Made by a program: the position numbers and the translations under genes. Under the pieces are notes generated by a model. That model was not told where the DNA came from and did no database searches. It worked only from the letters and a program-made list of their open reading frames with translations. DNA of 16,425 nucleotides, taken from positions 1 through 16,425 of IMG/VR virus record IMGVR_UViG_2648501186_000008; one strand, written 5' to 3'. This document shows, piece by piece, positions 1-16,425 of this stretch. This stretch comes from a virus (lineage: Duplodnaviria; Heunggongvirae; Uroviricota; Caudoviricetes). The stretch's first letter is position 1. The number at the start of each line of letters is the position of its first letter.

Positions 1-147
1 CATAACAAGCTGGGTCAGTATTAACTGACAGCGTTCGCGTGAAAGGTAAGTATTCTGCGCAATTTCCCCAACTGTTGCCGGTTCAGTGACGCTTAATTCA
101 TTAAACACCACTCTGGCTGTTTCGGTCATATCCTGCTGTTTTAGCAT
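1..147 (-). CDS. hypothetical protein, N-terminal fragment (gene continues beyond window start); HTH-like segment
   Basis: ATG at 147-145 preceded by a purine-rich stretch (AAAGAGAAAAAGAC); frame stays open to base 1 (MLKQQDMTETARVVFNELSVTEPATVGEIAQNTYLSRERCQLILTQLV...). Absent from the ORF track, presumably because it has no stop in-window. The VGEIAQ...LSRERCQLIL pattern resembles a helix-turn-helix. Confidence 0.3.
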   Translation of the reverse strand, partial: MLKQQDMTETARVVFNELSVTEPATVGEIAQNTYLSRERCQLILTQLVM

Positions 148-320
148 GTCTTTTTCTCTTTATTGGTTAACGTGACATACCAATAACTCTTGTCGAAAAA
201 GCCAGCAAGCTGAAAGACCGGTATTAATAACCACCTGCACATTTTATGTACCGAACCATTTTTCTGGCATAAAAAACCTCTCAATGGCGGGCGGTAAAAA
301 TCTTTGTTACTCAAGAAATT

Positions 321-1034
321 TTAACGCACTCTGACTGTATTAATTTCAAAATCATTAATATTTCCGCTATTAAATATAACGAATTTCTTACCCCCACTCC
401 TGTATGATTTCGATAACACCAGACGATCATCATAACGCGCAATAATGTAATACCATACATTCTCATAGTGGATCGCCTGATATTCCCTCTTAAACTGTGG
501 TTTGTACCAACCGGCAATAAGAGAGAATGCCCAGAAATAAATCATAAACCCAGCCATCATGAACTCAATTCGGTGATGACGAATAAAAGACATTTCCGAA
601 AAACATTTGACTGAAACAAGTCTTCTTCCAAACCTGACAAAAAGCGTGATTGTAAAGGCAGCAAGAATGCAGAAAATCAGTACATCTGGCTCAACATGCT
701 GATGAATTACCGAAAACTCCAGAACAGGTGGAATAAAAAGCAGCAATATCGCGAGAAAAAGCCGGATAAAACTCAAATTTTGTATATTGCGCTTTTGTTT
801 TATGCCCAAAAAGAAAACAATACCAACTCCCCATCCAATAAGGAATATAACGATAACTGTCACAGCATAAAACAAACTTCGTGCTACATCATCGACACCA
901 GCCCCGACAACCCACCATGGAAAGCCATAGTAAAATGAAGTACCCCATCCATAGAAATAAGCGCTTCCCCATCCTAGACAGCCCATATAAGCAACAAAAA
1001 GTGAAGAGTTTCTGAGCAGAGCACTGTCATCCAT
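321..1034 (-). CDS. multi-pass membrane protein of unknown function (about five hydrophobic helices, Trp/Tyr/Gly-rich N-terminus, roughly 60-aa soluble C-terminal tail); first gene downstream of the putative late promoter
   Basis: 237-codon ORF in a visibly AT-rich stretch where stop codons should be frequent by chance. Hydrophobic runs include LFYAVTVIVIFLIGWGVGIVFFLGI, FIRLFLAILLLFIPPVLEF and FMMAGFMIYFWAFSLIAGW. ATG at 1034 with only a weak SD-like GGTG upstream. I do not recognise the family. Confidence 0.55.
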   Translation of the reverse strand: MDDSALLRNSSLFVAYMGCLGWGSAYFYGWGTSFYYGFPWWVVGAGVDDVARSLFYAVTVIVIFLIGWGVGIVFFLGIKQKRNIQNLSFIRLFLAILLLFIPPVLEFSVIHQHVEPDVLIFCILAAFTITLFVRFGRRLVSVKCFSEMSFIRHHRIEFMMAGFMIYFWAFSLIAGWYKPQFKREYQAIHYENVWYYIIARYDDRLVLSKSYRSGGKKFVIFNSGNINDFEINTVRVR

Positions 1035-1175
1035 AGTAACACCATTAACAACTCAAAAATATCAACACATATTACATAACAAATTGGATTCCATGCAGTC
1101 AAGGGGCGTCATTGATGGAGAAAGTATTGGCACAATCATCATCACGTTTAATGTCTATGCCATTTTTTTGGGGAT

Positions 1176-1202
1176 AAAAAAACCCGCTCGGTCACGGGTT
1201 TT
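1176..1202 (-). terminator. intrinsic terminator hairpin (tR'-like), structurally bidirectional but stronger on the minus strand
   Basis: Stem AAACCCG (1180-1186) / CGGGTTT (1195-1201) with an 8-nt loop. On the minus strand the stem is followed by seven T; on the plus strand by four T. Confidence 0.55.
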
Positions 1203-1252
1203 ACTAGCTTTGCCATCACGTATAAAAACGGCAAAATATCAGATTCACACGA

Positions 1253-1281
1253 AATATATGCCTTTTTATCTACTTTTGCAA
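1253..1281 (-). promoter_or_regulatory. putative late promoter (PR'-like) immediately downstream of the Q-like gene
   Basis: Minus strand reads TTGCAA (1281-1276), 17-nt spacer, TATATT (1258-1253). Predicted start near 1246 would give a roughly 70-nt RNA ending at the 1176-1202 terminator, the arrangement of lambda PR'/6S RNA/tR'. Confidence 0.4.
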
Positions 1282-1288
1282 TACTTTG

Positions 1289-1954
1289 CTATGAAAATGC
1301 CGCCTTTTGTTTTGAACGTGTTCCCTCCACCAACAATAAAGCTTCACCATCCAGCCGATGAAAAATGTGTTTCATTGCAACCCAGTGACCAGTAAATGTC
1401 TTGGACCAGTTTTTGGTTGTTACTCCCACCAGTAACGCCAGTTCCTGGTATTCGTAACCTTCCCCACCAAAAAGCTCAGCTTTTACCGCCTGCGCCGCCA
1501 ACCAGATCAACGTCTTCAGGCGCACCAGAGTTTTTCCTGCAATTTTTCTGGTACCGGATTGAGCATTAAATTCAGTCCACGCCCACTGCGTTATCGCGAT
1601 CTGATGCTCCCAGCAAATGCTACCGCTGTAACACCACAGCAGCCAGGCTTTATGATGTTCTTCAAGAGACAGAACGGCGCGTCGCCATGATGATGTCGAA
1701 AACTCAACCGGACTGACCAGGGCAATTGATGAACCTTTCACCAGCGATTGCTTTCCCGGGATCGGTGGATTATCCAGCGTTACTATTTTTCCAGTGACCT
1801 TATCGCGGTACCGGATTTTTTTACGTCTGTAACGCCCTGTATTGAACATGGCATTCTCCTGCCAGGCCTCAAGCTGACCTTTTGTTGCTCCACTCAAATC
1901 AGCGGTGGCGATCATGAGCTGCTCACGCACAAACTGTAAATACTGGTTATTCAT
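1289..1954 (-). CDS. putative late-gene transcription antiterminator (Q-like), 221 aa
   Basis: Sits in the position Q occupies in lambdoid phages (directly after rusA, directly before a promoter plus short terminated transcript). Its ATG (1954-1952) overlaps the rusA stop as ATGA. The ORF track shows a GTG two codons upstream. Family call is positional; I do not recognise a Q signature motif. Confidence 0.45.
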   Translation of the reverse strand: MNNQYLQFVREQLMIATADLSGATKGQLEAWQENAMFNTGRYRRKKIRYRDKVTGKIVTLDNPPIPGKQSLVKGSSIALVSPVEFSTSSWRRAVLSLEEHHKAWLLWCYSGSICWEHQIAITQWAWTEFNAQSGTRKIAGKTLVRLKTLIWLAAQAVKAELFGGEGYEYQELALLVGVTTKNWSKTFTGHWVAMKHIFHRLDGEALLLVEGTRSKQKAAFS

Positions 1955-2310
1955 GCGCACTCCAGTTCTGTGATTTTTATCCCCAGCCGACCACCGGGAA
2001 CAACCTGACCGCGCATAATATTAACTTCATCAAACTGCTCATCGTCGATAAGCAGTCCCGCATGTGTCAGCGCATCCAGTGGTGCCTTCAGGATATTGTC
2101 CAGGTCGCGGCGGCGCTTATCCGGTGGCTCTGCAATAATTTTTATTGCCAGCCTTCCGGACAGGTTTAATTTCAGTCGCTGCTGGCGAACAATAAGCGCC
2201 ACATCACGGCGATAACGCTCACCGGCTTTTGATACAAAATATGTGCTGCCACGACGTCGCCAGTAGGTGTTCACCGTTGGCGGGTAAGGCAAAACAAATT
2301 CTATCCCCAT
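1951..2310 (-). CDS. rusA: RusA-family Holliday junction resolvase
   Basis: 119 aa with the RusA hallmarks DKRRRDLDN, DALT.AG and GGRLGIKITE, closely matching E. coli RusA as I remember it. AGAGG Shine-Dalgarno 6 nt before the ATG at 2310. Confidence 0.85.
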   Translation of the reverse strand: MGIEFVLPYPPTVNTYWRRRGSTYFVSKAGERYRRDVALIVRQQRLKLNLSGRLAIKIIAEPPDKRRRDLDNILKAPLDALTHAGLLIDDEQFDEVNIMRGQVVPGGRLGIKITELECA

Positions 2311-2322
2311 CAGTAACCTCTT

Positions 2323-3372
2323 TTATCCGAGTACGCCTGTTGCAAAGGCGTGATCAAGAAAACGAAAAATTAAATCAACCTGAGAACCATGTTTTTCTTC
2401 GAATGCCTGCGGATCCGCATGAAGCTCGTTGTGATGCTCCCGACACAGCGGCAACGTAAAAATATCGTGGGCCTTTGTTCCCATCCCTCCCTGACCGTGA
2501 CCAATCAGGTGATGGGGATCGTCGGCTGGCTTACCACAACACGCACACGGCTGTGTCTTCACCCAGCGTGTGTATTTCTCATTTACCCAACGGCGACGTT
2601 TAGGTCGCTTCATGAAAGATTCCGGAGACTCAGGATCAACGGCAATGCTGACCACCGTCTTTTCCTGTGGTGTGTTCTGTTGCTGGTGGACGTGAGGCAA
2701 CGGCGCAAGATTTTTTGTGCGCTGCTTCAGTATGCTGGTGGCGGTCTGCTCTCCCGGTACGATGTCGCTTTCGCGGTAAACCGTGCGGATTTTTTCCGCA
2801 CGTAATCCCAGAGAACGACGTAATACTGCCTCCGGTAGCGCGTCCGCCACCTGATTGCAGACCGCCCACCAGGATAATTCAGCCAGCGATAATTCCCGTT
2901 CCTGTGCACCACTTATTGCGTGACGTATGACGTCAATCATCCAGGCTGTCAGATTTTGTTGAGCAAGCTGCCCGAGTGATTCGGATGTCTGGTCGCGCAG
3001 CTGGTTGTCGCAGTGCCAGCACAACAACATTGCGCCGGTACCGTAACGATGTATGACGGTTTCACTGTGGTGATAGTCTCCATGAGGCCACTGGCAGGAT
3101 TTAACATGACGCAGGAGCCAGTCAGACAGTGCGCCAGCGCCGCCAGCAGCACGAATCACACGCTCATCGCTGAAAAACGGCAGCAATGTTTTATCTTCCG
3201 CCAGCGGCTGGCGAACGGCAGGAACGACTCCGGACGGCATACCGCGCATGTTTTTCGGTTCCGGCTCCACCAGCACCCTGCCGTTATGGAATACCTGCAT
3301 GGATTCACGCCCCGGCTTAAGGACCACCAGCCCGAGTTCCGGTACCGGAACAGGTCGAAGTAATACCCGCAC
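2323..3372 (-). CDS. DUF968-family prophage protein (YdfU-like) with C-terminal Cys/His-rich nuclease-like region
   Basis: 349 aa, the length I recall for Qin-prophage YdfU. C-terminus carries CACCGKP...HHLIGHG...CREHHNELH. GTG start at 3372 preceded by GGAGG at optimal spacing. Confidence 0.7.
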   Translation of the reverse strand: MRVLLRPVPVPELGLVVLKPGRESMQVFHNGRVLVEPEPKNMRGMPSGVVPAVRQPLAEDKTLLPFFSDERVIRAAGGAGALSDWLLRHVKSCQWPHGDYHHSETVIHRYGTGAMLLCWHCDNQLRDQTSESLGQLAQQNLTAWMIDVIRHAISGAQERELSLAELSWWAVCNQVADALPEAVLRRSLGLRAEKIRTVYRESDIVPGEQTATSILKQRTKNLAPLPHVHQQQNTPQEKTVVSIAVDPESPESFMKRPKRRRWVNEKYTRWVKTQPCACCGKPADDPHHLIGHGQGGMGTKAHDIFTLPLCREHHNELHADPQAFEEKHGSQVDLIFRFLDHAFATGVLG

Positions 3373-3373
3373 G

Positions 3374-3646
3374 TTACCTCCAGATGCGTTGCTGGAATGT
3401 GCGGGACGGACGCGGCGGGCGTTCGGAATAAGGGAGCCTGACGTAGATTATCCAGTGATGGTAGTCGAGGCTAAGGGCTTTCTTAAACTCATACCCACGT
3501 CTGCGGTAGTTATGAATCAGCCATTCGGCCTGTTCTTCAGTGCAGGGATCGTGCTGATACCAGTCATATTTGAATGTGTGAGAACACCGCCCTTGCCTGC
3601 TGGCAGGGGCGGTATCAGAATTGTGATGTTTGGTATTGTGCGCCAT
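3374..3646 (-). CDS. hypothetical small phage protein (90 aa)
   Basis: ATG at 3646 (the ORF-track start at 3700 is TTG). Stop lies 1 nt before the DUF968 GTG. Occupies the slot that rem holds next to ydfU in K-12 Qin, but I cannot confirm homology. Confidence 0.4.
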   Translation of the reverse strand: MAHNTKHHNSDTAPASRQGRCSHTFKYDWYQHDPCTEEQAEWLIHNYRRRGYEFKKALSLDYHHWIIYVRLPYSERPPRPSRTFQQRIWR

Positions 3647-3714
3647 CGGTTTTCTCTGCTGGCGCAGCAGGTGCCAGTTGTTCAAGCTGGCGTGCGGCAA
3701 TATTGTCTCTGATT

Positions 3715-3746
3715 TCTGTTGTCGTCAACAGGCAACGTGCTATCAT
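3715..3746 (+). promoter_or_regulatory. putative parDE promoter overlapping a palindrome (candidate autoregulation operator)
   Basis: TTGTCG (3719-3724), 16-nt spacer, TATCAT (3741-3746). Palindrome CTGTTG-TCGT-CAACAG at 3715-3730 overlaps the -35 region. Confidence 0.35.
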
Positions 3747-3781
3747 CGAATGGTGTTCTATCCTACTCCGTGAGGTTTACC

Positions 3782-4039
3782 ATGCGTACAACCCAACAAT
3801 TCAGCATTACATTAACTAACGAAATGGCTGACATGGTGCGCGCCCGTGTGGCTTCCGGTGCCTATGCTTCAGAAAGCGAGGTCATTCGTGAAGGGCTTCG
3901 CGCACTGAATGAGCGCGATAAAGCAATCGAAGCGTGGTTAACGCATTCAGCCGCCCCCTCTCTTGATTCTATCCGCGAAACCCCAAACAACGGACGCTCC
4001 ATTTCACAGGTTCGCGCCGCGATTCGATCCGGGAAGTAA
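3782..4039 (+). CDS. parD: ParD-family (ribbon-helix-helix) type II antitoxin
   Basis: 85 aa; FSITLTNEMADMVRARVASGAYASESEVIREGLRAL matches the ParD antitoxin RHH signature. GAGG 8 nt upstream of ATG 3782. The ORF-track N-terminal extension is rejected. Confidence 0.8.
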   Translation: MRTTQQFSITLTNEMADMVRARVASGAYASESEVIREGLRALNERDKAIEAWLTHSAAPSLDSIRETPNNGRSISQVRAAIRSGK

Positions 4040-4044
4040 TCTGC

Positions 4045-4344
4045 ATGACATATGAAGTCATCATTACTCCTGAGGCCGAACAACAAATAATCAACCTGCA
4101 CAGGTATATAACGGAGAAAGCAGGGAACGTCATTGCTGACAATTATGCCAATGCGCTTCTTGATTATCTTGATGGGTTTTCTACATTCCCGCATCGGGGC
4201 AATAAACGCGATGATATTCGCCAGGGGATGCGGGTAACTCATTTCCGCCACAGAACGATTATTGCTTTTGCCGTTGATAGCAGAAAAGTCTTTATTGTCG
4301 GTATCTATCATGGTGGGCAAAGTTATGAAACCGATTTCTTATAA
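4045..4344 (+). CDS. parE: ParE/RelE-family type II toxin
   Basis: 99 aa; begins 5 nt after the parD stop (coupled). C-terminal FPHRG...DIRQGMR...HRTIIAF...VFIVGIYHGGQ pattern is typical of the ParE/RelE fold. Confidence 0.8.
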   Translation: MTYEVIITPEAEQQIINLHRYITEKAGNVIADNYANALLDYLDGFSTFPHRGNKRDDIRQGMRVTHFRHRTIIAFAVDSRKVFIVGIYHGGQSYETDFL

Positions 4345-4424
4345 ACTTTTACCCACATCATTCCGGTGTTAGAATTAACCGTCCGCCCCCTCTCTTACTG
4401 GCGGATTCGTAGGCTATATAAATC

Positions 4425-4461
4425 AAAGATCCCGGCTCATGTTTGTGTCGGGATCTTTTTT
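4425..4461. terminator. bidirectional intrinsic terminator between convergent parE and the upstream minus-strand gene
   Basis: 10-bp perfect stem AAAGATCCCG (4425-4434) / CGGGATCTTT (4449-4458) with a 14-nt loop. Plus strand continues with six T; minus strand with TTTGATTTAT. Confidence 0.6.
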
Positions 4462-4468
4462 CGGCGAT

Positions 4469-4813
4469 TTATCCCCAGCGGCAAATCGAATACACCACCA
4501 GCGCCACCGCCATCGCAATTCCTACCGTTGTGAATGCTTCAGGCCAGGTCATCGTAAAATATCCTCCACGCTTATCAGTCCGTTCCGCTCCAGATAACTC
4601 ATCGACCAGACGCTGATATCCCACTGGTTTGTATTCATGCAATTTACCGGCTGGCTCTGCTGCCAGCGATACCAGTGCGATTTCCAGAACAGCAATATCC
4701 ATCTTATATGTGCGGATGATGTCATGGTCGATTGTGCCCGGTATGCACAGTCTCTGTGCTTCAATAGTCTCCTCTGCGTGAGCTATTAACTGCTCTCTGG
4801 TAAAAGTCGTCAT
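4469..4813 (-). CDS. hypothetical protein with C-terminal transmembrane anchor (114 aa)
   Basis: ATG at 4813 overlaps the HNH gene stop (ATGA); GAAGGGG Shine-Dalgarno upstream. C-terminal hydrophobic helix [15 protein letters not shown]. Confidence 0.5.
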
Positions 4814-5175
4814 GCCGTAGCCCCTTCTTGATATTTTTCAAACCAGAACACAACTGGGTCAGATTTCATTTCAACCAATCCCATACGAACCAGCGCTTTG
4901 CCTTTCCCGGACGCAAGGAATTCACGACGACCATCACTGATAATTCGCCGATAATCTTCCAGACTACTGCAATGCTTGTGCAGATTGCATGGGTGGCATG
5001 CCGGAACCATGTTGGATATATCGTCACGTTCCTGGTGAAGCATATTTCCATCAAAACGAATGACCGGTTTTACATGGTCTGCATGCCACTTTTCGCCAAG
5101 TTCGCAGCCGCAATAAGCACAGCGACCGCCGAACTTCATGCGCAGCTCTGCACGTTGTTTTTTCGTCAGTGCCAT
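4810..5175 (-). CDS. HNH endonuclease
   Basis: 121 aa with [19 protein letters not shown]...[14 protein letters not shown] (zinc-binding cysteines and the catalytic His-Asn-His arrangement). AAGGAAAG Shine-Dalgarno before ATG 5175. The ORF-track start at 5265 is an upstream extension. Confidence 0.8.
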
Positions 5176-5176
5176 A

Positions 5177-5395
5177 TCAGCTTTCCTTATACGGATTAAT
5201 TTTATTGTGCAGTGTGTTGAACGACGCCCACACCACGTCGTTATACAATTCAATAACTGGCTCAATTATTTTCACGATAAACCAGACCAGTAATAGCGGG
5301 GATATCGGTATCATCAACACGATAAATATAATGAGAAACAAAAATTCTGTCGCTCTACTTTTTCTCGGATATTCTTTTCTGAATAATGTAGTCAT
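5177..5395 (-). CDS. small hydrophobic membrane protein (72 aa)
   Basis: Single long hydrophobic helix (FLFLIIFIVLMIPISPLLLVWFIVKII) in an AT-rich islet. An in-frame TAA sits immediately upstream of ATG 5395, so the start is fixed. Start region is unusual (see the hairpin feature). Confidence 0.45.
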   Translation of the reverse strand: MTTLFRKEYPRKSRATEFLFLIIFIVLMIPISPLLLVWFIVKIIEPVIELYNDVVWASFNTLHNKINPYKES

Positions 5396-5427
5396 TTCTT
5401 ACCGCCCTTTCGGGCGGCCTCCTGACA
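5396..5427 (-). promoter_or_regulatory. intercistronic hairpin separating a strong Shine-Dalgarno from its start codon
   Basis: Minus-strand intergenic RNA reads TGTCAGGAGG-CCGCCC-GAAA-GGGCGG-TAAGAA-ATG: an AGGAGG, then a perfect 6-bp stem with GAAA loop, then the AUG of the 72-aa gene. Confidence 0.35.
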
Positions 5428-5640
5428 TTAATCATTGTGATAACTCATAGTTTCATTTGCAGCATCAACTGGATCAACATCCCACCAGCAATAATTTTGG
5501 TCGAGTCCTTCAGGTGTCCACGGCTCTAATTCATTTTTTACCGCATTCTCGTCACCAGTAATTTTAAAAATCTGCTCAGAAAATTTCCTCACCCACTCGT
5601 TATATTTTTCCGCATTAATGGTTTTCTGTGTATTTAACAT
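5428..5640 (-). CDS. hypothetical acidic small protein (70 aa)
   Basis: GGAGG 9-13 nt upstream of ATG 5640. AT-rich codon usage like its neighbour. No recognisable motif. Confidence 0.5.
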   Translation of the reverse strand: MLNTQKTINAEKYNEWVRKFSEQIFKITGDENAVKNELEPWTPEGLDQNYCWWDVDPVDAANETMSYHND

Positions 5641-5690
5641 AGATATGCCTCCAGTTAAGGATTTGATTTTATTTACAGTGCTAAATTTAA

Positions 5691-6047
5691 TTATTCAGTT
5701 CTGGATTTTGTCGCCCTGCGTATCCGCGCTTTCGCGTTACGCTCAATCTGAATTAACTTTTCTATATTTTTCCGTCTTTCCTGTTCCTCCTGGCGCAATA
5801 GCCTTACATCATCTGCCAGTCTGGTTTCTCTTTTCGCCACAGAGAGCATCCAGTCAAACGGCTCCACAACTGCACCGCAGATTTTACAGCGGACCTGACG
5901 CTCTTTTTCGTCAACCCGAACAGAGGCGTGATGACAATATGCTCTTTCCGATGGCTCATAAAGAAAATTAACCTGATTACGTGGGTCATCCTCTTTTACC
6001 GGAAATAAAACGATATTGCTTAACTCATCTTCTGGTTTTATTTCCAT
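5691..6047 (-). CDS. hypothetical protein with Cys/His cluster and basic C-terminal coiled coil (118 aa)
   Basis: Start moved to ATG 6047, which has an AAGGAGAAG Shine-Dalgarno. YCHH...CKICG cluster followed by a Lys/Arg/Glu-rich helix. Confidence 0.55.
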   Translation of the reverse strand: MEIKPEDELSNIVLFPVKEDDPRNQVNFLYEPSERAYCHHASVRVDEKERQVRCKICGAVVEPFDWMLSVAKRETRLADDVRLLRQEEQERRKNIEKLIQIERNAKARIRRATKSRTE

Positions 6048-6104
6048 GCTCTTCTCCTTTGATGTGAATGCCAGCGGTAATTGAAGCCTGATAGCTAATT
6101 TCAT

Positions 6105-6527
6105 TCACAGTATCGCCTCCTGAAATTTACCCTGATAGAAAGCCAGTACACGCTGCATAGCTGCGCTCTTCCGGCACTCGCTACAGATTATGTTCTGACG
6201 CCTGTCGTAGCGGCGTATTTCTCCGTCTGGTAATGACCAGATAAGGTCCGGATCAACCACAGATGTTTTCTTCAGATTTGCCCTTGAGAGTTTTTTGCGG
6301 GCATTTTGCCAGTCCTTACGCGCCTGCGCTGACGGGAATAACCCGTAACCAGAGTTGTATACATCGCCGCTGGCAACCAGCTCTCTTGCGAGAACGCTCA
6401 TCAGATATCTTGTTGCCCCAGTTTTAGCTTCCAGTTGTCGTAACGTCTCTCGCCCGCTCTGGCGTACGAGATCAACAATCTGCCCTTTAATTTTTTCCCG
6501 CTCTTCCTGTGTAAATACTTTTGCCAT
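6105..6527 (-). CDS. hypothetical phage protein (140 aa)
   Basis: Start moved to ATG 6527, directly preceded by AGGGGAGGG. The longer ORF-track version begins at an upstream codon overlapping the previous gene. Confidence 0.55.
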   Translation of the reverse strand: MAKVFTQEEREKIKGQIVDLVRQSGRETLRQLEAKTGATRYLMSVLARELVASGDVYNSGYGLFPSAQARKDWQNARKKLSRANLKKTSVVDPDLIWSLPDGEIRRYDRRQNIICSECRKSAAMQRVLAFYQGKFQEAIL

Positions 6528-6543
6528 AAGCCCTCCCCTGGAA

Positions 6544-7269
6544 TCACTTTTCCGACACAATACGACTGGAGGAATCAACAATCTGTCGGACAATATCCCG
6601 GTGCTTGTTCAGCTCCCGCAGCGCGGCGCAGACTCGCTCCCACTTCTGGACATGACTTTTCGCCCGGCGCAGTTCGCGGTTTGCCATATGCAGCGATGGT
6701 AAAATCAGGCCATTCGCTCGCGTTTCAGTGAACGATGGCAGTGACTGCACAAGGTCCGCCACAGTTTCTGTTTTAATTTCCTCCTGTGTTGCCGCTTCCT
6801 GTACTGGTAACGCAACACCGGCTGGCTGAGGAAAGGCTTTACCAGATGTTTTCGCTACCGATACAACTTTCGGCTCTGCTGGTAAATTACCGTCCGGCAG
6901 GCAGTAACGAAATTTACCGTTCTGATTTACGCGAATCAGACGACCTTTGCTGATGGCCATAGCCAGCGATGAGTTCACCCTGCGGGAAGTAATTCTGAAT
7001 ATCAGTGCAAGTTCATCAGCCGCTTTAGGGCCATGCTGTTCAATCGCCTCGATCAGCATTTGCGCTGTCACTTTAGAAGCCTGTGCCACAGATGCGTTTT
7101 CGTCGGTTTGAGTCAACCACCACATCGGGCCCTTGTTATCAGCTTCCCCGCGACGCTTCAGTTTCCACAGCTCGTTAATCGCCTCATCCCGGGTCATTCC
7201 CAGACGTGCTGCCACTTCCTGGGAAGAGGCTTTTCCCATTGCTTTCAGTGCGTCAAAAACGGTCTCCAT
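6544..7269 (-). CDS. putative winged-helix DNA-binding phage protein (241 aa)
   Basis: Start moved to ATG 7269 with GGGAGGAA Shine-Dalgarno. Two segments have helix-turn-helix character (SSQEVAARLGMTRDEAINELWKL and ADELALIFRITSRRVNSSLAMAISKG). Confidence 0.55.
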   Translation of the reverse strand: METVFDALKAMGKASSQEVAARLGMTRDEAINELWKLKRRGEADNKGPMWWLTQTDENASVAQASKVTAQMLIEAIEQHGPKAADELALIFRITSRRVNSSLAMAISKGRLIRVNQNGKFRYCLPDGNLPAEPKVVSVAKTSGKAFPQPAGVALPVQEAATQEEIKTETVADLVQSLPSFTETRANGLILPSLHMANRELRRAKSHVQKWERVCAALRELNKHRDIVRQIVDSSSRIVSEK

Positions 7270-7303
7270 TAAAATTTCCTCCCGGTAAAAATTACTTCTC
7301 AAC

Positions 7304-7969
7304 TCAAACAAAACCAGCCGCTTTCCGGCGTTCATATTCCTGTTTCAGCAACTCAATTGGCGTTGGTCCCGACGGGTGTTTGGGTGCCGCCAGTTGTCGC
7401 CGGACTGGCGGAATGCTCAGGCCATTACCAACATGCTTTGCCCATTTCGTCAGTTGCCATTCTGCAAGCCGTTTTAACTCCCCTTCGGTCATCTGGCGCT
7501 CAATCCCCTTTGAACGCATCTCGAGGCAAATGTGATACAGCACAGGCTGAGACCACGGGTACTTATCACTTCCGTCGTATCGCCAGGACTCATTGCGCCA
7601 GCGGCGGTACTCCTCCATCACAGCATCCACCGTCAGACCAAATGGATTGGCTCCGCTTTCCGAAATCAGCGCCACAAACTCAGCCAGGTCCGGAGGCCAT
7701 GTTTCACCCGCCCGGCAGCGGTCCATGCACTGGCGGCAGACCTGCCGGATTTGCTGCTCAGTCATCGCGCCAATCTGTGCAATCCAGAGCTTCGAAGGTG
7801 CGGCCCCGTTCTTCTGGGTCCAGCGGTTCGAATAAACCTCCCCCATGAGTTCCCACAGCTTCCAGGCCGTTTCCGTCGCTGATAAATCCGTTTTCACGTT
7901 CCCACTGCTCACGTGCTGCCCGAATTTCCTGAACTGCTCGTGATGCGGTGCCACCTGGTGCTGCTGCAT
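7304..7969 (-). CDS. lambda P-like replication protein (DnaB helicase loader)
   Basis: C-terminal two-thirds aligns by eye with lambda P (ETWPPDLAEFVALI, YPWSQPVLYHI, MTEGELKRLAEWQL against lambda PFLPSPGQFVAWC, YPWKSNAHYWLV, LTDAELRRKAADEL). ATG 7969 has an AAGGGGG Shine-Dalgarno but lies 212 nt inside the O-like gene; alternative starts at 7846 or 7765. Confidence 0.7.
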   Translation of the reverse strand: MQQHQVAPHHEQFRKFGQHVSSGNVKTDLSATETAWKLWELMGEVYSNRWTQKNGAAPSKLWIAQIGAMTEQQIRQVCRQCMDRCRAGETWPPDLAEFVALISESGANPFGLTVDAVMEEYRRWRNESWRYDGSDKYPWSQPVLYHICLEMRSKGIERQMTEGELKRLAEWQLTKWAKHVGNGLSIPPVRRQLAAPKHPSGPTPIELLKQEYERRKAAGFV

Positions 7970-8777
7970 GGTTTACCCCCTTGCTGACTGGTTTAACCTG
8001 CGCCCTGACGTGATTTACGTGACGGGCGAATTTCTGCTCCCACTGAATCTGCGTGAACACTTTCCCCTCCGCTGCCCAGTAGTCCCGGAAGGCTGCAAAT
8101 TCAGCTGGTGTAAATTCCGGCTCAGGCAGAGCCACTCCCCACAGAGCAGCCCGTCGTCGAAAATCCGGCGACGGATGCCAGCCATCGGTCATCGGAAATT
8201 TCCCGATGGGTTCGCTCATGCCGTCCAGATATTCGGGCTCCGGTGTCTGCGATGGCGTACCGTTCGACTCACTGGTCGTAGCTCTCTCGCGCACGCGCGC
8301 GTTATGTGTGGGGTTTAATTCTTTATCTGTATCTTTATCTGTCGTGACTCGTCGTGACATGTCGTGACATATGCGTGACTCGTCGTGACACCCCTCATTC
8401 TGTTTTCGTAATTTTTCCCTCTCGCGCTGCGCTCTCTTGCGCTCTGCCGGGGATTTCGCGGTTTGTGAAACGTTGCCATTGTCCTCTTTCAGTACCTGGC
8501 GTTTTTCCCATCCAGTGATTAAATCACCATCAAGTACCCGCCCCTGCATCGTCTGCAAAATTGAATCAATTACCTCTTCTGTCACGTCGAGCGCACTTGC
8601 CAAATCTTCTGTCGTGACATCAATGTGACCTCGCGTGACATTTCGTGACGCGCTCACCAGGAGGTGGATATACACTGCCATCACTGTTGCAATTGGCTGC
8701 CCTGACACCCTGGCAATTGTTCGCCACTTAGGGTCATTTGGCATGTCATGCCATAATCTGAGCCAAGCGTTAGCCAT
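7758..8777 (-). CDS. replication initiator / replisome organiser (O-like) with origin iterons inside the coding sequence
   Basis: 339 aa from ATG 8777 with GAGGTG Shine-Dalgarno (track start 8783 is GTG). Contains two clusters of CGTGAC-type repeats; directly upstream of the P-like gene, the lambda O-P arrangement. Confidence 0.65.
   Translation of the reverse strand: MANAWLRLWHDMPNDPKWRTIARVSGQPIATVMAVYIHLLVSASRNVTRGHIDVTTEDLASALDVTEEVIDSILQTMQGRVLDGDLITGWEKRQVLKEDNGNVSQTAKSPAERKRAQREREKLRKQNEGCHDESRICHDMSRRVTTDKDTDKELNPTHNARVRERATTSESNGTPSQTPEPEYLDGMSEPIGKFPMTDGWHPSPDFRRRAALWGVALPEPEFTPAEFAAFRDYWAAEGKVFTQIQWEQKFARHVNHVRAQVKPVSKGVNHAAAPGGTASRAVQEIRAAREQWERENGFISDGNGLEAVGTHGGGLFEPLDPEERGRTFEALDCTDWRDD
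8320..8389. repeat. origin-type iteron array: five GTCGTGAC-like 8-mers phased at 10-11 bp, preceded by 2x TCTTTATCTG
   Basis: 8-mers start at 8341, 8351, 8361, 8372 (TGCGTGAC) and 8382. Direct repeat TCTTTATCTG at 8320-8329 and 8332-8341. AT-rich tract 8301-8340 and alternating block CGCGCACGCGCGCG at 8288-8301 lie adjacent. Confidence 0.7.
8581..8649. repeat. second cluster of CGTGAC-type repeats in the 5' part of the O-like gene
   Basis: GTCACG (inverted) at 8581-8586; CGTGAC at 8613-8618, 8634-8639 and 8644-8649, with GTGAC at 8625-8629. Spacing again about one helical turn. Confidence 0.45.
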
Positions 8778-8848
8778 ACTCACCTCTTCTGATACCGAAT
8801 CTTTTTACTCACGAGTTGCCGGAAGTGATTCGATATGGCTATTGTCAG

Positions 8849-9274
8849 TCAATGTACTGCCACAGCATTTCCTGCCGGGCCACCACGGTTCATCTGATTG
8901 AAACCGGCGATTGCCACTGCGACAAAATCATCAGCGTCTCTCACCAGTCGCTCCCGCGTCTCCACCAGCTCCCGAAAATAAGCTGAACTGTGGCTGCGCA
9001 TTCTGGCCACCAGCAAAGGTGGCATTGCCTTTTCGATCGCTGGTAACAACGTCTGAATTTTTTCAACTGCATCAGGGGTGTCTTTCTCTACCCAGCGGAA
9101 AATTTTCTGGGTATTGCGAGCCAGGGCTTCCGGATGGCTATCGTCATACAGTTCAGGAAACGTCATACCCAACTCAAAATAAGCCTGGGTTATTCCAGCT
9201 GCTGGAACTTTTTCGCCATCAGGACGCGCCCAGGCATTCATCGCCATGCGGATGTGTTCATGCTTGATTTTCAT
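8849..9274 (-). CDS. ydaT: YdaT-like protein (CII-like regulator / toxic protein of the Rac-type immunity region)
   Basis: 141 aa immediately downstream of the Cro-like gene, matching the racR / ydaS-ydaT layout and protein lengths of K-12 Rac as I recall them. AGAGG Shine-Dalgarno before ATG 9274. Symbol is tentative. Confidence 0.6.
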   Translation of the reverse strand: MKIKHEHIRMAMNAWARPDGEKVPAAGITQAYFELGMTFPELYDDSHPEALARNTQKIFRWVEKDTPDAVEKIQTLLPAIEKAMPPLLVARMRSHSSAYFRELVETRERLVRDADDFVAVAIAGFNQMNRGGPAGNAVAVH

Positions 9275-9296
9275 GAATCATTTGCCTCTTGATGTT

Positions 9297-9593
9297 TCAG
9301 GTATGATCAAATGAGGATTTGTTACTGTCATTTAGTTGCTTCACTGACATATTCTGCGAACAACATGCCGAACGTCGTAAATATGACCAGTCAATATCAG
9401 GACGAAGTTCTTCGCACAGAACCTCACCTCTTGTTGCACGTTCAATTGCTGGACATCTCTCGGCAGGCAATTGACGTACCCCTTTGATCCATTGATTTAC
9501 GCTTGGAGGTGATACACCTAAAAGCCTAGCCATTGCTGATTGCCCACCGACAACAGCACAAGCTTGCTTGAATGAATAGTTCTCTTTTTTCAT
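9297..9593 (-). CDS. ydaS: Cro-like HTH regulator (YdaS-like)
   Basis: 98 aa; HTH segment FKQACAVVGGQSAMARLLGVSPPSVNQWIKG. Transcribed divergently from the repressor across an operator-rich spacer. Symbol is tentative. Confidence 0.7.
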   Translation of the reverse strand: MKKENYSFKQACAVVGGQSAMARLLGVSPPSVNQWIKGVRQLPAERCPAIERATRGEVLCEELRPDIDWSYLRRSACCSQNMSVKQLNDSNKSSFDHT

Positions 9594-9619
9594 CGAATGA
9601 ACTCCAAAAACACACAGAA

Positions 9620-9689
9620 ATATTAGGCGACGCCTAACGCAAATGTCAATAGGCTGTGCCTAATGCGATAAAGGTAGGGATTGCCTAAT
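9620..9689. promoter_or_regulatory. O_R-like region: three phased operators TAGGC-N3-GCCTA interlocked with a near-consensus leftward promoter
   Basis: Operators at 9623-9637 (perfect palindrome TTAGGCGACGCCTAA), 9650-9662 (TAGGCTGTGCCTA) and 9675-9687 (TAGGGATTGCCTA). Minus-strand promoter TTGACA (9649-9644), 18-nt spacer, TAATAT (9625-9620) drives the Cro-like gene. Confidence 0.6.
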
Positions 9690-9716
9690 GCAATGAGCAT
9701 AGGAGAATATTAAGCA

Positions 9717-10193
9717 ATGCTTAGTGGTAAAGACTTAGGCCGAGCGATAGAGCAGGCCATTAACAAAAAAATCGCATCGGGATCCGTCAAATCAAAGGCG
9801 GAGGTCGCACGCCACTTCAAAGTCCAACCACCATCAATTTATGACTGGATTAAGAAAGGCTCTATAAGTAAAGATAAACTTCCAGAATTATGGCGTTTCT
9901 TTTCTGATGTTGTTGGTCCAGAGCATTGGGGGCTTAACGAATACCCCATACCAACCCCCACCAATTCAGATACAAAAAGTGAACTTTTAGATATAAACAA
10001 CCTTTATCAAGCAGCCTCTGATGAAATAAGAGCGATTGTAGCTTTCCTGTTATCTGGAAATGCTACAGAACCAGATTGGGTTGACCACGATGTTCGCGCC
10101 TACATAGCAGCGATGGAAATGAAAGTGGGTAAGTATCTGAAAGCTCTAGAATCTGAACGGAAAAGCCAGAACATCACAAAAACTGGAACTTAA
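9717..10193 (+). CDS. racR: prophage repressor (RacR-like, CI-type HTH protein)
   Basis: 158 aa; N-terminal HTH KSKAEVARHFKVQPPSIYDWIKKG. AGGAG Shine-Dalgarno before ATG 9717. Flanked on both sides by the same operator motif. Symbol is tentative. Confidence 0.75.
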   Translation: MLSGKDLGRAIEQAINKKIASGSVKSKAEVARHFKVQPPSIYDWIKKGSISKDKLPELWRFFSDVVGPEHWGLNEYPIPTPTNSDTKSELLDINNLYQAASDEIRAIVAFLLSGNATEPDWVDHDVRAYIAAMEMKVGKYLKALESERKSQNITKTGT

Positions 10194-10289
10194 ACTTATA
10201 TGGTCTGACGGAAAACTCCTGGATTCCGTTATTTAACCCCCCATCACTTTCTGCTGTCGCCATCACCTATTAGGTTACGATCAAAACAT

Positions 10290-10331
10290 TAGGCATAGCC
10301 TATTGACAATCAATTAGGCATTACCTATAGT
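10290..10331 (+). promoter_or_regulatory. pL-like early-left promoter overlapped by two operators (O_L)
   Basis: TTGACA (10303-10308), 17-nt spacer, TATAGT (10326-10331). Operators TAGGCATAGCCTA (10290-10302) and TAGGCATTACCTA (10315-10327) abut the -35 and fill the spacer. Confidence 0.55.
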
Positions 10332-10508
10332 TCCAGCATACCACCCACCCCGCCCCACAGAACGCAGGGCAATACTTCGAGTTACCAGGCAGTGGTCAGG
10401 GGTTAAGTAGCCAGCCCGAGGCGTAAGAACATGACGGCAGGGTTCAACTTTAACTATGCAGCAGGTTTTTGTTCCGCCACCCCGGCGTTAAGGGGAAATG
10501 AGGTCAGC

Positions 10509-10664
10509 ATGGATACTATCGATCTTGGCAACAGCGAATCTCTGGTATGTGGCGTGTTCCCCAACCAGGACGGCACGTTCACTGCGATGACGTATACCAA
10601 AAGCAAAACGTTTAAAACCGAATCTGGCGCGCGTCGCTGGCTGGAAAGAAACTCAGGTGAGTGA
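10509..10664 (+). CDS. small early-left protein (51 aa)
   Basis: ATG 10509 with GAGG 6 nt upstream. The ORF-track version starts at ATG 10431, which is also possible. First ORF of the pL-like operon. Confidence 0.4.
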   Translation: MDTIDLGNSESLVCGVFPNQDGTFTAMTYTKSKTFKTESGARRWLERNSGE

Positions 10665-10665
10665 T

Positions 10666-10794
10666 ATGGATTTCGACACAATCATGGAAAAGGCTTACGA
10701 AGAATACTTCGAAGGCCTTGCCGAAGGCGAAGAAGCTCTCAGCTTCAGTGAGTTTAAACAGGCGCTTTCCAGCTCGGCAAAATCTAACGGCTGA
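10666..10794 (+). CDS. small acidic protein (42 aa), not in the ORF track
   Basis: ATG 10666 with AGGTGAG Shine-Dalgarno, 2 nt after the previous stop; translates MDFDTIMEKAYEEYFEGLAEGEEALSFSEFKQALSSSAKSNG. The overlapping track ORF 10661-10870 (GTG start, Arg/Ser-rich) is the less plausible frame. Confidence 0.35.
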   Translation: MDFDTIMEKAYEEYFEGLAEGEEALSFSEFKQALSSSAKSNG

Positions 10795-10823
10795 TAAGCG
10801 AAGCAGCACCGCGAGGAATCAGT

Positions 10824-11042
10824 ATGCAGAAACGAGAACCCGTCATCATCGCGCCAGACTATACCGATGATGAACTTTATGAGTGGATGCGCCAGAAAAT
10901 TAATGCAGCGCAGGATCTGAAATGGGCCAATGAAGCCAGGGCTAAGCAGGCTGAAAATCTGTCCGCTCTGGAGCAGGATATCACCAGGCTGGAAAAAGCA
11001 GCGGCATTAAGCATTGCCAGAATGATTTCATACCCGCGTTAA
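10824..11042 (+). CDS. small early-left protein (72 aa), helical
   Basis: GAGGAA Shine-Dalgarno before ATG 10824. C-terminal half (AQDLKWANEARAKQAENLSALEQDITRLEKAAALS) looks coiled-coil. Function unknown. Confidence 0.45.
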   Translation: MQKREPVIIAPDYTDDELYEWMRQKINAAQDLKWANEARAKQAENLSALEQDITRLEKAAALSIARMISYPR

Positions 11043-11177
11043 TAGCTAACCAACGAAGCTAAGGTTGGTAATTAAGGAGTTCTCCACGGGTCAGGTGGAG
11101 TGCGTGCGCCGGACACGGGTGAGCATCCGGTACGTTCTTTAAAAATCTGGATAGTCCCAACTTATTTAAACGGTTAA

Positions 11178-11609
11178 TTATCTTGAGTTCATCCAGAACT
11201 TATTATTGCAAGCGGGGCAAAAAGTACGAAAATGAGCATCAAAGCGCATTATTTCCATTGGCTGAAGTACAGATATTACCTTTTTTCCAAAACATTGTGG
11301 GCAAAGATACACAGTTATCTCAGTATCGCCTATAAATTGCTTCTTGGAATATACAAGGGTTCCAGAATCAAGCTTGTTAAGCTTGTAACCTTCCGCCTGT
11401 CGCTGAAAATCTTCTGTCTCTGCAATTTTTGCTTTGAGATGCATTATCTCTTCATCACGAAAGCGGATCGCATCGCAAAGAGAGAAGCATTCCGCCTGAA
11501 GCGTGATTAGTTTGTTCTGAAGTTCAATAGTTGCGGCTTTAACTTCTGCATCCGTTTTTGCGTCATTAATAACCTTAGCGAGACCAGCTGTCTCCTTTAT
11601 CGCAGCCAT
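11178..11609 (-). CDS. coiled-coil protein with C-terminal CxxC...CxxC zinc ribbon (143 aa), antisense to the early-left operon
   Basis: ATG 11609 has only a weak SD; the track extends it to a GTG at 11738. N-terminal heptad-like helix (IELQNKLITLQAE...EEIMHLKAKIAETEDFQRQ); C-terminal CPQC-x24-CPAC. AT-rich relative to its neighbours. Confidence 0.5.
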   Translation of the reverse strand: MAAIKETAGLAKVINDAKTDAEVKAATIELQNKLITLQAECFSLCDAIRFRDEEIMHLKAKIAETEDFQRQAEGYKLNKLDSGTLVYSKKQFIGDTEITVYLCPQCFGKKVISVLQPMEIMRFDAHFRTFCPACNNKFWMNSR

Positions 11610-11640
11610 AGCCGCTGACAGTTCTGCTATCACGTTGAGT

Positions 11641-11700
11641 ACTCTTCTCGTTGTTGGGGATATCCGGATTATACAAATTTCTTGTTGTTGGGGAATAACA
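11641..11700 (-). promoter_or_regulatory. candidate promoter for the zinc-ribbon gene: perfect TATAAT bracketed by an 11-bp direct repeat
   Basis: Minus-strand TATAAT at 11673-11668. Direct repeat GTTGTTGGGGA at 11650-11660 and 11684-11694 (plus strand) sits either side. No good -35. Confidence 0.3.
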
Positions 11701-11949
11701 GGAACCACCTCGCCTGACGTGGTTAAAAGCAGGCACACAACGCGAAAGCGTACGGCGAGGTAGCTGGTTCATAGATAGCCTGTCGTTAAATTTTCGTCGA
11801 CCGTGCACTTCCGGTTGTGGCAATCCGCGAAATGGCGCGGCGGTAAGTATGGCTGGGTTATCCTTACCCCATTAGTGGCACCGGGTTGTCAGGTTGACCA
11901 TACGCTTAAGTGACAACCCCGCTGCAACAACCCATGTTGATTACCTTTT

Positions 11950-11995
11950 GGCGGGTATCCGTTTTTTGTTTTCCCTTGTGATACCCGCCCTTTTT
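11950..11995 (+). terminator. terminator-like hairpin on the plus strand inside the early-left operon
   Basis: Perfect 10-bp stem GGCGGGTATC (11950-11959) / GATACCCGCC (11980-11989), followed by C then five T. The 20-nt loop is long for a canonical terminator. Confidence 0.4.
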
Positions 11996-11999
11996 AAAG

Positions 12000-12161
12000 T
12001 GAATTTTGTGATGCGGTGAATGCGGCTCAGCGCACGCGGAACAGTTAAAAAGGCCAGTTGACTTCCGTATTGGTTCTTATGGGTGGGTTCTCTGTATCCG
12101 GCGTTAATTATTAACTGGTTAACGTCACCTGGAGGCACCAGGCACCGCATCACAAAATTCA
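12000..12161. repeat. perfect 19-bp inverted repeat flanking a 124-bp segment
   Basis: TGAATTTTGTGATGCGGTG at 12000-12018 and its exact reverse complement CACCGCATCACAAAATTCA at 12143-12161. Confidence 0.6.
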
Positions 12162-12178
12162 TTGTTGAGGATGCGATA

Positions 12179-12361
12179 ATGGAAACGTTATTACCAAACG
12201 TCAATACGTCTGAAGGTTGTTTTGAAATTGGTGTCAGAATCAGTAACCCTGTATTTACTGAAGATGCCATTAATAAGAGAAAACACGAACGGGAGCTATT
12301 AAATCAAATATGCATTGTTTCAATGCTGGCCCGTTTACGCCTGATGCAAAAAGGACGATGA
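12179..12361 (+). CDS. small protein (60 aa)
   Basis: ATG 12179 with GAGGA Shine-Dalgarno 8 nt upstream, just after the right inverted-repeat arm. Stop overlaps the next gene's start region. Confidence 0.4.
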   Translation: METLLPNVNTSEGCFEIGVRISNPVFTEDAINKRKHERELLNQICIVSMLARLRLMQKGR

Positions 12362-12363
12362 CA

Positions 12364-12567
12364 ATGAATACAGTATTTGCACTCGTTCTGACGGTTTTTC
12401 TTAATACAAGCGAGCCAGTCGATCTTGTTATTGGTATACATGACTCAATGAAAGAATGCATGGCTGCCGCAGCGGAACAGAAAATTCCCGGCAACTGTTA
12501 TCCGGTTGATAAAGTTACTCGCATGGACAATAACGAAATCCCGGCAGGACTTAAAACAGCACCGTAA
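12364..12567 (+). CDS. small secreted/membrane protein with N-terminal signal-peptide-like segment (67 aa)
   Basis: MNTVFALVLTVFLNTSEP hydrophobic N-terminus. AAGGA 8 nt upstream of ATG 12364; an in-frame ATG at 12358 is too close to the SD. Confidence 0.45.
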   Translation: MNTVFALVLTVFLNTSEPVDLVIGIHDSMKECMAAAAEQKIPGNCYPVDKVTRMDNNEIPAGLKTAP

Positions 12568-12647
12568 TTAATATCCGGTTTCATTTTTATATGCCAGCAA
12601 TGGCAGGGATTTGTTCACCCTTAAATCTGTAATGAGGTTAAAACAAA

Positions 12648-15119
12648 ATGAGTAAAGTCTTTATTTGCGCCGCCATTCCGGACGAACAGGCAATAAAGGA
12701 AGAAGGTGCAGTCGCTGTAGCCACTGCCATTGAAGCCGGCGACGAACGCCGCGCCCGAGCCAAATTTACCTGGCAATTCCTGGAGCAATATCCGGCTGCT
12801 CAGGACTGCGCTTATAAATTTCTTGTTTGCGAGGATAAACCCGGCATGCCCCGCCCTGCCATCGACTCCTGGGATACCGAATATATGCAGGAAAACTGCT
12901 GGGATGAGGAATCCGCTTCCTTTATTCCGGTCGAACCAGAATCCGATCCGATGAACGTCAATTTTGACAAGCTGTCCCCTGAAGTACAGAACGCGGTCCT
13001 GGTTAAGTTCGACACATGTGAAAACATCACCGTTGATATGGTTATTAGCGCACAGGAATTGTTGCAGGAAGACATGGCAACATTCGACGGACATATCGTT
13101 GAAGCGTTGATGAAAATGCCAGAAGTTAACGCCATGTATCCGGAGCTTAAGTTGCACGCCATTGGGTGGGTTAAGCATAAATGTATTCCTGGTGCTAAAT
13201 GGCCCGAAATTCAGGCAGAGATGCGCATCTGGAAAAAACGTCGCGAAGGTGAACGCAAGGAAACCGGAAAATACACGTCTGTTGTTGATCTCGCCCGCGC
13301 CAGAGCCAATCAACAGTACACTGACAATTCAACAGGAAAAATCAGCCCGGTCATTGCTGCCACTCATCGCGAATACAAGCAGACATGGAAAACACTGGAT
13401 GACGAACTGGCCTACGCTCTCTGGCCTGGTGATGTGGATGCCGGAAACATTGACGGCAGCATCCATCGCTGGGCAAAAAATGAAGTTATCGACAACGACC
13501 GCGAAGACTGGAAGCGTATCTCGGCATCAATGCGCAAACAGCCTGATGCCCTTCGCTACGACCGCCAGACTATTTTTGGCCTTGTCCGTGAACGTCCGAT
13601 CGACATTCACAAAGACCCTGTGGCACTGAACAAATACATTACTGAATACCTGACTACAAAGGGCGTGTTTGAAGATGAAGGAAGAAATCAGAGCGCAACT
13701 GATACTCTCTCGTCGCCAGTACCAGAAACTGATGCAGTGGAAACGGCAATTCCGGACAACGAAAAAACCGAATGCAAAGTGGAAGTCGAACCATCTGTAG
13801 AGCGTGAGGGGCCGTTCTACTTCCTCTTCACCGACAAGGATGGCGAAAAATATGGTCGCGCAAACAAACTTTCTGGTCTGAATAAGGCGCTGACTGCAGG
13901 GGCTACTGAAATCACGAAAGAAGAATATTTTGCCCGTAAAAACGGTACATACTCAGGTTCACAACAAAATACTGGTGCATCTGACACGACCGCACAACCA
14001 GAGCCGGTAAAAGTTACCGCTGACGAAGTAAACAAAATTATGCAGGCAGCCAATATCAGCCAGCCTGACGCCGATAAGTTGCTTGCTGTATCACGTGGTG
14101 AATTTGTTGCAGGGATTAGCGACCCGAATGATCCGAAATGGGTGAAGGGGATTGAAACCCGCGATTCAGTGAATCAGAACCAGCAAGAAACGGAACAGAA
14201 CGACCAGAAAGCGGAACAAAACAGCCCAAATGCGTTACAAAACGAGCCAGAAACGAAACAACCTGAGCCAGTAGCGCAACAGGAAGCGGAAAAAGTCTGC
14301 ACCGCCTGCGGTCAGACCGGCGGCGGCAACTGCCCTGATTGTGGTGCGGTGATGGGCGACGCAACATACCAGGAAACATTCGATGACAAGAACCAGGTTA
14401 AAGTTCAGGAAGACGATTCGGAGAAAATGGAAGGCGCTGAACATCCACACAAAGAGAATGCTGGCAGCGCTCAGGATCACGCCAGCGATAGTGAAACTGG
14501 CGAGACGGCAGATCCCTTAATTACGGTGAACGGTCATCACGTTATCACATCCACCAGCAGGACGTGTGACCATCTAATGATCGACCTTGAAACCATGGGA
14601 AAAAATCCTGATGCCCCGATTATCTCAATAGGTGCAATATTTTTCGATCCGCAAACCGGAGATATGGGACCGGAATTTAGTAAGACTATCGATCTGGAAA
14701 CTGCTGGCGGAGTCATTGATCGGGACACCATTAAATGGTGGCTTAAGCAATCACGCGAAGCGCAATCTGCCATTATGACCGATGAAATCCCGTTAGATGA
14801 TGCACTGTTACAATTGCGGGAATTTATCGACGAAAACTCCGGTGAATTTTTTGTTCAGGTCTGGGGAAATGGAGCCAACTTCGACAACACGATTTTGCGC
14901 CGTTCATACGAACGGCAGGGGATCCCCTGCCCGTGGCGTTACTACAACGATCGCGATGTACGCACAATCGTTGAGCTGGGGAAAGCCATAGACTTCGATG
15001 CCAGAACGGCTATTCCATTCGAAGGTGAGCGCCATAATGCACTTGATGACGCCCGTTACCAGGCAAAATACGTTTCAGCAATCTGGCAAAAACTGATCCC
15101 GAATCCGGTTGATTTTTAA
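12648..15119 (+). CDS. RecE-like (exonuclease VIII family) protein whose C-terminal domain is a DnaQ-like DEDDh 3'-5' exonuclease
   Basis: 823 aa. Internal segment DKLLAVSRGEFVAGISDPNDPKWVKGIETRD matches a segment of Rac RecE as I remember it. C-terminal 180 aa carry the three DEDDh motifs: MIDLETMG, WGNGANFDN and HNALDDARYQ. Also a CTAC-x7-CPDC zinc ribbon and a Gln/Glu-rich linker. Confidence 0.7.
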   Translation: MSKVFICAAIPDEQAIKEEGAVAVATAIEAGDERRARAKFTWQFLEQYPAAQDCAYKFLVCEDKPGMPRPAIDSWDTEYMQENCWDEESASFIPVEPESDPMNVNFDKLSPEVQNAVLVKFDTCENITVDMVISAQELLQEDMATFDGHIVEALMKMPEVNAMYPELKLHAIGWVKHKCIPGAKWPEIQAEMRIWKKRREGERKETGKYTSVVDLARARANQQYTDNSTGKISPVIAATHREYKQTWKTLDDELAYALWPGDVDAGNIDGSIHRWAKNEVIDNDREDWKRISASMRKQPDALRYDRQTIFGLVRERPIDIHKDPVALNKYITEYLTTKGVFEDEGRNQSATDTLSSPVPETDAVETAIPDNEKTECKVEVEPSVEREGPFYFLFTDKDGEKYGRANKLSGLNKALTAGATEITKEEYFARKNGTYSGSQQNTGASDTTAQPEPVKVTADEVNKIMQAANISQPDADKLLAVSRGEFVAGISDPNDPKWVKGIETRDSVNQNQQETEQNDQKAEQNSPNALQNEPETKQPEPVAQQEAEKVCTACGQTGGGNCPDCGAVMGDATYQETFDDKNQVKVQEDDSEKMEGAEHPHKENAGSAQDHASDSETGETADPLITVNGHHVITSTSRTCDHLMIDLETMGKNPDAPIISIGAIFFDPQTGDMGPEFSKTIDLETAGGVIDRDTIKWWLKQSREAQSAIMTDEIPLDDALLQLREFIDENSGEFFVQVWGNGANFDNTILRRSYERQGIPCPWRYYNDRDVRTIVELGKAIDFDARTAIPFEGERHNALDDARYQAKYVSAIWQKLIPNPVDF

Positions 15120-15185
15120 TGTTCAACCCTGATCGCCGTCCCCGAATTATATTGGCGGCGGTCATGCTGTAAGGCACGTGACCAC

Positions 15186-15437
15186 ATGTACGAATTAACT
15201 CTATCGCCAGCAGAGATTCAAGAGATCACGAAATACGAGCGATACACAAAACAGCAACACCAGTTAAGGCTGCACGGTATCCCATTTGTAATCGGTCCTA
15301 AAAACGAACCAATAGTTCTTCGCAGGGATATTCCACACGGACTGACTACGATGCCAAAAGCACCTGAACTGGTTTCCGCTGAACCCGATTTTGAGGCGCT
15401 GAACAATGGGAAGATCAAGAAAAAACAAAAAAGATAA
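15186..15437 (+). CDS. putative excisionase / recombination directionality factor
   Basis: 83-aa basic-tailed protein immediately upstream of and overlapping the integrase by 32 nt. Call is positional; I do not see a lambda Xis-like sequence. Confidence 0.45.
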   Translation: MYELTLSPAEIQEITKYERYTKQQHQLRLHGIPFVIGPKNEPIVLRRDIPHGLTTMPKAPELVSAEPDFEALNNGKIKKKQKR

Positions 15438-16425
15438 TGCACTACCACCGCGTGTTAGATCGAATGGTTACAGTTACGTATGGAAACCCGAAGGAAGCAC
15501 AAGAACTATAGGGCTCGGAAGAGTGCGGGAAACCAGCGTAGCTAAAGTCTGGCAAAATTATGAGCTGGAAAAAGCAAAACTCCACAACATAATGACAGTA
15601 GCTAAATTATGGCACATGTTTATGGACTCCCCTGCATTTACAGAACTGGCCCCCCGAACCCAAAAAGATTATCGGCAACATCAAAGGGCATTGTTGGCAG
15701 TATTCGGAAAAGTGCTTGCTGATAATGTAAAAATTGAACAGGTAAGAATTTTCATGGATAAGCGAGGACTTGAGAGCAAGACCCAAGCAAACCATGAACT
15801 GGCAAGTCTGAGCCGTGTATACGGATGGGGATATGAGCGTGGGTATGTGAAAAATAATCCATGCAAAGGAGTCAGAAAATTCACACTTAAAGCCCGTACT
15901 GTTTACATCACCGATGAACAGTATGCTGCAATATATGCGGAAGCAATTCCACAGTTACGTATTGCAATGGAGATATCCTATCTTTGTGCGGCAAGGCTCG
16001 GTGATGTACTCGAGCTGAAATGGCAGGATATTATGGAGAAAGGGATTTACATTGAGCAAAACAAGACCGGCACTAAACAAATCAAGGAATGGTCTCCGCG
16101 ATTACGTACGGCGATCCAGTTAGCCCGAAATGTATCTTCCGGCACATGCGAGTATGTGATCAACACAACCAAAGGCGGGAAGGTAATAGCCAAGACGCTG
16201 AACAACTGGTGGAATCAGGCTAAACGTGCAGCCGAGCAAAAAGCCGGCGTTCCGTTTGGGTGCAACTTCCATGACATAAAAGCCAAAGGGATTTCAGATT
16301 ACGAAGGCAGCAGTCGCGACAAACAAATTTTCAGTGGACACAAAACAGAAAATCAGGTGTTGATTTACGATCGTAAAACCAAAATAACACCAACACTGGA
16401 TTTGCCGCTTGTGGTCAGTAAGTAG
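15406..16425 (+). CDS. int: tyrosine integrase, lambda Int family
   Basis: 339 aa. N-terminal arm-binding region MGRSRKNKKDNALPPRVRSNGYSY...GLGRVRE parallels lambda Int MGRRRSHERRDLPP...GLGRDRR. Catalytic boxes AARLGD, NKTGTK, SGHKT and LIYDR align with lambda R212, K235, H333 and Y342. Stop codon is the last three bases of the window. Confidence 0.85.
   Translation: MGRSRKNKKDNALPPRVRSNGYSYVWKPEGSTRTIGLGRVRETSVAKVWQNYELEKAKLHNIMTVAKLWHMFMDSPAFTELAPRTQKDYRQHQRALLAVFGKVLADNVKIEQVRIFMDKRGLESKTQANHELASLSRVYGWGYERGYVKNNPCKGVRKFTLKARTVYITDEQYAAIYAEAIPQLRIAMEISYLCAARLGDVLELKWQDIMEKGIYIEQNKTGTKQIKEWSPRLRTAIQLARNVSSGTCEYVINTTKGGKVIAKTLNNWWNQAKRAAEQKAGVPFGCNFHDIKAKGISDYEGSSRDKQIFSGHKTENQVLIYDRKTKITPTLDLPLVVSK

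Follow-up and report, generated by a model that had tools for sequence, protein, structure and literature searches.

A Rip1-family gene behind a sieB/sas-type leader: a probable abortive-infection module in the early-left operon of a Rac/Qin-type prophage

Rip1 ("ring interacting pore 1") has been described as a pore-forming prophage protein that kills the infected cell on detecting ring-shaped phage parts (Patel et al. 2026, Nature 651:1060, as reported in PMC13434031). According to that account, its triggers are the oligomeric small terminase or the portal, around which Rip1 assembles as a ring, with an amphipathic N-terminal helix as the pore former and the C-terminal half in contact with the terminase ring (PMC13434031); the protein is also treated in PMC12908700 and PMC13601566. 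PDB entry 9oox is the Rip1 of phage HK446 bound to the small terminase of T6. Avs1-3, which are reported to sense the large terminase, and TerI, which is reported to sense the small one (PMC13601566), likewise recognise conserved proteins of late phage morphogenesis but are unrelated to Rip1. An Avs protein is a large STAND NTPase in which the effector domain is separate, while the small Rip1 unites sensor and effector in one. The other described system that bears on this locus is sieB-sas-esc of P22 and lambda (Ranade and Poteete 1993). sas is a P22 antisense RNA that stops the phage's self-exclusion; its antisense function is genetically established, and in P22 it shifts translation from SieB to the in-frame inhibitor Esc (PMC12197685, PMC7067206). 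The sas RNA itself has been sequenced (PMC13397905). Here we describe a locus at which a gene of the first kind appears to stand behind a leader of the second.

The locus lies in a 16,425-nucleotide stretch of viral DNA, the whole of which we call the window. The host element is a Rac/Qin-type E. coli prophage whose early-left operon contains ydfABC, a DicF-like RNA, dicB, an exonuclease gene, xis and int. The gene and the two halves of its predicted product are as follows.

11178..11633, minus strand: coding sequence assigned to the Rip1 family, 151 aa, GTG start at 11633 and TAA stop at 11178-11180.
11394..11633, minus strand: N-terminal helical half, residues 1-80, with helices at residues 2-24 and 28-80 in the AF2 model.
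11181..11393, minus strand: C-terminal beta-rich domain with a four-cysteine ribbon, from the AF2 strands (pLDDT 93-94) and the Foldseek alignment to 9oox_M.

The original prediction had placed here, in an AT-richer segment, a 143-aa reading frame ending at 11178, with a CPQC-x24-CPAC motif and on the strand opposite to its neighbours. Most of this description stood. ORF calling and translation recover the minus-strand frame and the motif (Cys codons at 11301-11303, 11292-11294, 11217-11219 and 11208-11210), GC content is about 0.40 over 11101-11550 against about 0.49 in the flanks, and all other annotated genes from racR to int lie on the plus strand (RefSeq annotation of the identical ETEC4073 chromosome). 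The length, which had been counted from an ATG at 11609, needed correction: the N-termini of the relatives all read MIAELSAAM and align to the GTG at 11633, so the product has 151 rather than 143 residues. PGAP places the start at the same GTG in WP_046788612.1, the RefSeq "hypothetical protein" that is the product of this gene. Conservation at the three codon positions is 0.80/0.84/0.65.

That the protein might belong to a known family had been left open, and profile and AlphaFold-model searches do find one, Rip1. A family profile built from 80 relatives matches 9oox_L at E 6.3e-21 (residues 5-152 against 15-160 of 164), and the single sequence matches the 9oox Rip1 at E 1.4e-12. HK446 gp037 is 28% identical over 142 aa in BLASTP (E 9e-18), and tblastn finds homologues in phages of the DMS3/MP38/JBD group at E 1e-10 to 1e-11. 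The 151-aa protein also matches phrog_1244, an unnamed PHROGs family, at E 1e-51, and the Rip1-type family as a whole counts 2651 clusters at E<=1e-3. With the AF2 model (pLDDT 90) as query, Foldseek retrieves 9oox_M and 9oox_L from the PDB at probability 1.00 (9oox_M at TM 0.64/0.74 and E 8e-8) in an alignment that spans 122 of the 151 residues, the N-terminal helices being only partly resolved or comparable; the 9oox chains are the only significant ones among the 50 PDB matches listed, the next standing at E 0.43. Judged by sequence and predicted fold, the protein is a member of the Rip1 family, and this homology lends support to the defence or exclusion role that had been suggested for the gene, its function being read from that of its relatives. 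At 28% identity to the solved Rip1, trigger specificity cannot be carried over.

The protein resembles the Rip1 of HK446 (gp037, 9oox) and of P. aeruginosa prophages in belonging to the same family by profile and predicted fold, in its length class (164 aa in HK446), in joining a helical N-terminal half to a beta/Cys4 C-terminal half, and in being the product of a single-gene prophage moron antisense to the surrounding operon. It differs from HK446 Rip1 in belonging to a distinct and well-populated Enterobacterales subfamily (phrog_1244, start MIAELSAAM), and in the site of its gene, which in HK446 is between N and cIII. HkaP of HK620 and HK630 is another homologue (about 29% identity over 94% of the query), encoded antisense in the PL operon behind a leader of the same architecture, but it belongs to the HK446-like branch; it is annotated as a "putative superinfection exclusion protein" in AF335538, and in the literature that we searched hkaP figures only as a landmark in phage engineering, without a published function.

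General annotation resources gave no usable family. For the 151-aa protein, what Pfam, NCBIfam and PADLOC returned was only sub-threshold noise of the coiled-coil or zinc-ribbon kind, and this Rip1 relative escapes the PADLOC models of 2023. A Pfam search found no match to the SieB family, PF14163, in the 151-aa protein, whereas a genuine SieB encoded downstream of the same leader reaches E 9e-30; SieB is a membrane protein unrelated to the product described here. The original prediction had proposed a check for a DksA/TraR-like fold, which would make the protein a zinc-finger regulator working in the secondary channel of RNA polymerase and reprogramming host transcription, with no part in defence. 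The likeness is one of superficial architecture, a long helical N-terminal half followed by CxxC...CxxC: the cysteine pairs are spaced by 24 residues within a beta-rich domain rather than set in a helical finger, the family appears neither among Pfam matches listed to E 10 nor in NCBIfam, and no such structure is present among the 50 Foldseek PDB matches listed, where Rip1 stands at probability 1.0. With no similarity in sequence or fold, we regard the DksA/TraR reading as effectively refuted and give it next to no chance of being right.

Within the Rip1 assignment, both halves of the protein have counterparts. The first ~24 residues are rich in Ala, Gly, Ile and Leu, as they are in HK446 and DMS3 Rip1, and residues 1-80 align to residues 15-90 of HK446 Rip1; by alignment and analogy, this half would be the counterpart of the amphipathic, pore-forming helix that has been described in Rip1. 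In a crude test, the Eisenberg hydrophobic moment of the N-terminal helix was no higher than that of shuffled sequences, and the same was true of HK446 and DMS3 Rip1. The highest 19-aa mean hydrophobicity anywhere in the protein is 0.41, so there is no TM-like segment. In the C-terminal domain, C111, C114, C139 and C142 are invariant across the 80 relatives and align with the Cys pairs of HK446 Rip1, and GY.L, VY.K and ILQP are further motifs. Sequence and model suggest that this Cys4 domain is the equivalent of the Rip1 half that is in contact with the terminase ring.

The gene is carried on a discrete insertion with its own leader and terminator.

11129..11740, strand not assigned: whole inserted module (leader, gene and terminator), about 610 bp, from alignment with the module-less phage Tritos.
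11141..11198, minus strand: probable intrinsic terminator, an AT-rich hairpin UCUGGAUGAAC...GGGACUAUCCAGA followed by UUUUU.

Related phages exist without the module (Tritos was compared), and in comparison with these the ~610-bp AT-rich segment stands in place of about 50 bp in the interval from ydfC (10824-11042) to the DicF-position RNA (about 11935-11995). Conservation among relatives climbs sharply at -103 and drops past the terminator. The 5' arm of the predicted terminator overlaps the last codons of the gene; the hairpin (inverted repeat I1) folds at -18.1 kcal/mol with z -2.0, and relatives show partial conservation of its 3' arm and T-run (+480 to +500). A simple terminator scan did not call it. 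The module has no partner gene, which makes this a single-gene system, and the context was that of a prophage at all loci examined. Relatives found by tblastn in HK620 (hkaP), HK630, HK446 and the DMS3/MP38/JBD-type Pseudomonas phages are each antisense to their neighbours; DMS3-25 sits between its flanking ORFs on the upstream side of the portal gene, which is where Pseudomonas Rip1 is reported to lie, between the genes for the terminase subunits. When ORFs of at least 100 aa were taken, both nearest ORFs lay on the opposite strand in 53 of 87 distinct neighbourhoods and both on the same strand in only 1; the count with ORFs of at least 45 aa was noisy.

At coverage of at least 80%, the module is found in 59 of 5426 complete E. 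coli genomes. Such a low frequency would suit a decaying passenger, a Rip1-like remnant that has ceased to protect the host of its cryptic prophage, as would the facts that Rac/Qin-type prophages are often cryptic in E. coli and that the product, at 151 aa, has a shorter C-terminus than most relatives (155-175 aa). The state of the locus makes this highly improbable. The ORF is intact and retains the four Cys and the conserved FxMN end, the closest relatives are themselves only 155 aa long, near-identical copies occur in several strains and IMG/VR contigs, the leader and terminator are intact, and the replication, recombination, xis and int genes of the window look intact as well.

The module's 5' part, upstream of the GTG, holds the elements that link the gene to sieB.

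11668..11673, minus strand: -10 hexamer TATAAT, predicted own promoter of the Rip1-type gene.
11650..11660, minus strand: proximal C-rich repeat, TCCCCAACAAC on the gene strand, about +1 to +12 of the predicted mRNA.
11684..11694, minus strand: distal C-rich repeat, also TCCCCAACAAC, overlapping the -35 region.
11700..11738, minus strand: leader part A, GCCTGCTTTTAACCACGTCAGGCGAGGTGGTTCCT on the gene strand, at the 5' boundary of the inserted module.
11622..11745, plus strand: predicted sas-like antisense RNA segment of the early-left transcript, from collinear alignment with P22 sas.

The perfect TATAAT named in the original prediction is present on the minus strand at 11673-11668, and exact copies of GTTGTTGGGGA lie 34 bp apart at 11650-11660 and 11684-11694. 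The -35 of the predicted promoter is weak (TTCCCC, 17-nt spacer, overlapped by the distal repeat), and because of it a consensus promoter scan did not call the promoter; in diverged leaders the -10 position keeps TAnnnT, as TAATCT in most relatives, TAAAAT in HK446 and HK620, and TAAACT in lambda sieB. After the proximal repeat come a weak SD (AAGAG) and the GTG. The repeats extend to 16 nt, TTCT(C/T)GTTGTTGGGGA. As a pair they are only mildly unexpected within the window, two or more matches turning up in 9 of 200 shuffles. The case for their reality rests on the fact that about 60 distinct relatives conserve both copies; the columns of the proximal repeat are conserved at about 96%. The upstream 105 nt are better conserved than the coding sequence, with a mean column conservation of 0.88 from -105 to -1 compared with 0.65 at the third positions of codons and 0.47 in the sequence upstream of that stretch.

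The same cassette stands upstream of HK446 Rip1, hkaP and lambda sieB. Part A, which contains a CCAC/GTGG hairpin with an AU-to-GC compensatory change in 5 sequences, is nearly identical in the leaders of lambda sieB, P22 sieB and HK446 Rip1, and the 3' part of the leader, GAACCACC..GCCTGAyGTGGTTAAAAG.CAGGCAC, is nearly identical to P22 sas, lambda and HK446, with both repeats at equal spacing. The repeats are CCCCAACAAC here and CCCCTACAG in HK446, and both copies have been exchanged in concert for the latter in the leaders of HK446, HK620, lambda and P22. The locus shares with sieB-sas-esc the order of part A and two C-rich repeats 34 nt apart around TAnnnT, the placement of the gene antisense within an early-left operon, and a leader complement that aligns with the sas RNA. 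On this sequence evidence, the leader of the Rip1-type gene is homologous to the lambda/P22 sieB leader, and its two repeats are the C-rich motifs of a sieB-type leader, the complement of the G-rich sas antisense RNA. The regulated promoter region first proposed is a conserved and portable regulatory cassette, with the correction that its repeats are not simply operator-like brackets.

Since the gene runs antisense within the early-left operon, early transcription reads the complement of its leader, and this is also the case for lambda sieB, HK620 hkaP and HK446 Rip1. The plus strand of the leader aligns collinearly with P22 sas RNA, and the segment at 11622..11745 is complementary to the leader throughout and to the first codons, with two GUUGUUGGGG motifs and a 3' hairpin. 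The consensus fold is strand specific: on the plus strand it has 16 pairs, reaches -10.7 kcal/mol and contains a GGGG-loop hairpin rich in G.U pairs, compared with 3 pairs and -0.85 kcal/mol in RNAalifold on the gene strand, where a structured 5' UTR is unsupported. A pseudoknot drawn by hand, with GCCTG/CAGGC crossing CCAC/GTGG, was 90% paired but almost invariant, showing covariation at essentially one pair; we dropped it in favour of structure on the antisense strand. If transcription starts after TATAAT, the mRNA would contain the proximal repeat only, so that an antisense RNA or promoter function would have to account for why the distal repeat and part A are conserved.

In an alternative reading, the protein is a Rip1 homologue but the leader is a DNA-level operator and promoter for a conserved host or phage regulator, free of antisense control at this locus, the direct repeats and the CCAC/GTGG inverted repeat being protein-binding sites. 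The repeats do bracket the -10, and their copies change together between subfamilies, as operators would. Moreover, in alignments of short-leader relatives part A can be read as a sigma-70 promoter whose -10 is extended (TTnACC, 16 nt, TGgTATnCT), and a promoter scan detected no promoter for a separate antisense RNA. We nevertheless think this alternative unlikely. In P22, an RNA complementary to the homologous leader has been detected, namely sas, and its antisense function was established by genetics; the G.U pairs of the predicted hairpin would be C.A mismatches on the gene strand; and the module, which brings no regulator gene of its own, moves between phages of different immunity regions. 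Comparison of the leader by eye with motifs for sigma-54, sigma-32, sigma-E, CRP, LexA, IHF, nut/boxA and GcvB targets gave nothing convincing. At gathering thresholds Rfam had no match in the window, DicF included, and at E<=1 it had only a sub-threshold STnc100, outside the Rip1-type module.

An antisense RNA acting on this leader would do less than sas does in P22. An internal start like that of Esc is not conserved in the Rip1-type gene: the 80-sequence alignment contains no invariant or nearly invariant internal Met, and the Met at codon 9 varies among M, L and F, so that at most the "off" half of the P22 switch applies.

We consider it likely that the module is a Rip1-type abortive-infection defence that operates in the lysogen and is silenced on induction by a sas-like antisense RNA. 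Homology in sequence and fold, conserved cysteines, module boundaries, a leader homologous to sieB/sas and strand-specific RNA structure come together at the locus, and from these, by analogy, we infer that the 151-aa protein and its leader behave like the Rip1 and sas of the literature. In the lysogen, the gene would be transcribed from its own weak promoter (TATAAT, 11673-11668), and the GTG start and weak SD would make for inefficient translation into a harmless soluble protein. Late in infection by another phage, the Cys4 beta domain at the C-terminus would bind that phage's oligomeric ring proteins (small terminase or portal), subunits of Rip1 would gather around the ring, and their N-terminal helices would form a membrane pore; the cell would die or lyse ahead of progeny maturation, which is abortive infection. 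On induction of the prophage, the early-left transcript would carry the sas-like RNA (plus strand, about 11622-11745), which would pair with the leader and start region and turn translation off, and with translation off the resident prophage's own terminase and portal would not trigger suicide.

These results extend the Rip1 family to a distinct and common Enterobacterales branch and add a new insertion site, which in Rac/Qin-type prophages lies between ydfC and the DicF-position RNA, for a gene whose product annotation pipelines still label hypothetical. The more useful point may be the control region, a classical sieB/sas cassette that is also present on the experimentally studied HK446 Rip1. 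It offers a testable answer to how a prophage could carry a sensor of terminase or portal rings without killing itself on induction. Among the matches listed, SieB and about 30 other, unannotated clusters of small cargo ORFs have this cassette in front of them; examples behind part A are phrog_5286, phrog_6315, a 70-aa zinc ribbon and a 106-aa membrane protein. The conserved end of the cassette has matches in 2018 of 5426 complete E. coli genomes. We tentatively raise the possibility, which we would not yet call probable, that the sieB/sas-type leader is a general and portable self/non-self switch of enterobacterial lambdoid prophages. Were this so, any suicide-type defence gene that lies behind the leader, in antisense orientation within an early operon, would be active in the lysogen and shut down by early transcription of the phage itself; the Rip1-type genes, SieB and the roughly 30 cargo clusters would form a catalogue of mostly unknown defence genes, and part A would be a simple DNA tag for finding them. 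The cassette could in any case serve as a search handle for further accessory or defence genes expressed in lysogens.

The window matches, at 100% identity, a chromosomal stretch of porcine E. coli ETEC4073 and its close relatives; the rip1-like gene, annotated there as 'hypothetical protein', lies in a lambdoid prophage early region. The original prediction placed it opposite to its neighbors, and PGAP shows no other minus-strand gene from racR to the integrase.

Early-region features in window coordinates (PGAP, ETEC4073 chromosome)
Minus strand: replication protein P, DnaT-like protein, ydaT/ydaS
9717-10193, plus strand: racR
Plus strand: ydfA-like gene (DUF1391), ydfB
10824-11042, plus strand: ydfC
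11178-11633, minus strand: WP_046788612.1, the rip1-like gene
12179-12361, plus strand: dicB
Plus strand: DUF1482 gene, 823-aa exonuclease, excisionase-like gene, integrase

The predicted ORF is present in the sequence, its translation contains the predicted CPQC-x24-CPAC arrangement, and the segment is AT-rich as claimed, with GC falling to ~0.40. The proposed length of 143 aa must be revised to 151 aa because the MIAELSAAM N-terminus of all relatives corresponds to the GTG at 11633; this GTG start and a weak Shine-Dalgarno sequence (AAGAG) are conserved among relatives. The prophage is a mosaic that combines Rac-type immunity (racR with divergent ydaS/ydaT, 9297-10193) with a Qin-type ydfABC/dicB early-left operon (10431-12567), and its 823-aa exonuclease is RecE-like.

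Searches of Pfam, NCBIfam and PADLOC (2023) with the protein gave no usable match, and the unnamed PHROGs family phrog_1244 matched at E 1e-51. A large protein search returned 149 relatives across Enterobacterales, all labeled 'hypothetical', and an exhaustive profile search extended the family to 2651 clusters (50% identity) at E<=1e-3. A profile of 80 relatives matched PDB entry 9oox, 'ring interacting pore 1 (Rip1)', over its full length at E 6.3e-21, and the single sequence matched the entry at E 1.4e-12; its title is 'Escherichia phage HK446 Rip1 in complex with the Enterobacteria phage T6 small terminase', and a 142-residue BLASTP alignment of the protein to HK446 gp037 shows 28% identity (E 9e-18). 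The AlphaFold2 model (pLDDT 90) has a beta-rich domain behind two helices (2-24 and 28-80), and its sole PDB matches are the 9oox chains (probability 1.00, TM 0.64/0.74), the next lying at E 0.43. All family members keep the four cysteines of the Cys4 domain, which line up with the HK446 Rip1 cysteines. The product is a member of the Rip1 family, described in 2026, and not a new kind of system. A DksA/TraR-like regulator, a fold that the original prediction had named for checking, is rejected, as neither the Pfam hits listed up to E 10 nor the PDB fold hits listed include one. A SieB-like membrane protein is likewise rejected on the lack of a PF14163 match and of a hydrophobic segment; the same search gives E 9e-30 for a genuine SieB that follows this type of leader.

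Rip1 is described as a single-protein prophage defense (Patel et al. 2026, Nature 651:1060, summarized in the 2026 review PMC13434031). As that review relates it, the first Rip1 came from a Pseudomonas aeruginosa prophage, where it lies between terminase subunit genes, and homologues are common across proteobacterial prophages. The same account has Rip1 alone as non-toxic, with escapers carrying portal mutations in Pseudomonas phages and small terminase mutations in E. coli phages, and a small terminase 11-mer encircled by 12 Rip1 subunits that contact the ring through their C-terminal half and have an amphipathic helix as the N-terminal part (PMC13434031). The complex is a pore, as judged by liposome dye release and holes in cells, and the infected cell dies prematurely (PMC13434031); what two further papers say of Rip1 is consistent with this account. 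Our tblastn matches included DMS3-25, MP38 ORF25 and JBD-type phages, in which the gene stands directly 5′ of the portal gene on the strand opposite to its neighbors, the reported position of Pseudomonas Rip1, as well as HK446 gp037, HK620 hkaP and HK630 HkaP, which run antisense to the PL operon at a site between N and cIII. By crude ORF calling, both nearest ORFs of at least 100 aa were on the other strand in 53 of 87 distinct neighborhoods and both on the same strand in 1 of 87. Antisense placement is a trait of the Rip1 family.

The ydfC, DicF and dicB region also occurs without the rip1-like gene in phages such as Tritos, and in a pairwise alignment ~11129-11740 of the window stands in place of ~50 bp of Tritos. 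Among 69 distinct relatives, conservation jumps ~103 nt 5′ of the start codon and drops again 3′ of a hairpin and T-run close behind the stop codon, marking an autonomous module; the hairpin (11141-11198, minus strand; -18.1 kcal/mol, z -2.0 by RNA folding) is likely the terminator of the gene. That the gene is a decayed passenger is unlikely, since ORF, leader and terminator are all intact. Of 5426 complete E. coli genomes, 59 carry the whole module, and its conserved distal leader end, part A (window 11700-11738; CTTTTnACCACnTCAGGCnnGGTGG), has matches in 2018 of the 5426. In a large group of relatives, among them phage PhiR29_2 (L005) and many loci from IMG/VR (e.g., L052-L066), the gene directly adjoins the cI repressor gene, convergent with it, instead of lying deep in the early-left operon; lambdoid genomes thus hold the module in at least three different slots. 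The terminator 3′ arm TATCCAGAT (within 11146-11197) is complementary to the leader segment ATCTGGATA (ATCCGGATA in the window, 11664-11673) adjoining the -10, and such 5′-3′ pairing may in principle be an alternative to the terminator stem, or a coincidence.

Conservation is higher in the 105 nt 5′ of the start codon than in the coding DNA, and it reaches ~96% in each repeat copy.

Mean column conservation
Leader, -105 to -1: 0.88
Codon position 1: 0.80
Codon position 2: 0.84
Codon position 3: 0.65
Further upstream than the leader: 0.47

The TATAAT (11673-11668) and the two exact copies of GTTGTTGGGGA (11650-11660 and 11684-11694, 34 bp apart) are as predicted, the pair being only modestly improbable within the window (two matches in 9 of 200 shuffles). 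At the -10 position most relatives have TAATCT, HK446/HK620 have TAAAAT and lambda has TAAACT, so that a TAnnnT hexamer is kept; the -35 is poor (TTCCCC, within the distal repeat). These elements support a putative weak stand-alone promoter for the gene, as the original prediction had proposed. The leaders of HK446 Rip1 and hkaP have the same architecture and a near-identical part A (tgcctgtcttttaaccacatcaggctcggtgg), with the repeat motif altered in concert to CCCCTACAG in both copies.

This HK446 Rip1/hkaP leader type is also the upstream region of lambda sieB (NC_001416 34482-35036), a plus-strand gene of the PL operon. In P22, the antisense RNA sas is described as pairing with sieB mRNA and switching its translation (Ranade and Poteete 1993; reviewed in PMC12197685 and PMC7067206), and the two reviews state that it lets P22 escape its own exclusion system. 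Aligned to the P22 sas sequence printed in a 2026 RNA-seq paper (PMC13397905), window plus strand 11622-11760 is collinear; two (C/T)TGT(A/T)GGGG motifs are equally spaced in both, and the 3′ part, GAACCACC..GCCTGAyGTGGTTAAAAG.CAGGCAC, is near-identical. Across 40 leaders, the consensus fold of the early-operon strand has 16 pairs (-10.7 kcal/mol), including a GGGG-loop hairpin rich in G.U pairs, versus 3 pairs (-0.85 kcal/mol) on the gene strand, where those G.U pairs would be C.A mismatches. Given the alignment and this strand-specific fold, the most fitting reading of the repeats is as a pair of C-rich target motifs in a sieB-type leader, whose other strand carries the G-rich motifs of a putative sas-like antisense RNA. 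That the repeats act simply as DNA-level operators, a role that their bracketing of the -10 would fit, we regard as improbable.

The mechanism we propose joins two published accounts, as far as these sources describe them: Rip1 senses terminase/portal rings and forms a lethal pore, and SieB translation is blocked by sas in the phage's own lytic growth. In a lysogen, low-level expression of the rip1-like gene would abort infection by other phages. Upon derepression of the prophage, the early-left transcript would carry the sas-like segment ~200 nt 5′ of the DicF-position RNA, and pairing of this segment with the leader and start codon of the rip1-like gene would silence the gene, so that the prophage's own packaging proteins trigger no suicide. 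The likeness to P22/lambda sieB lies in the leader (part A, two repeats, antisense placement in the early-left operon); P22 sieB also yields Esc, an in-frame inhibitor from an internal start. Because the rip1-like family has no conserved internal Met, only the 'off' switch would be expected, without an Esc-like antidote.

In Qin, processing of the early-left precursor yields DicF. At the DicF position (window 11925-12005, plus strand) the sequence diverges strongly from K-12/Tritos DicF between flanks ~95% identical, keeping the 3′ GC-rich hairpin (GGCGGGTATC...GATACCCGCC) and T-run; Rfam gave no DicF call there even at E<=1. This variant resembles a distinct sRNA whose seed differs from that of DicF, and it is present, unannotated, in 163 of 5426 E. 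coli genomes. Between it and dicB, 12002-12156 (plus strand), also kept in Tritos, matches the Salmonella sRNA candidate STnc100 in Rfam below threshold (33.5 bits vs. a gathering score of 47; E 4e-5).

The conserved leader of the rip1-like gene is a portable cassette. Its two-repeat pattern occurs in at least 120 stretches of viral contigs; among the matches listed, a Rip1 homologue lies downstream in 48 and an unrelated 144-148-aa protein, phrog_5286, without a match in Pfam, PADLOC or PDB, in another 48. Part A alone occurs in 115 distinct viral-contig contexts, 82 with a cargo ORF of at least 40 aa, and these ORFs fall into 30 BLAST clusters (22 singletons), SieB among them. Part-A cassettes are again mostly antisense to their neighbors (opposite on both sides in 38 of 94, same on both sides in 2 of 94). 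Cargo at viral-contig loci L104-L337 includes Rip1-like genes, SieB (PF14163), phrog_5286, the membrane protein phrog_6315, a 70-aa zinc-ribbon protein and a 106-aa membrane protein, and nearly all clusters are without known function. At locus L273 (match at 4043, plus strand), the 136-aa cargo has a Rip1-like architecture, with an N-terminal coiled coil and a C-terminal CPNC...CSFC, yet is unlinked to Rip1 in BLAST clustering and gave weak coiled-coil noise only against Pfam and PADLOC; it may represent a very remote Rip1-like sensor. In the 'short' leader type (67 of 94; e.g., L303, L241, L307, L258), part A is followed by GGTGGTAT(N)CT, which reads as a candidate extended -10, TGnTATnCT, with a -35 TTnACC 16 nt upstream, and by one hairpin with a C/A-rich loop (TCACCACAG, CTCACACAG) and the Shine-Dalgarno on its 3′ arm. 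In the 'two-repeat' type (27 of 94; the window, hkaP and sieB), the part-A -10 is degraded and a second putative -10 lies between the repeats. That Rip1-type genes are tied to a sieB/sas control cassette, and how widely this cassette occurs, may be new. The protein itself is ordinary and explained; the regulatory idea is testable and worthwhile, and the cassette is a possible handle on further prophage accessory genes.

Follow-up and report, generated by a model that had tools for sequence, protein, structure and literature searches.

The stretch of DNA analysed here (the window; 16,425 nucleotides) is a defective Qin/Kim-like lambdoid prophage. It matches, with 100% identity, the prophage adjoining yccA/tusE in pig-associated E. 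coli, in which dicB is annotated (RefSeq). Related sequence was found in 4630 of 5426 complete E. coli genomes, mostly with 80–90% identity, and the window region is ~85% identical to more than 4000 further E. coli loci. In the window, the cell-division inhibitor gene dicB occupies positions 12179–12361 on the + strand, as identified by the Pfam DicB family (PF05358, 1.5e-37) and by the RefSeq annotation of the identical locus, and its Shine-Dalgarno (SD) sequence, GAGGA, lies at 12167–12171 (+). Upstream of dicB, an inverted repeat follows the terminator hairpin of a small RNA (sRNA). The gene ydfC lies upstream of the repeat, and the DUF1482, exonuclease, DUF4224, and integrase genes lie downstream. 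The synteny of ydfC, the sRNA, and dicB, together with the sequence orthology of the spacer to that of K-12, identifies the spacer as that of a dicBF-type operon, and the repeat sits in the early-left (pL-like) dicB operon of a Qin/Kim-type lambdoid prophage.

A DnaT-like replication gene without its N-terminus (10323–10796, − strand) lies only 27 bp from ydfC (10824, + strand). The abutment of this truncated gene on ydfC indicates that the repressor/cro immunity region (dicA/dicC-like), both early promoters, ydfA, and ydfB are missing. In addition, a scan of positions 10400–12700 yielded no sigma-70-like site on the + strand. The promoter of the dicB operon has probably been lost from this prophage and, as the immunity region is also gone and the scanned + strand has no promoter-like site, the module is possibly a relic that is not transcribed. 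A spacer-internal promoter was also considered and was rejected by the same scan: the TTGACT sequence in a 14-nt insertion in the spacer has no acceptable −10 partner.

Between ydfC and the sRNA region, ~680 nt (11043–11720) are present that are absent from K-12 Qin. An antisense ORF in this insertion (11178–11738, − strand) belongs to phrog_1244, of unknown function, and is annotated as hypothetical in the identical genome; it had no confident match in Pfam and none in PADLOC. Further downstream, a GTG-initiated ORF of 92 codons (12083–12361, + strand) begins within the structured core of the spacer, described below, and runs in frame into dicB. Elsewhere in the prophage, a ParD/ParE toxin–antitoxin pair (6273–6835, + strand) is located on the strand opposite to that of the surrounding late-regulatory genes.

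The two arms of the inverted repeat (12000–12018, TGAATTTTGTGATGCGGTG, and 12143–12161) are each 19 nt long, are 100% complementary, and are separated by a gap of 124 nt, exactly as given in the original prediction. The repeat is the longest perfect inverted repeat in the window at gaps of up to 300 nt. In 200 dinucleotide-preserving shuffles of the window, the longest inverted repeat was usually 10–12 bp and reached a maximum of 16 bp, which bears out the earlier claim that a 19-bp repeat is unlikely by chance. No other copy of the 19-mer was found in the window with up to 3 mismatches allowed, and two matches were observed in none of the 200 dinucleotide shuffles. The right arm had been placed 7 nt before the SD sequence, but the actual distance to GAGGA is 5 nt.

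The hairpin with a T-run that had been described just upstream of the repeat was likewise confirmed. Its arms (11950–11959 and 11980–11989) form a stem of 10 bp that is 100% complementary, with a 20-nt loop, and are followed by C and TTTTT (11991–11995). With its GC-rich stem, containing 7 G-C pairs, and the C + UUUUU tail, the hairpin (11950–11995, + strand) has the features of an intrinsic (Rho-independent) terminator and is the predicted terminator of the sRNA. It occupies the position equivalent to that of the DicF and KilS terminators, both of which end in ...CCGCCCTTTTT.

The sRNA itself (11935–11995, + strand, with an approximate 5′ boundary) is neither DicF nor KilS. The K-12 dicF gene (2383–2435 of the K-12 Qin locus, L003) aligns with 11935–11995 position by position, but the sequence has been replaced. 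For Rfam DicF, no match was obtained in the window at either the gathering or a permissive threshold, and the scores elsewhere were 76.7 bits for K-12 and 72.5 bits for phage Tritos. At the gathering threshold, no Rfam family matched anywhere in the window. In place of DicF, a different sRNA with a similar terminator is therefore found immediately upstream of the spacer, and this variant is present, unannotated, in 158 of the 5426 complete E. coli genomes. The variant keeps the DicF-like terminator frame (UUUGGCGG...CCGCCCUUUUU), whereas the 5′ region and the loop differ, so that the part of the DicF loop that is complementary to the ftsZ leader is missing. As for the duplex energies with the ftsZ leader, neither DicF nor the variant was separable from shuffled sequences. 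In viral contigs, 5′ regions and hairpins are combined in at least nine mosaic ways in the slot before the stem; the sRNA slot is a mosaic cassette that holds DicF, KilS, the unannotated variant of the window, or others.

A separate observation concerns DicF and the dicB message. The 5′ sequence of DicF, GACGUUUGG, is complementary to the dicB codons CCAAACGU(U/C), and the two segments are paired in the MFE fold of the K-12 RNA. This 9-nt match involves L003 2390–2398 and 2627–2635, and the dicB side in the window is at 12197–12205. The match could reflect chance, or a link in cis or in trans between DicF and the dicB mRNA.

As RNA, the inverted repeat forms a helix of 21 bp, hereafter P1, in which an A-U and a G·U pair are added to the 19 bp of the perfect arms. 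The left strand, of 21 nt, spans 11998–12018 (+ strand; placed by the fold, covariation, and RNAalifold) and pairs with the right strand at 12143–12163 (+ strand; placed by the fold and covariation). P1 starts 3 nt past the U-run of the terminator, and the perfect right arm ends 5 nt upstream of the dicB SD sequence. The MFE fold of the window RNA (11996–12165) is a four-way junction closed by P1, with a free energy of −71.5 kcal/mol (z = −5.9 against shuffles), and the K-12 spacer RNA gave the same fold. The structured core enclosed by P1 (12019–12142, + strand) consists of an AAU linker followed by H1, H2, H3, and H4, all on the + strand. H1 (12022–12037) is the first core hairpin, and H2 (12038–12099) is a variable arm that carries the 14-nt insertion relative to K-12. 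H3 (12100–12126) and H4 (12128–12142; CCUGG-AGGCA-CCAGG) covary, the N-N′ pair of H4 being UA in 46 copies and GC in 8.

Relatives were gathered from species-representative genomes and viral contigs, and 54 distinct long-stem copies were aligned. Pairing in P1 was retained at 96.7% among these relatives, with compensatory double changes in 10 of the 21 pairs, whereas slid controls gave 31–43% pairing. In 500 covariation shuffles, the observed values were never reached on four of five measures and were reached once on the fifth. RNAalifold, applied to the 54 relatives with no structure supplied, recovered P1, H1, H3, and H4. The copies from Citrobacter, Klebsiella, and Scandinavium retain a stem of ~20 bp, whereas their arm sequences are largely different. 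In addition, the P1 cells of the alignment contained 98 G·U as against 15 A·C combinations, and P1 pairing was 96.7% when read on the + strand compared to 89.4% on the − strand. This excess of G·U over A·C indicates that P1 reads better on the + strand. The covariation, the strand bias, and the constant orientation of the element exclude a chance repeat, and the alignment points clearly to selection of the repeat as a + strand RNA helix across Enterobacterales prophages.

The K-12 Qin dicF–dicB locus carries ydfC, an sRNA with its terminator, a spacer, dicB, and a small gene in the same order as the window. The window is colinear with K-12 Qin and phage Tritos, with a mean column identity of 91%, and its hairpin lies exactly at the position of DicF and its terminator. 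In K-12 Qin, P1 equals the 21-bp helix of the window save two G·U pairs, and the interior folds are alike. The original prediction would be refuted by an imperfect repeat in close relatives with no change in expression; as DNA, the K-12 arms do differ at two positions, but both differences form G·U pairs and the pairing is kept in the RNA. The window differs from K-12 Qin in that its sRNA is not DicF, H2 is longer by 14 nt, the ~680 nt with the antisense ORF are inserted, and neither the operon promoter nor the immunity region is present.

The K-12 locus also provides the evidence for processing at P1. The full-length dicBF mRNA is reported to be cut by RNase III to give a 72-nt DicF, whereas a 53-nt form arises from termination (Faubladier, Cam and Bouché 1990, as quoted in PMC5069750 and PMC9438474). 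Measured from the annotated 5′ end of K-12 DicF, the quoted length of 72 nt ends at L003 2454, which is the 12th nucleotide of the 21-nt left strand (2443–2463) and corresponds to position 12009 of the window. Any K-12 species of 61–81 nt from the DicF 5′ end would have its 3′ terminus within the left strand of P1. The location of the 72-nt DicF 3′ end, judged by length, in the middle of the left strand makes an RNase III site the most likely role of the helix.

The properties of P1 are consistent with this role. RNase III accommodates a duplex of ~22 bp and cuts both strands, leaving a 2-nt 3′ overhang; usually, the two-position interval between the cuts is base-paired and includes at least one G-C. 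P1 offers 21 uninterrupted pairs, 19 of them Watson-Crick, in line with the ~20–22 bp of uninterrupted duplex characteristic of an E. coli RNase III site, and distant relatives retain a stem of this length. If the cut lies where the RNA length places it, at ..UUUUGU^GAUG.., the interval between the cuts would consist of a G-C and a U-A pair. Judging from the K-12 RNA lengths as quoted and the annotated DicF 5′ end, the RNase III cut most likely falls within P1. In the RNA-seq table for an rnc deletion (Gordon 2017 Table S1), position 1649470 in the dicF–dicB spacer had 0 and 0 reads in the wild type and 26 in the mutant. This position falls 8 nt 3′ of the left strand, outside P1, and because the table is noisy at such low coverage, the support that it gives is weak.

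A 190-nt DicF species has also been described, the 5′ end of which is RNase III-dependent. A long imperfect hairpin lies upstream of the sRNA, at approximately L003 2173–2258 in K-12 and 11735–11820 in the window, and the approximate 5′ end of the 190-nt species maps to its 3′ strand. The position of this end suggests that the sRNA is bracketed by two double-stranded RNA sites. A diverged second copy of the element at 11813–11932 was considered, as some motifs there are alike, but GGUUGUGG folds into the separate long imperfect hairpin in both K-12 and the window. This hairpin accounts better for the 5′ end of the 190-nt DicF, which depends on RNase III, and the idea of a second copy was dropped as unsupported.

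Overall, these results suggest, with a rough probability of three in four, that P1 is a helix processed by RNase III, closing the structured spacer that separates the sRNA from dicB. The orthologous processing site of K-12 is already in the literature, and the repeat is real but ordinary.

According to this model, the two arms would pair in the + strand early-left dicB transcript, so that P1 closes a four-way junction of ~125 nt between the sRNA terminator and dicB. Transcripts that halt at the terminator would yield the small RNA only, whereas in read-through transcripts P1 would present two helical turns of unbroken double-stranded RNA. RNase III would then cut both strands near the middle of P1, at ~12009/12010 on the left and ~12153/12154 on the right, the latter position being predicted from the geometry of the 2-nt overhang. 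Cleavage would part the upstream sRNA, with a tail of ~14–19 nt, from the dicB message, and would free the structured core, on which ~10 bp of the stem would remain. The processed dicB mRNA would have its 5′ end at ~12154 and a leader of ~25 nt, with the ribosome-binding site predicted to be unpaired. One of the possibilities raised originally was a long RNA stem that gates read-through into the downstream genes. The part of this proposal that comes close to the evidence is a stem on the early-left transcript that affects the downstream genes; gating is not indicated, as the stem follows the terminator and its K-12 orthologue matches the reported RNase III site.

The effect on dicB was modelled by partition-function folds. 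The mean unpaired probability of the SD sequence rose from 0.18 in the unprocessed RNA to 0.77 in the processed RNA of the window, and from 0.19 to 0.79 in that of K-12, whereas the dicB start codon was paired in both the unprocessed and the processed models. Thermodynamically, cleavage is thus predicted to unmask the SD sequence, and this may affect the translation of dicB.

The core enclosed by P1 resembles a known family of RNAs. STnc100 and its relative PasD are sRNAs of prophages; for their conserved core, the literature consulted on the family gives no function. In a permissive Rfam scan, positions 12002–12156 matched model positions 21–154 of 206 of STnc100 (RF02076), with 33.5 bits (E = 1.9e-5), and the two repeat arms coincide with the model's outer stem. 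The core motif TCACC-N-GGAGGCACC-N′-GGCAC was found at no fewer than 120 loci across Enterobacterales, often several per genome, and N and N′ were complementary in the elements examined. About 110 distinct elements share a common plan: an outer helix, usually of 6–12 bp, GGUGAAU, a first hairpin, one or more variable arms, a conserved terminal hairpin, and the 3′ strand of the outer helix. Canonical STnc100 copies at other loci scored 48–90 bits, above the Rfam threshold, and many of them have −35/−10-like boxes just upstream. In a Citrobacter braakii prophage array (L077 3717–5512), three above-threshold STnc100 copies are interleaved with four tRNA genes, and one copy stops 9 nt short of a tRNA, a hint that the processing context is shared.

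Like STnc100 and PasD, the window element is located in a prophage and has an outer helix followed by GGUGAAU and a multi-branch core. As in STnc100, its terminal hairpin, CACC-N-GGAGGCACC-N′-GG, abuts the 3′ strand of the outer helix. In contrast, H1 reads GCGGCU..GCGCACGC in the window element but CCCCCU..GCGG.GGGG in STnc100, and P1 is 21 bp rather than the 6–12 bp of canonical copies. The 3′ third of the STnc100 model is unmatched, and the right strand in the window instead precedes the dicB SD sequence. The score of 33.5 bits does not reach the STnc100 gathering score of 47 bits. The window element also has none of the parts of a stand-alone sRNA: no promoter-like site on the + strand, no 3′ seed, and no terminator. 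For these reasons, the core is treated here as a sub-threshold relative of STnc100 and not as a member.

These similarities raise the possibility that P1 mainly closes an autonomous RNA of the STnc100/PasD type, in which case RNase III would excise a stable core of ~140 nt and the processing of dicB would be secondary. This proposal overlaps the RNase III explanation and is not exclusive of it. It is in keeping with the STnc100 match and the placement of the model's outer helix on the arms, with the wide distribution of the core motif and the canonical copies that reach the Rfam threshold, and with the canonical outer helix of 6–12 bp, which approximates the remainder after a central cut of the 21-bp stem. 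STnc100 copies are, moreover, expressed, one having been seen by Northern blot in EHEC. Its appeal is reduced by the score below the gathering value, by the misfit of H1 to the STnc100 model, and by the window element being without a terminator, a seed part, and a promoter of its own. An excised core RNA is also unreported, as is a core function for any family member in the literature consulted. A primary role of this kind is a possibility to be kept in mind, but a doubtful one. More speculative, and in our view rather unlikely, is the reading of the dicF–dicB and kilS–kilR spacers as embedded members of an STnc100/PasD superfamily, whose ~21-bp stem would be adapted for the excision of the core by RNase III as a stable RNA.

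Alternatively, the stem may act uncleaved, by masking the dicB ribosome-binding site, by stabilising the downstream message, or by shielding the 3′ end of the sRNA from exonucleases. Such a role would suit the tight placement of the stem, 3 nt after the U-run and 5 nt before the SD sequence, and the prediction that, before processing, the SD sequence is paired in a short helix stacked beneath P1. However, an uninterrupted duplex of 21 bp is a standard substrate for RNase III in E. coli, and the secondary accounts cited above describe, at the corresponding distance, a DicF 3′ end that depends on rnc. Furthermore, a length of ~20 bp, and not just any stable stem, is kept across genera, which fits an enzyme that measures the helix. 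Action of the stem without cleavage thus appears improbable compared with the RNase III processing proposed here.

The remaining explanations, which operate at the level of DNA, are not supported by the pattern of conservation. A miniature inverted-repeat insertion between the terminator and dicB had been suggested, and the 124-bp segment does show the architecture of terminal inverted repeats, with related cores occurring several times per genome in prophages. There is, however, a single copy in the window with no flanking target duplication in its sequence, and all the long-stem copies share one syntenic slot, which is followed by dicB, kilR, or a comparable small gene. The arms also diverge by lineage yet stay complementary, with G·U pairs included, which indicates selection at the RNA level rather than recognition of ends by a transposase, and a mobile element is accordingly very improbable. 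Nor do the two identical inverted 19-bp sites, 124 bp apart, make it credible that the arms are recombination sites of an invertible segment or protein-binding half-sites of a DNA-looping operator, both of which descend from the original prediction, since the core follows the left arm in the forward orientation at 88 loci and inverted at 0, no invertase is annotated in the window, where the sole annotated recombinase is the prophage integrase ~3 kb downstream, arm complementarity but not arm sequence is conserved between genera through compensatory changes, and an asymmetry between the strands, in which G·U pairs on one would be A·C mismatches on the other, is unexpected for DNA sites.

The same module is present in K-12 Rac, where the Hfq-associated sRNA KilS ends in ...CCGCCCTTTTT and is followed by AAAGTGAATTTTGTGATGCGGTG, a similar core, and the right strand. 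Here the cell-division inhibitor gene is kilR, not dicB, and lies ~175 nt downstream of KilS; the long P1 contains a one-nucleotide bulge and a G·U pair in the right strand. The Rac module spans L247 1700–2010 (− strand), and its K-12 copy is mismatched in the conserved terminal hairpin H4 (CCAGAC instead of CCAGGC). No RNase III mapping of the KilS–kilR stem was found in the literature consulted. In the rnc-deletion RNA-seq table, K-12 position 1418510, in the kilR–sieB intergenic region, had 0 and 0 reads in the wild type and 41 in the mutant, at low coverage. This position lies 8 nt upstream of the KilS 5′ end and parallels the RNase III site upstream of DicF.

In the T7 early region and the lambda N leader, RNase III sites separate the units of phage early mRNAs, and these sites are simple hairpins, often with internal loops. 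The window element would share with them a long helix in an early polycistronic phage transcript, cleavage by the host RNase III, and a possible change in downstream translation. Unlike those sites, however, the window helix closes a conserved four-way junction, and the unit upstream of it is a regulatory sRNA. An antiterminator RNA like the put sites of HK022 was rejected as an identity for the element, as the putL and putR sequences are unlike it and it lies after a terminator, far from any promoter.

The repeat would thus provide the structure behind the processing that has long been described for the dicBF operon of K-12, and the consequences of this finding are modest. The resemblance of the spacer core to the widespread and functionally unexplained STnc100/PasD prophage RNAs may interest specialists; if the spacers were indeed embedded members of that superfamily, one early-left transcript would give rise to an sRNA with a swappable seed, a structured core RNA, and the mRNA of a division inhibitor. 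Together with the Rac module, the locus points to a conserved processing scaffold with swapped regulatory seeds, placed upstream of toxic cell-division inhibitors.

Follow-up and report, generated by a model that had tools for sequence, protein, structure and literature searches.

The gene at positions 12648–15119 (+ strand) of the window, that is, of the whole viral DNA stretch of 16,425 nucleotides analysed here, encodes an 823-aa protein of the YdfE family, which is a mosaic of three parts: a YdfE-type scaffold (aa 1–~470), a linker of ~150 aa and a C-terminal DEDDh exonuclease. Its most likely role, to which we assign a probability of about 45%, is that of a scaffold-delivered 3′-to-5′ DNA-end exonuclease in phage recombination. 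The gene is the last one of the early-left operon and is followed by xis and int; this is the place of exo-bet in lambda and of recE-recT in Rac.

The open reading frame starts with ATG, has a GAGG upstream of the start codon, and agrees in extent and translation with the 823-aa protein described in an earlier note on this DNA, which had read it as a RecE-like scaffold fused to a DEDDh exonuclease without a RecT partner, a reading that the present analysis supports. The protein is 100% identical to RefSeq WP_046788614.1 ("exonuclease", from a porcine ETEC) and matches the phrog_2082 profile over its full length (823/823 positions). In the window we find the intact version of ydfE, a Qin-type prophage gene which is a pseudogene in K-12. 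The K-12 Qin ydfE (b1577) has the same neighbours ydfB, ydfC, dicB and ydfD, and its product is 93% identical to the 823-aa protein over the first 256 aa, but it is truncated by IS2 after ~256 codons, the linker and the exonuclease being missing, whereas the window gene is complete. The Pfam domains PF27430 (YdfE_N) and PF27432 (YdfE_C) are found in homologues that are 91–95% identical, so the match of the exact sequence is indirect.

The gene is neither rare nor new to databases; it is very common. It is present at a coverage of at least 80% in 3,532 of 5,426 complete E. coli genomes (~65%), with a median of 2 matching places per genome and up to 10, and it also occurs at full length in phage genome records, Tritos and Evi among them. 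The window copy itself, also intact, lies in a defective prophage remnant of ~22 kb. Existing catalogue entries are Pfam YdfE_N/YdfE_C/Rv2179c-like and PHROG 2082, and the RefSeq names are "exonuclease" or "3′-5′ exoribonuclease domain-containing protein". Since the architecture is catalogued and very common, it is less unusual than the earlier note assumed. In the literature on YdfE, on Rv2179c in connection with prophages and on RecE in connection with DEDDh, no study of the function of the 823-aa protein was found.

The YdfE-type scaffold is made of well-folded domains without a known structural relative. The N-terminal domain (aa 1–~210, positions 12648–13277) is of mixed alpha/beta type and has no known fold relative. 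A central helical domain (aa ~245–340, 13380–13667) is predicted by AF2 with a pLDDT of ~90–95, and is weakly common to RecE aa 278–356 according to the BLASTP and NCBIfam alignments. It is followed in the AF2 model by a small beta-hairpin/helix module (aa ~390–430, 13815–13937), whose pLDDT is above 90 at aa 390–430 and below 50 in the flanks, and which is bordered by disordered linkers (aa 345–383 and 439–453). The dN/dS ratio ranges from 0.09 to 0.36 across all segments of the gene, with 0.09 in the central helical domain; every part of the protein is under purifying selection.

The linker segment (aa ~473–626, 14064–14525) is common to Rac recE in both DNA and protein alignments. It contains a Gln/Glu/Asn-rich low-complexity stretch (aa 501–550, 14148–14297), in which Gln and Glu make up 37–42% of the 40-residue windows beginning at aa 501–511, in good accord with the Gln/Glu-rich linker that had been placed at about 14160–14290. 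A regular-expression search of the translation also recovered the proposed CxxC-x7-CxxC zinc ribbon, formed by C551, C554, C562 and C565 (14298–14342), and the protein alignment places the same motif in K-12 RecE. The zinc ribbon was considered as a family-defining feature and dropped: of the 49 long representatives of the family, only 5 carry the motif, which is therefore optional.

The C-terminal domain (aa 642–813, 14571–15086) matches PF16473, the Rv2179c-like 3′-5′ exonuclease family, with an E-value of 1.6e-67 and a score of 227.1 bits (cut-off 27) over profile positions 2–177 of 177. In an alignment that also includes T4 DexA and four homologues from phages, the five DEDDh residues (D646, E648, D746, H796 and D801) are all invariant. 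Motif I is D646-L-E648, at 14583–14591 exactly as predicted from the letters, and its D and E are aligned to D7 and E9 of DexA. Motif II (14868–14885), which the earlier note had given as N-x2-FD, is actually N-x3-FD (N741-G-A-N-F745-D746), a minor error; G742, F745 and D746 are invariant. Motif III, an H-x4-D as announced (H796-NALD-D801, 15033–15050, aligned to H186 and D191 of DexA), defines the DEDDh subtype. The HMM search and the DexA alignment thus bear out the view that the C-terminus is a DEDDh domain and not a lambda-exonuclease-type nuclease: there is no PF12684 match and a PD-(D/E)XK fold was not seen.

The 3′-to-5′ polarity and the DNA substrate are predicted from family membership. 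PF16473 includes both Rv2179c, after which it is named in Pfam, and the DNA enzyme T4 DexA. Rv2179c, from the bacterium M. tuberculosis, is an RNA exonuclease which stands alone; it is the founder of the family to which the 823-aa protein is assigned with 227 bits, but the exonuclease described here lies in a phage recombination locus. No PDB chain of Rv2179c was reached by phmmer at E ≤ 0.01. The only solved structure reached by a sequence search with the exonuclease domain is PDB 8KEL (E 1.5e-6), a 227-aa "exodeoxyribonuclease" which has the length of the annotated T4 DexA and a residue numbering that fits the DexA sequence, and which is therefore consistent with T4 DexA.

T4 DexA (exonuclease A; PDB 8KEL, 8KEN) is annotated as a 3′-to-5′ DNA exonuclease and belongs to the same DEDDh subfamily, with the five catalytic residues aligned; it differs in being a stand-alone protein of 227 aa with extra loops, and is 26–28% identical to the exonuclease domain. 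Homologues of the domain occur in 1,618 phage records (tblastn). One of them, the exonuclease of the P22-like Klebsiella phage phiKp_30 (BEI45436.1), is 56% identical to aa 631–823 and is also encoded in the early region of a temperate phage, but it has only 182 aa and no scaffold. The gene order in phiKp_30 is Rad52-family annealase, SSB, exonuclease, and then a weak, sub-threshold Abc2-like match. The phiKp_30 exonuclease therefore has an annealase partner.

The likeness to RecE is confined to the non-catalytic middle of RecE. BLASTP aligns aa 262–626 with RecE 278–592 at 39% identity overall, the identity being much higher, by eye, within aa 473–626. The NCBIfam model NF007259 gives 279 bits, compared with an equivalog cut-off of 1269, and is matched at profile positions 261–603 of 877. 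At the DNA level, similarity to K-12 recE (77% identity) is confined to window nt 14072–14521 (~450 bp). In K-12 RecE, Pfam finds PF06630 (Exonuc_VIII) at aa 2–178 and the PDDEXK domain PF12684 at aa 615–850, and both are missing from the 823-aa protein. A tblastn search of the window, of Tritos and of the ETEC prophage with RecE aa 600–866 gave only noise (E 0.65), and among 80 related viral loci none had a match to the RecE nuclease domain at E ≤ 1e-3. The term "RecE-like scaffold" therefore holds for aa ~262–626, which match the middle of RecE, but not for the first ~260 aa, which are of YdfE type and not Exonuc_VIII.

Rac RecE (exodeoxyribonuclease VIII, b1350) is likewise a large multi-part protein encoded at the same place of the early-left operon, and the two have the central region in common, the linker, with the same zinc ribbon, being much closer. 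However, the Exonuc_VIII N-terminus and the PD-(D/E)XK domain belong to RecE and not to the 823-aa protein, recT lies downstream of recE in Rac whereas no recT lies downstream of the gene studied here, and RecE degrades DNA 5′-to-3′, whereas 3′-to-5′ is predicted for the 823-aa protein.

Upstream of the gene are dicB (12179–12361, + strand, RefSeq annotation) and a ydfD-like DUF1482 gene (12364–12567, + strand; PF07358, E 1.7e-21). Homologues of both lie within the flanks of ±6 kb in 76 of the 80 related viral loci; the dicB/ydfD gene order was checked in the window, Qin and Tritos only. Downstream, the next gene is indeed the excisionase candidate proposed earlier, a DUF4224 gene (15186–15437, + strand, E 3e-9), and it is followed by a tyrosine integrase gene (15406–16425, + strand).

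As had been claimed, no annealase gene lies between the exonuclease gene and the excisionase-like gene or int. In the window, recT, bet and Rad52-like genes are neither annotated nor found by tblastn at E ≤ 1, and the RefSeq annotation of the ~22-kb remnant and of phage Tritos contains no recT-like gene. A recT-like gene elsewhere was looked for and not found, in this annotation or with a tblastn panel of RecT (two types), lambda Bet, a Rad52-like annealase, the class-3 annealase domain, lambda Exo, the RecE nuclease domain and Gam, a panel without the P22 Erf, Sak4 and gp2.5 types of annealase. RecT, Red-beta, Rad52-like proteins, lambda Exo, the RecE nuclease domain and Gam are also absent from the 80 IMG/VR loci and from Tritos, which is a whole phage genome of 46 kb. 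The absence of an annealase is conserved, but the 80 loci are 93–100% identical and are therefore not independent evidence for the absence of a partner.

A new context for the protein is that its scaffold is a mosaic platform whose C-termini are interchangeable. A YdfE or RecE N-terminus is joined to a DEDDh domain in the 823-aa protein and in four other proteins (P0122, P0128, P0141, P0247), so that this type of fusion recurs with two different N-termini; the same N-termini are joined to a PD-(D/E)XK domain in RecE and in three others (P0131, P0194, P0221). In the two PD-(D/E)XK loci that were examined, Rac and L015, a recT-family gene comes next (PF03837 with E 2e-36 in L015), while in the window, Tritos, Evi and a fourth locus, L014, xis/int lie immediately downstream of the DEDDh form. 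In L014, where a RecE N-terminus is joined to the DEDDh domain, the DNA is 94% identical to nt 14094–15166 of the window. The junctions coincide with the stretch of DNA homology to recE, and the linker (aa ~473–626) is the mosaic joint of the family. In Salmonella, Klebsiella and Enterobacter, proteins of ~780 aa named "exodeoxyribonuclease VIII" have no recognisable nuclease domain but a Rad52-like annealase instead; these names are a systematic mis-annotation.

According to the preferred reading, the 823-aa protein would act as a 3′-to-5′ exonuclease on DNA ends. The scaffold would deliver it to the same site or partner as that to which the N-terminal region of RecE delivers the RecE nuclease, and the exonuclease may trim 3′ tails or ends in phage recombination or in recombination-dependent replication. 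Having no annealase of its own, the system would rely on host RecA-pathway functions or on the annealases of co-resident prophages. It may have arisen by lambdoid mosaic exchange at the conserved linker, in which a PD-(D/E)XK domain with the recT that follows would have been replaced by a DEDDh domain next to xis/int. The position of the closest stand-alone homologue, that of phiKp_30, next to a Rad52-family annealase and SSB counts in favour of a role in recombination.

A 3′-to-5′ exonuclease acting on duplex ends produces 5′ overhangs, which are not the classical substrate of annealases or of the RecA pathway, and a role in recombination is therefore not self-evident. The presence of an RNA exonuclease in the PF16473 family, and the RefSeq name "3′-5′ exoribonuclease", also speak against it. 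Moreover, an intact gene in a defective remnant of ~22 kb is at least equally compatible with a function that benefits the host, for instance defence.

The main rival reading is that the protein is a nuclease used in conflicts between phages, its DEDDh domain degrading the DNA of superinfecting phages (e.g., modified T-even DNA) or destroying a nucleic-acid part of a host defence, and the gene would then be kept because the lysogen benefits; we regard this as rather unlikely, although several observations favour it. The abundance of the gene (65% of the complete E. coli genomes; median 2 and maximum 10 matching places per genome), its intactness in the defective remnant and the lack of an annealase partner all agree with such a function. 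Its neighbour dicB reportedly protects against phage, a result ascribed to Ragunathan and Vanderpool in 2019. The exonuclease domain belongs to the same family as EcD ("HREX", HAK9828821.1), an E. coli DEDDh exonuclease of the DexA family, whose N-terminus MIDTET corresponds to M644-IDLET of the 823-aa protein. Kang et al. (2025, PMC12153337) reported that this DexA homologue cuts DNA containing 5hmC and not unmodified DNA, and that it protects against T4.

However, EcD is short and stands alone, whereas the 823-aa protein is a fusion with a recombination-type scaffold, whose other fusion partners are recombination enzymes. W152 of DexA, which is needed for the recognition of 5hmC, corresponds to Y766, still aromatic but changed, and the tetramer residue D90 of DexA, which is Ala in EcD, corresponds to D718; D169 of DexA aligns with D782, where the alignment is uncertain and contains gaps. 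Phage genome records also retain the gene. As for known defence systems, PADLOC-DB 2.0 gave no match to a system-specific model, the sole hit being the generic Cas-associated "DEDDh" model (E 1.9e-5).

It is improbable that the protein is an RNA exonuclease which trims RNA 3′ ends and in this way would, for example, process or degrade early-left operon transcripts, sRNAs (the DicF region) or host RNAs. Among Pfam models, the best match takes its name from Rv2179c and is labelled 3′-5′ exoribonuclease, as in RefSeq, and the gene lies within a dicB/DicF-type operon. On the other hand, the one structure found from the sequence is the "exodeoxyribonuclease" consistent with T4 DexA, the close stand-alone homologues are in annealase/SSB or DNA-polymerase modules, and the scaffold is otherwise fused to enzymes of DNA recombination. 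No Rfam RNA, DicF included, reaches the gathering score in the window, where the only Rfam signal is a sub-threshold STnc100-like match; the DicF sequence has diverged and the ydfE-type gene is intact regardless. Finally, a functionless by-product, a chance in-frame prophage recombinant carried along with xis/int, would agree with the junctions at the stretch of homology to recE, with the decaying prophage of the window and with the pseudogene of K-12, but is very improbable given dN/dS values well under 1 in all segments, intact catalytic residues, full-length copies in thousands of genomes and in phage records, and the recurrence of the fusion with two different N-termini.

Present in ~65% of complete genomes and often in several copies, the DEDDh form is one of the most frequent prophage proteins of E. 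coli that are still uncharacterised. Its activity could therefore affect recombination between prophages, for example in strains rich in Stx phages, or phage exclusion.

Part of the N-terminal region of RecE and the alternative YdfE-type N-terminus form a reusable module, joined in nature to a Rad52-fold annealase as well as to nucleases of either polarity; its role can therefore be tested by comparing natural chimeras. A broader and somewhat doubtful proposal is that the YdfE/RecE N-terminal region is a general delivery platform which docks interchangeable DNA-end enzymes (a 5′-to-3′ PD-(D/E)XK exonuclease, a 3′-to-5′ DEDDh exonuclease or a Rad52-type annealase) onto a single shared target in the cell. 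With the DEDDh form, lambdoid phages would then have an end-processing route of opposite polarity which is independent of an annealase, and possibly also a nuclease against competing phages. RecET is a workhorse of recombineering, yet the N-terminal two-thirds of RecE were still of unknown function according to a 2023 review (PMC11611040). If the proposal is true, the target of the scaffold would also explain this long-unexplained part of RecE.

The 823-aa protein is encoded by an ORF at 12648-15119 (+) of the window, with 823 codons, no interruption and an ATG start codon preceded by GAGG. The HMM domain assignment proposed as a check in the earlier note was run with Pfam. It gives PF16473, the "Rv2179c-like 3'-5' exoribonuclease domain", for residues 642-813 (E = 1.6e-67, 227 bits versus a cut-off of 27), in agreement with the claim of a C-terminal DnaQ-like exonuclease. 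Motif I, D646-L-E648, lies exactly where a D-x-E had been placed (14583-14591, +), and the expected H-x4-D is motif III, H796-x4-D801 (15033-15050, +), but motif II is N741-G-A-N-F-D746 (14868-14885, +), that is N-x3-FD and not N-x2-FD. When the protein is aligned with T4 DexA and four stand-alone phage homologues, none of the five DEDDh residues varies. Since the profile score exceeds the cut-off and the catalytic residues are in place, the protein is a member of the DEDDh DexA/Rv2179c-like family. The sole solved structure matched by sequence is PDB 8KEL/8KEN, a 227-aa "exodeoxyribonuclease" of the same length as the annotated T4 dexA; the S87A/D90A numbering of its second chain is consistent with the T4 DexA sequence. 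The translation also contains the CxxC-x7-CxxC zinc ribbon (residues 551-565, 14298-14342, +) and the Gln/Glu-rich stretch (residues ~501-550, + strand) described before. The ribbon is optional, being present in just 5 of the 49 long family representatives.

The protein shares an internal segment with RecE, as had been noticed. In BLASTP against Rac RecE, residues 262-626 align with RecE 278-592, leaving the nuclease domain unmatched, and the match is much closer within residues 473-626, same zinc ribbon included. K-12 RecE has an Exonuc_VIII domain (residues 2-178) and a PDDEXK domain (615-850), neither of which Pfam detects in the 823-aa protein. Against the NCBIfam RecE equivalog model the protein reaches 279 bits (cut-off 1269), over profile positions 261-603 only. 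The similarity to RecE is limited to the non-catalytic middle. Identity with RecE was rejected on four counts, namely the missing nuclease domain, N-terminal domain and recT partner and the low equivalog score. Rac RecE is followed by a recT-family gene, and the gene of the window by xis/int. The description that fits the protein best is a domain-swapped variant of the RecE-type early-left recombination protein.

An exhaustive HMMER search with residues 1-640 against 1.84 billion cluster representatives returned 253 clusters at E ≤ 0.001. Six query segments mapped onto the long members show two N-terminal types and two nuclease types, in all combinations: YdfE-type with DEDDh (the 823-aa protein, P0122), RecE-type with DEDDh (P0128, P0141, P0247), YdfE-type with PD-(D/E)XK (P0131, P0194, P0221) and RecE-type with PD-(D/E)XK (RecE itself). 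A third, large class of ~1,000 proteins from Salmonella, Klebsiella, Enterobacter, Pantoea and further genera combines the YdfE scaffold with a ~290-aa C-terminus which has no Pfam hit. NCBI names these proteins "exodeoxyribonuclease VIII". Their C-terminus carries the motif KKSLTDA..KKALS.LGFSAD, in which K-S-L is invariant and T-D-A nearly so, and because of this motif it is predicted to be a Rad52-fold annealase, not a nuclease. The Salmonella gene of this class sits directly after a Gam gene.

The C-terminal type travels with the downstream genes. Behind the PD-(D/E)XK forms comes a recT-family gene, both in Rac and in the locus L015 (with an overlapping start; PF03837, E = 2e-36), and the DEDDh forms lead directly into xis/int in the window, in phages Tritos and Evi and in the locus L014. 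The RecE-N+DEDDh gene of L014 is 94% identical to 14094-15166 of the window at the DNA level, and K-12 recE is 77% identical over 14072-14521 only, which places the probable mosaic junction within the conserved linker. The 823-aa protein is explicable by ordinary lambdoid mosaicism.

Other members depart from these types. In P0205 (703 aa), a cluster representative, the RecE N-terminus and linker run on in frame, from a point within the zinc ribbon, into a sequence that looks RecT-like by eye; on this visual reading, P0205 would be a recE-recT deletion fusion. In P0125 (702 aa) and P0137 (683 aa), the scaffold ends in a conserved tail of ~50 aa (…LTIAA(L/I)(H/Q)GLCANP…), with no enzyme domain. 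Vibrio phage K343 (L010, 1453-3301) has a stand-alone DEDDh homologue (32% identity) immediately upstream of its integrase, an arrangement which may predate the fusion.

That no annealase gene lies between the 823-aa gene and int holds: xis/int follow directly. A tblastn panel was also run with two RecT types, lambda Bet, a Rad52-family annealase, the class-3 annealase domain, lambda Exo, the RecE nuclease domain and Gam (Erf, Sak4 and gp2.5 types were left out). In the window, the enterotoxigenic E. coli (ETEC) prophage and the complete 46-kb Tritos, it gave noise only (E ≥ 0.16), with the Exo and RecE-nuclease queries alone. Nothing matched at E ≤ 1e-3 in 80 IMG/VR loci with full-length homologues and up to 6 kb of flank, which are close relatives (93-100% identity); 76 of them have dicB and ydfD homologues. 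A recT-like gene elsewhere in the operon, which by the earlier note would have refuted its claim, was found in none of these sequences. The observation of the note is confirmed, and the evidence supports the reading it gave, with reservations as to substrate, polarity and novelty.

In porcine enterotoxigenic E. coli, the window corresponds to the early part of a lambdoid prophage adjoining yccA; strain ETEC4073 carries 100% identical DNA, and RefSeq labels the protein "exonuclease". There, the prophage is a remnant of ~22 kb from a tRNA-Ser gene to int (NZ_CP122660.1, 2936464-2959050), of which the window is the int-proximal 16.4 kb; the annotation of the remnant lists neither head nor tail-shaft genes. 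It contains a truncated tail-fibre gene, holin, DNA methyltransferase, Q, RusA and a ParDE toxin-antitoxin pair (window ~3783-4345). The 823-aa ORF is intact despite the defective state of the prophage, in which capsid genes are not annotated either. The gene order of the early-left operon is racR-type repressor, DUF1391, ydfB, ydfC, a minus-strand ORF, dicB, a ydfD-like DUF1482 gene, the 823-aa gene, a DUF4224 excisionase-like gene and the integrase.

Three neighbouring sequences deserve mention. At ~11921-12000 (+), the position of the DicF sRNA in Qin and Tritos, a diverged sequence retains the 5' CTGCAAC and the 3' GCC-T-run with a rewritten antisense core; the Rfam DicF model does not match there, and the sequence could be a DicF variant with another target, or a decayed copy. 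Just upstream of dicB, 12002-12156 (+) gives a sub-threshold match to Rfam STnc100 (33.5 bits versus a gathering score of 47, E = 1.9e-5) and shares 80% identity with a stretch of Rac that lies upstream of kilR and overlaps part of the kilS sRNA. The minus-strand ORF of the operon (11178-11738, -; 151 aa annotated, up to 186 aa) lies at the sieB place of Rac and has no convincing match in Pfam or PADLOC; compared with Tritos, ~11134-11724 is either inserted or replaced.

The product of the K-12 Qin pseudogene ydfE, which is truncated by IS2, is 93% identical to residues 1-256, and the window gene is therefore the intact form of ydfE. It is extremely common: of 5,426 complete E. coli genomes, 3,532 carry copies with at least 80% coverage (median of 2 matching places per genome, maximum 10), and full-length ones are present in 17 phage records, including mEp460, Evi, Tritos, HannyBb and the PPompW phages, where "exodeoxyribonuclease VIII" is a frequent wrong name. 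PHROG 2082 covers the protein end to end, and close homologues have precomputed PF27430 (YdfE_N), PF27432 (YdfE_C) and PF16473 matches. The domain architecture is thus already catalogued, and the protein belongs to the catalogued YdfE family. No study of it or of YdfE was found in the literature searched.

An AlphaFold2 model of residues 1-470, built from 42 homologues (mean pLDDT 82), has three confident modules (1-~210, ~245-340, ~390-430) separated by disordered linkers. Relative to Tritos, dN/dS is 0.13 for residues 1-210, 0.09 for 245-340, 0.36 for 341-470, 0.35 for the linker and 0.34 for the DEDDh domain, the last from few changes (dS of only 0.034). Purifying selection acts on every part of the gene.

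The DEDDh active site is intact, the scaffold is conserved and reused with recombination enzymes, and the gene occupies the lambda exo-bet position with no annealase gene. We propose, with a probability of about 0.45, that the protein is a 3'-to-5' exonuclease acting on DNA ends in phage recombination. The scaffold would bring it to the same site as RecE, where it may trim 3' tails in recombination or recombination-dependent replication, annealing being left to host functions or to the annealases of co-resident prophages. The nearest stand-alone homologue (56% identity), from a P22-like Klebsiella phage, comes after a Rad52-family annealase and an SSB and before a weak, sub-threshold Abc2-like match; another homologue lies between a Cas4-family exonuclease, an Enc34-type ssDNA-binding protein and a DNA polymerase. 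These neighbours support a DNA substrate and a recombination setting, and the mechanism is plausible for this widespread uncharacterised protein.

It is also conceivable, but rather unlikely, that the protein is a nuclease of phage conflict. Kang et al. 2025 (PMC12153337) reported that EcD, a stand-alone E. coli homologue of DexA, cuts 5hmC-DNA only and protects against T4, and the gene is intact in a defective prophage and carried by most E. coli genomes. However, EcD is short and starts with MIDTET, whereas the window protein has 823 residues; W152 of T4 DexA is replaced by Y766, with the D90 equivalent kept (D718); PADLOC has no specific model for the protein; and the gene is present in phage genome records too. 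An RNA exonuclease, as the naming of Rv2179c and RefSeq would have it, is improbable given the genomic context, which speaks against an RNA substrate. A functionless by-product of mosaicism is contradicted by purifying selection and by the recurrence of the fusion, and is very improbable.

The gene is of ordinary frequency and already annotated. New with respect to the literature searched are the association of one scaffold with three alternative DNA-end enzymes and, in the loci examined, the presence of an annealase gene only beside the 5'-to-3' nuclease. The 823-aa protein is real, very widespread, uncharacterised and visible in domain databases, and the natural chimeras of its family would allow the role of the shared region to be tested directly.
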